NCBI GenBank assembly: GCA_019057795.1
Contig: JAHLWS010000080.1
Location: forward strand, 59,172-123,171
DNA length: 64,000 nucleotides
Direction: 5' to 3'
DNA from: Promethearchaeota archaeon
GTDB taxonomy: Archaea > Asgardarchaeota > Lokiarchaeia > Sigyniarchaeales > SOKP01
The position numbers and the translations under genes are program-made. Positions within the stretch are counted from its first letter, which is position 1. Each line of letters begins with the position of its first letter. Below, one piece after another: positions 1-64,000 of this stretch. The notes beneath the pieces were generated by a model. That model had not been told where the DNA came from and ran no database searches. It saw nothing but the letters and a program-made list of their open reading frames with translations.

Positions 1-2
1 TT

Positions 3-3000
3 TCTTCTGAAACTGACCCGTACCTAACAGATTATTACATTAACGGCTCAGGAGACAATCAAAACGTTAGAATTTACGCTTTAAATAGTTCGGAAACAAA
101 TGAGAATAATCAAGGTTTTTTTGAAATTCCTTCTATGTCAGTTACTGATACGACATATCTCACATATGGAAATTTCAACTTCACTTTCCAGAATAATTAC
201 ACAGCAGATCACGTAATAGAAGACACAAGCGCGTTAGACGCAAGAGAATTCATAAAATTTACTTATAATACTAGTTTATCCTCAATGAATGTGAATACTG
301 GAGAGATTCTCAATGAGCCTATCAATTTAGACTGGCTTGTCGATGGAAATCCTGATACAAATATTGAATTAAATTCTTCTTCGAGCGGAGAATTAAATTT
401 TACGATCGATTCAAGTTTTGCAGGTACATCATATATTAGTGGGAGTCCATCAATTAACCTCGCGTTTAATAGATCTTTTATATTAGGCTTAATTTCAACT
501 TTTTCAAGCAGTATTGATTTGGATGCTTATTTAACCTTAAAAATGTTTAATATATCTGACTCCACTTGGATAAACGTTACGGAAACGATGTTTATAAATA
601 GCAGTTTAGGCACTCAATTAATTGAAAACCGATACGTTAACGAAAACTTAAACTATATTAACTCCTCCGATATTAGTAAGATACAATTCTACTTACAAAG
701 CTTTGATAGCAATGACTTTGTCCTTACCTTAAGAGAATTTAAATTAGAGTCCACTTACGCGTTTGATTTACCTATTACCAATAGTGAATATGTCGCTTTA
801 GAGTTTGATTTGAAGGGAGAAAGTTCGGCAGTAAACGGTTTTTACGCTTGGATAAGAACATTGAATCTTACTGAAGCCCTTAACGCAGAACTAAATATAA
901 CCTTATACGAAGCTAATTCAACAATAACGAGAACTCAAGCTAATTTAAATAATTTAAAACCTAACAACACTAAATTAATCGATTCAATAATAATTGATTA
1001 TCGCGATTATCATGGAGATTCTTTATCCTATTTCGAATTTAACCAAGCGAATACTCAAAATCTAAAACTCTATAATTATTTCATAGTAATTAAATCAAAT
1101 CGTTCAGAACAAATATATAGCTTAGTAACACTTCCTGAATCTACTTATGGTGATCCAGACTCTACAGTAGATCATCAATTAAGAACAACTAATGACGATG
1201 GTCTAACCTGGAATGTTGCCACAAAACAAGTGACTCCAGGAGGCTACAAGTCCGAAGAATTAGATGCAGCAGCTTTTAAATTAAATGTAACGCGCGGATA
1301 TATGCCTTCTGACTTTATAAATCCTGACGATAATCAAGATACGCTAAAAATACAAGATATTCCAATAGAAAATCAAAAAATCAGCGATCCTCCTTACGAT
1401 GTAAGCTCATCGTTAGAATGGGGATTAGGGCAATGGAAGAACAACTTTACAGTTGAAATTGTCAATAATAGTTTACACAATTTCCAAATAGACCTCACAT
1501 GGAATAATAGTATTATTCAAGGGTTTAAATTCAACGTTACGTATACAGTAAAGGGTTATTGGGTAGAAAGCGCGAATAGTTATTATAAGGTATCATACGA
1601 TACAATTCCAAGGTGGAATTTAAATTATACACTAGATTTAGGTAATATAAATCTTGATAATTGGGATTTCCATGAATTTTGGTTTGTATATCCCAACGAT
1701 TGGGATGCAAAGAACCTGACTAATCCAAATTACGATGAAATTTACGAAGAAGTGATAAATAGCACAGGAGGAGAGACTAATTTTGACGCTAACCCATCGT
1801 ATGATTTTACAGCGATTAATAACGCCACAGTTAACGATATTGACGGAATATACTCTCTTAATTTAACGAGTAGCAACCTTATACATGAGATGCACAGTTA
1901 CATAAATTACAATGGAATTTTATGGGAGACAAATGGATTTATGTATGGAGATAATATATCTGTAGAAGTTGCTATCCAAGGCCCCGGCGGCATACCGCCC
2001 ACAAACGGTAATGCAAATGTTACATTGTTTTATCCAGATAATAGTACCATATTTCCAGGAGCAGAAAGGAATTCATCAGCAGGAGTGATTAAAAGTAATT
2101 CGCTTGTATATGATTTCAATAACCAAACTATTTTAAATGTTACCAAAGATACGCCTCTCCTTGGAAATTATTATTTAGGCTATTTCTGGGAAAACGGTTC
2201 CGCAGTTGGATGTAAGAAACTGAAATTATATATAGACACTTATGATGTTAATATGAATAGTTTATTCTACGAACCAATCTTGAATCAAAACGTCCTTGAC
2301 GGCATTGTAGACAAGGTTTATGAAAGTTATTCAATGTTAATTGGTACAATAAATGTAACCGATGAAAAATATTATCCAGACTTTTACGCGGTTAATAATT
2401 CTGATATAAATCAACAATTTATTTACGAAATAAACAATGAAAAGATACCAATATTAGTAAAAACCTTTTTACAAAATGAAACTCTTCTAAATCCCGATGA
2501 AGATATCAAAATAAGCGCAACAATTCAAAATTTGCACGATTTTGTCGATTTGGAAGTTAAATTAAAAGTTCAATTAGTGTCTTTGGTTAACGAAGAATGG
2601 ATAATTGCCGAAAAGTATACGGATGTAAAAACTCTAAATATAAGGGGAGATCCTAACGGTGCTGATACGCAAGAATTTTCCGTAAATCTTACAATACCGA
2701 CTCTTCAAGCAGACGGAGTTTGGCAAGGCGTAAACGCGCCCGTTAGAAAAGGAGGAGCTAAAACAATATTTACGGTCTATTTTGAATACGCTGGAGAAAG
2801 TCATGAAGTTGATACTTTTGAAAGTAATGAGTATTCTTTATTAATTAATAGCACTCAAAATGTATTTGAAGGGTACATTATAACTTTAAAATACGACGAG
2901 GAAATTACAGGAGCTTCTATATTAAAACCGTTTGAAAGAGAAGCGTGCCAATACATGCCCGATCATCAAACAACAATTGTTGTAAATATTTATGATAAAA

Positions 3001-4031
3001 ACTTCGTAAGCAGTTATAATCAATTTAATGAATCATTTTCCTTGAAAATAAATAGTCAATTCTCTGATATCGTTATTAATCCTCAAACACCAATTTACGG
3101 ACAAAAATTTTACATTAGTTCTGTGTTAACGACCGAATTCGGCGATGAAATTCCAAACAAGAAGGTGACTTGCCAATATTTTAATAGTGGTTTATGGGAA
3201 AACATTTCATCTCAAATTTCGGGTGCTAATGGAGTATCAAGCTTTGAAATTGATACTCTATCGCTACCACGTGAAGATGACCTTCTATTTAGGCTTACTT
3301 GGCAAGGAGAACAATATATTTTAGAGAACTCGCAAAACATTTCTGTGTCTATATACAAAGTATCTAACAACTTATCGTTGGGAATTGTATCGAACGTAAA
3401 TCAGATTATAAGAAACGGTAAAACAACAATTACAATAACATTAAATAATATTGGCGATTCAGAATTAACAATTTCTAATTCTAGTATATCTATTATAATC
3501 GATCCTTCTTTAACATATAGCATTGTTGAGATAAAACATTTAATATTAAACAACTTACAGCCGGGAGAATCTACAGACATAATAATATCAATAGAGATTC
3601 CAGCTATAAATCAGATGACGATTACAGTATCAGTAGAAGCAACTAACGAATTAACAAAAGAGAATATAACCGTTCAAGCGTTAAAAACTTTTAAAATTTA
3701 TGACATACCTCTTGCAAATTATATCACCGTTTTCTTTACGGTAATTGTGATCGGTATTTTTGCGTTATTATGGGGCGTAATGTACTTATATGTCAAAAGA
3801 ACTACGAAGAAAATTGAAACTCCTATCGAAGAACCTTCTAAGAAAAAACCAAGAAGAGGAAGGTATGTAAGTGTAAGTGAATTACCCAAAGAAGAACCTA
3901 AAAAAATGCCGGCAAAAAAACCAAGTAAAAAATTATCTAAAAAACAGAAAAAAAAAGAAATTAAGACAGAAAAGCCTGCAACAGATTTAGATTCTTTATT
4001 AGAAGAAAAAGGTCTTAAAGATAAAAAATAA
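3..4031 (+). CDS. Large membrane-anchored cell-surface protein (5'-partial; begins upstream of the window)
   Basis: Frame is open from position 3 to the ATG at 135. Asn/Ser/Thr-rich with many NxS/T sequons, one C-terminal TM helix (YITVFFTVIVIGIFALLWGVMYLYV) and a Lys-rich cytoplasmic tail. Confidence 0.75.
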   Translation, partial: SSETDPYLTDYYINGSGDNQNVRIYALNSSETNENNQGFFEIPSMSVTDTTYLTYGNFNFTFQNNYTADHVIEDTSALDAREFIKFTYNTSLSSMNVNTGEILNEPINLDWLVDGNPDTNIELNSSSSGELNFTIDSSFAGTSYISGSPSINLAFNRSFILGLISTFSSSIDLDAYLTLKMFNISDSTWINVTETMFINSSLGTQLIENRYVNENLNYINSSDISKIQFYLQSFDSNDFVLTLREFKLESTYAFDLPITNSEYVALEFDLKGESSAVNGFYAWIRTLNLTEALNAELNITLYEANSTITRTQANLNNLKPNNTKLIDSIIIDYRDYHGDSLSYFEFNQANTQNLKLYNYFIVIKSNRSEQIYSLVTLPESTYGDPDSTVDHQLRTTNDDGLTWNVATKQVTPGGYKSEELDAAAFKLNVTRGYMPSDFINPDDNQDTLKIQDIPIENQKISDPPYDVSSSLEWGLGQWKNNFTVEIVNNSLHNFQIDLTWNNSIIQGFKFNVTYTVKGYWVESANSYYKVSYDTIPRWNLNYTLDLGNINLDNWDFHEFWFVYPNDWDAKNLTNPNYDEIYEEVINSTGGETNFDANPSYDFTAINNATVNDIDGIYSLNLTSSNLIHEMHSYINYNGILWETNGFMYGDNISVEVAIQGPGGIPPTNGNANVTLFYPDNSTIFPGAERNSSAGVIKSNSLVYDFNNQTILNVTKDTPLLGNYYLGYFWENGSAVGCKKLKLYIDTYDVNMNSLFYEPILNQNVLDGIVDKVYESYSMLIGTINVTDEKYYPDFYAVNNSDINQQFIYEINNEKIPILVKTFLQNETLLNPDEDIKISATIQNLHDFVDLEVKLKVQLVSLVNEEWIIAEKYTDVKTLNIRGDPNGADTQEFSVNLTIPTLQADGVWQGVNAPVRKGGAKTIFTVYFEYAGESHEVDTFESNEYSLLINSTQNVFEGYIITLKYDEEITGASILKPFEREACQYMPDHQTTIVVNIYDKNFVSSYNQFNESFSLKINSQFSDIVINPQTPIYGQKFYISSVLTTEFGDEIPNKKVTCQYFNSGLWENISSQISGANGVSSFEIDTLSLPREDDLLFRLTWQGEQYILENSQNISVSIYKVSNNLSLGIVSNVNQIIRNGKTTITITLNNIGDSELTISNSSISIIIDPSLTYSIVEIKHLILNNLQPGESTDIIISIEIPAINQMTITVSVEATNELTKENITVQALKTFKIYDIPLANYITVFFTVIVIGIFALLWGVMYLYVKRTTKKIETPIEEPSKKKPRRGRYVSVSELPKEEPKKMPAKKPSKKLSKKQKKKEIKTEKPATDLDSLLEEKGLKDKK

Positions 4032-4092
4032 AAATAAAATCTACTTTTTTTAATATTCTTTTAAAATTTTTTCTAAAAAAGAGGAAATAAAA

Positions 4093-4446
4093 TTATATCT
4101 TTGAAATTGAAATTAGGTTTCTTTTTAGAAGACTTAGAGATGCTTTTCCGTCTAAACCTGCTAAAGCAATTAGGACAATTGCATCAGACTTGACGATTAC
4201 GACATAACCGCTTTCTAGATCGATAGTAGCTGTTTTAAATGCTCCTTTACCGATATCATTACCCATAGTGCCCGAAGCTTTTATTATAGCTACGCAAGTT
4301 TTTGCTATCGCACTGTGATCCATTTCTGTTATCGTTTGGCCAATAATGACTTTTCCTTGCAGATCAGAGGCTATTAAACCTTCGGTTTCAGGAACTATGT
4401 CAAATAATTCTGATAATTTTTTTTCAATAACTTTTTTATCTACCAT
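4093..4446 (-). CDS. Roadblock/LC7 domain protein
   Basis: 117 aa; pattern 'EGLIASDLQGKVI...ATIDLESGYVVI...IVLIALA' typical of roadblock/MglB fold. Confidence 0.75.
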   Translation of the reverse strand: MVDKKVIEKKLSELFDIVPETEGLIASDLQGKVIIGQTITEMDHSAIAKTCVAIIKASGTMGNDIGKGAFKTATIDLESGYVVIVKSDAIVLIALAGLDGKASLSLLKRNLISISKI

Positions 4447-4757
4447 AAAAATACTACTCTTTATCTATATTAATTAATATAAATTTGAATTCTGAATTAG
4501 ATTACTCAAGTTAGTCTAAATAAATTCTTAAATATATATATATTTTAAAGAAATTTAAATTTATCAAAAATACAAAAAAAAAGCGAAAAAGTAACTTTTA
4601 AGTCTAAATAGCAATTCATTGATTTGTATTAATTAAGCAAAATTTTATTTTTATTATTTTAGTAATAATTTTTAAGCCTTTAGTTTATTATTATTATTAA
4701 ATATTATAGGTTATAGATCATAAAATCAGATAAAATAATAATGAGAGAGAAGTTAAA

Positions 4758-5042
4758 TTGATTAATAGAAGAGAAGTCAAGGATATCATCAGAAAGTTTG
4801 AGGAACGCGAAGGAATTCGCGGGGTCATCATTTGCGATTCAAGCGGTTTACCAATAGATTCTAACATGAATATTGAAATAAGCGAAGAAATATCTGCTTA
4901 TGTAACATCTTTAATTGGGAAGGGTAAACAAGTCGTTAAAGCCTTAAAAGAAGGTGGTTTGAAATTCATACGTTTGGAGACATCTAAAGGCGAGACTATG
5001 ATAGCTTTAGAAGAGCAACTTATTCTAATTATCCTAAAATAA
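4758..5042 (+). CDS. Roadblock/LC7 domain protein
   Basis: 94 aa; 'GIRGVIICDSSGLPIDS...LKFIRLETSKGETMI' resembles dynein light chain roadblock. Confidence 0.85.
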   Translation: MINRREVKDIIRKFEEREGIRGVIICDSSGLPIDSNMNIEISEEISAYVTSLIGKGKQVVKALKEGGLKFIRLETSKGETMIALEEQLILIILK

Positions 5043-5114
5043 ATCAATCTTTTATTATTTTAATTTTATCAGTTATAGTCTTATTTTTAAATTTTTTAAA
5101 ATAAAAATCAGTTA

Positions 5115-5759
5115 TTAAAGAAAAAATTTCTTAAACATATTATACTTTCTTTCTTCCCCTATTGAAGTCAGATCCATATGTCCAGGGCAGACGAGAAAAT
5201 CGTCATTGAGGGATTTATTGTACATTATTTTATTTTTGATACTTGCGAACAAAAGATTTTGATCTCCTCCCTGGAAATCCGATCTTCCAATGCTCCCTCT
5301 GAATATTAAATCGCCCGAAAATAAAAGACCGTCAACATTTTTGCCGTTAAATTCCTTGACATCTGAAGAATAAAAGCATAATGACCCTGGGCTATGACCA
5401 GGCGTTTCTAATACGTGAAGGTTAATTTTTCCGATATTTATCGAATCACCCTCGACTAACCACCTATTAGCTTCCTTTTGGAAAGTCCCAGATTCGTGTT
5501 CTTTTCTACTATACATCAATGGTATTTGAAAATGGCGTATAATTTGTCCAACTCTAGTAGTGTGATCGAAGTGTCCGTGAGTTAGTAAAACTGCGATAGG
5601 TTTTCCTCCTATTTGTTCGATAGATTTAATAATAGTTTTTCCATCTCCACCTGGATCTATTACAACAATTTCTTTTGTTTCGTTAGAACCAAAGATGTAA
5701 CAATTGGTGGCTAAAGGTCCAACAACCAGCTTCTTGAAAATCATAAAGTCTTTGCTCAC
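5115..5759 (-). CDS. MBL-fold metallo-hydrolase (glyoxalase II-like)
   Basis: THGHFDH, TPGHSPG, GDLIF and PGH motifs. Confidence 0.9.
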   Translation of the reverse strand: MSKDFMIFKKLVVGPLATNCYIFGSNETKEIVVIDPGGDGKTIIKSIEQIGGKPIAVLLTHGHFDHTTRVGQIIRHFQIPLMYSRKEHESGTFQKEANRWLVEGDSINIGKINLHVLETPGHSPGSLCFYSSDVKEFNGKNVDGLLFSGDLIFRGSIGRSDFQGGDQNLLFASIKNKIMYNKSLNDDFLVCPGHMDLTSIGEERKYNMFKKFFL

Positions 5760-5851
5760 AAATTTGACAACTAAATTCTTTTATCTGAAAAAGGATGAAA
5801 GATAAAAAAAATGTTTACTAGGTTTTTGAGGTACAAAACGAAGTCTACAAT

Positions 5852-6139
5852 TTATTTATTATTTATTAGGGTATTAATCTCAACTAGCTTATTGTAAACA
5901 TCTAGACCCTTATCGGTTAGTTTAACATACTTTTTCTTGTTATTTTGTTCAATTGCGATGAGTCCTTTGTTAATTAAGTCTTCTTTTACCCTAAAAAACG
6001 AATTATAATAGCTAAATTTATTCAATTCGTTGTAAAAAGTATGCTTATCAGTTTTATAACCTTTAAATTGAATAAGGACTTCCAAAGTATCTCTAAAACC
6101 TTTCTTTTTCAAAAAATTTATTAAATCGTCAATAGTCAT
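5852..6139 (-). CDS. Small winged-helix DNA-binding protein
   Basis: Start moved to ATG 6139 (MTIDD...); C-terminal 'LINKGLI...YVKLTDKG' wHTH wing signature. Confidence 0.6.
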   Translation of the reverse strand: MTIDDLINFLKKKGFRDTLEVLIQFKGYKTDKHTFYNELNKFSYYNSFFRVKEDLINKGLIAIEQNNKKKYVKLTDKGLDVYNKLVEINTLINNK

Positions 6140-6404
6140 TATATCCCTTACCTTAGTTAAATGGTAACATTTAATTTTACTTAAATGTAATAAAGTAAAA
6201 GTAACAAATTTAAAAAACGTTATGAAAATTTTTATTATTATATTAATGATAAACTGCAATGAGTTTAAAATTAAGCTCAGAATAATTAACGACATAAATG
6301 AATTCTTTTCTCTTTTAACTTAAAATACACCTTAAAAAAACTTAATTATGGACTTCTTAGCAATTTATCAAACTTTATAATTCGATGTTAATTTTTTATA
6401 TTGA

Positions 6405-7136
6405 ATGGATTTAAGTAGATATTTTGAAGCCGAAAAAGGCAATACACCGGTAATCTTATCGTGCCCTCACGGAGGCTATAAAAAGCCAAAAAGGATGCAA
6501 AACAAAATTACTGGGATGAAAATTGCAGACAAGAATACTTTCTTCATAGCAAAATTAATAATTAATCTACTTAAAGTAAAAAATGTCGATATATATTACA
6601 TTTTAAGTAAGATACATAGAAGTAAAATTGATTTAAACAGACCATTTCACTCAAAAAGTGCCTTTAATCATTCCTCTACCGAAGCCCAAAACATCTTTCG
6701 CGCTTATCACGACCAATTAAATAATTATGCTCAAGAGTGCGTTTTAAAGCACAATAGAGCTTTGATAATAGACTTTCACGGGTTTACGAAGCCTTACAAG
6801 GGATATCCTGACGTAATATTTGGCCACATCTTTGGCAAAACCCTTGATCTTCTTGAAAATTCAAAGGAACAAGATTGTAATAGATATTGGGGCTGTGCTC
6901 AATTACAAGACGAAATTTCTAAATATTTTGTGTTGGATGATGGATTAGCCCTAACAGATTTTAATCTATCCTATTCAGGAGGATACATTACGCATCAATT
7001 TTACAACAGAAGTAATGTTAGCGCTATTCAAATCGAAGTCGCAAAACAAATCCGCTTAGATTTTGATCGCACCAATGTTTTAGTCAAAGCAATAGCCAAC
7101 GCTATAATTAAATCAGTAAATAGAATAATAATCTAA
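6405..7136 (+). CDS. N-formylglutamate amidohydrolase family protein
   Basis: SCPHGG, R..IDLNR, IDFHG, YSGGYIT and AIQIE motifs. Confidence 0.8.
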   Translation: MDLSRYFEAEKGNTPVILSCPHGGYKKPKRMQNKITGMKIADKNTFFIAKLIINLLKVKNVDIYYILSKIHRSKIDLNRPFHSKSAFNHSSTEAQNIFRAYHDQLNNYAQECVLKHNRALIIDFHGFTKPYKGYPDVIFGHIFGKTLDLLENSKEQDCNRYWGCAQLQDEISKYFVLDDGLALTDFNLSYSGGYITHQFYNRSNVSAIQIEVAKQIRLDFDRTNVLVKAIANAIIKSVNRIII

Positions 7137-7143
7137 TAGATTT

Positions 7144-7350
7144 TTATTTCCGAATAACATAATGAAAAATTGTAAAGAAAAAAAAGCCCGTAATAAAAAT
7201 TAATGTAACCATTATAGTTATAACAATTTGATACTCAACCCAATTACTAAAATTTCCAGTTGCAAGAAACGTAACGGAGAAAATTGTTGCGATTAAAAAG
7301 ATAATAAAAAGCGGTAGGGTTTTACATATTTCCTTAATTCGTTTATTCAT
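7144..7350 (-). CDS. Small two-TM membrane protein
   Basis: 68 aa with two hydrophobic helices and basic termini. Confidence 0.55.
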   Translation of the reverse strand: MNKRIKEICKTLPLFIIFLIATIFSVTFLATGNFSNWVEYQIVITIMVTLIFITGFFFFTIFHYVIRK

Positions 7351-7407
7351 TATTTATATTAATCTTTGTTTGATATTTAATATTTATATCGCATAAAGAA
7401 TGCTTAG

Positions 7408-8196
7408 TTACTTCTTATTTACAAATTTCAAAAAAGCTTTAACAACTATGTGAAACTTTGGATCAGGAACTACGGTTAAGTGATCTTTGCCTTGGATCTG
7501 AAAATGACAAGCTCCAGGAATCAATTCTGCTACTAATGTTTTGTTAGTCATCAATGCATCGTCAGATCCTAATACAGATAACACGGGTACTTTAATTTTT
7601 TTGAATGTTAATTTCATTTCTGAGAAAGATGTAAAAATATCGTCTACATCGCGAGCAAATCCCTCCATAACAGCAATTAAAGCTTTCAAATCTGCGCCCG
7701 TTAATTCAGCAAAGTTACGAAACTGTCTAGCTAAGGGATTTTTTACTTGTTTAACGCTTTCAGCTTTAAACGCGTTGATCATAGGTTTGTTAGATTGCTC
7801 CAACTGTTCACGGCTAATTTTAGAAGGAATAAATCCACCTAATACTACGCTTTTAACTCTATTGGGCTCATGTAGTAATAAACCGAATGTAATACTTCCG
7901 CCCATAGAATACCCAAAGAAGTTTGCCTTTTCAATAGACAAATGATCCATCAATTTCACAATATCTTCCATCATTTTTTTGCCATATTGAGCTGGACTCG
8001 TGGGTTTGTCGCTTTTTCCATGACCTCGGCAATCCACCAAAATTAACCTGTTATTATCTTTTAAAGTTCTAATCCAGTTTGTTAATCTCCAATTGAGTTC
8101 GATATTTGAGGCGAATCCATGGATCATTATCAAATCAGGACCGTTTCCTTCAATTTCGTAATATATTTTAACTCCTTCATTTTCAAAAAAGGGCAT
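7408..8196 (-). CDS. Alpha/beta hydrolase
   Basis: HGF, DCRGHGKS, GYSMGG nucleophile elbow, C-terminal DH. Confidence 0.9.
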   Translation of the reverse strand: MPFFENEGVKIYYEIEGNGPDLIMIHGFASNIELNWRLTNWIRTLKDNNRLILVDCRGHGKSDKPTSPAQYGKKMMEDIVKLMDHLSIEKANFFGYSMGGSITFGLLLHEPNRVKSVVLGGFIPSKISREQLEQSNKPMINAFKAESVKQVKNPLARQFRNFAELTGADLKALIAVMEGFARDVDDIFTSFSEMKLTFKKIKVPVLSVLGSDDALMTNKTLVAELIPGACHFQIQGKDHLTVVPDPKFHIVVKAFLKFVNKK

Positions 8197-8325
8197 TTTC
8201 GTTTATCCTAACTGTTTTATTCATAATTAATCTAAATTGTTTAAATTTTAATTACTCACATTATTTAAATAAGTTTATTTCTTCTTTCTATTTAGATTAC
8301 AATAAAAGAAAGGTAATTACTTCTT

Positions 8326-8871
8326 ATGATTGAAAAAGAATCTAAACAAAAGCAGAATTCTACAATTATAATGATAATAGGGATAATTTTCTCATTTCTT
8401 GGAATTTCATTTATGAGTATCCCGTTCCCAAATACAGTTGTGATTGAGAATTTAGGACAATTTGGTATCGCAGAAGGTGTAACATATACAATACACTATA
8501 ATTATCCAATGTTTTCAAATAATCAAAAACTAACTATTAGTCTAGGGGCAGTTAACAGTTCTTTTTCAATATTAGTACTTAATGATAACGACCACGGAGC
8601 TTGGATTAATGAACAAGGAGGATATCTCCCTTGTTACGCGGAACAGAATATTAGTGGAGTCTATAAAACCCTTCATCTAAATCAACCTTTTATTGGTGTT
8701 ATAAATATTATTATAACTGCTGAAACTTTATTAGAAATATATGGAACAATTCAAACAAACTATTCATCTCACTATGTTATGGAAGGGTTAATACCTTTAA
8801 TGATTGGAATTATTTTAGCAATATTTTTAGTATTACGGAAATATAGATTTAAAAAACCTAAGATAAAATAG
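8326..8871 (+). CDS. Hypothetical membrane protein (N- and C-terminal TM, extracellular beta domain)
   Basis: Hydrophobic segments at both ends, basic C-tail. Confidence 0.6.
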   Translation: MIEKESKQKQNSTIIMIIGIIFSFLGISFMSIPFPNTVVIENLGQFGIAEGVTYTIHYNYPMFSNNQKLTISLGAVNSSFSILVLNDNDHGAWINEQGGYLPCYAEQNISGVYKTLHLNQPFIGVINIIITAETLLEIYGTIQTNYSSHYVMEGLIPLMIGIILAIFLVLRKYRFKKPKIK

Positions 8872-9172
8872 ATTTGAATTTCCACATTTTTTTTTTTATC
8901 TTATTGGAGTGTTTTTTAAGTTTTTGTCGATTTAAGACTCTTTTTATTGAAAATTTTCAAAAATTAGAAAATTTTTCAATCTGACTTTGTAGTTATGTTC
9001 ATTTATTTCCATATAAGTTAAACAGTTTTTAGAGACTCAAATTTATCTTAAAAAATAAATTAAAAATTTAAGAAGAAAATGAAATAAATAATAAAGTTTT
9101 TAAATGTCATCTCACAATAATATAATAATAGGGAATTTATTCCCACAAAAATAAAAGGTGATGTAAAAAAAA

Positions 9173-9388
9173 TTGATAAAATGTGAAAAATGTGGAAAAC
9201 ATCATGCGTTATATCACGATTGCAATCAGATTTCGATAAGTCATGGAGTAGTGTTTCAAGACGACCGAAAATGTTACGATTGGAATTGTTTTTTAACCAA
9301 AGCTTCAAGTATTTACAAGATTGAAGAACGAATCTTAGATAGTTATTTTAACGATTCAAAAGTTAACCCGTTATTCGCTTATGAATAA
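9173..9388 (+). CDS. Small Cys/His-rich hypothetical protein
   Basis: CxxC...H...C...C...C; AAGGTGA SD upstream. Confidence 0.5.
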   Translation: MIKCEKCGKHHALYHDCNQISISHGVVFQDDRKCYDWNCFLTKASSIYKIEERILDSYFNDSKVNPLFAYE

Positions 9389-9498
9389 ATTCGTTTGAAA
9401 GTTTTTATTATTTCCTTATTTTTATAACTTAACTAAAGAATTTTAACCTTTTAATTCAAAATAGATAATTTCTTATATTTTTTTTAAGACCAGTCATT

Positions 9499-10398
9499 AT
9501 GCTTCGAGAAGTATTTGAGTCAGATATCGCTATTATTGGACATTTTGCGAAGGATATTATAGAAATTGATGGAGTGAGCAAATCAGCATTAGGAGGATCT
9601 GTATTCTACGGTGGAATCGCAGGAAGTCGAATGGGTTTAAAAGTAGCGATTATTACCCGTTTAAAAAGCGAAGATTTCCTAGATTTAGAGATTTTTGATA
9701 AAAACAATATAAAATACTATGCGAATCCCGCTAAAGAAACATCTGGGATTAAAAATATATATTTGTCGCAAAATATGGAATTTAGAAGTTACAAACCTTT
9801 AGGTTTTGCAGGTGCATTTACTAAAGAAGAAATTCCTCAAATTGATACAAAATATTTCGTTATAGGTCCGATTCTCGCGGGCGAAATCGACTTAGAACTG
9901 TTAGATTATTTGTCTGAAATATATAGTGGCAAATTAGGTCTTGATATACAAGGATTTATTAGAGGTTTAAAGGATAACAAAATACAATATTACGATTTAA
10001 CCGAAAAAGAAAAGGTTGAGATAATATCTAAAGTAAATTACTTAAAACTTGACACCACCGAAGCGAAAGTCCTTACAAATCTATCTTCAATACCGAAAGC
10101 AGCAAAACTACTAAACAAATTGGGACCGAAAGAAGTTCTTATTACACACGAAGAAGGAGTCAATGTAAGCGTTAATAACAATTCTTACTTTTTTCCTTGG
10201 AAAAATAAAAGGAGCATAGGAAGGACGGGCAGAGGCGACACGGCGTTTATCAGTTATTTAGGTTCCAGGATAACTAAAAATCCTGAGGAATCATTGAGAT
10301 TCTCCGCGGCTTTAACTTCTCTTAAAATGGAATCAATTGGACCATTTTCTTTACCCTTATCTCTCGTTGAAAAACTTATAAAAGAAGAATACTCGTAA
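9499..10398 (+). CDS. PfkB family carbohydrate kinase
   Basis: N-terminal GG motif and C-terminal RTGRGDTAF anion-hole motif. Confidence 0.85.
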   Translation: MLREVFESDIAIIGHFAKDIIEIDGVSKSALGGSVFYGGIAGSRMGLKVAIITRLKSEDFLDLEIFDKNNIKYYANPAKETSGIKNIYLSQNMEFRSYKPLGFAGAFTKEEIPQIDTKYFVIGPILAGEIDLELLDYLSEIYSGKLGLDIQGFIRGLKDNKIQYYDLTEKEKVEIISKVNYLKLDTTEAKVLTNLSSIPKAAKLLNKLGPKEVLITHEEGVNVSVNNNSYFFPWKNKRSIGRTGRGDTAFISYLGSRITKNPEESLRFSAALTSLKMESIGPFSLPLSLVEKLIKEEYS

Positions 10399-10455
10399 TC
10401 TATTAAATAATATAAAATAGAAGAATTTTAAAAGTTAATTTATATGGATAAATTA

Positions 10456-11685
10456 CTATTTGCCCCACATTCTTATCATTTCCCTTGTAATGATATATCT
10501 CATTATTTCCGATGTGCCTGCTGAGATTTGTCCGATCTTTGCATCTCGATAATAGCGCTCTAAAGGATATTCTTCGGAGTATCCAAGGCCTCCTGCAATT
10601 TGAACTGCGTCTTGAGTAATTCTCACAGTAGCGTCAGCGATACGAGTTTTAACAGCAGCAACGGAAGCTCTACAGTTATACCCATCATCAAGCATTCTTG
10701 CGATTTGCGCGATTGCCATTCTGTTAAGTTCTATATCCATAAACATTTCACTAAGTTTGAATGATATTCCTTCAAAAGAATAGATAGGTTTTTTGAACTG
10801 AACTCGCTTATGAGCGTACTTGTAAGCTACTTCTAAAGCGCTTCGAGCAAGACCAAGGTATTGAGAAGCGGTAAATGTTCTTTCGCCATCAAGACCGAAT
10901 AATAAAACATCCAAACCTTCGTTCTCTCTATGAAGAATATTTGCAGCTGGCACTTTACAGTCTTCAAATCGAAGATGAGAATTGGGCATCCCTCTACGTC
11001 CCATATGCTTATATTCCTTAATAACTTCAAATCCCGGAGTATCCGTTTCGAAAATGAATGCCGAAATACCTTGATGCGCCCTAACTTGATCGTTTGTTTT
11101 TGCGTACAAACAAATGTAATCGGCAACGCTACCGTTTGTTATGAAACATTTCTCTCCGTTGAGAACATAATGGTCGCCTTCCTTTATCGCTTTTAATCTC
11201 ATCCCCCCAATTGCGTCAGAACCACCTGTAGGTTCTGTTATACCAATAGCACCTATTTTCGTCCCGTCAGCTATCCCTGAGAGGTACTTCTTTTTTTGCT
11301 CTTGAGTTCCGAATTCTATAATTGGTCCCGCAAACAAGCACGAAGACGCTCCAAAGATCCCCGCAAGAGCGTAGCTGAAAGCTGTGAGCTCCTCGCCAAA
11401 GATTGTTCGGTACAAAATTCCTTTCCCTAAACCTCCTACTTCTTTTGGGATTATAATATTCAAGTAAGGTTTCATCTTACGTAAAATTTCTACAGCTAAT
11501 TCTATATTCCTCTCCCGATCTATCTTTTCAGCCACAGGTTCGACATGGTTTTTACACCACTCACGAACTTCCATGCGAAAATCGTTTTCTTCCTTAGTAT
11601 AGAAGTGTAATCTATCCGGCATGCACGAATAGCCGTACTCAAATTCCAAATCTTCAAAATGAACATGTCCTTCCAAATACATCAC
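10456..11685 (-). CDS. Acyl-CoA dehydrogenase
   Basis: ITEPTGGSD, LNGEKCFITNG, RVQF, GGLGYSEEYPLERYYRDAK motifs. Confidence 0.95.
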   Translation of the reverse strand: MMYLEGHVHFEDLEFEYGYSCMPDRLHFYTKEENDFRMEVREWCKNHVEPVAEKIDRERNIELAVEILRKMKPYLNIIIPKEVGGLGKGILYRTIFGEELTAFSYALAGIFGASSCLFAGPIIEFGTQEQKKKYLSGIADGTKIGAIGITEPTGGSDAIGGMRLKAIKEGDHYVLNGEKCFITNGSVADYICLYAKTNDQVRAHQGISAFIFETDTPGFEVIKEYKHMGRRGMPNSHLRFEDCKVPAANILHRENEGLDVLLFGLDGERTFTASQYLGLARSALEVAYKYAHKRVQFKKPIYSFEGISFKLSEMFMDIELNRMAIAQIARMLDDGYNCRASVAAVKTRIADATVRITQDAVQIAGGLGYSEEYPLERYYRDAKIGQISAGTSEIMRYIITREMIRMWGK

Positions 11686-11811
11686 ATTTAAGTTTTAATT
11701 TATTTTCTAATAACATCTAAAATAAAAGATTATTTTTTAAATTTGATATGCATTTTAAAAAACATACTTTAACATATTAATTAAATCTAAACAATAAATT
11801 GGTAATTATTA

Positions 11812-12570
11812 ATGAGAGTCGGTGGAATTATCGATATATCAACCAAAGACATCCCAAACAAATCTACAATGGTGATTTTCACCGTTGGTTGTAATTTAAA
11901 CTGCGGATTTTGTCATAATAAGTATTTATTGCATAAAAGCGTAGGAAAAGACATGAAAGTTTCAGAATTGCTGGAACAAATCAAAAGTAATATGTTAGTG
12001 AGTGGAGTTAGCATTTCAGGTGGAGAGCCTACGCTTCAAAAAGATTTACCCGAATTGTGCAATGAAATAAAAAAGATTGGAAAATACATCAGTATAGACA
12101 CAAATGGAACAAACCCGAAAATTATATCGAAAATTATACCTAATATCGACAGAATAGCTTTAGATTTGAAGGGACCGTTAAACAAGAAAAGATTAACGAA
12201 AATTACGGGAAATCTAATGGATCCTAATCATATAATTGAGACTTTTAATATTGTTAATAAATGTGAGGGTATTGATTTTGAAGTTAGGACCACTTATGTA
12301 GAAAATTTAATGAAACCAAAAGACATCGATAAAATAATTTCGTTTCTGAGAAGAAATGAGTTTAGAGGAAACTTTGTGCTGCAACAATATCAATATTCTG
12401 AAGGGGTTGGTGATGAATTTAAAGAAAAATTTCAAAAACCAGAGCATATTATATTACTCAACATTTTAAAGCCTTATAGAAATTTAGATCTACCTTTTCA
12501 AATTTATTTAAGAGACGATATTATGGGTTATTGTATTATAGATAAATTATACGACTATCTTGATGAATAA
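11812..12570 (+). CDS. Radical SAM protein, anaerobic ribonucleotide reductase/glycyl-radical activase-like
   Basis: GCNLNCGFCHN, SGGEPTLQ, DTNG, EVRTT motifs. Confidence 0.8.
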   Translation: MRVGGIIDISTKDIPNKSTMVIFTVGCNLNCGFCHNKYLLHKSVGKDMKVSELLEQIKSNMLVSGVSISGGEPTLQKDLPELCNEIKKIGKYISIDTNGTNPKIISKIIPNIDRIALDLKGPLNKKRLTKITGNLMDPNHIIETFNIVNKCEGIDFEVRTTYVENLMKPKDIDKIISFLRRNEFRGNFVLQQYQYSEGVGDEFKEKFQKPEHIILLNILKPYRNLDLPFQIYLRDDIMGYCIIDKLYDYLDE

Positions 12571-13703
12571 TGGACGAAGAAAAGATAATTGCGGATGTAC
12601 AATCCTGTATTGATTGTATGATATGTTTAGATGTGTGCGATACTTTCGCAGTTACTCAGAACGAACTACTATCTCCAAATGGGAGATTAAAAATTGTTGA
12701 TAAAATATTTAACAATCAGAACATTACTCAAGAGGAGATTAAGAGCATCTACACTTGTACGCTATGTGGATTGTGCGACCTTACTTGCCAACAAAGCATT
12801 CACATTGCTGACGCAATCCACGCTTCCAAAATAAAACTAGTAGAAATGGGTTTAGGACCTCTTGAAAATCATAACAAAATAATAAAAAATATTGAAGAAC
12901 AAGATAATTCCGTTAATGGTAAACGAGAAGAAAGACTAAACTGGATGTCAGAAAAGTATAGAGAGTCTGAAACTTTTGAGACGGGAGATTCGGATACGTT
13001 GTTATTCTTGGGTTGCATGTCATCGTTTCGAGTAAAAGAAAGCGCAAGTGCTTCTTACGAGCTTTTAAAAGAAGGTAATTTCGATTTTAAGATATTTGAA
13101 AAGGAACCTTGTTGTGGAGAATACGCTTATTCCGCAGGTAAATTAGACTTTTCAAAGAAAATCTTTAATGAAAATTTTGATCTCTTCAAACAACACGGAA
13201 TTAAAAACATTATTACTACATGTGGTGGGTGTTTTTACGCGTTTAATAACTTATATCCAAAATACCTTCAGAATTACGATATTCCAGTTAAACACGTCAT
13301 CCAAGTTATTCACGAATTAGAAAAGAATGGCAAATTGAAATTTCAGCAATCTAACGGTACAGTTACTTACCATGATTCTTGTAGGACAGGAAGAAAAATT
13401 AAAAACATTGATGTTTACGACGAACCCAGAGAACTATTAAATTTGTGTGCCACAGTTAACGAGCTCAAGGCAAATAGAGAATTAACTGCGTGTTGTGGGG
13501 CGGGTTCTGGAATTAGAGGGGTTGATAGTAGTTTATCAATAAAAATTGGTAAGAAAATTTTTGACGAATTAGAAACTCGAGATATAATTACATCGTGTCC
13601 CTTATGCGTGTTCAATTATAGATACGTAAATTACAAAACTCAATCTGAATATAAAACTAAATACATAACCGATTATCTTTTAGAAGCGTTAAAAAAAGAG
13701 TGA
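12570..13703 (+). CDS. Fe-S oxidoreductase (HdrD/GlpC-like, ferredoxin plus two CCG domains)
   Basis: CxxCxxCxxxC twice, CCG twice, YHDSC, SCPLC; overlaps the upstream gene by 1 nt. Confidence 0.85.
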   Translation: MDEEKIIADVQSCIDCMICLDVCDTFAVTQNELLSPNGRLKIVDKIFNNQNITQEEIKSIYTCTLCGLCDLTCQQSIHIADAIHASKIKLVEMGLGPLENHNKIIKNIEEQDNSVNGKREERLNWMSEKYRESETFETGDSDTLLFLGCMSSFRVKESASASYELLKEGNFDFKIFEKEPCCGEYAYSAGKLDFSKKIFNENFDLFKQHGIKNIITTCGGCFYAFNNLYPKYLQNYDIPVKHVIQVIHELEKNGKLKFQQSNGTVTYHDSCRTGRKIKNIDVYDEPRELLNLCATVNELKANRELTACCGAGSGIRGVDSSLSIKIGKKIFDELETRDIITSCPLCVFNYRYVNYKTQSEYKTKYITDYLLEALKKE

Positions 13704-13720
13704 AAAAGGGGTGAAATGTT

Positions 13721-13870
13721 ACGAGCGAAAACGATAAGAAAACTAAAGATGATGACCTTGAAGACGAGTTAGAAAAACAATGGGAAATGCAAGATCAAAT
13801 TCACAAAGTTTGTAAAATGAAAGGAGATACAGAAGAAAAACAAAAAAAATGGAAAGAAAAATATAGTTAA
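13721..13870 (+). CDS. Small charged hypothetical protein (49 aa), probable ACG start
   Basis: Open frame (M)SENDKKTKDDDLEDELEKQWEMQDQIHKVCKMKGDTEEKQKKWKEKYS*; GGGGTGA SD 6 nt upstream of ACG; fills the intergenic gap. Confidence 0.45.
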   Translation, partial: TSENDKKTKDDDLEDELEKQWEMQDQIHKVCKMKGDTEEKQKKWKEKYS

Positions 13871-13873
13871 TTT

Positions 13874-14389
13874 TTATTGTATCTTTCCTGGTCTAACAAT
13901 ACAGGGTTGCTGTCGATGGCGATGTGGTTTTGCTCCTTGTAACCTGATTTCTCTCCTTTTCTTAGCCTCTTCATAACGCCGTTTTTCTTCTTCGGTCTCA
14001 GGAATTAATCCTGGGACCTCAGTTGGTTTGTCATCTTTATCAATAGCGACAAATGTGAGATAAGCAGACCCAACATGTGTATGAACCCCTGTCTTCAGGC
14101 ATTCTGCCTCCACTCTGACGCCAATTTCCATCGAAGTTCTAGATACAAAATTTATTGACGCTTTTATGAATATGAGATTTCCAATATAAGCTGGCGAGAT
14201 AAAATCAAATCTGTCGACTGAAGCAGTAACTACATTAGTATGGGTATGTCTAGCAGCCACAATAGCCCCTGCTTGGTCAACAAGTTTTAATAAATTGCCA
14301 CCGTGCACGTTGCCAGCGACATTTGCGTGCTCTGGCATCATAATCTGCGCAAGTTCTACTCCGGATTGTGAAACTGTTTTAGCTTCCAA
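13874..14389 (-). CDS. Acyl-CoA thioesterase (hotdog fold)
   Basis: MPEHANVAGNVHGG, VVTASVD, SMEIGV, TFVAID motifs. Confidence 0.92.
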   Translation of the reverse strand: MEAKTVSQSGVELAQIMMPEHANVAGNVHGGNLLKLVDQAGAIVAARHTHTNVVTASVDRFDFISPAYIGNLIFIKASINFVSRTSMEIGVRVEAECLKTGVHTHVGSAYLTFVAIDKDDKPTEVPGLIPETEEEKRRYEEAKKRREIRLQGAKPHRHRQQPCIVRPGKIQ

Positions 14390-14607
14390 TATAATATACC
14401 TCTATTTAACTGATTTTCTTTAAGAATAAAAATGTTAAGAGTAATAATAAAAATTATTCTTTTAAATTATAAAATAAAAAAAACCAGTTATGTTCTCTAT
14501 TCAAATGAGAGAAATTTAAATTAAATTCTAAATTCTATTATTCAATATTTTAAATTATGAATAATGATTTAAAATAAATAACACATTAAAAGGAAAAGTG
14601 ATAAAAA

Positions 14608-15108
14608 ATGCCAAGTTTTAAAGAAACTTACGAAGCAATAAAAGAAGATGTTTCAAAAGGGGAGAAAAACTTCAATGTAAGCTGTGAAATGCTGTCAGAA
14701 GGGATGCAATGTAGAGTTACCATGGGAGCTTCAAAACACGAAGTCATAATTGATGCCCCTGTAGGCCTAGATGGTACAGACCAAGGAGCATCTCCATTAT
14801 TAGCCATATTAGGCTCTATTGGTGCTTGTATTATTGCAGTTACAAGATTTTGGGCGTTAATTATGGATATAAAAATCGAATCAATGACTGTGAATTCAAG
14901 AGGCCATATAAATCTCGCAGCTCTTTTTGGACTTGACGACAAAATGCTTCCAGGCTACGATAAGCTTGAACCTGTCGTTAGAATTAAAGCAGATGCGCCT
15001 AAAGAAAAAGTAGAAGAAATGATGGAAAAAGTATTTAGTCATTGTCCAGTTATCACCAACTTCAATGGAGCATCTCCAATTAAACCTAAGTTACAAATTA
15101 GAGAATAA
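14608..15108 (+). CDS. OsmC family protein
   Basis: D.P..L.G.D.G.SP, GAC and HCPV conserved Cys pair. Confidence 0.85.
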   Translation: MPSFKETYEAIKEDVSKGEKNFNVSCEMLSEGMQCRVTMGASKHEVIIDAPVGLDGTDQGASPLLAILGSIGACIIAVTRFWALIMDIKIESMTVNSRGHINLAALFGLDDKMLPGYDKLEPVVRIKADAPKEKVEEMMEKVFSHCPVITNFNGASPIKPKLQIRE

Positions 15109-15418
15109 ACTCTTTTATGTTTTTTTTAAATAAAAAAAATTAGATTTTTTATAATAGATGAAATAAATCAATGGTTCACTACCTTCATCAATAGAAATTA
15201 AGAGAATTTCACGTTAGACTGGCTTAAAGGACAAAAGCTAACATTTGAGAGTATTTATGACATGAGAAAATAACCTTATAATTTGTTATATCCCGCTAAA
15301 CCTAATTAGCAAAAATATTAATTGATTTATACCCCAATAGTTTGAAATGTATAAAAAGGAAAGTAACCTAATTATTAACTACTTACAAATAATATCTTAC
15401 TATTATGGCGAAAATAAT

Positions 15419-16588
15419 ATGAAATCAAGTGTAAATTCAAAAATAATAATTTTAATCGCTTTAGGAATCCTTTTCGCTTTCTCACCAATAATTACTTCTA
15501 ATTTTATTTTTAATGCGGGAAATAACAAGACTAGTTCAGAATATGATGATGATATTACTATAGATTATGAAAATTTGAAAATCTCGGCAACATCTGGGAA
15601 AATTCATATTGATGGTAATTCTGGATGGGTTGCTTTTAAAAATGCTGGAAAATGTACTGGTGAAGGCACTTATTCCGACCCTTATATCATAGAAGATTTG
15701 GTAATCAATTCTGAAGGTTGGGGAAGTTGTATCCTAATTGAAAATTCCGATGTGTACTTTAAAATTGAGAATTGCTTCGTTTACAGTTCAGGAGGAGTTT
15801 ATAGAGAACCTGTAGAAACTTATACAGGAATAGAATTATCAAATGTAAACAATGCCTTGATAATCTCAAATAATTGTTCGTCGAATGTGGTAGGGATATT
15901 TTTAGCTTATAGTGATAATAACACCATTTCGGGAAACATTGCATATAATAACAACAGATATGGGATATATTTAAGTTATAGTAATAAAAACACCATTTCG
16001 GGAAATATAATGAATAAATGTGGATTAGGATTATATGGTTCTGATATTAAGGAATTAAGTTCCCATAATATAGATACTACAAATCTTGTGAATGGAAAAC
16101 CTTTATATTATTACTCCAATGAAGTAAATTTAGAACCAAACAATTTTACTAATGCCGGGCAAGTTATATTAGCCAATTGTACTGATTCACTAATATCAAA
16201 CGTAAACATTTCTTATTGTACTACAGGAATTTCGTTATTTTATTGTAATACCAACACCATTTCGGGAAACACCGTAAATAGTAACTCTCATTATGGGATA
16301 TATTTATCTTATAGTGACTATAACTCCATTTCGGGAAACACAGCAAATAACAACTTTAATGGGATAGATTTATATTATAGTGATTATAACTCCATTTCGG
16401 GAAATATTTTAATTGGTAATGGTGATTGCATCTGGGAAAGAGAATGCCAAGGAAATGAATTTAGTGATAACGGTTCTTGTACTTATGGTCAAGCAGACGA
16501 TATAATTCCTGGATATAACCTATTCTTTCTACTTGGTATTCTATCCGTTATAGCAATCATTCTTAGTAAAAAAGTAAAGAAATCCTAA
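15419..16588 (+). CDS. Secreted NosD-like right-handed beta-helix protein with Loki-CTERM-like anchor
   Basis: Signal peptide from MKSSVNSK; repeated 'GIYL.YS..NTISGN' units; C-terminal IPGY + TM + basic tail. Confidence 0.85.
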   Translation: MKSSVNSKIIILIALGILFAFSPIITSNFIFNAGNNKTSSEYDDDITIDYENLKISATSGKIHIDGNSGWVAFKNAGKCTGEGTYSDPYIIEDLVINSEGWGSCILIENSDVYFKIENCFVYSSGGVYREPVETYTGIELSNVNNALIISNNCSSNVVGIFLAYSDNNTISGNIAYNNNRYGIYLSYSNKNTISGNIMNKCGLGLYGSDIKELSSHNIDTTNLVNGKPLYYYSNEVNLEPNNFTNAGQVILANCTDSLISNVNISYCTTGISLFYCNTNTISGNTVNSNSHYGIYLSYSDYNSISGNTANNNFNGIDLYYSDYNSISGNILIGNGDCIWERECQGNEFSDNGSCTYGQADDIIPGYNLFFLLGILSVIAIILSKKVKKS

Positions 16589-16788
16589 AATCTAATTTTT
16601 TTTTCATTTTTTTAAATACTTAATTCTTAACCCTCTTTATTACTATCTTAAAGTATCAAAATCTAAAAGAAGTTCCTCTGCGAATTCTACCAACTATTTT
16701 ATTTGCTCTAAGCCTCGTATTTGAAATTTAATTTTGTATTCTTATTGTATAATATTGAATAAAAGATAATTTTTACACTCTATAGTGT

Positions 16789-17634
16789 CTATTTTAATGG
16801 AAATTTAGGGTCTCTTTTCTCAAAAAAGGCGGCAGAAGCTTCGTTTACGTCTTTTGAGCTAAATGTTAAAACTATTGATGAGTTTTCAAATTGTAGTATG
16901 GTTTCTAAGCTTGGGGAATCTAAAGATAAATTGATTGCTTGTTTAGTCATTCTTAATCCCAGAGGACTTTTAGTTAAAAGATTGTTTGCAATCTCTAGAG
17001 CTGAATCCATTAAGTCATCCTTTTTTACAACTCTTAAAACTAATCCTATTTTTTCAGCTTCAATACCATCAACAATCTTCCCGCTATATAGTATTTCAGC
17101 TGCTCTTGACATTCCAATAAGTCGAGGAAGAAAATAACTACCACCCACATCTGCACCAGTAAGTCCAATATTAATGGAAGCGTTAATAAATTTTACATCT
17201 TCACTGGCAATCCGTATATCTGCTGCCATTGCGAATCCAAATCCCCCACCTGCTGCTGCTCCGTGTATAATTGCAATTATAGGTTGACTAATTTTTCGCA
17301 TTTTCACATATATTTGACTTATACGCCATTGATGATACATTTTCCTTTTTAATGGCTCTGGAACGTTTAGAAAGTGGTATTTCTCATAACCTACGGGTGT
17401 CTTCTTTGAATTTAAAATTAATCCTTCTTGTAAATCAGTTCCAGCACAGAATGCTCGTCCCATTCCCCCAAAAATCACTACACGACAATCTAAATTTGTC
17501 ATCAAATGGTCTAATAATTCATGTAACTCTTCCTCCATTTGAAAAGAAATAGCATTTAATTTGTCTGGACGATTGAGTTTTATAATACCAATACCATTTG
17601 GTTTCAGTTCAAAATTTATTGTTTCAAAATTCAA
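16789..17634 (-). CDS. Enoyl-CoA hydratase/isomerase
   Basis: LNRPDKLNA, AFCAG.DL, GGGF..A.AADIR crotonase motifs. Confidence 0.92.
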   Translation of the reverse strand: MNFETINFELKPNGIGIIKLNRPDKLNAISFQMEEELHELLDHLMTNLDCRVVIFGGMGRAFCAGTDLQEGLILNSKKTPVGYEKYHFLNVPEPLKRKMYHQWRISQIYVKMRKISQPIIAIIHGAAAGGGFGFAMAADIRIASEDVKFINASINIGLTGADVGGSYFLPRLIGMSRAAEILYSGKIVDGIEAEKIGLVLRVVKKDDLMDSALEIANNLLTKSPLGLRMTKQAINLSLDSPSLETILQFENSSIVLTFSSKDVNEASAAFFEKRDPKFPLK

Positions 17635-17717
17635 TTTTTTTCACTTTATTCTTATTTTAATATTCTCCATTAAGAATTAATTCATCATTAATGTGATGGA
17701 TTTTGTCCAGATAATCG

Positions 17718-18038
17718 TTAAAACGATTCAAAATAAGCCTCCTTTAATATCTTGGGCTTCATATAAGGATTGAGGGCTTCAATTGTGAGTAATTCTATCT
17801 TTCTCTGCAAAAGACCTTCTAATAAAAAAACTAATTCGATAAAATTATCATAATTTTTTTTCCCCTCATCAAACTCGACTATTAGATCGACATCACTCTC
17901 ATTAGTATGCTCTCCTCTTAAAACGGAACCAAATAATCCTATCTTTTTAACATTATGCTTCTTTAATTTTTCTTTATTTTGCTTTAGAAGCTTGAAAATA
18001 TCTTCTTTATTTAGAGCTTTCATGTTTTTCTCATTCAA
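17718..18038 (-). CDS. Minimal nucleotidyltransferase (MNT antitoxin type), no intact HEPN partner
   Basis: LFGS..RG....SDVDL motif. Confidence 0.85.
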   Translation of the reverse strand: MNEKNMKALNKEDIFKLLKQNKEKLKKHNVKKIGLFGSVLRGEHTNESDVDLIVEFDEGKKNYDNFIELVFLLEGLLQRKIELLTIEALNPYMKPKILKEAYFESF

Positions 18039-18137
18039 TAGGTATTATTCATATTTATTAAATATATTCATCCTAATACTTTTTTATACTAATGATTTAT
18101 TAATAAATGACGAATATTTGAGTCATCTAAATCCGGG

Positions 18138-18992
18138 TTAGCTCAAGGGATATTTTGGATCTCTTTTTTCGAAAAAGGATTGAACACCTTCCATAATGTC
18201 ATCTGAAGTAGAACAAAGCATTTGTGCACGATTTTCTAATTGAAGAATCGTTTCCAGACTTGGGGAATCAAGAGATAAATTAATTGCTTGTTTGGTCATC
18301 CTTAACCCTAAAGGGCTTTTACGCAACATATTTTCAGCCAATTCAATAGCAGTTTCTAATAATTTTTTTTCTTCTACCACTCTTAAAACTAGTCCAATCT
18401 TTTCAGCTTCAGAAGCGTCGACAAATCTTCCCGTATATAAAATCTCTGCTGCTCTTGACATCCCTATAAGTCGAGGAAGGTGATAACTAGATCCTAAGTC
18501 TGCGCCAGAAAACCCTACATTAATAAATGCATTATTAAATCTTGCTTTTTTGCTGGCAATCCTAATATCTGCGGCTAAGATAAAAGCAAAACCTGCTCCA
18601 GATGCAGCACCCTGAATTAAAGCGATAATTGGTTGACCAATCTTACGCATTTTCACGATAATTTGACTGGTGTGCCACTGAGCGTATAATTTTGCCTTTA
18701 TAATATCTTTATCGGGAGCATTTAGAAAATGAAACTTTTCTTTTAATTCTGGTGGCTTCTTTTTAGACTGTAAAATCATCGATTCTTTCAAATCCAAGCC
18801 AGCACAGAACGCTCTCCCTTCTGCTTTTAATATAACAACACGACAATCTAAATTAACCATTAAAGAGTCAAATAAAGCGTGCAAATCTTTAATCATCTGA
18901 AACGACATAGCATTTAATTTATCAGGACGATTAAGTGTTAGTATTCCAATTCCATTTTCTTTTAATTCAAAGTTTATAGTTTCAAATTTCAT
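18138..18992 (-). CDS. Enoyl-CoA hydratase/isomerase (paralog of 16789..17634)
   Basis: Same crotonase motifs; long identical stretches with the neighbouring copy. Confidence 0.92.
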   Translation of the reverse strand: MKFETINFELKENGIGILTLNRPDKLNAMSFQMIKDLHALFDSLMVNLDCRVVILKAEGRAFCAGLDLKESMILQSKKKPPELKEKFHFLNAPDKDIIKAKLYAQWHTSQIIVKMRKIGQPIIALIQGAASGAGFAFILAADIRIASKKARFNNAFINVGFSGADLGSSYHLPRLIGMSRAAEILYTGRFVDASEAEKIGLVLRVVEEKKLLETAIELAENMLRKSPLGLRMTKQAINLSLDSPSLETILQLENRAQMLCSTSDDIMEGVQSFFEKRDPKYPLS

Positions 18993-19046
18993 TTTTTTTC
19001 ATTTTATTTTATTAATTTTTAATACTACTAATCTGTAAAACCAGTA

Positions 19047-19499
19047 TTATTTTAAATCATCAATGAAGTTAATTTTTACGAGAGTTGATAATTCGCTAAA
19101 AACTTTCTCGATTTCATCCTCTTTTTTCATGTAAATAGGAATATCTAACAATTTTGCGGTTGCCAAGCTATAACAATCAGCAAGGGAAATAGCAAAATTA
19201 CATTTTAAGTGAGCTGCCTCATCTCTTAATTTTTTTTCAGAATATATCGTAAAATCTTTTAAAAATTCAGAGGTTATCTTGATTGCATTTTCATGCCCTT
19301 TTTGTCGACATAATATGTACTTAAGTTCAGTATCCACGAGAGGTGAAATGTAAAACTTTTGGATCTGTGTAATTGAAAGAACCTTTTGAAAAAAATCTTT
19401 ACCCATTGGAGTTTCATCTAAAACTTCCATTAAAACGGATGTATCAACGACTATTGATGTATCATCGATTAGTGTATCTTTCTTCTCGTTCAAGATCAA
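19047..19499 (-). CDS. PIN-domain toxin (VapC-like)
   Basis: VVDTS, conserved E, SLADCYSLATA PIN motifs. Confidence 0.85.
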   Translation of the reverse strand: MILNEKKDTLIDDTSIVVDTSVLMEVLDETPMGKDFFQKVLSITQIQKFYISPLVDTELKYILCRQKGHENAIKITSEFLKDFTIYSEKKLRDEAAHLKCNFAISLADCYSLATAKLLDIPIYMKKEDEIEKVFSELSTLVKINFIDDLK

Positions 19500-19731
19500 C
19501 CCTCCTTGATTCTATAAGTAAAGATCTACCTTCTCCCTTAAGAATTCCTTGAAATTTTTTAATATTATTGAGAAATTCTTCTTTATTTACTTTTATTACT
19601 TTTTCTTCAAGTAGGAATTCAATTGCCTCGTCATAAGTAATTCTTCTTCCCCATTTTTTCTCAAGTCTATTTATAAGTTCAAATAACTTGTTTTTGATTT
19701 TCTTTGAAATCTGAATAGTAGTACTTGCCAT
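19462..19731 (-). CDS. VapB-like antitoxin
   Basis: 89 aa, overlaps the PIN gene; 'TTIQIS...L..L......TYDEAI..LL' RHH-like pattern. Confidence 0.75.
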   Translation of the reverse strand: MASTTIQISKKIKNKLFELINRLEKKWGRRITYDEAIEFLLEEKVIKVNKEEFLNNIKKFQGILKGEGRSLLIESRRVDLEREERYTNR

Positions 19732-19763
19732 AATTTATTCACTTTATTATTCTTATTATAACT

Positions 19764-19780
19764 ATTATAGTCGCTATAAT
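19764..19780. promoter_or_regulatory. Palindromic operator upstream of vapBC
   Basis: ATTATAG-TCG-CTATAAT perfect inverted repeat about 33 nt upstream of the antitoxin start. Confidence 0.45.
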
Positions 19781-19851
19781 TATTATAGAATTCTAATTTA
19801 TAAATTTAAATATGTCATTCAAAATAAAGTTGTAATTTAACCCTGTAAATT

Positions 19852-20625
19852 TTACAGCGAGCTTAAAGTCTTTTTAGCTATAGAAAACAATGTGTGTAAA
19901 TGTGTCTCAGTTAAATGAAAGTGCAACTCCCAATTATCTTCAGTTAGATAATCACTTATAGTAAAAATAGCTCCAGCTCCGACATTCAAATGCTTCGCTA
20001 CCGCAAATATGGCAGCAGCTTCCATTTCGACGGTTAGAACTCCTTCTTCTTGATATTTTTTAATCTCAGCTATAGTTTCGCGATAAGGTGCGTCAATCGT
20101 CCAACTTGTTCCTGTATGGTAACTTATATTCAAACTTTTTGCGACTTCAATCATTCTTTCTGTTAACAATTGAGAGGGATAAGAATATTTTTCACTTGGT
20201 AAATAATGATGCGATGTTCCCTCGTCTCGGATCGCTTTTGTGCATATTATATTGCTTCCTAATTGTAAATTTTTTTGTAAAGAGCCAGCCGTTCCGATCG
20301 AAAGAAACGATTTAATTCCAAACGCGTTAAGCTCTTCCATTAAAATTGCTACTATAGGGGCTCCAATTCCAAAATTGCCACATATACCGATCTGATTGTC
20401 GTTTTCATTTAGCAGGTAAAAATAATCTCCAAAAACGCTATCAATTTTTTTAAGAGAATAATTTTCTAATATATAATTAAAGATAGTAGGAGAATAACAT
20501 ATTATTACTCCTTTAGGGGGATCTATATCGGGATATCTTCCAAGTTCTTTTTTATACCTCCAGAAATCTTTAGCGTTAACAAAAGATTTCTCGCGGTATT
20601 TATTCGGATAATTTGGGAAGGTCAT
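19852..20625 (-). CDS. Nucleoside phosphorylase (PNP/UDP family)
   Basis: GIGAP, GTAGSL, RDEGTSHHY, WTIDAPYRE, VEMEAAA motifs. Confidence 0.9.
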   Translation of the reverse strand: MTFPNYPNKYREKSFVNAKDFWRYKKELGRYPDIDPPKGVIICYSPTIFNYILENYSLKKIDSVFGDYFYLLNENDNQIGICGNFGIGAPIVAILMEELNAFGIKSFLSIGTAGSLQKNLQLGSNIICTKAIRDEGTSHHYLPSEKYSYPSQLLTERMIEVAKSLNISYHTGTSWTIDAPYRETIAEIKKYQEEGVLTVEMEAAAIFAVAKHLNVGAGAIFTISDYLTEDNWELHFHLTETHLHTLFSIAKKTLSSL

Positions 20626-20677
20626 ATTTTTTGAAAAGTTTTAGAGAATTTGAAATTACTTGAAAAATACTAATACT

Positions 20678-21508
20678 TTAAATTTTATCTAATAAACTAA
20701 GCCAATTGGGTAACTCTTGAATATTATTGTTTCCAAAATTGATATTTTCAATCGATTTTAAAGCACTCAAGACATCTGGGACGGTTGAAAAGTTATTCCA
20801 ACTTAAATCAATATTTTCAAGGTGCGAAAGCTCACTCAAAGAATCGGGTAAATTTGTTAAATAATTACAGCTTAGATTCAGATATTTTAAATTCTTCAAT
20901 AAGCTAATTGATGTTGGTAGTTGATTTCTCAACGATAAACTCAACTCTAAAATGTGCTTATCTTTGATTATACAAACTATATTTTCGTCGTAGATCAATT
21001 TATTAACGGATTCCCAGTAAAAAAGGTTGTTATTGTTTATATTTAATCCCAAATCTAATAAGAAAGGAACTTCCTCAAGAATGAGATTATATTTTAAAGA
21101 AATTTGTTCTAACCTCTGAAAATATATCTGATTTAAAGCTTCAGACAAATAACTCTGGCGATTTTTTAACATACTTCCAAGTAAACTTAGAACTTTGGAC
21201 GATTTGTCGTTTAGAATGGCCCATTCTAAGGATTTTAAACCCACCTCTAAGTAATTTGATAATATAATTTCAGCAGAAATTATCCTAATATCTTCGTATT
21301 CATCAGAAATTAGACAACTTTCTATTATTTTAAAAATCGCCCGATTTCTAACATTTAGCTTGTTTAAAACATTTAGACTTTCTAACCTTAGGCTTGTATC
21401 ATCAGATTTTTCTATAATTGAAATTAGAAATTCAATAGCTTCAAACTTTGTTATTTTATTCTTAATTATTTTCTGGTAAATACTATTTGGGTTTAAAATA
21501 TCTTTCAT
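20678..21508 (-). CDS. HEAT-like plus leucine-rich repeat protein
   Basis: N-terminal helical repeats; C-terminal LxxLxLxxNxLxxLP repeats. Confidence 0.85.
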   Translation of the reverse strand: MKDILNPNSIYQKIIKNKITKFEAIEFLISIIEKSDDTSLRLESLNVLNKLNVRNRAIFKIIESCLISDEYEDIRIISAEIILSNYLEVGLKSLEWAILNDKSSKVLSLLGSMLKNRQSYLSEALNQIYFQRLEQISLKYNLILEEVPFLLDLGLNINNNNLFYWESVNKLIYDENIVCIIKDKHILELSLSLRNQLPTSISLLKNLKYLNLSCNYLTNLPDSLSELSHLENIDLSWNNFSTVPDVLSALKSIENINFGNNNIQELPNWLSLLDKI

Positions 21509-21693
21509 TTCGAGTTATTTGCTAAAATAATTTATATGTTAAATAATATAATAAAAAATTTTAAGATAATTGTAAATCACTTAATCACTCAAAGCAATTT
21601 CCACTTATTTTTTAAAATTTAAAAATCTTTATTAGATTGAGAATTTATAATAATAGTTATTTATACATTTGAATTAAAATTTCAGATAAAAAA

Positions 21694-24090
21694 TTGATGG
21701 CTAGAACTAATTCTAATCGAGTCCTAAAGTTAAAAAATAATTTATTATCAAGCAAGTACGAACTCTGCGTTGAACGCATGAAATTTTTCACAGAAATTTA
21801 TAAAAAATACCCTAACGATCCAGAGGTTATTAAAAGGGCGAAGGCAGTTGCACATACATTAAAAAATATGACTATATTTATTAGAGACGATGAACTACTT
21901 GTTGGAAACGAAACGAGTAAAAATTTAGGGGAAAAAATTAATCTCGATCTCCTGAGATATAACAACAGTTTAGAAAAGAGAGCTACATTTAAAAAACTAA
22001 GAAGGCGGAAATTGCAACCCTTTTATATCGAGGAAGCTGAGATTGACGAGTTATTAGATATAATACCGTTCTGGAAAGGAAAATCATTAGGTGGCCGGAT
22101 TAATAAAAGATTGCTCGAAGAAAAGCTAATCACGGGAGAAGGGCCAATCGCGTCTTTAGCACCAAATATATCCATTCAAATTGGAACTACAGAAGGACAT
22201 ATATGTGCGGGATACGAAAAGCTTTTAAAATTAGGATATAAAGGTATCATTGAAGAAGCTGAATTATTTCAATCGCGATTAAATAAAAACGACGAAGATT
22301 ATCAAGACAAGTTTAATTTTTACGATTCTGTTAAAATATATTACGGAGCGGCAATAGATTTTGCGCAGAGGTTTTCAGATCTCTCATACAATATGATAAA
22401 AACTCAAAATGACGATGTGCGTAAAAGTGAGCTCAAAATAATTGCAGATATGATGAAAAAGTTCACTGAAGAACCTCCCGATACATTCTACGAAGCTGTT
22501 GAATTTATTTGGTTTTCTCAAAATATCGCAAATATAATCTATCAGCGAAGCGTTGTAGCTCTAGGTCGATTAGATCAGATACTATGGTCTTATTACGATA
22601 ACGATCTTAAAAGCGGGAAAATCAATCGGGATACCGCCTTAGAATTAATAGAAGAATTAAATTTGAAGCTAACATGGAATGTTACTTTGTTATCGGCAGA
22701 TATTTCGTTAATAGCTAATGCCCTTGGTCAAAATACACAAACAATTACTATTGCAGGAATGGACACAGATGGAAATGACGCAACAAACGAATTATCTTTC
22801 CTTTTTCTTGAAGCATACAAAAACATAAAGGTTTTTACCACCGACTTATCGGTTAGAATTCATAACAACACGCCAGAACATTTTTTCGAAGAAGCTATTA
22901 AAGTTTTTAAGTTCACATCGGGGATAGCTTTCTATAACGATGAAATCATCGTTCCAGGGCTTAAAAAAGTAGGATATTCGCTTGAGGATTCTCGGAATTA
23001 CGTTTTAATAGGATGCGTAGAGCCCACCGGTCAAGGAAATAGTTTTTCGACAACGGCTCGTATGTTTATGAACTTACCAGGAGTGTTAGAATTAACGCTA
23101 AACAACGGATATAGCTATTTATCGGGAAAAATAGACGGTTTACAAACTGGTGATCCGGCGGGGTTTTTATCTTTCGAGGAGCTATACAACGCTTTTATTC
23201 GTCAACTTAAACATAACATTGAATTCTCTGTTAAAATAGCAGAAGTGGGAGATCTTGAAGCCATGAAATACGCTCAGCACTCATTTATCTCCGCTACACT
23301 AAATGGTTGTTTAGAAAATGGAAAGGATTACGTGTGTGGAGGTGCTAAATATAACTTTTCTTCCATAACTGCTTACGGATTCGCTACTTTAGTTGACTCA
23401 TTATATAACATAAAGAAGATAGTTTATGATCAAAAATCAATGTCATTACCCGAATTAATTGAAATTTTAAATTCAGACTTTAAGGATAACGAAGTAACTT
23501 GTCAAAAGTTAATTAATAATTACGAAAAGTGGGGAAACGATAAAGCCGAGATCGATTCCCTTGCTATTGAATTGTGGGACTTATTTACTCAAGAAGTAGC
23601 TAAGCATAATTCGATAAGAAATGGTCAATACAACGCTGGAGCGTATTCAATGGGCATCCATGTATATGAAGGAATTTTAACACGCCCAACAGCTGATGGC
23701 AGAAAAGCGGGTAGACCAATCTCAAATAGCTTATCACCTGTAAACAATGTTGAAAAGAATGGGATTACTGCGATATTAAATTCAATAGCAAAGTTAAATT
23801 ACGACTACGCTATGAATGGAATAGCCGTTAACGTACGAATCCATCCTCAAAATTTGGAAAGTCAAGAAAATATAGAAAAGTTTTATCACTTGTTAAAATC
23901 TTACTTTGAAAAAGGAGGTATGCAAATTCAACCTACTGTAGTATCAACTGAAACGTTAAAAGACGCACAAATCCACCCCGAGAACTATACCGACCTAATC
24001 GTCAAAGTTGGTGGTTATAACGCTACATTTATTGATCTAGGAAAACCCATTCAGAACGACATAATCGATAGATTAGAAAATAAATTTTAG
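21694..24090 (+). CDS. Glycyl radical enzyme (PFL-like family, substrate unknown)
   Basis: GCVEP Cys loop, TADGRKAG, C-terminal LIVKVGGY glycyl loop. Confidence 0.9.
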   Translation: MMARTNSNRVLKLKNNLLSSKYELCVERMKFFTEIYKKYPNDPEVIKRAKAVAHTLKNMTIFIRDDELLVGNETSKNLGEKINLDLLRYNNSLEKRATFKKLRRRKLQPFYIEEAEIDELLDIIPFWKGKSLGGRINKRLLEEKLITGEGPIASLAPNISIQIGTTEGHICAGYEKLLKLGYKGIIEEAELFQSRLNKNDEDYQDKFNFYDSVKIYYGAAIDFAQRFSDLSYNMIKTQNDDVRKSELKIIADMMKKFTEEPPDTFYEAVEFIWFSQNIANIIYQRSVVALGRLDQILWSYYDNDLKSGKINRDTALELIEELNLKLTWNVTLLSADISLIANALGQNTQTITIAGMDTDGNDATNELSFLFLEAYKNIKVFTTDLSVRIHNNTPEHFFEEAIKVFKFTSGIAFYNDEIIVPGLKKVGYSLEDSRNYVLIGCVEPTGQGNSFSTTARMFMNLPGVLELTLNNGYSYLSGKIDGLQTGDPAGFLSFEELYNAFIRQLKHNIEFSVKIAEVGDLEAMKYAQHSFISATLNGCLENGKDYVCGGAKYNFSSITAYGFATLVDSLYNIKKIVYDQKSMSLPELIEILNSDFKDNEVTCQKLINNYEKWGNDKAEIDSLAIELWDLFTQEVAKHNSIRNGQYNAGAYSMGIHVYEGILTRPTADGRKAGRPISNSLSPVNNVEKNGITAILNSIAKLNYDYAMNGIAVNVRIHPQNLESQENIEKFYHLLKSYFEKGGMQIQPTVVSTETLKDAQIHPENYTDLIVKVGGYNATFIDLGKPIQNDIIDRLENKF

Positions 24091-24219
24091 AAAGTAGAAA
24101 TCTTAACTTAATGCTCGATGTCATGGAAGCCTATGTCCTTATTATCCTCATTCATTCTTTAAACTAAATTTTTAAAATATTTACAAAATTTTTAAATTTA
24201 AAGAAATTAAGTGTAAATT

Positions 24220-24372
24220 ATGCCAGATATAAAATTGTTAATAAATGGGGAAAATATCCCATTAAATCCAATTATGACTGAGATTCTAACTAATATTAAC
24301 TTAGGATTTATTAGTGCGTTAAAAAAAATTCCTGAAGATAAAAAAGAAGTTAAAATCGAAATTAAATTATAA
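24220..24372 (+). CDS. Small 50-aa protein resembling the C-terminal domain of archaeal MobB-type proteins
   Basis: MPDIKLLINGENIPLNPIMTEILTNINLGFISALKKIPEDKKEVKIEIKL*; below the ORF-track cutoff. Confidence 0.55.
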   Translation: MPDIKLLINGENIPLNPIMTEILTNINLGFISALKKIPEDKKEVKIEIKL

Positions 24373-24477
24373 TTTTATTTTTTTTTAATTTTTTCGCACT
24401 TTAAAATACATATTAGGTTTTTTTAAATAATTTGATGAATATTTATTAAAATAAATAAAGAAAAGAAAAAAATAAGA

Positions 24478-24705
24478 ATGATTATCATCAAATGTGCTAA
24501 ATGTAAAGAGAATATTATTAAATACGTGAAATTGGGAAAAGGAAACGTCCATCGCTGTTATAAAAACCGTATTCAAAAATATTATGTACAACTAAATAAT
24601 AAAGAGTTAAATTGTCCTAATTGTGGAAAAGTAATAGGAACTGATCGAGGATATTATATCAAAATGAACCATCATACATTCACATACTCTGGAACAATTA
24701 ATTAA
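24478..24705 (+). CDS. Small zinc-ribbon protein
   Basis: CAKC...CPNCG. Confidence 0.7.
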   Translation: MIIIKCAKCKENIIKYVKLGKGNVHRCYKNRIQKYYVQLNNKELNCPNCGKVIGTDRGYYIKMNHHTFTYSGTIN

Positions 24706-24715
24706 TCTTAGAAAA

Positions 24716-24922
24716 CTATTTTAATTTAGAATCCTCGTTTCCATCTGGAAGAACATAATCAGGTGATATATATCCCTCTTCTTCAAATCTTTTTTTCCGA
24801 ATACAATTTTTACCTTCGTTCCAGCAATAGTTTTCAACCCACTTTTTATCTATCAAACCTTTATCATAAGCTCGTTTCATCGCAGATGTCTCATCATACC
24901 AGCAACAAATTTTTTTTTCCAT
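24716..24922 (-). CDS. Small Cys-containing conserved hypothetical protein
   Basis: 'C.WY...MKR.Y..G.....W...YC......C.R...EE.G...PD..LPDG' pattern recalled from small anaerobe proteins. Confidence 0.6.
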   Translation of the reverse strand: MEKKICCWYDETSAMKRAYDKGLIDKKWVENYCWNEGKNCIRKKRFEEEGYISPDYVLPDGNEDSKLK

Positions 24923-24983
24923 ACATATTTATATTTTTATATAATTATTATTTTTAGTAAATAGGTAAATAGGGAATAAAAAT

Positions 24984-25721
24984 TTGGACGAGGACCTATA
25001 TCGTTTAGCAAGTAAATGGATCTCCGAATCAACACATTTAGTAGCTTTTACCGGGGCAGGTGTTTCCGTAGAAAGCGGAATCCCAACATTCCGTGGAGAA
25101 GATGGATTATGGAACAAATATAATCCTATTTTTTTAGAAACTAATTATTTTTTAACGCATCCGAAAAAATCTTGGAGTTTAATTAAAGAAATATTTTATG
25201 ATTTTTTTGGACGTGCAAAACCTAACGATGCCCATTATGTGCTTGCTGAAATGGAAAAAAAAGGATACGTTAAATCAATAATAACTCAAAATATTGATAA
25301 CCTACATCAAGAAGCAGGGAGTAAAAATGTTTTAGAATTCCATGGAACCTCGCAAACATTGACTTGTGTAACTTGTAATAGTAAATATAATAGCACTAAT
25401 CTTCTTGTGTCAATTCCTCCTTATTGTCCTAAGTGTAATGGTCTATTAAAGCCAGATTTTGTATTTTTTGGAGAACCAATACCTCAAGAGGTTCTTAGTG
25501 AATCAATTAATGAAGCATCTCTCGCAGATGTATTTCTTTTAATTGGAACTACAGGAGAAATAATGCCTGCATCTACAATACCTTATATTGCAGAGAAAAA
25601 TAGAGCAAAATTTATAGAAATTAACATTGAAGAATCAAAATATACCAATTCTATGGTCAATATTTTTTTAAAAGGGAAAGCGTCAGAAGTATTGTTAAAA
25701 TTAATAGAATTTTTGAGTTAA
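24984..25721 (+). CDS. cobB: NAD-dependent protein deacylase (sirtuin)
   Basis: TGAGVSVESGIPTFRG, ITQNIDNLH, EFHG, CxxC/CxxC, KPDFVFFGE. Confidence 0.95.
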   Translation: MDEDLYRLASKWISESTHLVAFTGAGVSVESGIPTFRGEDGLWNKYNPIFLETNYFLTHPKKSWSLIKEIFYDFFGRAKPNDAHYVLAEMEKKGYVKSIITQNIDNLHQEAGSKNVLEFHGTSQTLTCVTCNSKYNSTNLLVSIPPYCPKCNGLLKPDFVFFGEPIPQEVLSESINEASLADVFLLIGTTGEIMPASTIPYIAEKNRAKFIEINIEESKYTNSMVNIFLKGKASEVLLKLIEFLS

Positions 25722-25787
25722 TAAAAAGTAATTTGTTCCGAGTTCTTTTGCCAAATAAATATAAAGCTAAAAAACCTCTAATCTATA

Positions 25788-26279
25788 CTACCATCTCGTT
25801 TTAGAACCTAATTTAATGTCTAAAATTGGTGTTCCATTAATCGCATCGAGATTTTTGACGAATAAAGTGGTATCTTCAATTTTAACTAGTTTAACATTAG
25901 TAATTCCAATACGAGATAATCGATTAGGCGTCCGTGAAGCGAATATACCTACTTTTTTCCCGTCAATACCTCGAGAAAAGGTCGATCGAATCTTGTGCTG
26001 TTTATGAAAATAATATACAACAGTAATCCATTCATCCTCTTCTAATTTGTAAAGAAATGGTCGTTGAGATTCAAAAAGACGGATTTTAGAGACATTATCT
26101 CTACTCCCTTTCAGCCCAAATCCTTCCCCTCGTCCTAATTGATTCTCTACAAAACCGATTGGAAAGATCTTAAACGGCTTATTGTTCTGATATAAACAAG
26201 AATAGCATATGAATTTGTCATCAAATTCATCAAGTTGGTCTAATCCTTTTTCTTTTTTACATTTCGTGCAAACTGGCAT
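25788..26279 (-). CDS. tsaA: TsaA/TrmO-like SAM-dependent methyltransferase with N-terminal zinc ribbon
   Basis: PIG.V, GIFASRTPNR, LDAINGTPILDIK motifs. Confidence 0.8.
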   Translation of the reverse strand: MPVCTKCKKEKGLDQLDEFDDKFICYSCLYQNNKPFKIFPIGFVENQLGRGEGFGLKGSRDNVSKIRLFESQRPFLYKLEEDEWITVVYYFHKQHKIRSTFSRGIDGKKVGIFASRTPNRLSRIGITNVKLVKIEDTTLFVKNLDAINGTPILDIKLGSKTRW

Positions 26280-26300
26280 AGCTACTAATTAGGTTATTGG

Positions 26301-27233
26301 TTAAAATATTAATTTCCAAAAGGTCTGGTTATTGTAAATTACTTTTTTAATCTTGTTCTGCGATGCTAGAGTATTCAATTGAAGTAATATGTCTTGTTCA
26401 TTAAACTTTTTTGAACAAAATGTTTCAAAAATTTGTTCTTGTCTCATTGGATGTCTTTCAAGTAAGTTCTTTAATTCCATTTCAAAATTAGAACTAAAAA
26501 CACTAAATTTTCCTCGCTCAGGAAAATTTATATTATTATATTCTCCAAAAACATCGTTTAAAATCGGAATGACGCTTTTATCGGGAATTTGCACCCAACT
26601 TTCAGTAGGAGGTCTTATTGGAACGTTAACGTCAATTCTATCGGGTTTGATTAAATCTAATTTATTTTTTATTTTTAATAGTTCTTCTTTAGAATCGTTA
26701 ATTCCCTTCATTAACATTATTTCTATCCAGAATTTACCGTTGAATTCTTTCCTAAAATCAATGTATCCTTGAATCATTTTTTCATACTTTATGGAGGGAT
26801 GAGAACGATTTATTTTAATAAATAACTTTTCATCTCCCGCATCTAAAGTAGGTAAAACAACATCAGAAAACATAAGTTCATACTTTACATCTTCGTGATA
26901 TAATAAACTACCATTAGTGATTACACAAATTGGTTTTTCAGATAATTCCTTTGCTTTTAATATCAATTCTCCTATACTTTTGCATAATGTAGGTTCCCCA
27001 CTACCTACAAATGTTATGTAATCAAACTTATTTTTATTAAGACTAATAGACTCTTCCATCTCTTTAATAATTTCTTCTTTACGGCAAAAATCTTTCCTCT
27101 CGTTCGTAAAATTAGTTGTTCTTCCTAATTGACAATATATACACTGATAATTGCAGGTTTTTGAGGGAATTGGGTCGATTCCTAACGAATTTCCTAATCG
27201 TCTACTAGGAACAGGTCCATACACATATTTCAT
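26301..27233 (-). CDS. Radical SAM protein (YGPVPSRRLG family)
   Basis: YVYGPVPSRRLGNSLGID, CNYQCIYC, GSGEPTL. Confidence 0.9.
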   Translation of the reverse strand: MKYVYGPVPSRRLGNSLGIDPIPSKTCNYQCIYCQLGRTTNFTNERKDFCRKEEIIKEMEESISLNKNKFDYITFVGSGEPTLCKSIGELILKAKELSEKPICVITNGSLLYHEDVKYELMFSDVVLPTLDAGDEKLFIKINRSHPSIKYEKMIQGYIDFRKEFNGKFWIEIMLMKGINDSKEELLKIKNKLDLIKPDRIDVNVPIRPPTESWVQIPDKSVIPILNDVFGEYNNINFPERGKFSVFSSNFEMELKNLLERHPMRQEQIFETFCSKKFNEQDILLQLNTLASQNKIKKVIYNNQTFWKLIF

Positions 27234-27273
27234 ATTCTTTTATAATTAATACGATGTTTTTAAAAATTTATTT

Positions 27274-27717
27274 TTATTTTGCCATTGATGCTTTATATCT
27301 ATTTATCGCTCTTCTTAATGTTCTTATCGCTAAATCAGCACAATGTTTATGATCTTCCGGCAACCCTTTTAAAGCCGAGTCAATATCTTCCGGTTTCAAG
27401 GCTTCAGCAAAACTTAAAGATTTACCTTCTATAAGAAGCGTAGTTTGACACGCTGTTGCTAAGGATGCTCCACAACCGTCAATAACAAAATTTGCTTTCT
27501 CAATTATATTACCATTGATTTTTAAAAAAAATAACATTGAATCCCCGCATGGCCCTTTATACTTTTGTGAAATAGTGATATCTTCATCTGGAGGTTTTCC
27601 CCAATTTTTTGGATTGTGAAATAAATTAACGATATATTCGTTAAATTCTTTTATTTCTTGTTCCATTATCTCTTTTTGAAGCTTAGCGAAAAACTCATCA
27701 AAATTTTTTTCAGACAT
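27274..27717 (-). CDS. NifU/IscU-like Fe-S scaffold protein
   Basis: GPCGD, DGCG, HKHCA: three conserved Cys. Confidence 0.9.
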   Translation of the reverse strand: MSEKNFDEFFAKLQKEIMEQEIKEFNEYIVNLFHNPKNWGKPPDEDITISQKYKGPCGDSMLFFLKINGNIIEKANFVIDGCGASLATACQTTLLIEGKSLSFAEALKPEDIDSALKGLPEDHKHCADLAIRTLRRAINRYKASMAK

Positions 27718-27748
27718 CTTAGACTGAATTACTATTTATTGTGTAATA

Positions 27749-28165
27749 CTAGTGGTGATGATGATTACGATCGTTATCATCTGCTTCTGTATGGATTTTT
27801 TCTACTCCAATACCTTTACCACCACCGGGAGAACAAATGTTTTCGCCACCTTCTAAAGTTCCATCTAAGATTTTTCCAATAGTGTCGTCAACGCTGCCAA
27901 TAACACCCCTAATAACTTCAATTCCATATTCGTTAAAAAAACCAATTGCTCTATGGCCTATTCCACCCGTGATCATACATGTTGTACCTTGCTCATTTAT
28001 GAATTTAGGTATGCTTCCAATCGTGTGCCCTGGATTGGGAAGAACTATTCTCTCAATTACTTTATTATTGTCAATTGTAACAAATGTAAACGAAGGCGCT
28101 CGACCAAAATGCTGGGCAACATTTCCTGATTCTGTACATATGACTATTTTCAACTTTGAAACCAC
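27749..28165 (-). CDS. NifB/NifX family metal-cluster binding protein
   Basis: HFGRAPSF, NPGH, GGIG..A; His-rich tail. Confidence 0.9.
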   Translation of the reverse strand: MVSKLKIVICTESGNVAQHFGRAPSFTFVTIDNNKVIERIVLPNPGHTIGSIPKFINEQGTTCMITGGIGHRAIGFFNEYGIEVIRGVIGSVDDTIGKILDGTLEGGENICSPGGGKGIGVEKIHTEADDNDRNHHHH

Positions 28166-28217
28166 CTACTTTTTTAATTTTATTACTTATATTATATCTA
28201 AATTGATAATATTATTT

Positions 28218-28231
28218 TGAATAATTATTCT
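28218..28231. promoter_or_regulatory. Palindromic operator, TGAATAATTATTCA type
   Basis: TGAATAATTATTCT; variants recur at 32367, 32432, 36587, 38098 and 38818. Confidence 0.55.
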
Positions 28232-28441
28232 TTGATAATAATTCTTCTTATTCTTTGAATTTTCTAAATCTTCCAAAAATTTCAAAAATCAGAGATACTT
28301 TCTCTTTAGTATTTTTTCTTTTATTTTTGACTCTGTTATCGCAATTTTTTCTTTAAATAGAGAACATTTCTGTTCTTTTTAAAAATGTTAGTTTTAACTT
28401 AATATATTAAAGGATTAAAGAAAAGGAAGAGGTGAAAAATA

Positions 28442-29287
28442 ATAAAATGTGATAAAAAATTAAGTAAACTTGTAATTATTCTTTTTATTGCTTTAACTGG
28501 AATTATGTCGATTTCACAAACAGTAAAAGCTGATGATTTTTATTCTATTTTAACACCGGTTGAGAACAGCATTTACCGAACAGGAGAATATTGCACAATT
28601 CGATGGGATACTAATAAGGAATTTTTTCAAGTAGACATATATCTTTTTAGAAATAACATACAAGTGAAAACTATTGCAACAGGTATAGCTAATCGGCGAG
28701 GTTTCCAATGGTATATTACAGGCATTTCAAAAGAATCCCATTATTACAAGATTAAAATTGTTGATAGCGATAACCCCTCTTTAAATGATTTTAGCGATTT
28801 TTTTACCATTGTTTTCCAACCTTCAATTAGCGTAACAAATCCGACTCCGACTTCATCATGGATAGTTTTAAATAGTTATAGAATTGGTTGGATTTCTCAT
28901 GGTTTAATATCTCACGTTGATATTGAACTTTATAAAGATTCAAAGTATTTGGAGAATATAGCAAACCATATTCAGAATGAAGACTCGTATTTCTGGACAA
29001 TTCCAAATGATCTTGAAGAATCTAATTTATATCAGATTGTTATAAGAGATTCTAACGATGGTAATGTATACGGTATTAGCAATTATTTCACAATAAAGAA
29101 TTCTTCTAATGATGAAAAACCCGATGACAACGATGATGAAAGCGATGATGATAATAATAATATACCGAATAATTCTAAAACAATTTTAGGGTACAATATA
29201 ATAATCTTAATTAGTATATTTGTAAGCGTATTTATCTTAATCTTTATTATGAAGAAAAATATGGATGTATATAATAGATATTTATAA
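28442..29287 (+). CDS. Secreted protein with two Ig-like (Ser/Thr-rich GPI-anchored/Kre9-like) repeats and Loki-CTERM-like anchor
   Basis: Two repeats 'I.W......VDI.L........IA....N......W.I.......Y.I.I.DS......S..FTI', acidic linker, ILGY + TM + basic tail. The signal peptide lies upstream of ATG 28505, implying an ATA start at 28442. Confidence 0.75.
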   Translation: MKCDKKLSKLVIILFIALTGIMSISQTVKADDFYSILTPVENSIYRTGEYCTIRWDTNKEFFQVDIYLFRNNIQVKTIATGIANRRGFQWYITGISKESHYYKIKIVDSDNPSLNDFSDFFTIVFQPSISVTNPTPTSSWIVLNSYRIGWISHGLISHVDIELYKDSKYLENIANHIQNEDSYFWTIPNDLEESNLYQIVIRDSNDGNVYGISNYFTIKNSSNDEKPDDNDDESDDDNNNIPNNSKTILGYNIIILISIFVSVFILIFIMKKNMDVYNRYL

Positions 29288-29575
29288 TTACCTTGAAAAA
29301 CATGTCTAATACTGAAATAAGAATTAACTGAAGAATTTAAATAAATATTATTAAACGAACTAAAATCAATAAATTTGAACCAAAATTAGAAAAATTAAAG
29401 CTCAAATGGTTGATATAAAAAGGAAAAATTCTTGGCGTTATATTAAACCGGCTAAGGGAAAAGATTTAAATACTGCGAAATAATTGTTATTCCATAGAAA
29501 GATAAAATTCAACCGTAGTATATCTTTTGAAATATTAAAAAATTAATAGAAATAAAATAGGGAAAATATAACCGT

Positions 29576-29682
29576 GACTCCTGCGCTACCCTGGATTTTT
29601 GTCTTTTGGTAGTGCGTAAAGCACTCAATTACTACCCCTATTTTTTTTCTGACCTTATCTTTAGGTCGCAGCAGCAGGAGTC
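29576..29682. other. GC-rich structured non-coding element (multi-stem)
   Basis: Outer stem GACTCCTGC/GCAGGAGTC; inner hairpins AGTGC/GCACT and GACCT/AGGTC; GGTAGT complementary to both GCTACC and ACTACC. Confidence 0.4.
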
Positions 29683-29738
29683 TTCCTTCTTTCCTTTGTT
29701 CTTGCTTAATTAGAATATGCCAAAAAATATGTAACTAT

Positions 29739-29777
29739 CAGAAATAAATTGGAAAATTGCAGAAATAAATTGGAAAA
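29739..29777 (+). repeat. Tandem 18-bp direct repeat (period 21)
   Basis: CAGAAATAAATTGGAAAA at 29739-29756 and 29760-29777. Confidence 0.85.
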
Positions 29778-29967
29778 ATGTGTTATTAAAAGTATTAAGT
29801 AATAAATTCACATTTTAACATAACTTAATTCACTTTTCACTATAACCAATCTTTTTTCGTTGATTTTTTCGATTTTCACTGTTTTGACCATACCGAGTTA
29901 TAGCAGAATGTGAAATATTGTATGAATCATAACAAAAAGTGAAATAGATCATCATTTCTAGCAGAAA

Positions 29968-31809
29968 GTGAAACGCAATGGAGAGAAAGTTTTAAAAAAA
30001 GTTGAAAACATATTCGAATACTATTGTCGAATCTCAGGTTTCGATATTTATAATAAGTTTTATCGTCCAACAAGATTAGTAGCTTATAGGATTTCCGAGG
30101 AATTGAGGAAATTAGGCGTGATTGACAGTTGCCATTTATCTGAAGTAGATAATCTAGTCAAAGATCATCTAAATGAAATTTTTGATTTTGAAAGCATCTT
30201 TAATAAAGGAAAGCAACAAGTTAATTGGATCCCAGATTCAGACACAATATCGGATTTTGTAAAAACAATATTAAAAGCCTCGCAAATGAAACTAGAATTA
30301 GTGAATCCGATTCAATCTGCTCGAATCTATAATATCTTATCAACAAACATTGAAAATATTCAAAAGGATTATTTGGATTTTCTTATTAACGCTAAAGATG
30401 GATTAGGGCTGCTTAAAGATTATCCCATTTCTCCCCGTAGGGTTTTGGTTCATGACATTATTATCTCTTTAGCTAAATACGAATTTTTTGCTCAAATCTT
30501 AAAAAGAGACTATCCTCTAAAATTAATTTCAATATTATTGTTTGGTCATAAAAGTCCTTTAAAAACATTTCTCGTTCAAGAAAATAGACCGTACCCTAAC
30601 AAAATTTTATCTTTATATCTCCCATTTACAACGGATATAATAACAAAATTTGATAAACTTGATTTAACAATTACTTTCAAGCAAATGAAAAGCCTTCAAG
30701 AAGATATTTATGAAGATATTAAATCTTGGATTTTCTCTAATCCTTACAATGATGACCTCTATGTTAATGAAAATCCAATAAGAGGTTTTAAACCAATTAA
30801 GAAAGGCGAGCTATTTCCTGAATATGATTTTGTAGTAGCAGTATGGTTAATGAATGCAATTCATCAAAATAAAAAGGACCTATTATTTTCTGAATTAAAA
30901 GGATATCGCCCAAGCATATTTAAAAAGCTTTTGAGAAACTCCGATCCGCTACCTGAGAACGCATGGAGAACTCTTATGCATGGTATGTTGGACATCTACG
31001 AAATGGATTCTTCTCTTTATCCTGAAAAAACCGTCATCTATCGTAAATGTATCAAGGAGTCGGTAAAATACGCTAAGCTCAGAGGATTCAGCTTTTTCAA
31101 CCCGAAAAGACCGGATTATCATAAGTATTTATTTAATGAAGAATACGTCGTTGCTTACAATGTAATTATGGAATTAGCAATGTTTCATGGTATTGATCCA
31201 GTTGACTTTACAATGCTAAAGGATGAGACTTTTAGTAAAGAATATCAGGTCGGGAAGGATAAGTTTGCTCGCCACGAGCCTTTTGGATATTCGCTTTCTC
31301 CGTTCAGCCAAGTCCTTACCACATTTAGACAAAATGTTGGAATATATAAAACTTTAACCAAACCTCAACAAAGAGTTGCTATTAATTTATTTAAACAATT
31401 AATGCTATTCGAAAAGCACGATGCTGGAGGTAATTTATTAGATATTGACCATACAGACATTATGAGAATTTACGGAGAGCAAAATTCATGGATATACAAA
31501 CGATGGGGTAAGGGAATATGGCACGATGATCCAAAATTCATAAATACTCTAAATAAACTGAATCATTTAAGACGAGAAATACGGCAGAAATCATTAGATC
31601 AATATTTAAAAGATAATTGGAAAGTAGCATATAATCGATTTTGGGTGAACAATATTGCGAGCGGTAAGAGCAGGTGCGATTTGTACTATCTAATATACGA
31701 ATTAGAAGGATTGGGCGACGATAATTTAGTACAAGACATCTTATCCATCGACTTCGGTCAACTTTTCGGCAATCTTTTATCTGACCACGGTTATCCGGTA
31801 AGGCTATAA
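29968..31809 (+). CDS. Hypothetical protein (613 aa)
   Basis: Long ORF with no motif I can recognise. Confidence 0.7.
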   Translation: MKRNGEKVLKKVENIFEYYCRISGFDIYNKFYRPTRLVAYRISEELRKLGVIDSCHLSEVDNLVKDHLNEIFDFESIFNKGKQQVNWIPDSDTISDFVKTILKASQMKLELVNPIQSARIYNILSTNIENIQKDYLDFLINAKDGLGLLKDYPISPRRVLVHDIIISLAKYEFFAQILKRDYPLKLISILLFGHKSPLKTFLVQENRPYPNKILSLYLPFTTDIITKFDKLDLTITFKQMKSLQEDIYEDIKSWIFSNPYNDDLYVNENPIRGFKPIKKGELFPEYDFVVAVWLMNAIHQNKKDLLFSELKGYRPSIFKKLLRNSDPLPENAWRTLMHGMLDIYEMDSSLYPEKTVIYRKCIKESVKYAKLRGFSFFNPKRPDYHKYLFNEEYVVAYNVIMELAMFHGIDPVDFTMLKDETFSKEYQVGKDKFARHEPFGYSLSPFSQVLTTFRQNVGIYKTLTKPQQRVAINLFKQLMLFEKHDAGGNLLDIDHTDIMRIYGEQNSWIYKRWGKGIWHDDPKFINTLNKLNHLRREIRQKSLDQYLKDNWKVAYNRFWVNNIASGKSRCDLYYLIYELEGLGDDNLVQDILSIDFGQLFGNLLSDHGYPVRL

Positions 31810-31858
31810 ATCCCTACTCCCATAATATTTAAATAAGCACATTTCTTTATTGAGGATA

Positions 31859-32266
31859 ATGAAAAAGAAAAAAACTATTATTATCAAGGACCCCCATCTG
31901 CGAAAAATTCGGGATAATTTAAGAGTAGTGATAGACCGTGCAGTAAATAATGAAGTATCGAGGTTTTGGAATTTAATGATGCAGATCGATCGAAGCACGG
32001 ATGAGGGGCGCGATCAATACTTTGCGCTTATGCACCAGAGGGACGCCCTCGAGATGATGGAGAGTAGTTCGACAATCCAGTGCGCCGCATGCAACTTCGG
32101 TATCGACAGAGATGTGCGATTTAATCCTTTTGACAAGGCATGGTACTGTATTGAATGTTACGACCTTATACGAGACCAATATTATAAGACGATGGCTAAA
32201 AAGAAAAAGGGCGAATTTATTGGCACCGATTATAACGAAGAATATGCCCGGAGCTTCACTGATTAA
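31859..32266 (+). CDS. Hypothetical zinc-finger protein
   Basis: CAAC...WYCIEC; visibly higher GC than the flanks. Confidence 0.7.
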   Translation: MKKKKTIIIKDPHLRKIRDNLRVVIDRAVNNEVSRFWNLMMQIDRSTDEGRDQYFALMHQRDALEMMESSSTIQCAACNFGIDRDVRFNPFDKAWYCIECYDLIRDQYYKTMAKKKKGEFIGTDYNEEYARSFTD

Positions 32267-32366
32267 CCACTTTTTTCATATCTAGCCTTTTTTTGAATTT
32301 CGCAAAATACATGCAAAATAACTGTCTAAATCTCTATAATTATTTATTATTTCTATAATTTTTTTT

Positions 32367-32445
32367 TGGATAATTATTCAAAACGCTTAAATACTCTCTT
32401 TGATATTTAATAAATAGTAATGAACAGATAATGAATGATTATCCA
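32367..32445. promoter_or_regulatory. Two palindromic operators upstream of the DUF5320 gene
   Basis: TGGATAATTATTCA (32367-32380) and TGAATGATTATCCA (32432-32445). Confidence 0.55.
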
Positions 32446-32510
32446 AAATAGCATTCAAAATCTGAATTTAAAAATATTAAAAACCAATAAAAAAGAGATG
32501 ATGTTAAAAA

Positions 32511-32912
32511 ATGCCCGGTGGAGATAGAACTGGACCTAGAGGTTTTGGTTCAATGACAGGAAGAGGTTTAGGATATTGTGCGGGATATAACAGTCCTGGC
32601 TATGCAAGTGGCGTAGGTTTAGGTTATGGTCGCGGTTATGGCCGAGGGATGGGTTGGGGTGCTGGACGCGGAAGAGGTTTTGGTAGAGGATACGGTAGAG
32701 GATACGAGATGGGATACGGATATGGAGGTCCTATTAATCCTCCTTATGTAGTTCCTGCACCAGTTTATGCGCCAATGGCCCCTTTAAGCGCTGGAGATCA
32801 AGCAACAATGTTAAAACAAGAAAAAGATTTCTTAGAATCTGAGCTTAAAGGTATAGGTGCCGCGATTGAGGATATCTCTAAAAGAATTGAAGAACTAGAG
32901 AAAAAAGAATAA
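32511..32912 (+). CDS. DUF5320 family Gly/Arg-rich protein
   Basis: MPGGDRTGPRG.G.MTGRGLGYC, GRG repeats, C-terminal coiled coil. Confidence 0.9.
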   Translation: MPGGDRTGPRGFGSMTGRGLGYCAGYNSPGYASGVGLGYGRGYGRGMGWGAGRGRGFGRGYGRGYEMGYGYGGPINPPYVVPAPVYAPMAPLSAGDQATMLKQEKDFLESELKGIGAAIEDISKRIEELEKKE

Positions 32913-32977
32913 TTTTTTTTTTCATTTTTATATTAATTAAAACTTTAAAAGTTCAAATTTGATTATGGATAAGTGCT

Positions 32978-33373
32978 ATGTCGTTAATTAAAGATACTTA
33001 CGAAGATTATCTCAAAGCAATTTACATCGTATCGAAGAAAAACAAAGGTGGATGGGTTTCTAATTCAGAGATATCTAACTTTTTAAAAGTTAAGCCCGCT
33101 TCTGTATCAAACATGTTGTTTAAATTGCAAACTAACAATTTAATAAATTGGCGTCCGAGAAAATCAGTAAGATTAAGTACGAAAGGAAAAGATATAGCAA
33201 TTAGAACCATTAACAAATATAATCTATGGAAGAGTTTTTTTATTAATACCTTGGGTGTAAACGATAGTCTTGAACTCGACGAACTTTGTTGTAAAATAGA
33301 ACATTTCATAACGCCCGAAATTTCAGATGCTTTAGAAAATTTACTTCTCGAAGAAGTACGAGAAAATCTTTAA
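32978..33373 (+). CDS. DtxR/MntR family metal-dependent transcriptional regulator
   Basis: EDYLKAIY, V.PASVS.M, C.IEH motifs. Confidence 0.9.
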   Translation: MSLIKDTYEDYLKAIYIVSKKNKGGWVSNSEISNFLKVKPASVSNMLFKLQTNNLINWRPRKSVRLSTKGKDIAIRTINKYNLWKSFFINTLGVNDSLELDELCCKIEHFITPEISDALENLLLEEVRENL

Positions 33374-33409
33374 AAAATAAAATAAAAAAAATAAAAAATT
33401 TTAATGTTT

Positions 33410-34735
33410 TTATAATTCTTGGATTGTTTTTTGTCTTTCTAATTTTTCTTCTGGTGTAAGTTCAACTTCGCCTCTTTTTACGAATAACATCATAATAAAC
33501 GCTAAAACGAAGAAAATGGCTCCATTAAGAAGTAGGAATTGAATGCCCAGTAAATCAGTAAGCCCTCCTACGATCATAGGTCCTAAAATTGCTGCCATGT
33601 AGCTGAAAAAGTAATAGAGTCCTGTATATGTTCCAATTTTCTTTTCAGTAGGAGCTAGTTCCCATACAATTACGATAGAATTAGTATTTATCATTGCCCA
33701 TCCGATTCCAAGGAAAGCAAGTGGTATTGCTATTATTGCTAATGGAACTTGGGCGAGCCCCATGGGGAATGCTATGACTAACATAACGATCCAAATTATT
33801 ACGCCGATTTTAATTGTTGTTCGTCTACCAATCTTGCCAGGAAGATACGATAGCGGATAAATTGTGAGTAAGAGAGGAATTGTTACTATGAATGGTAAAA
33901 ATCCAGCAAGTCCTGGTTCGTATCCTAATACTTGTACGCCATAAATTGAAATAAGAGCTACAATTCCTTGGTATCCAATGAACCAACAGAAGATCGCTAA
34001 TAAAATAAAAAGTGTGCTCTTATCTTCCTCGCCAGCAATATCCTTTATACTTTCGATCAAGCCAGGAGTCGTTTTTTCTTTTTTGATTTTTTCTCCTTCT
34101 TTTGCTTCCATCTCTAAGATTAATTGGTAACAGTATGAATCTTTCTCTTTTATACGCCATAATAGTACCAGTAGTGCAATTACCATAATAAATGATATTA
34201 TAAGAAATAGCATTTGTAATCCAAGTACGCTAAGTAGGAGACTCATCCCATATCCGATTGCTACACCAAAACCACCCATAAGATTTATTATTGCGTTTCC
34301 TTTACTTCTATTTTCGGGCCTTACGAAATCTGGCATTATTGAAACCGCTTGAGCTCTATAGAATCCCATGCTTGTACCAAATAAGAACATAAAAATAATC
34401 AACGTTAGCAATGATGTTTGTGTAGGAATCAAAGAGAAAAACAACGCCCCTAACGGAATACCTATTATCAAATATGGCATTCTTCTTCCGAATTTAGTCC
34501 GGGTATTATCGGAGATTGCCCCCATAATAGGTTGGATAATTACTCCAATCATATTATCTAAAGCCATAAGTAATCCAATAATAAAAAAAGAAGTTAAATA
34601 TGTCCCTAATAGTAAAGGAATCTGTGCGTTATAAAGTGCCCATGAGATTTCTGAAGCGAAAAAAGCTAACCCGATGGTTAAGGTTTGGCCAGCATTAAAT
34701 TTTGATTTTTTTTCACTTTCTGACATTTTTTTCAC
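33410..34735 (-). CDS. MFS transporter (sugar/GPH-like)
   Basis: About 12 TM; 'GAISDNTRTKFGRRMPY' motif. Confidence 0.9.
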   Translation of the reverse strand: MKKMSESEKKSKFNAGQTLTIGLAFFASEISWALYNAQIPLLLGTYLTSFFIIGLLMALDNMIGVIIQPIMGAISDNTRTKFGRRMPYLIIGIPLGALFFSLIPTQTSLLTLIIFMFLFGTSMGFYRAQAVSIMPDFVRPENRSKGNAIINLMGGFGVAIGYGMSLLLSVLGLQMLFLIISFIMVIALLVLLWRIKEKDSYCYQLILEMEAKEGEKIKKEKTTPGLIESIKDIAGEEDKSTLFILLAIFCWFIGYQGIVALISIYGVQVLGYEPGLAGFLPFIVTIPLLLTIYPLSYLPGKIGRRTTIKIGVIIWIVMLVIAFPMGLAQVPLAIIAIPLAFLGIGWAMINTNSIVIVWELAPTEKKIGTYTGLYYFFSYMAAILGPMIVGGLTDLLGIQFLLLNGAIFFVLAFIMMLFVKRGEVELTPEEKLERQKTIQEL

Positions 34736-34877
34736 ATTTTTTTTTTAGATATAGTTAAATGATAATATACTATAAATTTCTTCTTCCATATAAAATTCCT
34801 TTTTTTCTCAACTTTATTAAAAGGATTTAATTTATTTCTTAATTTTTTCTAATCACAATAGCAAAGGTATTAGTAAA

Positions 34878-35762
34878 ATGCAATTAGAACCTGAATGTGT
34901 TGGATGTCTTTTTAATCAAGTATTGAGAGCATTTCAGTTGTTAAAGCCTGACATCTCCCGAGAAATAGTTCTGGGTACTCAGAAAAAATTAATGGAATAT
35001 CTTATGAATCTCGATATGGAACAAAATGCCTCTCCCATATTTGGAAAAACATTATACAAGCTTGTCGCGGAAGCTTTAGACGTAAAAGACCCTTACGCTT
35101 CTATTAAAAAAAAATACAATCAATTGGCTATGCAATTTTACGACGAGGCTAAAAAGATAGTCGATAAGGCAGAAGATCCTTTGATCGAAGCGATTATTGT
35201 TGCTGCTTTGGGAAATACGATCGATCTAGCTGCTCAGCATAAAATAGATTTCATCAACGATATCAAGAAATTCTCTCCAAAAGATTTAGTAATAAACGAC
35301 TACGACAAATTCAAACAGGTGCTTCAGAAAACGAACCATTTACTAATTTTGGGAGATAATTGCGGAGAAATCGTATTTGATAAATTATTAATTGTTACCA
35401 TTAAAGAATTGTATCCCGATTTAGAGATTATTTATTCGGTAAGAGCTGCTCCCACCATTAATGATGTAACGATTGAAGATGCTAAATTTGTTGGTCTTAC
35501 TGATTTAGTTCACGTGATCGAAGGAAGTGATACACCTGGTATCCATATACCAACATCTACCGACGAATTTAAGAAACACTTCTTTTTGAAGGATGGTGTG
35601 ATTTTATCAAAAGGGCAGGGAAATTTCGAAAGCTTGTATGGTATGAAAATGCCTGATATAAAAATGTTCTATTTATTAAAAGCTAAATGTTCATTGATGG
35701 AAAGAATATTTAAAGTAAAAATAGGAAATTTAATTTTCAAAATGAAGACAAATAGCTTTTAA
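34878..35762 (+). CDS. DUF89/ARMT1-like damage-control phosphatase
   Basis: ECxxC, GNTID, DNCGE, ND.T, SKGQGNFESL, KAKC. Confidence 0.9.
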   Translation: MQLEPECVGCLFNQVLRAFQLLKPDISREIVLGTQKKLMEYLMNLDMEQNASPIFGKTLYKLVAEALDVKDPYASIKKKYNQLAMQFYDEAKKIVDKAEDPLIEAIIVAALGNTIDLAAQHKIDFINDIKKFSPKDLVINDYDKFKQVLQKTNHLLILGDNCGEIVFDKLLIVTIKELYPDLEIIYSVRAAPTINDVTIEDAKFVGLTDLVHVIEGSDTPGIHIPTSTDEFKKHFFLKDGVILSKGQGNFESLYGMKMPDIKMFYLLKAKCSLMERIFKVKIGNLIFKMKTNSF

Positions 35763-35850
35763 GTTTAATTCCTATAGCTATTAAGCTTACTTTTCAATAT
35801 TTAAGTTGTTATCTAAGAGTAACAAAAAGTTAAAATTATTAAGAATAAGT

Positions 35851-36357
35851 TTAGTGCGAGCCATTTCTCAGCTTCACTATCGCTTCAGTAAAAAATCCAA
35901 AATCTCCAATTTCGGCTTCTGTATCTTCGTTTTTTATTCTTATAAAATAATCTTCAATTTGGTCATAGAGAATTTTTTTGAAAGATTCGAACTGGTATAT
36001 TTCAGCGCAATCTTCTATTTTGTCTTTATATATAGCATAGAACATATCTAACACTTTTTCTGATTCTCCTCTAATGTCGTTTTTAACAAATGATTTATCC
36101 AGTATAGTTATCATAACTAGATTATATTTATTTACTATAATCATGTCAATGGATAAACCTTTAATCGTAATCTCTTCAATTTTTCCCATATTTTCAGCTC
36201 CAAAAAGCTGAAGGGCTCCAACAAATGAAGAGAGCAACATAGGATTAATGTCAGAATCTAAAATGAGATCTAACAAATAAATTCCAGATTCCTTACAAAT
36301 AATAATACCCTTTAAAAATTTCGAAACCTCTGATTTAATATCTAAGCTAATGCTCAT
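35851..36357 (-). CDS. Longin-like domain protein (Asgard type)
   Basis: 'I...SGI.L.......D..LLSSFV.AL..FG.E.....EI' pattern. Confidence 0.55.
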   Translation of the reverse strand: MSISLDIKSEVSKFLKGIIICKESGIYLLDLILDSDINPMLLSSFVGALQLFGAENMGKIEEITIKGLSIDMIIVNKYNLVMITILDKSFVKNDIRGESEKVLDMFYAIYKDKIEDCAEIYQFESFKKILYDQIEDYFIRIKNEDTEAEIGDFGFFTEAIVKLRNGSH

Positions 36358-36638
36358 TTACCCTTAACCTGTAATTATGAAGATTTTTTGTATCTCCATA
36401 TTTATAATAAAAATATATCATTATTTGTTTAAATTCTTTAGGTATTTATCAGACTTTATATCATGTGGATATATATTCCCAAATTTCCTAGGACTAATAG
36501 GAAATCTTACTTTTTGTCGGATTAATCGCAATAATTTTAGATTTTTTTAATAAGAACCGATTTTTTATAACCGTTAAATTTAATGATGAATAAATATTCA
36601 GTTGAATTAATAAACATATTTAACATGAGTGATAAGGA

Positions 36639-37013
36639 ATGAATAAAGTTATTGGAATTCCATCCAATGGACCAGAACTAGTAGATCCAATTTCCGAACA
36701 CTTCGGACATTGCAATTATTTTGTAGGAATAGAGATTGACCAAGATAACAACATAAAAAAGGCATTTTCTTTGCGAAATGACGGACATACGGGATGCATG
36801 GAACCCGTTAACAACATGAGAGATAGGCGAGTAACGGATATGATTGTTGGAGGAATAGGCGGACGACCGTTCGCAGGATTTACTCAATATGGAATTAAAT
36901 TATATAAAGGAGTTAAAGGGACTCTAAACGATAATATTCAACTACTTTTACAAGGAAAATTACAACCTCTTAACGAAGCTGCCTGCGCCGGTGGTGGGCA
37001 CCCAAACCCTTAA
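36639..37013 (+). CDS. NifB/NifX family protein
   Basis: SEHFGHCNYF, H.GC, GGIGGRP. Confidence 0.9.
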   Translation: MNKVIGIPSNGPELVDPISEHFGHCNYFVGIEIDQDNNIKKAFSLRNDGHTGCMEPVNNMRDRRVTDMIVGGIGGRPFAGFTQYGIKLYKGVKGTLNDNIQLLLQGKLQPLNEAACAGGGHPNP

Positions 37014-37050
37014 TTTCATTAAAAATTTAAAAAAAATTTAAAAAAAGAAT

Positions 37051-37923
37051 TTATTTTTCTAATTCTTCTCTTATTTTAGCTACTATTGCTTTAAATGCTT
37101 TAGTGCTTTCTCTATTTGGATATTTTAAAACAAATGGCAATCCTTGGTCCCCTTGTTGACCTACTTCGACCTCAAAAGGAATTTTGCCTAGAAATTTAAT
37201 GTTAAAATCCTTAGATGCTTTTTCTGCACCACCAGGAGGGTAAAGATCGATGTATTCGTTACAATGAGGGCATTTAAATCCAGACATATTCTCAATTATT
37301 CCAAGTACATATCTATTCATTGTTTTTGCCATTGCTATAGTCTTTCGAGCGTCCATAATAGCAACTTCTTGAGGTGTAGAGACTACTATAACATTTTCAT
37401 CAGGAATCAGCTGTAAAATGTCAAGAGTCTCGTCAGAAGTGCCAGGAGGTAAATCACAGATTAAATAATCAAGATCACCCCAATGTGCGTCGCCTAAGAA
37501 TTGTCGTACAGCCCCCATTTTCATAGGACCCCTCCAGATCACTGGAGTGTCGCTATCTTGAAGTAAGAACGCCATACTAACAACTTTAATGTTTAAAGGA
37601 CCGTCAACAGGGTAGAATTTCTTTGCATCTGAATCTACGCGAGGTCTAATTTCGGGACTAATGCCTAGCATCTTATTCACATTCGGCCCTGTAATATCTA
37701 CATCCAAAATGCCTACGCGTAAACCTATGCTTGCCAAACTCATTGCTAGATTTACAGCTACGGTAGTTTTTCCAACACCTCCTTTTCCTGAAATAATAAC
37801 GATTTTATGTTTTATTTTAGCCATATTGATGCGAATGCTCACCATTCTCTCGTCCATTGCTTCTTGTTTTCCGTCGCTTACCATTTCCTTTAAATTAATA
37901 TCGGGTATTTCATCTTCTCCCAT
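37051..37923 (-). CDS. mrp: Mrp/NBP35 Fe-S cluster carrier ATPase
   Basis: SGKGGVGKTT, VIWRGP, DLPPGTSD, ENMS..CPHC. Confidence 0.95.
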   Translation of the reverse strand: MGEDEIPDINLKEMVSDGKQEAMDERMVSIRINMAKIKHKIVIISGKGGVGKTTVAVNLAMSLASIGLRVGILDVDITGPNVNKMLGISPEIRPRVDSDAKKFYPVDGPLNIKVVSMAFLLQDSDTPVIWRGPMKMGAVRQFLGDAHWGDLDYLICDLPPGTSDETLDILQLIPDENVIVVSTPQEVAIMDARKTIAMAKTMNRYVLGIIENMSGFKCPHCNEYIDLYPPGGAEKASKDFNIKFLGKIPFEVEVGQQGDQGLPFVLKYPNRESTKAFKAIVAKIREELEK

Positions 37924-38260
37924 TTTTTGATATCAACTACTTTATTTTACTTTTAATTTTCTTTGCTAATTTATTATAATTTTAAAGATTCATTAATATC
38001 CTTTAATCTATCGCTAATATTTTGAAAATCCTTTAAAACATTAGATTATATTTCTATAGGTTTCATCCATGTTTTATTATAATTCAAAACAATTTTGTGA
38101 ATGATTATTTAAAATAATAATAATAATTAATTACTATTCTTCTCCATTTTTTAAATTTCTTAATTAAGAGCTTATATTATGCAATAAGTAAACTTTTATA
38201 GAAATGAATCAAAATATAATTCGAGTTAATTAAAAGTTTTTAAAAAAAGGTAAAACCAAT

Positions 38261-38653
38261 ATGGAAATAATAACAGTACCGAGTTATAGAGAAGGAGGAT
38301 TAAATGAGATTTTCCACCTGAAATTTGGTAGATGTGACAGCTTTACTTTTATAACCGTAGATAATAATGAAATTACACAAGTTAAAGTAATCAAAAATTT
38401 TGCGGCTAACGAACAAGGAGGTGCTGGCACGCTATCAGCCAAATTAGTTAAAAGTAATGGTGGTGATAAGCTAATTGTTAGCAGACTAGGGCCAAACGCT
38501 TCCAAAGCATTAAGTTCCTTAAATATTAAAACATTTCAAGGACCTGATCAAGAAATTACAATTAAAGAATTGATGAATCTTTACCTAGAGGGTAAAATAA
38601 ATATGACCAAATCAGCAGAGCTCATTAAAAGTGCTGAAATGGGGCAAAGATAA
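38261..38653 (+). CDS. NifB/NifX family protein
   Basis: FGRC.SF, GGAG, GPNA motifs. Confidence 0.9.
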   Translation: MEIITVPSYREGGLNEIFHLKFGRCDSFTFITVDNNEITQVKVIKNFAANEQGGAGTLSAKLVKSNGGDKLIVSRLGPNASKALSSLNIKTFQGPDQEITIKELMNLYLEGKINMTKSAELIKSAEMGQR

Positions 38654-38891
38654 AAAACTATGATGTCTTAAATCATACTTTTAGAAAATAAAGCTCAAAA
38701 TATGGTAATCTTAAGGAAATTTAACTATTTCTTAACTTCCTGTTATTATTAACTTAAAATCAATTCTATTTTTAAACAAAATGGTTATAAATTATATCTA
38801 TTTCGAGGAAATTAAATAGAATAATCATTCATAATACTTAAATTCTATCAAGATTTAGTTTAATCATACTTTAAAAGGTGATATGTAAAAA

Positions 38892-39332
38892 ATGGTAATA
38901 GTTGGTATTCCTACATTTGGAAATTTAGGCTTGAAAGAAGTTATGAATAATCGCTTTGGAAGGTGCAGCAGCTTCACATTTGTTACAATTGAAAATAACG
39001 AAATAGTAGAAGTTAAATCCGTTGCAAATGATGCGCAGGGTGCGATGGGTGGTGCGGGAATTCAAGCGGCTCAAATCATCGGTAATAACGGAGCCACAGA
39101 GGTCATAGTAGGCAATTTAGGTCCTAACGCGGCGAATTCTTTAAACGCTATAAATATTAAAATTTATCAATCACAGGGTGGAAGTTTAACTGTGAGAGAA
39201 TTAATTGATTTGCTTTTAAGTGGTAAATTGCAAGTTCTTACGTCTTCAAATGTTGGAGCTCACGCAGGCATGGGCGGAGGCCGAGGTATGGGCGGTGGCA
39301 TGGGTGGTGGCGGTCGAGGAAGACAGTTTTAA
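38892..39332 (+). CDS. NifB/NifX family protein (Orange-protein-like) with Gly-rich tail
   Basis: RFGRC, GGAGIQAAQ, GPNA, C-terminal HAGMGGGRG. Confidence 0.9.
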   Translation: MVIVGIPTFGNLGLKEVMNNRFGRCSSFTFVTIENNEIVEVKSVANDAQGAMGGAGIQAAQIIGNNGATEVIVGNLGPNAANSLNAINIKIYQSQGGSLTVRELIDLLLSGKLQVLTSSNVGAHAGMGGGRGMGGGMGGGGRGRQF

Positions 39333-39382
39333 TTAAGTAAAGCTAATTTAAATACATTATTTACTAAAAAGCAGAACTAAAA

Positions 39383-40300
39383 ATGCTCAAACCTAAAATT
39401 ATTTGTGTTACAGGTGGCAAGGGCGGGACGGGAAAAACGCTGGTTGCCGTGAATTTGGCAATAATGTTTAAGAATCGGGGTTATAAAGTACTTCTTATCG
39501 ACGGAGATGTTGAGAACCCTAATACTTTTTTATGATTAAACGTAAAGCTTAAGAATAAAACAGAAGTTCTTTATTTCCTACCTAAAATAATTGAAGATAA
39601 ATGTACTAAGTGTGGGTTGTGCGCAGAAAATTGTGAAACACACGCACTATTATACATAAAGGATTCCTATCCAATTCCGATATCGACGGTCTGTTCAGGT
39701 TGCAAATTATGCTATAAGATTTGTCCGACTGATGCCATTGAACCGGATCTAAAAGTTATTGGATGGACTTACACAGCCTCCGCATTTAACATAGATCTTT
39801 TTCTAGGCGAATTAAAGCCAGCCGAAGCGCGCTCAGCCGTAATTGTAAATAAATTGATGGGAAATTTAGAAAGGGTTATAAAAACAAAGCCAGAAAAATA
39901 TGATATCGTTATATTGGATACAGCGCCAGGAGCTCATTGCGATGTAGAAGAATTAATTAATGGGGCTGATCTTGTCATACCAGTTACAGAACCCACGAGA
40001 TTCGGAAAGCTTGATTTATTGAGAATCATAGAATTGATTGATTTATTGAAGAAAGAATACAAGGCTATTGTGAATCGATCATCGCTGCTGGGTTATAAAG
40101 AGAAATTTTTAAAAGAATTAGAAGAAAAAAGTATAGAAATTTTAGGCGACATTCCTTTAGACGAAGAGATTGTGAGTTCGTATTGTCAAGGTATTCCGTT
40201 AATGGACGAAAAAAGCAAATTTGATAGGGATGGAGCTGGCTACAAATCGTTTGAAATAATTTTTGAGAATTTATTGAAGTGGGGTGATTTTTCAAAGTGA
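39383..40300 (+). pseudogene. MinD-like P-loop ATPase with ferredoxin insert (COG1149-like), interrupted by in-frame TGA at 39533-39535
   Basis: ATG 39383 gives GGKGGTGKT and DGDVENPN, then TGA at codon 51, then the same frame continues into CxxCxxC ferredoxin motifs and VTEPT (305 codons in total). Confidence 0.75.
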
Positions 40301-41217
40301 AAAAAATTGGTATAATTTCCGGAAAAGGAGGCGTTGGGAAAACTTCGCTCGTAGCCTCGCTAGTTAGTCTTGCTCAAAAAGATCCAGAAATTAATGTTAT
40401 TACATTAGATTGCGATGTAGACGCTCCAAATCTGGCGTTAATACTGCCCCCTAAATCTAAGGAAGATATATTAACACACGATACTTTCACTACAAAGAAA
40501 GCCAGGTTTTTAGAAGAAAAATGTGTGAATTGCAAACAATGTTATGACGACCATTTTTGTGAATTTAACGCTTTAGATTGGGACGAGAGCAATAATATTC
40601 CGATTATTAACTATTTAGCATGTGAAGGGTGTGGAGCATGCAAAGTATTGTGTCCTGAAGATGCGTTTGAAATAAATCCTGTTAAAAGCGGAGAAATTAT
40701 TTCTTACGAAACAGATATCGGATTACCTTTAATTTACGGCAAAACCAAATTAGGAAGCACCACTTCAGGTTTATTAGTTTCAGAAGTTAAGCAACACGCT
40801 ACAAATCTCAAAGAGTTCAACGATGCAAATCTTATTTTAATTGATGGACCTCCAGGAATAGGTTGTCCCGTAATTGCTACAGTTTCAGGTTTAGACTATA
40901 TAGTTGCAATAACAGAGCCTACACCTTCAGGATTGCACGATATGAAACGAGCAATTGAGATGGTTAACCAGTTTAACATTCCTTTTGGGATTGTGATTAA
41001 TAAAGCAGATTTAAAAAGCGCATCTCAAAAGCAATTAAACAGATACCTTGAAAAAGCAGGTTTTGAAATTTTAGGTCGAATTAATTTTGATTTATCTATT
41101 CCTAAAGCTATGTCTTACGCAGAGCCAGTTGTAGATTACGCACCCGAATCAGACGCCAGTCAAGCAATTAAGATAATCTATAATAATTTAAAGCTGGTTT
41201 TATCAACAATAAATTAA
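40297..41217 (+). CDS. MinD-like P-loop ATPase with ferredoxin insert
   Basis: SGKGGVGKT, DCDVDAPN, CEGCGAC...C, DGPPGIGCPVIA, TEPT. Confidence 0.92.
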   Translation: MKKIGIISGKGGVGKTSLVASLVSLAQKDPEINVITLDCDVDAPNLALILPPKSKEDILTHDTFTTKKARFLEEKCVNCKQCYDDHFCEFNALDWDESNNIPIINYLACEGCGACKVLCPEDAFEINPVKSGEIISYETDIGLPLIYGKTKLGSTTSGLLVSEVKQHATNLKEFNDANLILIDGPPGIGCPVIATVSGLDYIVAITEPTPSGLHDMKRAIEMVNQFNIPFGIVINKADLKSASQKQLNRYLEKAGFEILGRINFDLSIPKAMSYAEPVVDYAPESDASQAIKIIYNNLKLVLSTIN

Positions 41218-41248
41218 AAAAAAAAGAAGGATTAAAATTATTTTTTAA

Positions 41249-42667
41249 TTAGAATCCAAGTTCTTTGAGTTTTCGCTTATTTTGCATCCATATTTCTGGT
41301 GTAATAGGATAATATTTCCAATATATTATCAAACATATCAACAGAATAATGGCTGGAATTAGACTCATATGCAAACGGATACCTATTTGCGCAGCAGTAG
41401 ATTGTGTTGATGCACCTTCAACAAAACCTGTAAGAACATGCACGATTGTAAATATAGTAATTTGAGCAGCTCTAGCGAAACGAGAGAGGAAAGCTGAAAC
41501 GCCTACAGTGGTACCTCTATTTGGAGATTTAGTTAGAACGACTCGTTCATCAAGGACATCAGAGAAATATATTGTCATTAAAGCCCAAAAGTTTCCCATA
41601 GTAAAACCTAAAATGAACTGATATATCATAGAATCGAATATATTTGTATAAAATGTGGTTAAGAATGCTCCTGCTATTAAACAAACTCCACCGATTAACG
41701 CCGTTTTCTTATTATTTTTAATTCTTTTCGCGACCCGAATCCAAAATGGAACCGAAATGATAGCTCCCGTTAGAAAAAATGCGAATAAGAGTATCATGTT
41801 AAGTTCAACGCCAAATGGTGGTCCAGGTAATACAAAATTGACAGCATAAGGTATAGAAGCTGTTAAAGAACCTGTTACCACTTGAAATCCAAAAAATAAA
41901 ATAACATAGTAAACAAAGCTTTTCTGTTTTAAGGTTGATTTTAACGCAGCTACAAAGCTTTCAGGCTTCTCTTTACTTATATAATATCTCTCAATTATTT
42001 CTTTATTCTCACGCATTCCAGGGAGGAATAATAAAGAGATCGGTGCTATTGTGGCAATAATAAGTAATATCATTGGTAGATAAGCGGCCTGAACGTCTAT
42101 TCCGCCAAAAAGACCAAGGATTATTGGAGGGACTATACTTGCAACAGGCAAAGCTAGCATGGAAAGAGGGGTTCCCCAACCTCTAGCTTTTCTACGAGCT
42201 TTGTCAGTCCGAAATTTGTCAGGAAAAAGTGCTTCTACGTTAACAAAACAGATCGTGTAAAGAGAATCGAATAAAACTGTTGTAAATACAATCCACCAAA
42301 AAAAAAGTAGTGGATCTGTCGCGGGATCACCTGCGGGGGGCATAAATATGAGAGCAAGGACAAAGTTTGCGGGGATTATGCCAATTACTATCCAAATGAA
42401 TCGTTTTCCCACCTTTCTTGTATATTTCGTTATTCGATCTGTAAGAAAGCCAAGTAGAGGATCATTTATTGCGTATCAGACTGTGAAGATGAGCATCGCC
42501 AAAAACACATAAACTATATTTAAACCAACGACACTCTCGTAAAAGAACATTAAATACGCATTAAATACTCCATAAGCTAACATGCTCCAGAAACCGGCTG
42601 ATCCGTAAGAAATTGTATTGAGTAATGAGGGTTCTTTATAAGATAATTGTTCTGTTTTTTCACTCAT
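41249..42667 (-). pseudogene. GPH-family MFS transporter with in-frame TGA at 42476-42478
   Basis: ORFs 42476..42667 and 41249..42412 are in one frame: IFTV*YAINDPLLGFLTDR...GKR (472 codons). Confidence 0.75.
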
Positions 42668-42753
42668 TCATGAATCACTTTAATTTTTAATTTGATTCCA
42701 AAATTAATTATACTTTTTTTTTAATTAAATTTCAGATTAAATTATTCTTTACC

Positions 42754-42772
42754 AAACTTTTATATAAAGATT
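42754..42772. repeat. 19-bp direct repeat, copy 1, flanking HEPN-MNT
   Basis: AAACTTTTATATAAAGATT identical to 43697-43715. Confidence 0.75.
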
Positions 42773-42824
42773 CCTCACCGAGAAAAATTTGATGAGATAA
42801 AATAGTGTTTATAATAAATAAATT

Positions 42825-43238
42825 TTAGAAATCAAGATAATCGGTAATAATTTGAACTGTAGATTTTGCCAATTTAAAAGCAATTTCTGCAGCATCCCGA
42901 TTAAAAATCTCTGCTGGAATCCCTTCAGGTAATCCATTAGGATATCTCGTAAGAATGTAATAACTATCTAAAATAGAGACTTTGTTTATAAGATCTTCAA
43001 ATCTCTTATCAAATTTACTTGCCCATTCCACCAATTTTCTAACAGAATGACCTAGTACTAAATCTTCTTTATTAAAATAAATCACTGATTTTAAAGCTTT
43101 TTCTGCAATTTGTTGAGCGAGAAAACATACTAGATAATACCGTTCAGCATCAAAAAGGATTTTAGCACTAATTAAATCTTCTTTAGCTTGTTCAATCCAT
43201 CTTTTTGCTTCTTTATAATACTTGTTTAGTTCGCTCAA
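42825..43238 (-). CDS. HEPN domain protein
   Basis: W...A.EDL..A, F.AQQ.AEKALK, H, Y...RYP. Confidence 0.9.
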   Translation of the reverse strand: MSELNKYYKEAKRWIEQAKEDLISAKILFDAERYYLVCFLAQQIAEKALKSVIYFNKEDLVLGHSVRKLVEWASKFDKRFEDLINKVSILDSYYILTRYPNGLPEGIPAEIFNRDAAEIAFKLAKSTVQIITDYLDF

Positions 43239-43569
43239 AAATTATTTTACCTTGTTTTGATGCATGTTGTATGAATAAATTTTCTTCCATCATTCGATTA
43301 AACTCCAGTGGAGTATAAATCAAAAGATCAGCATCTATAGGCTGGATTTTTTGATAAAAATATGATAATCTTTCAATAAAGTCTTTATTTGAATCTATAA
43401 CCACTATTAAATCAATATCACTCATAAGTCCTAATTCTTCCCGAGCGGCTGAGCCAAATAAAATTATCTTATGAGCACCCATTTCAATTAATTTTGATTT
43501 AATTCGATTTAATTCTTCTTGCAAATTATGTAAATGTTCTTCTTTAGCTTCCTTTAATCTATGGATCAT
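43213..43569 (-). CDS. Minimal nucleotidyltransferase (MNT), HEPN partner
   Basis: LFGS.AR......SDIDL; overlaps the HEPN gene. Confidence 0.9.
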   Translation of the reverse strand: MIHRLKEAKEEHLHNLQEELNRIKSKLIEMGAHKIILFGSAAREELGLMSDIDLIVVIDSNKDFIERLSYFYQKIQPIDADLLIYTPLEFNRMMEENLFIQHASKQGKIIFERTKQVL

Positions 43570-43696
43570 TATATTATTAATATTTAATTATACTAATAAA
43601 TGAAATGAGAATAAGAATAAAATTCCGAATAATAGAGAGTTTAATAAATAAAATCCATTTTTTTATGACAAACTTCGGATGACTGACACTTATTCT

Positions 43697-43715
43697 AAAC
43701 TTTTATATAAAGATT
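43697..43715. repeat. 19-bp direct repeat, copy 2, flanking HEPN-MNT
   Basis: Identical to 42754-42772. Confidence 0.75.
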
Positions 43716-43783
43716 ACTCTCAATAAGAATAATTAATGAGTTAAAAAAGTATCAAATTTAAAGAAAAAAGAAAAATTTCAATT

Positions 43784-44617
43784 TTAATAAATTTTAGGCT
43801 TTTCAGGGGGATTTCCCAGCATTTCTGAAATAAGTTGTTGAAAGTTATCGAAATGTCCAGGCAACGTCTTTTGAACAAAGAAGGCTTCAGCTGCTTTTAA
43901 GTCAACTTTATTCCCAATTACTGCTGCCATCGAACGATAAAGTTTATTTGCATATTTAGTGAGTTTCCTCAGTTCATCTGAAGATACATTTGCCGGGTCG
44001 ATTTTTGGGGCAAATAATTGAGCTAAAAGTTCGAGTGTCGCTTCAAACTTTAAAGCGGCTTCTATTTTTTTTTCTAATGTCGAGGTTATATCAACAAAAT
44101 AGTTAGGCTTGTGACCTAGGAGCCCCATAAACCAAACTTCGGAACACGCGTAAGGTTCTACGCTTTTTTTTCTTTGTTCGGGATATAGCAAAGGAAAAGC
44201 CGCAAACGCCGCTGCTTCTGCCGCCATTCTTCCAACAATTACGTGATCGGGATGAACTTCGTAAGAAACCCAAGGATCGAAGGTTACTACGCGATCTGCC
44301 TTTAATTTCCTTACGAAAAAAACGAGTTTTTCACGCAGTTCCGGACCGTTTATAAACCCAGCATCGGGATAGTCAAGGATTATCGTTTCTTTTACTCCAA
44401 TTATTTCGTTAGCTGCTCGTAACTCCTTTTCGCGAGTATCGGCAACTTGTTCTTTAGTTAAATCGAGCCTTAACGTTCCTACTTCACCGCTCGTGCAACA
44501 TAACGCGTACACATTGTGGCCTTCTTCTGCCCATCTCGCTAAAGTACCAGCGCAAAAAATAGAAAGATCGTCTGGATGGGCGAATATTGCTACTACATTT
44601 AAAATTTTAGAATCCAA
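43784..44617 (-). CDS. PIG-L/LmbE family deacetylase
   Basis: AHPDD, TSGE.G, R..E, HPDH motifs. Confidence 0.9.
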   Translation of the reverse strand: MDSKILNVVAIFAHPDDLSIFCAGTLARWAEEGHNVYALCCTSGEVGTLRLDLTKEQVADTREKELRAANEIIGVKETIILDYPDAGFINGPELREKLVFFVRKLKADRVVTFDPWVSYEVHPDHVIVGRMAAEAAAFAAFPLLYPEQRKKSVEPYACSEVWFMGLLGHKPNYFVDITSTLEKKIEAALKFEATLELLAQLFAPKIDPANVSSDELRKLTKYANKLYRSMAAVIGNKVDLKAAEAFFVQKTLPGHFDNFQQLISEMLGNPPEKPKIY

Positions 44618-44666
44618 AATAATTCACCTTTCTTTTGTTTATATTATGAAAAATCATCTTTTAAGA

Positions 44667-46094
44667 TTAAGTTGTAAGATTTTTTTTTACGTTTTCAATA
44701 ACTTTTTCAAGATCAGTTTTTATATCGTCAGCTAAAGGTTCAGATTTATGCTTTGAAAGAATCTCTTCTTTACGTATACGGCATCGTTTTTCCATCCCAA
44801 TAGCTCCAGTCTTTAGCCAATTACCGTAATTTTTCCTATCTAAGAGCGTTGGGAACCATAATTCTTTCTTAAAAATTTTAACCGTGTGGCGTTTGTTAAG
44901 AAAGGTTCCCTTGGGTCCAACTTCGTCAATAATGTCCGTGGCAAAACTATCGTCGTCGAAATTTAATACTCTATTTGCGCTTTCTACATAAGAAATAATT
45001 TCTGATTGCATAACAAGAATATCCAAAGAAGTACCTTGATCCATACCACAAATCCCCATATGGCCAAAAATATCCGCTCCAGAAGCTATTCCCAACGAGA
45101 GCGTAATTCCACATTCAAGACCTGCTTGAGCATCTGGTCTCTTAGAATCGGTTAATCCGGCGTTGATGTAAACTGGAAATCCGTAGTGTTTTCCCATCTG
45201 ACTCGTTGCTATGCTAAAAATAACTTGTTCTGGACCACCAAATATTATTTGTGCTGTTCTCATATCAAATGCGTGACAAATACCACCGTAACAAATAGGC
45301 ATCCCTTCACGGATAAGCTGAGTAATGCAAATAGCTGCTAAAATCTCCGCGTTTTCCTGAGCTAAAGTTCCTGCAATAGTAGCGGGTGCGGAAATTCCCA
45401 TCTGAGCCATCGGTCCAATATGTACCGGTAAGTTAAGTCTAGCGGTTTCAAAAAGTAGGTCAATCCCGTTAAAAGGAAAACTTAAAGGACTAACAGGCTC
45501 AAATAATGGGTAGAATAAAGGGTATTTTTGAGCACTTTTCTCATCTCCCCTAAGGGTTACAAGAAAATCGATTAGTTGTTTTGCTGAGTTTCTATCGTTA
45601 AACCAAAAATAAATCGGTTTATCTGTATGAGATACCATCTCAAAAGCAACTTGCAAGCACCTCCATTCTTTGGGGATTTCAAGAGGATCTGACATAGCAC
45701 CTGGAATCGTTATTTGGTCTAAGGCATCAGCAAATCTTACAGCTTCTTTAACATCGTTAAGTGTCGAGTGTCTTCTTTGATCGCCGATATTATCAATCCA
45801 AAAGGTTTGACCAGCAGAAGTATTGTAATTGCGTTTTCCAACGCCAAATTCTGCCTTTTTAGAAAGATCGCGTCCGTAAATAGCGAACTTCTTTCCCGCT
45901 TTTAAAATGAACTCCATAACTAAATCTGAAGGAATTTTTACCAAACTTCTTTTGCTATCCACCTTTGCTCCAAAAGTAGCAAAACGCGCCAACACTTCTT
46001 CGTGAGGTACGACTACACCAACATTTTCAAGAATATCTAGTGATTTTTGGTGAATTCTATCAATCTGTTCATCATCAAGAATTTTAACAAACAT
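44667..46094 (-). CDS. Trimethylamine methyltransferase (MttB) superfamily protein, non-pyrrolysine
   Basis: IH..SL.ILE.VG, PVSPL, P.T.AG.L.Q.NAE.LA, DSK.PDAQAG.E; no in-frame TAG. Confidence 0.9.
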   Translation of the reverse strand: MFVKILDDEQIDRIHQKSLDILENVGVVVPHEEVLARFATFGAKVDSKRSLVKIPSDLVMEFILKAGKKFAIYGRDLSKKAEFGVGKRNYNTSAGQTFWIDNIGDQRRHSTLNDVKEAVRFADALDQITIPGAMSDPLEIPKEWRCLQVAFEMVSHTDKPIYFWFNDRNSAKQLIDFLVTLRGDEKSAQKYPLFYPLFEPVSPLSFPFNGIDLLFETARLNLPVHIGPMAQMGISAPATIAGTLAQENAEILAAICITQLIREGMPICYGGICHAFDMRTAQIIFGGPEQVIFSIATSQMGKHYGFPVYINAGLTDSKRPDAQAGLECGITLSLGIASGADIFGHMGICGMDQGTSLDILVMQSEIISYVESANRVLNFDDDSFATDIIDEVGPKGTFLNKRHTVKIFKKELWFPTLLDRKNYGNWLKTGAIGMEKRCRIRKEEILSKHKSEPLADDIKTDLEKVIENVKKNLTT

Positions 46095-46240
46095 AATACA
46101 ATATTCTTTTGTTGAATTTTTATACTTAAATTATGTATGAGAGTGCACTATTTATATTCAATAATCTAAAGAAATTAATAAGTTTAAATATTAATTAATC
46201 GTGAGACTCGAAATTATTAATAATTCTAAGGTGAATTAAC

Positions 46241-46726
46241 ATACCGGTTCAAAACTTCATGGAATTGTACAAGTTATTGCCTAAAACTAATTGTAAAGAA
46301 TGCGGGAAGCCTACTTGCATGGCTTTCAGTTTAGATTTATTGCAGGGTAAAGTTAAGGTGGACGATTGTCCTCCCATTTTGAAACCAAAATATAAAAAGC
46401 AATACGATAAATTAAAGGAAATGCTTGGTTCCGAAGAAGGGCAACAAAAAGAACTGAGAATAAATGTAGACGAAGACCTTTGCGATGGGTGTGGAATTTG
46501 TGTGACGGTATGTCCTGTAAATGCGAGATATTGTCCCCCTAGTTTAAGCGGTAAAGCTCCAGAATATCCCCCTGAGAAACATCAGCTCTTTCAAGTGATA
46601 GGTGGAAAGTGTGAATTATTAAACCTTGAACATTGTCGAAGGTTAGACTCGGAGGGCCGAGAAAGAGAATGCCGTGTATGTGAGACTTACTGTCCTCGCG
46701 AGGCGATTAAAATTGAATATGTATAA
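46241..46726 (+). CDS. FeS-domain plus ferredoxin protein (FwdG-like); start ATA 46241 or ATG 46259
   Basis: LPKTNCKECG..TCMAF FeS domain, CDGCGICVTVC and C.VC...CP ferredoxin motifs; first gene of the fwd-like operon. Confidence 0.75.
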   Translation: MPVQNFMELYKLLPKTNCKECGKPTCMAFSLDLLQGKVKVDDCPPILKPKYKKQYDKLKEMLGSEEGQQKELRINVDEDLCDGCGICVTVCPVNARYCPPSLSGKAPEYPPEKHQLFQVIGGKCELLNLEHCRRLDSEGRERECRVCETYCPREAIKIEYV

Positions 46727-46779
46727 CGTTTATTATGTATAACGATTTAAATTTATAAAAAATTATTGAGGATATAGTT

Positions 46780-48084
46780 ATGAAAAGATACCCTTGTTCT
46801 GGTTGCTCGTTATTGTGTGACGACATAATAGTTAAGAGCGATGGTCTATTTATTGATGAGGTTATTGGCGCTTGTTTAAAGGGAAAGGAAAGATTTGACC
46901 AAGTTAGCGCTCAGAATAGAATTTCAAGTCCGATGATTCGAAAAAACGATGAATTGATTAATGCGTCATGGGAAGAGGCGTTAGCAAAAACTGTCGAAAT
47001 CATAAGAAATTCTTCCGCTCCGTTGCTTTATGGATTTTCAAATGTAACCTGTGAGGCTCAAAGGGCTGGAATGGATTTAGCAAGAGAAATAAACGGATTT
47101 ATTGATTCAAACGCTTCAATTTGCCAAGGAAAAATTTTAAATAAAGCAAAATCACAAGGAATAAATTTAACAACGATTACGGAAATTATTAACAAAGGAG
47201 ATTTGATTATTCTATGGGGGGCAAATCCAGCGGAAACGATTCCTCGCCTTTTAAATAAAGTTCTTTTTTCCAGAGGGAAATTTCGCATGACTGGCAGAGA
47301 AATAAAGACTCTAGTAATTATAGATCCTGTAAAAACTGCCTCTTTTAGGGTGATGGGCGTCCGAGATCTATCATTAATTATTGAACCAGATAAAGATATT
47401 GAATTAATTCAGATGTTAAAAAAAGAATGTTGTAGTGCCGATAGCATCCCATCTGGGGGTGTTGCCGGAATAGATAAAAACGATCTTAAGCGTTTACTGC
47501 TCCACCTAACTGGCGCGGAAAATGGCGTAATTATTCTTGGACAGGGTGTAATACAACCTCATGCGAAATACGATATTATAGAGGAATTATTAGATTTGCT
47601 ACAATTGATAAATACAAGGCAAGTAAAAGGGCGAATATCGCTGCTTATTCTGGGAGGGCACTTTAATATGGCTGGATTCGATCATGTAGCGCTTTCCTCA
47701 TACGGAGTAAGCGGTAAATTACAATTTGAAAGTAAAAAATTGGTTGAGTCAGAAGACACAATCATTTCAAAAATTAATAAGGAAAATTTCGATTGTTCTA
47801 TTATCGTCGGAACCGATCCTATCTCACATTTACCACATTCTTTAAGCTCCAAATTAGCAAAAAAACCACTTATACTCATAGATAATCATAGTTCAGCAAC
47901 TTCACGCATAGCAGATGTAGTATTGCCGACAGCAATAACGGGAATTGAAAGTAGTGGACTAGTTTATCGTATAGATCAAGTACCAGTTGAATTAAAAAAA
48001 ATTCTAAATCCACCTAATAATATTCCTTCGGACGAAGAACTACTGAAACAATTGATTAAAAAATTAAATGGAGGTGTCAAATAA
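46780..48084 (+). CDS. fwdB: Formylmethanofuran dehydrogenase subunit B-like protein (divergent)
   Basis: CSGCSLLCDD, ACLKG, IDSNASICQG, WGANP, GHFNM, AITGIE. Confidence 0.8.
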   Translation: MKRYPCSGCSLLCDDIIVKSDGLFIDEVIGACLKGKERFDQVSAQNRISSPMIRKNDELINASWEEALAKTVEIIRNSSAPLLYGFSNVTCEAQRAGMDLAREINGFIDSNASICQGKILNKAKSQGINLTTITEIINKGDLIILWGANPAETIPRLLNKVLFSRGKFRMTGREIKTLVIIDPVKTASFRVMGVRDLSLIIEPDKDIELIQMLKKECCSADSIPSGGVAGIDKNDLKRLLLHLTGAENGVIILGQGVIQPHAKYDIIEELLDLLQLINTRQVKGRISLLILGGHFNMAGFDHVALSSYGVSGKLQFESKKLVESEDTIISKINKENFDCSIIVGTDPISHLPHSLSSKLAKKPLILIDNHSSATSRIADVVLPTAITGIESSGLVYRIDQVPVELKKILNPPNNIPSDEELLKQLIKKLNGGVK

Positions 48085-48085
48085 T

Positions 48086-48463
48086 ATGGATTTTCTATTA
48101 AATACTATAAGAAAAATCGACAACGACCAAGTAAAAGAACATAGTTTTGGAAACGAACAATCTTTAGAAGAAAACTTAGCGATATCATTCATTAATCCAA
48201 ATGATTTTGACAAACTCAATTTAGTTTCAAGCTTACATTTAAAAATAGCAAATAATCAAAGGAATATTGTAGTAAGATTTGAAAAAGACGATAACGTACC
48301 CGAAGGAACTATCACGATGCCCGTGTCAATATGGTCAAACCAATTAACAGAAATACTAAACGATAATATTGTTTATAAAAACATAGTAGTCAGCGTGGAA
48401 GCAACGCGCGAGTCAATACTTAAATTTAAAGAAATCATCCAAAAAATCAGAGGTATCGAATAA
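48086..48463 (+). CDS. fwdD: Formylmethanofuran dehydrogenase subunit D-like protein
   Basis: LNT.R, INP.D...L, VPEG.I.MP...W.N; SD GGAGGTG favours ATG 48086. Confidence 0.7.
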   Translation: MDFLLNTIRKIDNDQVKEHSFGNEQSLEENLAISFINPNDFDKLNLVSSLHLKIANNQRNIVVRFEKDDNVPEGTITMPVSIWSNQLTEILNDNIVYKNIVVSVEATRESILKFKEIIQKIRGIE

Positions 48464-48464
48464 G

Positions 48465-50129
48465 ATGGTTAAGCTCCTTGTAAAAAATGGTTTTGTTTTT
48501 GACCCCGTAAACAATATTGAAGGAGAAACAAAAGATATTTTAATTGAGAATGGAAAAATTGTGGAAAAATTTACGAATAAAAACGATCTTAAAGAAATCG
48601 ATGCTAAAGGAAAAACGGTTGTTCCATCGGCAGTGGATACTCACACTCACATAGCTTCCCAGCAGGTTAACTGGGCGCGTTTGTTGGGATCTGAAAATAA
48701 GGATTTTCAAGATATATGGAAAGGCTTAACTTTAGAGAATATTGCTAAAAGTTACATTTCGAACGGATATACCTTTATTCTCGAAGCTAATGTTTTCCCA
48801 TCCCTCTCAAAACAGACAATATTTGATCTAAAACGATTGCCTGTGCTAGATAAAGCATACTTGTTAAATATAAGTAATTTATGGACTTTAGAACTCGAGT
48901 TTCAGCGGGGAAAGGTTGAAAATGGTGCTGTTTTTTTGTCAGATCTCTTAAATAAAGTTAAAGGATTTGGCTTCAAAGCCTATAATCCCTTCGAAGCGGA
49001 ATATTGGAATTGGAAAAAGGTTAGAAACAGCCTAACCGAAAAAGGAAGGTTATTTAACTTTACTCCTATGGATGTTTACGAAAATCTCACTAAATTTGTA
49101 GAGTCTTTAGGTTTACCTCATTCAATTCACGCCCATATCGAAGGTTACGAATCTGTTCTTTCTAAAGAGAATTTAGTGTTAATTTTAAACAAGATCAAAT
49201 CGCTTGGCTTAAAACCTAACACAAACAACTCCCTTGAAATTAAACGGTCTCAAATATTTCACCTTGCACACGCTTCAGCTTATAATTCTGACGGAGATAA
49301 CTCAGAATTGATTAAATTTTTTAACGAGAACCACGATTTTGACATGGATTTAGGTTTTATTGGATTTGACAAATTGAATCCGTTAATTACATCTGACCGT
49401 CATTTGGTAAATAATCTAAAAAGTTCGGAAAACGCTTATAAACTAATTAGATCATCGGTAGAATCAGAGGGAGATTCATTTATAACTCTAAGAAAATTTA
49501 GAAAAAAAAAGGGAAGCGATTGTATTTTGTGGGCAAACGCTATTGATTTAGCGTTAAATATTACCCCGTGGCAAATGCAGTTCTCAGTCAACTACCCGAA
49601 CTATGCAAATATAACTAATGTTCCTGAAATCGCAACTTGGTTGTTGAGCAACAAAGCTCGCGAAAATTTTATGAACGATATGGATGCTGGTTTTTTAAAA
49701 GACAATTCTCTAACCAGTAATGACAAAATACTAACTTTTAACGATTTCGTAATTTTAACTCGTTCGAGCCCAGCTAAATCGTTAGGTATTGGAAGCATAA
49801 AAGGTAATTTAGGTTTAGGTGCTGATGGTGACCTGAATGTTTTGAATTTGAACTTAAACGATGTCGATGTTTTGAAAGATGTTGAAACTTTAAAGAAAGC
49901 GCTTAAAAACATAGAATTCGTGATAAAATCAGGAGAAATTATCAAAAACCAAGAGAAATTTAATCTAAGCGGTTCAGGAAAAATATTTTGGGCTTCGGGA
50001 AAAGCAGAAAAAGACGATTCTAAATTGGTTTTAACAAAGAAAAAAGAATTTTACCAAAAATACTATTCGATTTTTTACGATTCTTACGATATAACTATAG
50101 ATAACAACATTCTAAGAAAAATTGCTTAA
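48465..50129 (+). CDS. fwdA: Formylmethanofuran dehydrogenase subunit A-like amidohydrolase (divergent)
   Basis: KNG.VFDP.N.I.GE..DI, DTHTHIA, K.YNP, LPHSIHAH, TR..PAK.LG, G.LG.GAD.D. Confidence 0.85.
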   Translation: MVKLLVKNGFVFDPVNNIEGETKDILIENGKIVEKFTNKNDLKEIDAKGKTVVPSAVDTHTHIASQQVNWARLLGSENKDFQDIWKGLTLENIAKSYISNGYTFILEANVFPSLSKQTIFDLKRLPVLDKAYLLNISNLWTLELEFQRGKVENGAVFLSDLLNKVKGFGFKAYNPFEAEYWNWKKVRNSLTEKGRLFNFTPMDVYENLTKFVESLGLPHSIHAHIEGYESVLSKENLVLILNKIKSLGLKPNTNNSLEIKRSQIFHLAHASAYNSDGDNSELIKFFNENHDFDMDLGFIGFDKLNPLITSDRHLVNNLKSSENAYKLIRSSVESEGDSFITLRKFRKKKGSDCILWANAIDLALNITPWQMQFSVNYPNYANITNVPEIATWLLSNKARENFMNDMDAGFLKDNSLTSNDKILTFNDFVILTRSSPAKSLGIGSIKGNLGLGADGDLNVLNLNLNDVDVLKDVETLKKALKNIEFVIKSGEIIKNQEKFNLSGSGKIFWASGKAEKDDSKLVLTKKKEFYQKYYSIFYDSYDITIDNNILRKIA

Positions 50130-50214
50130 ATCTCAGAAATTTTTGCCATATTGAATGAATACATCAAATAAACATTCATTTTTCTCAATATTTTAAGCAT
50201 TTAGATTCTTATAT

Positions 50215-50260
50215 ATCATTATAATGATCAATTTTAATTAAAAGATTATCACTATAGTGA
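50215..50260. promoter_or_regulatory. Pair of related palindromes upstream of the AAA_14 ATPase
   Basis: ATCATTATAATGAT (50215-50228) and TCACTATAGTGA (50249-50260). Confidence 0.5.
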
Positions 50261-50296
50261 CAACATTTAAATGTTTAGTAATAATATCATATTTTA

Positions 50297-51604
50297 ATGA
50301 TTAATAAATCGTTATTATTTGAAATTCTAAGAGAACAGAATTATTGGTTTAAACAACCGATATTTGATTATATTGATAGAAAAACCTATTTAAAAGAAAT
50401 AAAAAAACATATCAATACTAAATCGATCTTAGTAATTCAGGGACCTAGAAGAGCAGGAAAGACTGTATTATTAAAATTACTTATTAGAAAAATGATGAAA
50501 TCTATTGACAAGAATAAAATTCTATATGTGAATCTTGAAGATTACAGGCTATTCCAATACTATTCCCTTGAGCTTATAGAGGCAATCTATGACACTTATA
50601 GAGAAAAAATAAACCCCGATAAGGAAGTTTATTATTTTATAGATGAAATTCAAAATATTGAGGGTTTTGAGCATTATCTGCGCTCACAATATGATAGCGA
50701 GAAAAAAATTAAATTCATTATTACAGGATCAAATTCAAAATTATTAAGTAAAGAATTAGCTACTTTACTTACAGGTCGTACATTAACATTTGAGGTTTTT
50801 CCCTTTTCCTTTAAAGAATACTTATTATATAAGAATATGGAAATTTCAGATAACAAATATTATTCGCTTGAACCTAATATCCATAAATTAAAACATTTAT
50901 TTAACGATTACTACACTCTTGGTTCAATTCCAGAATATATTAATAATCCTAAAAAAGAACGATTAGAAGAATATTTCGAAAATGTAATTCTTAAAGATAT
51001 TGTAGAACGATATAACATAAGAAATACTAAATTAATTAAAGACCTCGGGATTTATTTACTATCTAATGCTACAAACTTGATTTCAAACAGTTCATTAAGT
51101 AAAGTTTTTGATGTTTCAATTAATACAATTAAGGAATACATTTCATTTTTAGAATCAGCATATTTATTCTTTCATCTTAATAAGTTCTCCTATTCGTATA
51201 AAAAGCAACTTAAAACATCTTCAAAAATATATAGTATTGATAATGGGTTAATTAATCTCGTAAGTTTTAAATTCTCTGAGAACAAGGGTCGTCTTTTTGA
51301 AAATTTAGTATTTTTAGAATTAAAGCGAAACAATAAAGAAATTTATTATCACAGATTAAAAAAAGAATGTGATTTCATAATTAAGAAAAATCTAAAAATA
51401 ATTAACGCAATTCAAGTATCTATAAGTTTAGATCTTCCCAAAACCAAAAAAAGGGAGTTTGAGGGGTTAATAGAAGCATTAAACGAATATAATTTAAAAG
51501 AAGGTTTAATCATTACAGAAGACCAATACGAAGATTTAAAAATTGATGAATTTAAAATAAAAATAAGACCGTTATGGTTTTGGCTCTTAAATAAAAAAGA
51601 ATGA
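50297..51604 (+). CDS. AAA_14/DUF4143 ATP-binding protein
   Basis: GPRRAGKT, FIDEIQ, TGS, LTGR, K.Y.IDNG, G.LFEN, ECDF. Confidence 0.9.
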   Translation: MINKSLLFEILREQNYWFKQPIFDYIDRKTYLKEIKKHINTKSILVIQGPRRAGKTVLLKLLIRKMMKSIDKNKILYVNLEDYRLFQYYSLELIEAIYDTYREKINPDKEVYYFIDEIQNIEGFEHYLRSQYDSEKKIKFIITGSNSKLLSKELATLLTGRTLTFEVFPFSFKEYLLYKNMEISDNKYYSLEPNIHKLKHLFNDYYTLGSIPEYINNPKKERLEEYFENVILKDIVERYNIRNTKLIKDLGIYLLSNATNLISNSSLSKVFDVSINTIKEYISFLESAYLFFHLNKFSYSYKKQLKTSSKIYSIDNGLINLVSFKFSENKGRLFENLVFLELKRNNKEIYYHRLKKECDFIIKKNLKIINAIQVSISLDLPKTKKREFEGLIEALNEYNLKEGLIITEDQYEDLKIDEFKIKIRPLWFWLLNKKE

Positions 51605-51707
51605 GCCAAAAAAGATTAGCCTAATAAAAGAGTTATATAAGTACTTATAAAAAATATATAAATGAGACCTAAATTTATTTATTATTAAATTATTATTTTT
51701 CAAGTAA

Positions 51708-52022
51708 ATGAAAATAAAAAAGATACTTAAAGAATTTAAAGAAAAACTTGTAGAACTATATCAAGAACAGTTAATAGACGTGCTATTATATGGTTCATAT
51801 GCGAGAGGGGATCAACGAGAAGATTCTGATATAGATATTGCTGTAATTCTGAAAGGTAAAATTGAGCCATTTAAAGAAATTGATAGGATTACCGAATTTT
51901 CGTACGATCTTAGTTTAAAATATTCAATTTTAATTTCTATTCATCCTATATCTGACATTGATTATTTTTCCAGAAATTATCCTTTTATCTTAAATTTAAG
52001 AGAGGAAGGCATCTCAATTTGA
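51708..52022 (+). CDS. Minimal nucleotidyltransferase (orphan MNT)
   Basis: LYGSYARGD...DSDIDI; C-terminal REEG. Confidence 0.88.
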   Translation: MKIKKILKEFKEKLVELYQEQLIDVLLYGSYARGDQREDSDIDIAVILKGKIEPFKEIDRITEFSYDLSLKYSILISIHPISDIDYFSRNYPFILNLREEGISI

Positions 52023-52034
52023 GTAATGAAGAAT

Positions 52035-53267
52035 TTAATAATTCAGTCCCTTAAGTCTATGAACCGTGGTAAATTGGTTTTTCCCGCTGTTTCTTAGATA
52101 ATTCATCGATTCTTCGATTCCTTCTATTGTCAAGTTAAACATAGGGATAAGGCTCGAAATAATCTTCCTCGTCCATGGTACCCACTCTAACCGAATTAAT
52201 TCAGGGTTTAACCAAACAACATTGTTCTTGAAGTGGTTGGCTATTTCTCTAATGTAATAAATTCCGGGCATCTCATTTCTATGGTAATAATAAATCGAAC
52301 CATATCTTTCCGTAAGTTCCCAAGAAGCCATAGCAGCGTCGCCAACGACAACTACTTTGTACTTATTATCGTATTTTTTCAAAAGATCGTCGAAATCTAT
52401 AGCCTCGTCAGAATTTCTCTGAGCATTTAAATAAAGTTGGTCATATACGCAATTATGGAAGTAGTAAAACTTAAAGTCTTTCCAATGTGACATGTTATTA
52501 GCAGCAGAAAAAAGTAAGTTGACAAGATGAGCGTAGGGGGTCATACTTCCTCCAACATCCATAAGAAGGATAAGTTTAACATTGTTTTTCCTTTTTTTCT
52601 CGAAAATAATTTCAATGTCCCCGCCATTTCTAGCAGTTTCATCAATTGTTTTATCAATGTTTAACTCGTCTTGCTTCCCTATCTCTTCCAGTTTTCTTAG
52701 ACGCTTCAATGCGACTTTAATTTGGCGTGTGTCTAAAACGATATCTTTTCTGTAATCGGCAAAGATTCTTTTTTGGGCGATTTGTATCGCCATACGCATA
52801 CCGGATGAGCCACCTACCCTCATACCCATCGGGTTTTGCCCCGAATGACCAAATTGAGAAAAACCTTGAGTTCCAATCCATTGATCTCCGAAATTATGCT
52901 CCTCATCCTGTTTTTTAAGTAATTCTTCGAAATGTTTTTGTAATTCTTCGATATCAAAATGTTGGTTAAGAAATTCTTGAAATCCGTCAGGTAATTCTGG
53001 AGGATTAAAATCTTTTTGAAGCCAATCCCATATTTCTTGTTTGATTTCTTCTGGGAACTTTAAAGAAGCGTTTTTGAAAAAGTTAGCAAACGCAATATCG
53101 TAAATGTCAAAGTGATGTTCGTTCTTACATAATATAGATCTTGAAATATAGTAGAACTCGACCATGTTATGGATAAGTCCCTTTTCAAGGGCTTCCATAA
53201 GGGTCATATACTCCGTAATACTAACCGGTAACCTTTCTTTTAGGTAATAAAAATACTCAACAAACAT
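52035..53267 (-). CDS. VWA-domain (CoxE-like) protein, MoxR partner
   Basis: LMDVGGSM MIDAS-like motif, YFHNC.Y, VGDA.M, WLNP. Confidence 0.88.
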   Translation of the reverse strand: MFVEYFYYLKERLPVSITEYMTLMEALEKGLIHNMVEFYYISRSILCKNEHHFDIYDIAFANFFKNASLKFPEEIKQEIWDWLQKDFNPPELPDGFQEFLNQHFDIEELQKHFEELLKKQDEEHNFGDQWIGTQGFSQFGHSGQNPMGMRVGGSSGMRMAIQIAQKRIFADYRKDIVLDTRQIKVALKRLRKLEEIGKQDELNIDKTIDETARNGGDIEIIFEKKRKNNVKLILLMDVGGSMTPYAHLVNLLFSAANNMSHWKDFKFYYFHNCVYDQLYLNAQRNSDEAIDFDDLLKKYDNKYKVVVVGDAAMASWELTERYGSIYYYHRNEMPGIYYIREIANHFKNNVVWLNPELIRLEWVPWTRKIISSLIPMFNLTIEGIEESMNYLRNSGKNQFTTVHRLKGLNY

Positions 53268-53302
53268 TTATTTAATCCTATAACCAAATAATTTAAAATT
53301 GA

Positions 53303-54157
53303 TCATGTAGGGAACTTAACTTTTTCTAAGGCTATTTCGAGATCTTTTTCTTTTTTAAGGAGCACTCCAAGGAATGGTATTCCATGCTTCAGTTCGTCTA
53401 AGCTTATTCCACTTTTCAATAAGACACCGATCCAATCCAGAAGTTCAGATGTCGAGGGCATTTTCCTTAGTTTTGTGATCGCTCTTAGCGCATAGAAATT
53501 TTTAAGGCACTGGTCTAAAAGGTTTTGTTTCAGATGTGGATAGTGAAGATTACAGATGTCTGCCATAAATTCTTTTGAAGGAAATTCTATCCAATGAAAC
53601 ACACATCTGCGTAAGAACGCGTCAGGAAGCTCTTTTTCATTATTTGAAGTAATAATAACTATAGGTCGAGTTTTAGCTTTAACAAATTCTTTGGTTTCTT
53701 TAACGTAAAATTCCATTACATCTAATTCTTGTAAAAGATCGTTTGGAAACTCGATATCTGCCTTATCGATCTCGTCGATAAGAAGAACGACTTGTTCCTC
53801 AGAGTCAAAAGCTTCCCCTAGCGGTCCATACATAATATAATCTTTAATATTGTTTACATTACGATCGTCGCTTCCAAATCGACTATCGTTTAATCTTTGG
53901 ACGGTATCGTACATGTAGCACCCATCGATTGCTTCCGTTGTGCTTTTTACATTCCATACGATTAATCGTTTTCCTAAAGATTCGGCAATAGCGTGAGATA
54001 ACAAAGTTTTTCCTGTACCGGGCTCACCCTTTACCAGTAATGGTCGAGCTAAGGCAATTGAAACGTTAACGATGTTTCTTAGTTGAGGATCAGCAATATA
54101 TTTGATCCTTTCAGTATTAACATCTCCTTTAAATTGATCAAATCCAGTATTACTCAT
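53303..54157 (-). CDS. MoxR-like AAA+ ATPase
   Basis: GEPGTGKT, LLIDEIDKAD..FPNDLL, TSN.EKELPDAFLRRC. Confidence 0.92.
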   Translation of the reverse strand: MSNTGFDQFKGDVNTERIKYIADPQLRNIVNVSIALARPLLVKGEPGTGKTLLSHAIAESLGKRLIVWNVKSTTEAIDGCYMYDTVQRLNDSRFGSDDRNVNNIKDYIMYGPLGEAFDSEEQVVLLIDEIDKADIEFPNDLLQELDVMEFYVKETKEFVKAKTRPIVIITSNNEKELPDAFLRRCVFHWIEFPSKEFMADICNLHYPHLKQNLLDQCLKNFYALRAITKLRKMPSTSELLDWIGVLLKSGISLDELKHGIPFLGVLLKKEKDLEIALEKVKFPT

Positions 54158-54337
54158 AATTAAATGAAATTAATATAGAATTAAATATTTTTTGACTATT
54201 TGTAAAAAATTTGGTTTTATTTTTAAAAAGTTAGCTTTCGAATTAATTTTCAACACCATCTAATAAAACTCGTTTCTTTATAGAGAAATATATAAAAATC
54301 TGTTTAAACGTTTTAGATAGGAATATTTGCACGAACA

Positions 54338-55672
54338 TTGAACAACCATAGCCTGAAGGCTATGGATTCGTAGGTTAGACTTTCAACACTACTGGATGGT
54401 TCAAGTATCCTCTATCCCCTATCCACTTGGATTTAGGGACTCCTTTTTGTAGAATGTTTCTTGAAGCGTTCACATCGGCGTTTAGAACAACCCCGCAATC
54501 TTTACAAATGTATAGTCCACGATACTTGCGATTTGACTTACGTACGACTCCACACGAAGAGCACGTTTGCGAAGTGTACTCTTCACCGGTTCTAATTACT
54601 TGAATTCCGACCATCTCAGATTTATATTCAATTTGTTGGACAAGTTTTAAAAACGGCGCGGAGACAAAGTTCTGGTTGTTTCTCTTCCCTATCGCGATCT
54701 TTTGCTTCCAACCTTCGTTATACCCGATGACAATCGTTCCAATATCGTTAGAAATGCAGTAATTGACTATTCTTCGAGATGTCTTATGAAAGAAATCTCT
54801 CATCTTGTTGTTTCGCTTTCGATGGAGCCTCAAGATGCGTCCTGTGACGTCCGTATCGTTGTATTTTTTCGCCATGGACTTGTATTTTGACAGTTGCTTG
54901 TTATAGAATTGATTGATCGACTTAACAACACCGCCTTTGATAATCAATGGCTTGTTTCCAACGTTATCTGACGCAGCTACGATGTTATTAAGTCCTAAAT
55001 CGATTCCCAAAGCGTTATTCTCGTTCAAGTGCAAGTCTTTTGGCTCGTAATCGTAGATTAATTCAATATTGTATCGATCTCCGAAAGGAACGATGCGAAC
55101 GCCTCTTACGCTTTTTAACGCGGTTTTTATTTTAGGAAAATCTAAGTTCTCCATCTTTTGCGTGAGTAGTACGTGCCCATTCTTTAGCCTACATTGTAAG
55201 GAAGTGAAATAGACTAAATTATGGCCGTTCTTACGCTTGTAACGAGGAAGCTTAGGTCTACCCTTAAATTTTAACCGTTCGCTTTTCCAAACCTTAATCG
55301 CTTTAAAGAAACTCTTGAAATTTCTATCTACTTGTTTTAATACTTGCTGTGGTGGATGAGAACCACACTTTTCCTGTAGTTTTTTATACGATTCGTGAGT
55401 TCTTAATAATTTCCATAACTCGTTATACCGAATCCAATGGCGATCCTTGAAAAACCTCTGTCGCACGGTATAGGTCGCTACATTGAACAAGTTCTTTGAA
55501 AGAAAAGTAATTTCGTCCAATAATTTTGAGCGTTTTAACTGAATTTGTTGAACGAGTTGCATTAATTATAACATTGAGTAATTCTTATTTAAAGAAATAG
55601 GGGTAGGATTATTAATTATTTACGCAAAATTCATCACATCCCTAAAGGAATGCGTTTTCTTTTGTTGAATTG
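54338..55672 (-). mobile_element. IS200/IS605-family non-autonomous element (tnpB only)
   Basis: Right end (minus strand): GAAT-CCATAGCC-TTCA-GGCTATGG-TTGT-TCAA. Left end: TTTTAT|CAATTCAACAAAAGAAAAC then hairpin GCATTCC-TTTA-GGGATGT. No tnpA. Confidence 0.8.
54375..55562 (-). CDS. tnpB: RNA-guided endonuclease TnpB
   Basis: GIDLG (RuvC-I), E.YTSQTCSSCG...C..CG zinc finger, NADVNA (RuvC-III). Confidence 0.95.
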   Translation of the reverse strand: MQLVQQIQLKRSKLLDEITFLSKNLFNVATYTVRQRFFKDRHWIRYNELWKLLRTHESYKKLQEKCGSHPPQQVLKQVDRNFKSFFKAIKVWKSERLKFKGRPKLPRYKRKNGHNLVYFTSLQCRLKNGHVLLTQKMENLDFPKIKTALKSVRGVRIVPFGDRYNIELIYDYEPKDLHLNENNALGIDLGLNNIVAASDNVGNKPLIIKGGVVKSINQFYNKQLSKYKSMAKKYNDTDVTGRILRLHRKRNNKMRDFFHKTSRRIVNYCISNDIGTIVIGYNEGWKQKIAIGKRNNQNFVSAPFLKLVQQIEYKSEMVGIQVIRTGEEYTSQTCSSCGVVRKSNRKYRGLYICKDCGVVLNADVNASRNILQKGVPKSKWIGDRGYLNHPVVLKV

Positions 55673-55774
55673 ATAAAACCAATTAAATAAGAATCACTAT
55701 TATTTAATATCAAAATTTTTTAAATGGTTTCAACAGAACTACACTTTTTTTATTTTTATAAAGGTGGGGGTATT

Positions 55775-56659
55775 ATGGTTGTTCAAATAGTTTATCACTG
55801 TAATAATGAGATATTAGAATGGAAATGGTCTTCAGACAGCGAATTAATGCCACAGCCTTTTTGGACTTCAATATTTTTAATTGACGGGTTATTAATTGAT
55901 GCAGGTGCTCCAGGAGGAGTAGACGATTTACGCAAATTTATAAAAACTCTTGATTCCGAGAATGTGATTGATAAGTGTGTAATTACACATAACCACGAAG
56001 ATCATTGTGGCGGGGGTCGTATGCTCCAAGAAGAATTTAACATTCCCGTTTTCGCTAGTAAGCTGGCTATTCCACTATTAATGAAAGAAAAAAACTATCC
56101 CGATTATCGTCAGATGACTTGGGGCGTAGACTACCAACCGTTTCAAGCTGAACTATTAAAAGATTCAATTAGTTCTAAATCAGGTAAATATATTTTTGAT
56201 ATAATAGATACACCTGGACATGCTCCTGAACTAATTAGTTTAATTGAACGAAAACAACAGTGGGCATTTATCAACGATGTAGTAATGCCAAAATATCGAA
56301 TGATATTTGGTAAATATACAGACATTCCCGAAGATATCTCTCTTATATTTCAATCAATTAAAAAATTGTATGATTTCACAAAGGGAATGGACAATTTGCT
56401 TCTCTTTACTACGGGGAAGGGTGTTTTTAAAGGCAGATCGTTTTTAAAAGATAGAATGGATGAAATTAATTCACTACATCTGAAAGCTCATAGATTTCAA
56501 AATGAAGCTAAACAAAAAGGACTTCTGGATAAGCAACTTTTAAGGTATGTCTTAAAAAAAATTTTTAAACGAGAAAATTTTGTAGGCACACTTACTCGAG
56601 GAGGATTATCGCACAAAAATTTAATTGAATCCTTGCTCGAATGGCCCATAGATTATTGA
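55775..56659 (+). CDS. MBL-fold metallo-hydrolase
   Basis: LLIDAG, THNHEDHCGG, TPGH; start at ATG 55775 after GGTGGGGG. Confidence 0.85.
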   Translation: MVVQIVYHCNNEILEWKWSSDSELMPQPFWTSIFLIDGLLIDAGAPGGVDDLRKFIKTLDSENVIDKCVITHNHEDHCGGGRMLQEEFNIPVFASKLAIPLLMKEKNYPDYRQMTWGVDYQPFQAELLKDSISSKSGKYIFDIIDTPGHAPELISLIERKQQWAFINDVVMPKYRMIFGKYTDIPEDISLIFQSIKKLYDFTKGMDNLLLFTTGKGVFKGRSFLKDRMDEINSLHLKAHRFQNEAKQKGLLDKQLLRYVLKKIFKRENFVGTLTRGGLSHKNLIESLLEWPIDY

Positions 56660-56788
56660 TTATCCATTGAATTCCATAATGTTGATTAATTTCTCTCTAG
56701 TCCAATCGGGAGCCCGCCCATCGCATTGTAAAATCGATATGTTTTTGTAGAATCCATACCAAGCATGATGACAGAATCCTTCTGGCAT
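56660..56788 (-). pseudogene. Fragment resembling TIGR04076-type proteins
   Basis: MPEGFCHHAWYGFYKNISILQCDG..PDW resembles the central PEGFC..AW motif as I recall it; only 42 aa. Confidence 0.35.
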
Positions 56789-56883
56789 ATAGCAATATTT
56801 CAACAGTTATGTATTTTGGATGGAAACATTTAATAATTTACTTAATAACTTATAATTTAATAAATTGAATCCAAATTAAAGAT

Positions 56884-57987
56884 ATGCCAAGCATTACTTC
56901 TCTAATATCTCAAAGAATTAAACCCTCTTGCGCTGTATGGGAAATTACATTAAAATGTAATAGTAATTGCATTCATTGTGGATCAAAAGCAGGAAAAACT
57001 CGTCTTGATGAACTGAATACCGAAGAATCTTTAAAATTAGTGAGGGAAATCCGTGATTGTGGTTATAAAGGAGTTGCTTTAATGGGAGGAGAACCATTAA
57101 TTAGAGAAGATTGGTACGAAATTGCCAGAGAAATTAAAAAAAATAAGCTAGAATTATCAATTGTTACTAACGGATTAACTTTAATTGATAACATTCAAAA
57201 ATTAAAAAGCCTAAAAGTTGACTGCGTATCGCTAAGTTTAGATGGAGGGTCGGCTAAAGTTCACGATTATCTTAGAGGTATTCCAGGAGCATTTGAAAAA
57301 ACATTAAATGCGATTAACAGGTTAAAAGAAGAAAAATTACCAGTCAGTGTTATTACAGCAGTAAGTAAAACTAATTTAAATGAACTAGATAAGATAAAAA
57401 AAATCTTATTAGATCGAAATATTGCTTGGCAAATCCAGATAGCAATCCCTATTGGACGCTTTCCAAGAGAATTAACGATTTCGAGAGAGGAATTTTACAC
57501 TGTAGCATTATTCATTGCTATAAATGTTAAAAAGTATTCTTATAAAAGATTGCCAGTTATTGGTGCCCATTGTTTCGGCCATTTTTCAAGGTTTGTACCA
57601 AATTTAGGGTTGGATCCATGGGTGGGATGCCAAGCGGGAAAATCAGTTTTAGGCATTCAGAGTAATGGAAATATTAAAGGATGTTTAACGCTCCCAGATG
57701 GATTTATCGAAGGAAATATTAGAATGCAGAGTTTGAAAACGATTTTAGAAAAGATAAGGTTGAAACAAAAACAGTTAAAAGGTTATTGTGTTGATTGTGA
57801 TTTGGCAAAATTATGTCGGGGAGGATGTTTGGGAACAGCCATAGCATTAAAAGAATTTGATGAGCCTTATTGTCTAAGAGCAATCGAAAATAAATTATTT
57901 TCATCGAAACAATTACCAATTAAAGGGAAATTGGATTCAACAATTTCAATATTAAAAAATATGTATCATAACTTAATATTCAAATAA
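56884..57987 (+). CDS. Radical SAM/SPASM domain protein (putative peptide maturase)
   Basis: WEITLKCNSNCIHCGS, GGEPL; SPASM cysteines CQAG...GNIKGC and CVDCDLAKLCRGGC...YC. Confidence 0.92.
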   Translation: MPSITSLISQRIKPSCAVWEITLKCNSNCIHCGSKAGKTRLDELNTEESLKLVREIRDCGYKGVALMGGEPLIREDWYEIAREIKKNKLELSIVTNGLTLIDNIQKLKSLKVDCVSLSLDGGSAKVHDYLRGIPGAFEKTLNAINRLKEEKLPVSVITAVSKTNLNELDKIKKILLDRNIAWQIQIAIPIGRFPRELTISREEFYTVALFIAINVKKYSYKRLPVIGAHCFGHFSRFVPNLGLDPWVGCQAGKSVLGIQSNGNIKGCLTLPDGFIEGNIRMQSLKTILEKIRLKQKQLKGYCVDCDLAKLCRGGCLGTAIALKEFDEPYCLRAIENKLFSSKQLPIKGKLDSTISILKNMYHNLIFK

Positions 57988-58021
57988 TCTGATAATAAAA
58001 TTTAATGGAGGTATCTTAAAA

Positions 58022-58270
58022 TTGTTAGGAAATTTTTTTCAATTATATAAAATCGGTAAAGAGTTAGGATTAAATAAGAAAGAAATTAATAGAATCTTTT
58101 TATTTGATGATAGCAGAAATCCATTGTTTTTCAAAATCCTAATGATAATCATATTTATTTTTTTGGGAGTTTTCGTTATTATATTAGGAATTGAAGCCTC
58201 AAGACATATTTATCCTGCTGGAACATTATATTCTACTGTAAAAATAAAGGATTTTAAAGCTAAAAAATGA
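58022..58270 (+). CDS. 82-aa single-TM peptide, paralog 1 (putative RiPP precursor)
   Basis: QL.KIGKELGL.KKE.N leader, TM, C-terminal YPAGTLYSTVKIKDF; GGAGG SD. Confidence 0.8.
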   Translation: MLGNFFQLYKIGKELGLNKKEINRIFLFDDSRNPLFFKILMIIIFIFLGVFVIILGIEASRHIYPAGTLYSTVKIKDFKAKK

Positions 58271-58307
58271 AGATATAAAATTCAAATAAGGAGGGATTAT
58301 TTAGAAA

Positions 58308-58556
58308 ATGATGAAAGATATAATTCAGCTCTTTAAAATCGGTAAAGAGTTAGGATTAAATAAGAAAGAAATAAATAAAGTACTAATATTTGACAATAGT
58401 AAGGTTACTTTATTATACAAAAGCCTATTGATAATATCATTTATTTTTTTTGGTATCATAATAATAATATTAGGAATAGAAGCCTCTAGAAATACTTATG
58501 CAGCAGGGAGTTACTATTCTACTATTAGAATAAAAGATTTCAACGAAAGAAAGTAA
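58308..58556 (+). CDS. 82-aa single-TM peptide, paralog 2 (putative RiPP precursor)
   Basis: Same architecture; YAAGSYYSTIRIKDF; GGAGG SD. Confidence 0.8.
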   Translation: MMKDIIQLFKIGKELGLNKKEINKVLIFDNSKVTLLYKSLLIISFIFFGIIIIILGIEASRNTYAAGSYYSTIRIKDFNERK

Positions 58557-58654
58557 ATTCAACAATTTTTTCTTAAAGAAATCATGAAATTTTAATCTGA
58601 TGGTAAAAATGTAAAAATTAAATTAACTTCAAAATTTGAGTGATTATTGAGAAA

Positions 58655-58903
58655 ATGATGAAAGATTTGATTCAACTACATAAAATCGGGAAAGAACTAG
58701 GATTATCTAAAAAAGAAGTAAACAAAGTTTTATTCTATGATAATTCTAAGAATAGCGTCATATTACTGATTATTTTAATTATAATTTTCTCTATTGTGGG
58801 CTATTTTATTGGATTATTTATTGAATCGGTAATAAGCAACACTTATCCTAGCGGAACAAAATATTCAACTGTAAAAATAAAAGACTTTGATAAAAAAAAA
58901 TGA
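58655..58903 (+). CDS. 82-aa single-TM peptide, paralog 3 (putative RiPP precursor)
   Basis: Start moved to ATG 58655 (MMKD, as in paralog 2); YPSGTKYSTVKIKDF. Confidence 0.8.
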   Translation: MMKDLIQLHKIGKELGLSKKEVNKVLFYDNSKNSVILLIILIIIFSIVGYFIGLFIESVISNTYPSGTKYSTVKIKDFDKKK

Positions 58904-60243
58904 AGCTTAATATTGGTTGCGGAAAAAAATACGATCCTGATTATTGTAATATTGATTTGTATGAAGATTTAGTGGCTGATAGATTGATGTCAGCTTTTAA
59001 CCTTGAATTTGATGACAATACTTGCGATGAAATTAAAGCGATTCACATAATTGAACACTTAAGTTTTTTTGAAACTATTTATGCTCTTAGTGAATTTTTT
59101 AGAGTATTAGAACCTCATGGGAAATTAATCCTTGAAACTCCTGATCTTAAGAAAACTTGTCAGCATTATTTAAAAGCAAACGGAGAACAGAAAAAAGAAA
59201 TATTGGGATGGTTTTTTGGAATACCTCATAAAGGATTACAGCACAAGATTTGTTTTCCTCCTTACTTATTAAGAGAACTATTATCCAATGCGGGGTTTAA
59301 AAATATTTCCACAGTATTCTATTATAACAATGAATCTATTCCTTCTGTTAGATTTAAGTGCTATAAACTTGATGAGGGTTATTCTCTTAAAATTTTTCAA
59401 ATTATAACAAAAATCCGAAAGACGATGCTCGTTAAGAATTATATTGATTTTACAGATTCGTTTATTATAAAAGAGCAAGAGGATTTAATAGCAAAATTTG
59501 CGCTAGAATTATTAAAATTAGAGAAAAACGATAAAAAAGAAAAAATCTTTGAAATATTAACTGATATTTCAATAAAGTCGCCTAAATTCACTAAATTCTT
59601 TTTAGAAGCAATCGAAAATAAAGATCTTCTTTCCGAGAAAGAAATAAAATTTATTCTTAAGACAGCTGAATTATTAATTGATTTGAATTTTCCTAATATT
59701 TTATTAAATTCTTTGAAAAAAGGACCACTTAAACCAGGAACCCAAAAAATTATTTTTTCTTCAATTGAATCGTTTGCTAAAAGTATTATAACGAAATTAA
59801 ATCAATTCGAAAAAGATCGGGACAAAATCACAGAAAAATTAAAAGATTTATCTGAACCTATTAAGGAAATTGAAATCAACTTTTTTTCTTACAACTTAAT
59901 TGAACAAAAATCGTTGGACTATTACTACAAAGGGATAAAAGCTTTTTACATAAAAAATTACAAGACAGCTCATAATAAATTTTTAGAAGCTATACGATTA
60001 TATAGGGACGATTTATTTTATTATTGGAATCTAGCGAAAGTTTTAACTAAATTAGAATTAGAAGATCAAGCGATAAAATTCTATAAATTAACATTGAGAT
60101 TTTTAAGGTTAAAAAAGATTCAATATAAAGACGAGATTAAACTTGATATTAAAAAAGAATTACACTGGGTAAGAAGTAAGCAAGGACCAACCCCTAAATT
60201 TGAACCCATAATCTCAATTGAAAAATATCGCAAGATTAATTAA
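58900..60243 (+). CDS. Class I SAM-dependent methyltransferase with C-terminal TPR-like region
   Basis: LNIGCG motif I, H..EH, RVLEP.G.L.LE.PD; C-terminal 'YYKGI......YK.A...F.EAI...D...YY.NLA..L..L....AI.FY'; ATGA overlap with paralog 3. Confidence 0.85.
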   Translation: MKLNIGCGKKYDPDYCNIDLYEDLVADRLMSAFNLEFDDNTCDEIKAIHIIEHLSFFETIYALSEFFRVLEPHGKLILETPDLKKTCQHYLKANGEQKKEILGWFFGIPHKGLQHKICFPPYLLRELLSNAGFKNISTVFYYNNESIPSVRFKCYKLDEGYSLKIFQIITKIRKTMLVKNYIDFTDSFIIKEQEDLIAKFALELLKLEKNDKKEKIFEILTDISIKSPKFTKFFLEAIENKDLLSEKEIKFILKTAELLIDLNFPNILLNSLKKGPLKPGTQKIIFSSIESFAKSIITKLNQFEKDRDKITEKLKDLSEPIKEIEINFFSYNLIEQKSLDYYYKGIKAFYIKNYKTAHNKFLEAIRLYRDDLFYYWNLAKVLTKLELEDQAIKFYKLTLRFLRLKKIQYKDEIKLDIKKELHWVRSKQGPTPKFEPIISIEKYRKIN

Positions 60244-60393
60244 AGTCTAAAATTATTTTACAAAAAGTTTCCAAAGAAAGCAAATTTAAATTAAAAGATG
60301 AATGAGAATAAGAGAGTAGAATTATTCGTAGAAAACAATTTATTAATAATATAGAAATAGTTAAATTAAAGTTATTCGTTGTGTTTGTGAAAT

Positions 60394-61212
60394 TTAAAAT
60401 TCTTTTCTTTTAAGGGTTAAGAACGTTAATAACAAAAATAACAATGTATATAGTATCATAATTAAAATCCCCACTTCAATTGTTGGTGTAAGCCATCTTT
60501 TTACGGGAGGAAGGGTTTCGTCTGCGTAAGGCACCCAAACCCACCGTTCACCACCAAGCAACCCCCCTGGAATCATATGATTTATTAAATTTCCTACGTA
60601 AGATAAAGAAAAAATCGGTTCTATCTCTTGATTTATTGCGGTTAGTGTTTGCTCAAGAAGGGGAAATCCAATAAGAAATAATAAAATTACTATAATCGTT
60701 GTAAAATTTACTGTGGGCATTATGGAACTAAAAAATAATATTAAAACGCTTAGAGTAATTGCATATATTATAGCTATTCCAAGAGAAAGATACGATTCTG
60801 GGATTATAGTGTTATAAACAACCATTGAGGAGAAATTCATCGTTAAATAATAAATAATCACTAAAAGAATAATTATATTTAAATTAGCAACAAATTTTCC
60901 TAAGAATAATTTATATTTGTTAATTTTTGGAAACATGATATACCCCGTTTTCTTACTGAATTCTGAGCAAACAGTATCAGAGAAAAAGAAGCACGAAACG
61001 AATATAAGGAAAAATCTAAAATAGTCAATACCTTTTCGATAATAATTACCCTCATCAAAATGATAAGGATAAAAGAACGAAAATAAAAGGGCAAATAATA
61101 CAGTCGTAATATAAAAGAATAAAACCCTTTTCCATCGCAACCTAAATTCCAAAAAATAAGTTCTTAGGATTGGATTAAAAACTCCTTTATTATTTACTAT
61201 TTTTTTATTCAT
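60394..61212 (-). CDS. ABC-2 type transporter permease
   Basis: Six TM, 'D....EF.K.TG....P.I....LF.GK', C-terminal KRKE. Confidence 0.85.
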   Translation of the reverse strand: MNKKIVNNKGVFNPILRTYFLEFRLRWKRVLFFYITTVLFALLFSFFYPYHFDEGNYYRKGIDYFRFFLIFVSCFFFSDTVCSEFSKKTGYIMFPKINKYKLFLGKFVANLNIIILLVIIYYLTMNFSSMVVYNTIIPESYLSLGIAIIYAITLSVLILFFSSIMPTVNFTTIIVILLFLIGFPLLEQTLTAINQEIEPIFSLSYVGNLINHMIPGGLLGGERWVWVPYADETLPPVKRWLTPTIEVGILIMILYTLLFLLLTFLTLKRKEF

Positions 61213-61241
61213 TTCTTATTTGATCTCGTTTTTACTTTTTC

Positions 61242-62243
61242 TTATTTAATCTTTTCTAAGTATAATTTCTCTAAAAGAGATGTTTTCGATTGTGAAAACG
61301 ATATTATTGTAAAATCTGAAGCAAAATCTTTACCTAAAATTTTAAAAATTTCCCCTTTCGATTCTGGGTTCCCGTCATAAAATATAACAAGTTCCTTGAT
61401 TGAGGGTTGGTATTGAACGGGTGATTTAAATATTATAGGATCTAAATTTTTATCCAAATACAACGCTAATTTTTCATTAAGTTTATTTATTACAAATTCA
61501 AGCTTTTCTAGAGGAATTGGATTGAGAAGTTGACAAATGATTTCATTTGTTTTTAATAATTTCTCCATATTTTCGATTCGATCAAATTTAATAATTTCTC
61601 CGTTGTTGATAAACGCAATTTTATCGCAAACTTCTGATATCTCACGTAGCATATGCGATGCTATAAAGATCGTTTTATTTTGTTCTTTGAAGGTTTTTAA
61701 ATATTGTCTAATTTTTATTCTAGCTTTTGGATCTAATCCTGTTTGAGGTTCGTCTAAGAAAATAATCTCCGGATCGTGAAAAATGGCTTGAATAAATCCC
61801 AGTTTTTGCTTCATGCCCTTTGAAAAAGTTTTAATTCTTTTTTTTTTCCAATTAATTAAATTAAAATGAGAAAGTAATTCATCGATTCGTTGATTTATTT
61901 TTTCTTTAGGATAGTTGTGAAGTTTAGCGTAATGTTTTAATAAAACATTAGGATTTGAATCGTAGAATACGGGAATATCGATTAAAAAGCCCATTGAGAT
62001 TAGGTCTTGCGAATTTACGCTTATATCTTGTAGAATATTCCTATTATTTTTTATTGAGATATTACCGGTAGTGGGTCTTAATAGTTTTGCAATAAGTTTT
62101 ATAGTTGTTGTTTTGCCCGCCCCATTTGGACCGACAAACCCAATGGTTTCTCCTTTGTGAACTTCAAGATTTAAATTTTTTACTGCAAAATTTTTTCCAA
62201 ACTTTTTGCTTAGATTATTTGTCTTTAGTATTATCTCAGTCAA
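61242..62243 (-). CDS. ABC transporter ATP-binding protein
   Basis: GPNGAGKTT, FSKGMKQK, LDEP.TGLDP, ASH. Confidence 0.95.
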   Translation of the reverse strand: MTEIILKTNNLSKKFGKNFAVKNLNLEVHKGETIGFVGPNGAGKTTTIKLIAKLLRPTTGNISIKNNRNILQDISVNSQDLISMGFLIDIPVFYDSNPNVLLKHYAKLHNYPKEKINQRIDELLSHFNLINWKKKRIKTFSKGMKQKLGFIQAIFHDPEIIFLDEPQTGLDPKARIKIRQYLKTFKEQNKTIFIASHMLREISEVCDKIAFINNGEIIKFDRIENMEKLLKTNEIICQLLNPIPLEKLEFVINKLNEKLALYLDKNLDPIIFKSPVQYQPSIKELVIFYDGNPESKGEIFKILGKDFASDFTIISFSQSKTSLLEKLYLEKIK

Positions 62244-62588
62244 ATTATATTCATATAATAATTTTTTTCTTAATAAATAAATGCTTAGGTTTTTACAATA
62301 ACATCGTTTGAAAAATTATTTTTTTCTTAAAAAGACGGTCTAAATTTTGTTAAATCAACTCCTATTTAATTCTTGTAAAGTAATTTTTTAAACTTATTCA
62401 ATCTTCCAACCGATCCGTGTAAAACGAGTAAATAATTCTAAAATTCCAACACATAAACATAATAGCGGTATCTAATAACCCTCTAATTTTAAATTTGAAT
62501 GATTTTTGCAAAAGATTTATATATTTGATAATCATAATTTATTTTAAGGAGTAAAATCCTTATTTAACCAAAAAGGTCATAAAGATGA

Positions 62589-63095
62589 AAATTAACAGTA
62601 AATATTAAGATAGGATTATTAATTTGTATTCTCTCAATTTTTTTTCTAGGATTTGCGATACCTACAAAAGCATATAATAGAGTTGCATATATTGAAAAAG
62701 AAGCAGAGTATCTATGGTTCTTCTGGTGGCTTCCTGGTTGGGCTCTTGAGCTTCATATATCAACAACTCGAACGTGGGACTCTAGTAGTGGACATTACTA
62801 TTTTTCGTCGCATAGTGAAGGGTATACTCCAGGTCTTGGTACTGGCCTCTTTAGGTGGGTAGAATATTCTGAAAATGTTGATTATATCGTCTGCCCTGTA
62901 TGTCATCTTCTTATTACGATTTCTTATGAAGTTCATGGAAGGTTTTATCATAAAGATGATTCATCTAATTATTACGATATAACATTATCAATTGTGTATG
63001 ACGCTGATGATAACTATGATCCCACTTTTGGACCATTCATTGACCACTTAGTAGGGGTCTGGGATTTTACTGAAGATTCGGGCATACAGACTTAG
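62589..63095 (+). CDS. Secreted hypothetical protein missed by the ORF track (start out of frame or non-AUG)
   Basis: 168 open codons: KLTVNIKIGLLICILSIFFLGFAIPTKA-YNRVAY...YLWFFWWLPGW...CPVC...GIQT*; ATG 62585 is one base out of frame. Confidence 0.65.
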   Translation, partial: KLTVNIKIGLLICILSIFFLGFAIPTKAYNRVAYIEKEAEYLWFFWWLPGWALELHISTTRTWDSSSGHYYFSSHSEGYTPGLGTGLFRWVEYSENVDYIVCPVCHLLITISYEVHGRFYHKDDSSNYYDITLSIVYDADDNYDPTFGPFIDHLVGVWDFTEDSGIQT

Positions 63096-63475
63096 TTAAA
63101 AAATAACTTTAAATCTTTATATTTATTTTTTTCATATATTTTTAACCTAATCTTTATTTTTTGAAAACATCCATCAAAATACGATACTTGTAACTTTGTG
63201 TGATCAATTTATTGAATTCGAATAAAAAAGGAAATTTTTAATGAATCTTGTCGGTGAAATGAATTTTAGAACAGAATTATTTAATGATAGAAATAGAACA
63301 TAATCATTATCGAAAAAAGAGAAAACATCATAAATAAAACAATAGACATTAAGCATCATTTTTGTCGGGTGAAGATTAGTTTAAAAATATATGTTTTTTT
63401 TTAATTTTTTCATCTTCCCACTTTAAATCTTTCAATTTATTGTTAAAAATATTTAGAATTACAGATTGGAATTGC

Positions 63476-63583
63476 AGATCCACCATCATAGAATTGTCCC
63501 ACTTTCGATGGTGCAGATGGATTGGAAATGTCAATAATCTCTAAACCATCAATCCCATCCACAATATAAGCATAAAAGCCAAA
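63476..63583 (-). pseudogene. LVIVD-repeat gene remnant
   Basis: Reads ...[35 protein letters not shown] with no start or flanking coding context. Confidence 0.55.
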
Positions 63584-63722
63584 ATAGAAAAGATTAAAAA
63601 AGAAATATTAAATAAAGATTCGTAAGAAAACAAGATGTTTAAATAGGTTAATTATCAAGAATAAAATATAAAAAAGAATTAAAAAAAGAGATGCTGTATA
63701 AAAATAGCGGTTTTTTCGAAAC

Positions 63723-64000
63723 TTATAATTCTTTTCTTTTTAAGGCTAAGATCGTAAATAGAAAAAACAATGATGCATAAATTATCATCATCAAAATCCC
63801 AACCTCAATTGTTGGTGTACGCCAATGTTTTACAGGAGGAAGGGTTCCACTTGAGTAATGAATCCAAGACCACCGATCACCACCAAGCAACCCACCTGGA
63901 ATGATATGATTTATTAAATTTCCTACGTAAGATAAAGAAAAAATCGGTTCTATCTCTTGATTTATTGCGGTTAGTGTTTGCTCAAGAAGGGGAAATCCAA
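63723..64000 (-). CDS. ABC-2 permease paralog (3' end only)
   Basis: Nearly identical in part to 60394..61212; ends ...ALKRKEL*. Confidence 0.85.
   Translation of the reverse strand, partial: GFPLLEQTLTAINQEIEPIFSLSYVGNLINHIIPGGLLGGDRWSWIHYSSGTLPPVKHWRTPTIEVGILMMIIYASLFFLFTILALKRKEL

Follow-up and report, generated by a model that had tools for sequence, protein, structure and literature searches.

The best explanation for the genes at positions 56884 to 60243 of the window (the whole 64,000-nucleotide stretch analysed here) is that a radical SAM/SPASM enzyme (rSAM), three precursor-like small membrane proteins and a methyltransferase-TPR protein constitute a five-gene maturation operon, which belongs to a widespread and uncharacterised archaeal family. 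The analysis shows gene order, co-occurrence, adjacency, gene fusions and motif conservation, along with the folds and the placement in superfamilies; we found no paper describing the cassette.

The five genes run in one direction on the + strand, and all the ORFs named in a preliminary description of this DNA were found in place. The first, encoding the rSAM (56884..57987, 367 aa; identified by Pfam, NCBIfam and a structural model), lacks a Shine-Dalgarno sequence and is preceded by AT-rich, TATA-like sequence, and its start may be leaderless. It is followed by ORF1 (58022..58270, with a TTG start), ORF2 (58308..58556) and ORF3 (58655..58903), each of 82 aa and recognised by paralogy. ORF3 was listed from a GTG at 58640 (87 aa), and it is the form starting at the ATG at 58655 that aligns with the other two. 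A ribosome-binding sequence had been ascribed to each small ORF; this was right for ORF1 and ORF2, with GGAGG situated 10–13 nt 5' of their starts (10 nt for ORF1), but ORF3 has a weak GAGTGA. There is also an oligo-T run 3' of the ORF2 stop codon. The methyltransferase-TPR gene (58900..60243, 447 aa; identified by a weak Pfam match and the model fold) closes the run, and we confirmed the ATGA overlap at 58900 between its start and the ORF3 stop codon.

Co-occurrence, adjacency and natural fusions all bear out the earlier proposal that rSAM, small paralogues and methyltransferase-TPR go together, and the three form a genuine functional unit. In the GTDB family of the window, the rSAM and peptide models each match 57 of 134 species, in essentially the same genomes; the exceptions that we traced correspond to contig-end truncations (genomes G242, G245 and G253), to one peptide-only genome (G244) and to two with weak peptide-only matches (G254 and G154). 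Peptide genes adjoin the rSAM gene wherever coordinates were compared (e.g. G252:C167 and G241:C40). Peptide homologues occur with the rSAM, so the objection that they might exist mostly without it fails. Likewise, in each of the 11 Asgard families having the enzyme, and in 71 of the 80 named loci, the methyltransferase gene adjoins that of the rSAM. In two cases the methyltransferase and the rSAM are naturally joined in a single fusion protein, P0362 (728 aa) and P0373 (834 aa). The methyltransferase-TPR protein is the obligate partner of the rSAM. The distribution is patchy, with the rSAM present in 23 of the 41 species of the window's genus and missing from 100%-complete genomes. Nor is the cassette confined to Asgard archaea, since it also appears in Thermoplasmata, in DPANN-type archaea and in one Chloroflexia MAG.

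Of the generic elements of a RiPP cluster, the cassette contains precursor-like genes and tailoring enzymes; no release or leader protease is conserved with it and an ABC transporter accompanies only 1–2 of the 80 related loci. The ABC-2 exporter of the preliminary description does converge on the run from the − strand, as a multi-TM protein (putative permease, 60394..61212, 272 aa) and an ABC ATPase (61242..62243), but given those counts it does not belong to the system. Pfam gives no match for the permease, and the 'ABC-2' label derives from the DrrA/GldA-type NCBIfam matches of the ATPase. The product of the cassette may remain a full-length membrane protein.

We assign the 367-aa enzyme, from its sequence, to the radical SAM/SPASM superfamily. 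It matches Pfam Radical_SAM (1.5e-27, 97 bits) and SPASM (22.8 bits, cut-off 21.5) and contains the cluster motif CNSNCIHC, of the CX3CX2C form, whose cysteines (C25/C29/C32) are invariant in 31 sequences together with seven SPASM cysteines (C249, C267, C302, C305, C311, C315 and C330). It reaches no NCBIfam family cut-off, so that function is not transferable. The best match is TIGR04103 (PlpX-type tyramine splicease; 202.1 bits, cut-off 725), followed by TIGR03913 (175.7 bits, cut-off 591.75), TIGR04545 (AhbD; 158 bits, cut-off 500) and, in fifth place, TIGR04133 (155 bits, below cut-off), with 120 bits for TIGR03962 (MftC) and 75–119 bits for the cross-linking families WgkB, StsB and DynA. 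Of the two families named in the preliminary description, TIGR03913 thus ranks second and TIGR04133 fifth, the best-scoring family being TIGR04103. We scanned 20 representatives from the 150 clusters nearest to the rSAM among 1.84 billion proteins, and most gave TIGR04103 and TIGR03913 as best matches, the remainder having no family above the threshold set, and no family cut-off was reached by any of them; P0452, the nearest bacterial-type representative, scores 473 of 592 bits with TIGR03913. This neighbourhood places the rSAM in the splicease/GDL superfamily. The third rank of AhbD might suggest an AhbD/NirJ-type enzyme of cofactor biosynthesis with coincidental neighbours, but its score is lower than those of both peptide-maturase families, as well as below its own cut-off, and an Ahb or NirJ model was best for none of the 20 relatives. 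The rSAM does not, then, cluster with AhbD/NirJ, and its strict linkage to peptides and methyltransferase (the context of 71 of the 80 loci), which extends to fusions, leaves that reading effectively refuted and next to impossible.

The rSAM model (pLDDT 84) finds its closest solved folds in the RiPP maturases SkfB (Z 27.1), SuiB (Z 26.7) and CteB (Z 23.8), over 278–305 residues, and PqqE reaches Z 23.8. Sequence identity to the first three is only 18–23%, and the residues involved in their thioether and Lys-Trp chemistry are absent from the small-protein tails. The alignments with SuiB and CteB begin at their residues 88–101, past N-terminal RRE domains of about 90–100 residues; the window rSAM has no such domain.

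The genes of the three small proteins form a 260-nt tandem triplication (72% and 62% nucleotide identity), and the proteins show 49–60% identity in pair comparisons. Their homologues form 105 clusters, nearly all of 80–94 aa, which indicates that they are genuine genes and not chance frames. Each protein has one strongly hydrophobic segment at residues 35/39–57 (3.0–3.4 in a Kyte-Doolittle window of 19 residues); small protein 1 consists of an N-terminal helix (KIGKELGLNKKEIN), this TM segment and the tail YPAGTLYSTVKIKDF, the tails of proteins 2 and 3 being YAAGSYYSTIRIKDF and YPSGTKYSTVKIKDF. The N-terminal segment KIGKELGL..KKEIN is conserved, helix-like and amphipathic, and the tails follow the pattern Y64-P-x-G-x-x-Y70-S-T-V-K-I-K-D-F, in which Y64, G67, Y70 and S71 are invariant within the family; conservation is lowest in the TM segment (0.59, versus 0.83 in the core). 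Both tails are net positive, which makes the topology ambiguous, and if the C-terminal tail faces outwards, a cytoplasmic Fe-S enzyme would have to act before membrane insertion.

The leader-TM-core layout reported earlier is indeed seen in the window, but it is one of at least four architectures, indicating that the TM segment is not essential to modification. Precursors can be soluble, of 46–67 aa, in Thermoplasmatales and one Asgard lineage, or have one TM segment (82–150 aa) or about three (137–175 aa), and what all of them share is the helix at the N-terminus plus two motifs, YP and a C-terminal Y-[G/S/A]-hydrophobic. Loci contain from 0 to 4 copies. A co-fold of small protein 2 with the rSAM gave a weak pass (ipSAE of 0.49, 0.35 and 0.24, median 0.35, versus 0.01 for the best control), and passes at this level mostly prove wrong if the pairing was not already likely; contact agreement across the three runs was at least 0% and partner pLDDT at least 65, with no contacts reported. 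Together, copy number, motif-only conservation across architectures and the co-fold make the small proteins look like substrates. They could instead anchor an rSAM-methyltransferase complex in the membrane, or be its regulatory subunits, with some other molecule (e.g. a lipid, another protein or a cofactor) as the target of the complex, as might befit their conservation over the full length, at both ends, the absence of a leader protease and the redox operons that are often nearby (in loci L008 and L010 the cassette is divergent from a fwd-like operon). We consider this improbable, because fully soluble versions with the same motifs exclude anchoring as a general role, because substrates typically show just such varying tandem copy numbers and conservation limited to motifs, and because the co-fold, however weak, was specific versus controls.

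On sequence grounds, the nearest studied relatives of the cassette are the bacterial 'spliceases'. Spliceotide systems comprise PlpX/PcpX with PlpY (type I, TIGR04103) and the binary RhaX/RhaA, RcsX and RasX (type II). Spliceases act at X-Y-G sites, e.g. ..MYGVVF.., and in binary systems it is a leader helix that activates the enzyme (PMC11414181, PMC10533398). The resemblance involves an rSAM/SPASM enzyme whose best-scoring curated family is the type I splicease, and neighbouring gene-encoded substrates whose invariant Tyr precedes a small residue and then hydrophobic ones (..MYGVVF.. and ..LYGLPI.. in PlpA; YGVY, YAVF and YSTV here). As with RhaA (PMC11414181), the N-terminal helix of the precursors could act as activator, and type II spliceases also share the lack of an RRE domain. 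Conversely, with 202 bits where the cut-off lies at 725, the window rSAM is not the same equivalog as TIGR04103. The hosts here are archaea, the precursors are membrane proteins instead of Nif11/NHLP-type peptides, and the cassette has an obligate methyltransferase-TPR protein, sometimes fused to the rSAM, of a kind that the spliceotide literature cited here does not name as a partner. The site also differs, since the three window peptides, like 84 of 86 Loki-type peptides, have Tyr-Ser where characterised spliceases have X-Tyr-Gly; Tyr-Gly is nevertheless found in Thor, Atabey and Thermoplasmata relatives, and Tyr-Asn or Tyr-Asp in some others.

Peptides of the second-best family, the GDL-motif maturases of TIGR03913, contain a conserved Tyr and, about 10 residues on, G-D-L, which the Y-x11-K-D-F tail resembles. 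However, the rSAM falls below the cut-off of that family, and relaxing E to 10 still brings up no NCBIfam model for the window peptides; no reaction is known for the GDL family.

Many SPASM maturases of RiPPs make cross-links, and the folds closest to the rSAM are of such enzymes. As the preliminary description proposed, the rSAM might form a C-C or C-O cross-link at Tyr64 and/or Tyr70, like the cyclophane- or ether-forming SPASM enzymes, with O- or N-methylation by the methyltransferase and display or release of the product. In the window peptides the two invariant aromatic residues are indeed 6 positions apart, with 5 residues between them. In the tiny soluble forms this gap widens to about 30 residues, and it reaches about 80 to more than 100 in related cassettes, where two hydrophobic (TM) segments lie between the Tyr motifs, so that a Tyr-Tyr link cannot be the conserved reaction; the wide spacing argues for two separate sites. 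Considering also the low scores with WgkB, StsB and DynA relative to the splicease/GDL neighbourhood, and that neither release protease nor exporter is conserved, we regard a cross-link as unlikely.

A Tyr tail processed to a small redox molecule, as in PQQ or mycofactocin-type pathways, would fit with PqqE and MftC being SPASM enzymes that attack a Tyr in small ribosomal peptides, with a core that is conserved and not hypervariable, and with the G-V-Y string of the relatives, similar to the MftA C-terminus. In PQQ and mycofactocin, the Tyr is C-terminal or paired with Glu, and the cofactor products are soluble. Here the Tyr does not stand at the C-terminus, TM anchoring and several paralogues per locus fit poorly, the RRE partners that those enzymes need (PqqD and MftB) are absent, and beside the cassette there are no peptidases, oxidases, or PqqB/C-like or MftD/E-like genes. 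The patchy distribution, even within one genus, points in the same direction, and we deem such a pathway very improbable.

The label of the methyltransferase-TPR protein is supported by a weak Pfam Methyltransf_11 match (22.4, cut-off 21.2) and by its model (pLDDT 92), which comprises a predicted class I SAM-dependent methyltransferase fold at residues 1–159, a helical linker domain and three TPR-like repeats at 331–431. The first domain matches 3sm3 (Z 14.2, 149 aa, 3.0 Å) and is predicted to bind SAM, with G6, G8, D19, D27, E52, H53 and R68 invariant across 29 diverse homologues. The repeats match the designed TPR 1na3 (Z 13.5, 85 aa, rmsd 1.7 Å), although a Z of about 13 is common for helical repeats and the predicted TPR assignment stands at fold level only; precomputed Pfam TPR_2 matches, faint where their strength is given, occur in homologues. 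The described spliceotide pathways are not known to include a methyltransferase partner.

We infer both the identity of the substrates and the chemistry. Apart from the question of splicing, the rSAM-methyltransferase pair rather probably acts on the small proteins to modify their Tyr tail. The three 82-aa proteins would dock on this pair through the N-terminal amphipathic helix; since the rSAM lacks an RRE domain, recognition would either be direct, in the way that binary spliceases engage a leader helix, or go via the TPR repeats. The rSAM would then abstract a hydrogen at the invariant Tyr70-Ser71 and the methyltransferase would methylate the same tail, yielding a product probably anchored in the membrane by its single TM helix. 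By analogy with spliceases, the reaction at Tyr70 could be a splicing, a possibility that we rate below even, with some other radical reaction directed at Tyr almost equally probable. The ambiguous topology of the tail, the weak co-fold, the scores below family cut-offs, the Tyr-Ser site and a methyltransferase partner unlike anything named for spliceotides count against modification as a whole.

If true, several archaeal lineages would have an undescribed post-translational modification, backbone splicing or a related radical chemistry, beyond its bacterial peptides, would also reach membrane proteins of archaea, and the methyltransferase-TPR protein would be a new partner enzyme. Protein engineers would gain new recognition tags, Tyr-Ser and Tyr-Ala sites among them, and the natural soluble precursors of 46–67 aa in relatives allow a direct test of the chemistry in E. 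coli. More tentatively, archaea, including Asgard relatives of eukaryotes, might use a splicease-related rSAM and its obligate methyltransferase-TPR partner to rewrite a Tyr in the tails of small membrane proteins, producing a membrane-anchored, gene-encoded alpha-ketoamide or another new Tyr-derived group. In Loki this would occur at non-Gly (Tyr-Ser) sites, extending splicease chemistry. Such a modification of proteins would form a new class, one with a role in the cell and not a secreted antibiotic. The product is probably anchored at the surface, and together with the patchy, accessory distribution this suggests, speculatively, a role in cell-cell or cell-virus interactions, in hosts whose surface biology bears on models of eukaryogenesis.

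The window contains a co-directional run of genes on the forward strand, made up of a radical SAM/SPASM gene (rSAM, 367 aa; 56884-57987, +), three small ORFs of 82 aa each (ORF1, 58022-58270, +; ORF2, 58308-58556, +; ORF3, 58655-58903, +) and a methyltransferase-TPR gene (MT, 447 aa; 58900-60243, +) that starts by overlapping the ORF3 stop codon by ATGA, as the preliminary description had it. The SD that it assigned to each small ORF is present for ORF1 and ORF2 (GGAGG, 10-13 nt upstream), but ORF3 is preceded only by a weak purine-rich stretch. The genome has a single locus of this cassette, and within the window no repeats or mobile-cassette scar flank the region of ~56.7-60.4 kb, where the sole long repeat is the peptide triplication. 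Within the operon, the stop codon of peptide 2 is succeeded at 58557-58580 by an oligo-T run (TTTTTTCTT), a possible archaeal terminator or attenuator through which the ratio of peptide to enzyme could be increased.

The products of the three small ORFs show 49-60% mutual identity, and their DNA forms a 260-nt tandem triplication with identities of 72% and 62%. Each protein begins with a lysine-rich segment bearing the conserved string KIGKELGL..KKEIN, contains one strongly hydrophobic segment (3.0-3.4 in a Kyte-Doolittle 19-residue window) and ends in a 25-residue tail, Y64-P/A-x-G-x-x-Y70-S-T-V/I-K/R-I-K-D-F. Both tails of the peptides are net positive, so that their membrane topology is ambiguous by charge. 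Comparisons with Pfam and NCBIfam retrieved no known family, even at E = 1 to 10, and a search of 5.8 billion proteins yielded 105 homologue clusters, nearly all of 80-94 aa, whose named members come from Promethearchaeota/Lokiarchaeota and from MAGs labelled Hermodarchaeota. In every contig examined, one to three copies of the small ORFs are located between or beside the rSAM and a methyltransferase-like gene of 430-450 aa; they are real genes, linked to both enzymes. A 413-aa neighbour in one related locus (L023) also has a IGRKIGIDNKEL-like string in common with the peptide leader, which we treated as a chance match because the protein looks by sequence like the N-terminus of a glutamate dehydrogenase.

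A survey of 400 genomes of the phylum located the rSAM (E <= 1e-60) in 107 of them; within the GTDB family to which the window belongs, it was detected in 57 of 134 species. Co-occurrence of the peptides with the rSAM was evident in that family, since the peptide profile also matched 57/134 species, essentially the rSAM-bearing genomes, and the coordinates of rSAM and peptide were adjacent wherever compared (e.g. G252:C167 and G241:C40). The mismatches that we traced were rSAM genes truncated where the contig ends (G242, G245 and G253), a genome with the peptide alone (G244) and two weak matches to the peptide alone (G254 and G154). Likewise, in each of the 11 Asgard families having the rSAM, the MT adjoins it. 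The cassette is accessory: it occurs in just 23 of the 41 species of the window's genus, and all three genes are missing from three congeners with an estimated completeness of 100% (G249, G260 and G267). In many close relatives the MT is immediately followed by a fourth peptide paralogue (called as 89 aa; for example, G252:C167:5951-6199, G241:C40:3792-4043 and L001:9603-9872) and then by a 202-aa protein of no family, neither of which is present in the window.

A scan of all prokaryotes with the MT alignment as query, using one genome per species, retrieved 80 named loci, ~41 of them of the Loki type. Other Asgard loci came from Thor, Heimdall and Atabeyarchaeia, as well as from MAGs labelled Hod, Hermod or Odin. 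The cassette is not exclusive to Asgard archaea, because loci were also found in Thermoplasmatales/Thermoplasmata (24-38% identity), Methanobacteriota, an SM23-78 euryarchaeote, Nanohalarchaeota, Undinarchaeota and one Chloroflexia MAG. A same-strand rSAM of the same clade was present within the flanks of 71 of the 80 MT loci, and of the nine loci without it, five are located at the edge of a contig or near it.

The small proteins of these relatives take very different forms. Thermoplasmatales have soluble peptides of 57-67 aa with ends ..YPGGRYGTFSIKDIN or ..YYGTISIKDF, encoded in loci (L080-L085) where two tandem rSAM paralogues are followed by the MT; these soluble precursors (e.g. L083:1280-1465) would be handy test substrates. 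One Asgard lineage (L028; one soluble precursor at L028:4521-4718, -) has tiny soluble peptides of 46-65 aa, with ..GYPF..(about 30 aa)..YGVYK; the Thor type consists of 110-154-aa proteins with one TM segment and the C-terminus Y-x-P-G-T-x-Y-G/A-x-I-x-P-K/R-D-F; and in Heimdall-type and further lineages, a complete 4.3-Mb genome among them, the proteins are 137-175 aa long and have about three hydrophobic segments, SYPY following the first of these and YGVY or YGVF standing close to the end. The single-contig genome G143 is a carrier of this three-segment form. Lastly, the metagenomic contig L037, which encodes a fused enzyme, has three soluble precursors of 107-176 aa ending in YPAGTRYAVF, YTPGTKYAVF and YTPGTLYAVF. 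All forms keep an N-terminal helix (E-K-I/L-x-x-I/V-G-x-x-L-G-I/L/V-x-x-x-E-I/V), together with a Tyr-Pro motif and with a Tyr that precedes one small and then one hydrophobic residue, and there are zero to four tandem copies per locus. This conservation of motifs alone on unrelated scaffolds, together with the variable copy number, makes the small proteins look like enzyme substrates and not like structural partners.

In the rSAM, C25/C29/C32 form the canonical motif, and the SPASM domain contributes seven cysteines that are invariant. Its best NCBIfam scores were 202 bits with TIGR04103 (nif11-class maturase 3, the PlpX splicease family; cut-off 725), 176 bits with TIGR03913 (GDL-motif peptide maturase; cut-off 592) and 158 bits with AhbD (TIGR04545; cut-off 500), all under the cut-off, which places it outside every curated equivalog. 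Searching 1.84 billion representatives exhaustively with HMMER, we found 407 clusters of relatives at E <= 1e-30. The archaeal MT-linked rSAMs group together with two MT-rSAM fusion proteins in a tree built from the top 150 of these 407 clusters and the Asgard sequences. When 20 representatives from across the tree were scanned against NCBIfam, most had TIGR04103 or TIGR03913 as top model, with the second domain of a two-domain protein (P0432) scoring best with TIGR04334. None exceeded the cut-off, the nearest being P0452 with 473 of 592 bits, and none of the 20 had a heme-pathway model as top score. This ranking and the TIGR04545 score below the cut-off led us to reject an AhbD/NirJ identity. 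The AlphaFold model (pLDDT 84) matched best the RiPP maturases SkfB (Z 27.1), SuiB (Z 26.7) and CteB (Z 23.8); because the SuiB and CteB alignments start at residue 88-101 of those chains, the archaeal enzyme is without the N-terminal RRE domain that they carry. Loki-type rSAMs have a C-terminal extension of ~30 residues (residues 337-367, window 57892-57987), predicted at low confidence to be helical over residues 353-366, which other clades do not have and which co-occurs with the 82-aa single-TM precursor type; as a speculation, it might be a membrane-association helix.

The model of the 447-aa MT (pLDDT 92) shows a class I methyltransferase fold at residues 1-159 (3sm3, Z 14.2), a helical middle domain and three TPR-like repeats at residues 331-431 (1na3, Z 13.5, rmsd 1.7 A over 85 aa; VIA-align). 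Among 29 diverse homologues, neither motif I nor the acidic residues that bind SAM vary. Foldseek comparison of the whole model with the PDB retrieved generic methyltransferases only, the TPR part emerging with VIA-align alone, and the C-terminal part matched only generic TPR clusters in the ESM Atlas (0.93), with few features in common. TPR domains commonly bind extended peptide tails, and that of the MT is therefore a candidate for the missing recognition element. Among the nearest rSAM relatives, both enzymes are naturally fused in P0362 (728 aa; L037:5001-7187) and P0373 (834 aa; L039:3003-5507), both from metagenomic contigs. L037 also encodes a second, stand-alone rSAM, as well as pentapeptide-repeat and sulfate-transporter genes.

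A two-gene ABC transporter convergent on the cassette (60394-62243, -), with a 272-aa permease and an ATPase of the DrrA/GldA type, had been proposed as the exporter of the system. This does not hold, because homologues of the ATPase and the permease were found in only two and one, respectively, of the 80 related loci (4-kb flanks). The permease family had no hit in Pfam or NCBIfam, and an ORF fragment further on (63723-63998, -), 79% identical to the last 91 permease residues, indicates a second ABC paralogue. The upstream MBL-fold gene is likewise present in only four of the 80 loci (4-kb flanks). Since no conserved peptidase accompanies the cassette among the related loci and the ABC genes are rare, the product is probably a full-length membrane-anchored protein and not an exported peptide.

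Other neighbours include a TnpB-like gene (54375-55562, -; Pfam OrfB_IS605 and a Cas12f1-like TNB domain), 1.3 kb upstream of the cassette, which is absent from the syntenic relatives L002-L004, where an MscL gene occupies its place. Further upstream are a formylmethanofuran-dehydrogenase-like operon (46259-50129, +; Fe-S protein, Molybdopterin, Molydop_binding and Amidohydro_3) and a pair of MoxR-type AAA and CoxE-VWA genes (52035-54157). Between them lie an AAA_14/DUF4143 ATPase (50297-51604) and a small nucleotidyltransferase (NTP_transf_2, 51708-52022), both with the look of mobile or defence-type genes. The cassette of two more distant Loki-type contigs (L008:1-5640 and L010:700-4332) is divergent from the same kind of operon, and 9 of the 41 Loki-type loci have a MoxR homologue at most 4 kb from the cassette; this association may reflect either synteny or a functional link.

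We examined a splicease-like reading by HMM ranking, an exhaustive neighbour scan, a tree, motif comparison and a survey of named genomes. In binary splicease systems, an alpha-helix of the precursor leader activates the enzyme (PMC11414181; PMC11626197; PMC10849128), and the natural PlpA cores of spliceotides, ..M/L-Y-G-L-P-I and ..M-Y-G-V-V-F (PMC10533398), are similar to the Y-G-V-Y/F and Y-A-V-F tails of the archaeal proteins. By this analogy, the most economical hypothesis is that the precursor would be docked by its N-terminal helix, the rSAM would attack the second conserved Tyr (Tyr70 in the window) and the MT would modify that same tail. We keep it as a hypothesis because the HMM scores are remote; because the residue after Tyr is Ser in 84 of 86 Loki-lineage peptides, and Asn or Asp in some DPANN and euryarchaeal relatives; because the spliceotide literature cited here mentions no methyltransferase, whereas the archaeal cassette has one; and because the support from co-folding rSAM and peptide 2 was weak, with scores of 0.49, 0.35 and 0.24 against 0.01 for the best control, no contacts reported, runs agreeing in at least 0% of contacts and a partner pLDDT of at least 65. 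Unless the pairing was already probable to begin with, a pass at such scores is, by the tool's own caveat, wrong in more cases than it is right.

The preliminary description favoured instead a cross-link at Tyr. The window's peptides, with two invariant tyrosines in one short tail, would allow a Tyr64-Tyr70 link, but the two Tyr motifs are ~30 residues apart in the tiny soluble forms and ~80 to over 100 residues apart in other relatives, with two hydrophobic segments between them, and this wide spacing makes such a link unlikely as the conserved reaction. The two rSAM paralogues per cassette of some lineages (Thermoplasmatales, L037) would fit two independent Tyr sites.

Our literature search found no paper describing the cassette, which may still appear in an earlier bioinformatic listing, such as the 2022 spliceotide survey. 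In all, we consider it a genuine, conserved and uncharacterised archaeal maturation system of putative chemistry, whose enzyme falls within the splicease-related rSAM/SPASM peptide-modifying enzymes, and whose novelty lies in a new obligate partner, the MT-TPR protein, and a new precursor family.

Follow-up and report, generated by a model that had tools for sequence, protein, structure and literature searches.

Spliceases are radical SAM (rSAM) enzymes that cut out a tyramine unit from a peptide at an X-Tyr-Gly motif (PMC11414181, PMC11626197), and the native products of backbone splicing are still elusive (PMC9811515). Type I spliceotides, represented by PlpX/PlpY/PlpA of Pleurocapsa (PMC5995677, PMC11002830), combine a SPASM rSAM with several precursor paralogs per cluster and need the PqqD-like protein PlpY and Nif11/NHLP leaders; PlpX, the founding tyramine splicease and a member of IPR026482 (PMC11002830), works on Nif11-type precursors (PMC11002830, PMC5995677). 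Binary (type II) spliceotides, such as RhaX/RhaA, RcsX/RcsA and RasX/RasA (Rheinheimera; PMC11414181, PMC11626197), have short precursors beside an RRE-less rSAM/SPASM enzyme. Their helical leader binds the enzyme directly, with the leader helix at the enzyme site instead of an RRE (PMC11414181), and the enzyme acts on a Tyr within a short, conserved core. The GDL-motif maturases (TIGR03913) are also paired with short peptides. A splice leaves an alpha-keto-beta-amino amide and removes C8H9NO (135.07 Da) from the peptide. To our knowledge, Tyr-Gly is the site of all characterized spliceases, and a RiPP-type precursor with a transmembrane (TM) helix between leader and core is not a described design.

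Here we analyse a stretch of 64,000 nucleotides from Promethearchaeota archaeon (GCA_019057795.1, JAHLWS010000080.1:59172-123171; hereafter the window), in which three small peptide genes lie between an rSAM/SPASM gene and a gene for a methyltransferase-TPR fusion (MT-TPR) (Table 1). The system shares with type I spliceotides the SPASM rSAM and the several precursor paralogs, but it has no Y protein and no Nif11 leader. With the binary systems it shares an RRE-less enzyme beside short precursors, a leader that is likewise predicted to be helical and, in relatives, the X-Tyr-Gly motif; it differs from them in being archaeal, in carrying Tyr-Ser rather than Tyr-Gly, in the TM helix between leader and core, in a second invariant Tyr six residues upstream and in a conserved MT-TPR partner. 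On balance we think it probable, if narrowly so, that the three ORFs are precursors of the adjacent rSAM, each built from a helical leader, a TM helix and a core, with an anchored, modified tail as the product. With a helix in this position, the peptide would have to be modified before it enters the membrane, and its product would stay tethered. As the nearest relative of the tyramine spliceases, outside bacteria and with a Tyr-Ser site, the enzyme clade could also widen the known scope of backbone splicing.

Table 1. Features of the cassette and its convergent neighbours (window coordinates)
Feature	Position	Strand	Remarks
Radical SAM/SPASM gene	56884..57987	+	367 aa; 5' of the three peptide ORFs
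Paralog 1	58022..58270	+	82 aa, TTG start
Paralog 1, leader	58022-58135	+	Residues 1-38
Paralog 1, hydrophobic helix	58136-58192	+	Residues 39-57
Paralog 1, junction		+	Residues 58-63
Paralog 1, core unit	58211-58255	+	Residues Y64-F78
Paralog 1, basic tail		+	Residues 79-82
Paralog 2	58308..58556	+	82 aa, ATG start; layout as paralog 1
Paralog 2, core unit	58497-58541	+	
Paralog 3	58655..58903	+	82 aa from ATG 58655
Paralog 3, core unit	58844-58888	+	
Methyltransferase-TPR fusion (MT-TPR)	58900..60243	+	447 aa; Pfam and AF2
ABC-2 permease	60394-61212	-	Convergent neighbour, outside the conserved core
ABC ATPase	61242-62243	-	Convergent neighbour, outside the conserved core

The peptide genes and their family

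ORF calls and ortholog starts agree on a length of 82 residues for all three peptides, as a reading made from the sequence alone had proposed. Orthologs of paralog 1 open with ATG at the codon where paralog 1 has TTG. The longest frame of paralog 3 runs from GTG 58640; we place its start at the ATG at 58655 because orthologs begin at the same Met-Met-Lys-Asp, the residues 5' of that point vary and some ortholog loci have a stop codon just 5' of it. The TGA of paralog 3 overlaps the ATG of MT-TPR (ATGA, 58900-58903). The paralogs align without gaps at 49-60% overall identity, with 67-83% in the N-terminal motif (residues 10-27), 32-63% in the hydrophobic segment (residues 39-57) and 60-87% in the tail unit (residues 64-78). 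The second Tyr is found as L-Y-S, Y-Y-S and K-Y-S in the three paralogs, and the first as Y-P or Y-A. An AF2 model of paralog 2 has helices at residues 2-14, 19-29 and 31-63, followed by a coil tail (residues 64-82, pLDDT ~58-64).

A word-index search recovered 105 proteins of 49-104 aa, with E values down to 6e-40; all are unnamed, and those with a stated source belong to MAGs of Promethearchaeota, Lokiarchaeota or Hermodarchaeota. Other genomes contain separate orthologs of each of the three paralogs, and the triplication is therefore old. In a profile search against 1.84 billion representatives, no more than 55 proteins matched. Within the phylum, 67 of 400 genomes have a match; these fall in the family of the source organism (56 of 134 genomes) and, as weaker matches, in two other families. 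Because the cassette is this common in one Asgard family, its function would bear on Asgard cell-surface biology. The peptides apparently form an archaeal family without a description in curated libraries or searchable papers: Pfam and NCBIfam hold no family for the TM-bearing or the TM-less forms (see below), and the searchable literature gave no archaeal, Asgard or Thermoplasmatota description. The splicease survey of Scott et al. 2022 (Chem), the scope of which a review gives as 189 bacterial genera (PMC10849128), may catalogue the clade.

Across all 66 homologs that were collected without reference to the motif, eight residues never vary (K13, G16, L17, Y64, G67, Y70, S71 and D77). The invariance that had been claimed for the two tyrosines, spaced Y-x5-Y, holds for every full-length homolog, and both residues are also kept in remote homologs, in which Y-x4-Y in P0158 is the sole other spacing seen. 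Distant Asgard peptides are extended at the N-terminus and keep a single TM, and the second Tyr of their tail unit belongs to a Tyr-Gly or Tyr-Ala pair; the 15-residue core unit follows the consensus Y-x2-G-x2-Y-[S/G/A]-[T/S]-[V/I]-x3-D-[F/Y/L]. The residue after the second Tyr is Ser in 180, Gly in 10 and Ala in 3 of the 193 family members, a tally that, like the other family counts given here, overstates independent support because the members share ancestry; by lineage, it is Gly in Thermoplasmatota and distant Asgard peptides, Ala at locus L048 and Ser in the window lineage. A single splice at Y70 would not account for why the first Tyr, Gly67 and Asp77 never vary.

Selection was estimated by segment as pN/pS (Nei-Gojobori, 24 ungapped genes; the 4-codon tail of one paralog type, with zero synonymous differences, was left unscored). 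The values are lowest in the leader motif (0.17-0.25) and the core (0.15-0.28), higher in the TM helix (0.37-0.55) and highest in the linker and junction (up to 0.81-0.85). Like the segment identities, they bear out the proposed pattern of two conserved ends around a more variable helix, yet the helix is also under purifying selection, which by this measure acts on all scorable segments and most strongly on the N-terminal motif and the tail. Judged by homologs with E values to about 1e-40 and by pN/pS below 1 in every scorable segment, the small ORFs are far beyond chance.

Relatives without a membrane helix

The weakest significant profile matches lack the hydrophobic segment and consist of the leader motif, a short polar linker and three to five head-to-tail units of 15 residues. 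A follow-up search found 19 TM-less proteins, some of which have only two core copies (range 2-5). The repeat unit of the TM-less relatives (P0152, P0153, P0156, P0159 and P0161-P0176) follows a Y-x2-G-x2-Y-G-T pattern, as does the TM-bearing tail, and profile-profile comparison aligns the two forms with a probability of 96% (E = 2e-9), leader on leader and last core on core. The TM-less precursors directly adjoin rSAM/SPASM genes with 44-48% full-length identity to the window rSAM, at four loci (L041, L044, L050 and L051) and in two Thermoplasmatota genomes. The gene order in the two Thermoplasmatota MAGs is rSAM, two-core precursor, rSAM, rSAM, three-core precursor. For one single-core Thermoplasmatota peptide (L053), no rSAM ortholog lies less than 8 kb away; its genome carries three tandem rSAM orthologs with two further precursors on another contig, and we no longer treat it as an exception to the rSAM pairing.

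The combination of a shared leader with tandem cores beside orthologous rSAM genes argues that the N-terminus acts as a true leader and the tail as a true core, and that the membrane helix is an optional insert, which speaks for the leader-TM-core design put forward in the sequence-only reading. The arrangement follows RiPP leader-core logic: short ORFs adjoin a modifying enzyme, and a single leader precedes a core that is multiplied two- to fivefold in the TM-less relatives. These soluble multi-core proteins also provide a tractable TM-free form for chemistry in E. coli.

The same observations bear on whether the small proteins could be membrane subunits or regulators, with an HTH-like head and one TM, that merely share an operon with the rSAM and are not its substrates. 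Two to five tandem tail units in the TM-less relatives would be senseless for a regulator, and the presence of one to four copies per cassette and the strict adjacency to one rSAM clade across two phyla also count against such a role. What favours it is the pair of short helices in the AF2 model and a sub-threshold HTH likeness of the N-terminal motif to z-alpha (E = 0.08) and AF1548-like_C (E = 0.05), and of the TM-less relatives to MAD1 HTH and HigA (E about 0.1). All of these matches lie under every curated cut-off, and we rejected the identification of the motif as a known HTH domain. We consider a role as regulator or membrane subunit highly improbable.

A splicease-like radical SAM enzyme

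The window rSAM matches Pfam Radical_SAM (1.5e-27) and SPASM. Its cysteines at positions 25, 29 and 32, and those of the SPASM half at 230, 249, 267, 302, 305, 311, 315 and 330, are invariant in 24 sequences, with the exception of Cys230. Because the CxxxCxxC motif already lies at residues 25-32, the enzyme has no N-terminal RRE, nor room for one, a point that had been made from the sequence alone. The rSAM adjoins the peptides in every Asgard locus with flank and is the only partner that is present in every context; it is unusually constrained, with 95-96% identity to its counterparts in species where MT-TPR has dropped to about 59%.

Among NCBIfam families, the window rSAM scores best on TIGR04103 (202 bits, cut-off 725), the nif11-class maturase 3 family, which we take to correspond to IPR026482, and second best on TIGR03913 (176 bits, cut-off 592). 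All clade members tested score best on one or other of these two families, at about 176-241 bits and far under the cut-offs; clade relatives reach 199-223 bits on TIGR04103, and TIGR03913 is the best match for some members. These scores place the enzyme in a sister clade of the PlpX family, outside it. The X-Tyr-Gly splice motif is missing from all three window peptides and is found in Thermoplasmatota and distant Asgard relatives. The window system is thus splicease-like, but both the family score and the motif set it apart from known spliceases, and its chemistry may differ from theirs.

One alternative is that the rSAM is not a splicease and builds a cross-link or a cofactor-like structure that includes both tyrosines and Gly67, for example a Tyr-derived macrocycle or a PQQ/mycofactocin-like redox group. 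Such a product would suit the Tyr pair of fixed spacing and the invariant Gly and Asp, neither of which is required for a single splice, as well as scores far under the splicease cut-off and the replacement of Tyr-Gly by Tyr-Ser in the window lineage. Core and leader are conserved to the same degree, in keeping with a fixed structure rather than a diversifying antibiotic. MftC and PqqE are indeed among the significant rSAM matches, but they trail the PlpX-type and GDL-peptide families by 80-130 bits; moreover, relatives have X-Tyr-Gly exactly at the second Tyr, and precursors with tandem cores usually give excised or multi-site peptides rather than a single cofactor. We regard this chemistry as possible, if unlikely.

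The features that resemble the binary systems are the lack of room for an RRE in the rSAM, the lack of an RRE in MT-TPR (see below) and the predicted helical leader. A prediction of the rSAM in complex with peptide 2 adds weak support, with a score of 0.45 against 0.00 for the best control (at least 45% contact agreement and a partner pLDDT of at least 56 in the runs); on a calibration that is only rough here, with custom alignments and ligands included, 58 of 80 solved complexes passed the mark, as did 2 of 110 mismatched pairs, and scores that pass at 0.60 or below include 7 of the 80 solved complexes and both of the passing mismatches.

The methyltransferase-TPR partner

The MT-TPR protein matches Pfam Methyltransf_11 and, weakly, TPR_2. 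In its AF2 model (pLDDT 89), residues 1-156 adopt a class I SAM methyltransferase fold and residues 161-443 are all-helical, with a three-repeat TPR at about 331-430. There are no beta strands past residue 156, which rules out an RRE hidden in this protein. In VIA-align comparisons, methyltransferases match residues 1-159 (Z 12-14) and the repeats match the idealized TPR 1na3 (Z 12.7, rmsd 1.7, 85 aligned over 335-428), a Rap regulator (Z 13.1) and the Sgt2 TPR (Z 11.7). Foldseek with the whole model returned generic class I methyltransferases only. A specifically Sgt2-like TPR, for which there is a sequence match (E = 1e-3), was rejected, as in structure it ties with idealized TPR, Rap and STI-1 and is generic.

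All Asgard loci with sufficient flank show the cassette order rSAM (about 367 aa), one to four peptides, MT-TPR (435-448 aa), and the MT-TPR homologs found 3' of the peptides are full length. The distant Asgard families keep the trio, at identities of 46-49% for the rSAM and 28-32% for MT-TPR. At two loci, L041 and L050, MT-TPR is not nearby in the flanks covered; the leader is equally conserved there and the rSAM is always present. The suggestion that the TPR region reads the leader thus finds no evidence in this comparison. A third TM-less cluster, L051, carries an MT-TPR homolog (40% identical over 188 residues), and this rules out a helix chaperone that occurs with TM-bearing precursors only. 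TPRs of this type bind short peptides, and from the model a peptide-binding role of the repeats is plausible, with no pointer to the leader over the tail or the helix.

The membrane helix and the fate of the tail

The uncharged run spans 19, 19 and 24 residues in the window paralogs (family median 22, range 15-38), and it is preceded by an N-region of 38 residues with two predicted helices (AF2) and followed by 25-26 residues (family median 25, range 19-48). When 15 residues are counted on each side, 156 of 193 family members and 12 of 13 distant ones have a more positive N-flank than C-flank. This charge excess predicts an N-in/C-out topology, with a tail-anchored-like geometry and the tail of ~25 residues outside; counted over whole flanks, the bias is ambiguous for paralog 1. 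The strongly basic C-terminal tail of the window lineage (net +3 to +5) disfavours translocation. Tail-anchored proteins (GET/ArsA clients) likewise have a single TM that lies no more than some 30-40 residues from the C-terminus and a predicted cytoplasmic N-part, which for the window peptides follows from the charge rule, and the length of the window peptides would likewise force post-translational insertion. In contrast to these clients, the external tail of the window peptides is long and charged. With leader and core on opposite sides of the membrane, modification would have to precede insertion.

The TM helix ends in I-E-A|S in paralogs 1 and 2 and in I-E-S|V in paralog 3, as had been pointed out, and a hypothetical cut at this point would yield peptides of 23, 23 and 24 residues, whose net charges are +5, +3 and +4. 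The leader and helix could then be one long cleavable signal, which signal peptidase I would cut after I-E-A or I-E-S, once the peptide had been modified and inserted N-in/C-out, to free a modified cationic peptide; this would account for a cluster that lacks a protease. The three paralogs have Ile at -3 and a small residue, Ala or Ser, at -1, and Gly is found at -4 in two of them (paralogs 1 and 2). Like Sec-dependent bacteriocins and cleavable signals, the three paralogs carry a hydrophobic segment that is followed by small -3/-1 residues. The flank charges would orient the tail outwards, the conserved core cassette is without a protease, and 86 of 106 distinct junctions contain some -3/-1-compatible pair between the TM end and the first Tyr, a raw count, uncorrected for chance, from a stretch where small residues are common.

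As a family feature, however, release by signal peptidase lacks support. The stretch from the TM to the first Tyr is the most variable of all (109 distinct 9-mers among 197 non-redundant members) and has the highest pN/pS, up to 0.81. The would-be -1 column is unconserved (A 100, I 27, T 17, V 12, S 9, P 8 and N 7 of 193), with Ile, Val, Thr, Pro or Asn in ~40% of members. Linkers of varying length, rich in Pro, Ser, Thr and Asn, take the place of the site in the other paralog types and among the distant Asgard families; the site is missing from most lineages and is, from these alignments, a local feature without family-wide conservation. The geometry also departs from that of cleaved signals, which typically have an h-region of 7-15 residues and a short basic n-region. 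An uncharged run of 19-24 residues behind a folded N-region of 38 residues speaks for a signal anchor rather than for a cleaved signal. The TM-less relatives, furthermore, are clustered with dedicated CPBP and C14 peptidases, which argues that processing in the family, if there is any, is not based on signal peptidase. In our view, release by signal peptidase is quite unlikely, though cleavage is conceivable within the I-E-A-S-R subgroup and in the window paralogs with their -3/-1-compatible residues.

The statement that the cluster has no protease is correct for the conserved Asgard core cassette, in which we found no protease of any kind and, in particular, no dedicated RiPP-type leader protease or transporter-protease. 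It does not extend to the TM-less clusters, which carry Rce1-like CPBP, C14 and S9-like hydrolases, together with B12-rSAM and flavodoxin genes. The window genome has ten CPBP genes, all of them unlinked and none on the cassette contig.

A proposed model for an anchored product

The gene family, its conservation by segment, the TM-less multi-core relatives, the pairing with the rSAM and the lack of an RRE are results of the analysis. For the reading that we favour, a modified peptide that stays anchored, we infer from them the chemistry and topology, the sequence of steps and what becomes of the tail, as follows. The two leader helices (residues 2-29) would recruit, and probably activate, the RRE-less rSAM directly, as in the binary spliceotide systems. 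In the cytoplasm, the rSAM would modify the disordered 15-residue core, most likely at the second invariant Tyr, which occupies the place of the spliceotide X-Tyr-Gly site (Tyr-Gly in relatives, Tyr-Ser in the window), and the methyltransferase would then add a further modification. The helix would insert post-translationally, N-in/C-out and in a tail-anchored-like manner, and the modified tail of 25 residues would be left exposed at the outer side of the membrane. In this model the product would be the anchored form itself, and any release would be the work of an unlinked protease and not of a conserved signal-peptidase event.

A more specific version of this model is that Asgard archaea splice the Tyr-Ser site, or rewrite it in another way, in the cytoplasm and that, after tail-anchored-like insertion, the resulting reactive ketoamide-type group is displayed, tethered, on the outside of the cell membrane as a protease-blocking or adhesive warhead, the helix having been inserted between the leader and the core in an older, soluble multi-core precursor such as Thermoplasmatota still have. 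We think this version unlikely as it stands.

Neighbouring genes

The convergent ABC gene pair has orthologs in one close relative (L007) only and in none of nine other loci with long flanks (L008, L010, L011, L041 and L045-L049), and we rejected the ABC-2 exporter as a part of the core. An MBL-fold gene upstream was considered as part of the system and is conserved in close relatives only.

Additional cassettes and enzyme paralogs

The cassette is not always a single unit. Several genomes carry a second one directly downstream of the first, encoding a radical SAM (rSAM) paralog that is 67–72% identical and peptides of its own. The evidence comes both from related loci that begin within the end of the methyltransferase–TPR fusion gene (MT-TPR) and from a search of 400 genomes of the phylum. 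In some relatives, MT-TPR is followed by a fourth type of peptide (89 aa) and a 202-aa polytopic membrane protein that matches no Pfam family; neither gene is present in the window.

On Thermoplasmatota contigs and related ones, three paralogous rSAM/SPASM genes (41–48% identity to the enzyme of the window) occur in tandem, interleaved with precursors of 2, 3 and 5 cores, and this arrangement suggests that labour is divided among the paralogs. Mini-ORFs of 28–51 codons adjoin clusters that encode precursors without a transmembrane (TM) helix; each contains one core unit and lacks the leader motif. Such ORFs could encode substrates that need no leader, or could be degenerate copies. One Thermoplasmatota metagenome-assembled genome encodes a soluble family member with a single core, adjoined by the gene for a radical SAM protein that lacks SPASM and is not an ortholog of the rSAM/SPASM enzyme of the window. 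The divided rSAM ortholog of a distant Asgard genome is the result of a frameshift or an assembly error.

Genomic surroundings of the cassette

The ABC-2 permease next to the cassette and a second one at the window's end are nearly identical in their C-terminal parts, a local duplication of the transporter. Upstream of the cassette, at a distance of 1.3 kb, an ORF with a C-terminal Zn-finger looks by eye like an IS200/IS605-type TnpB/OrfB, which would mean that the locus is bordered by mobile DNA. Judged in the same way, a tandem gene pair resembles a MoxR-type AAA/VWA pair.

Features of related loci (L), genomes (G; C, contig) and the window
Feature	Location	Details
Second cassette	L037, L038, L032	Locus opens with MT-TPR end, followed by 372-aa rSAM
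Second cassette	G252, G256, G259, G241	Peptide matches ~3 kb apart
Fourth peptide and membrane protein	L007 9603-10499; L011 3040-3936	
Tandem rSAM/SPASM paralogs, multi-core precursors	L055-L058 (G400:C64, G401:C7); L041 623-9627; L051 7922-13135	
Single-core mini-ORFs	L050 7608-7694 (-); L051 7686-7793 (-); L041 9648-9803 (+)	
Soluble single-core peptide	L053 7022-7213 (+)	
Radical SAM protein	L053 7244-8017 (-)	257 aa
Divided rSAM ortholog	L045 6063-7143 (-)	Two frames
ABC-2 permease	Window 60394-61212 (-)	
Second ABC-2 permease	Window 63723-63998 (-)	At window's end
Putative TnpB/OrfB	Window 54375-55562 (-)	395 aa
Putative MoxR-type AAA/VWA pair	Window 52035-54157 (-)	284-aa ATPase, 410-aa protein
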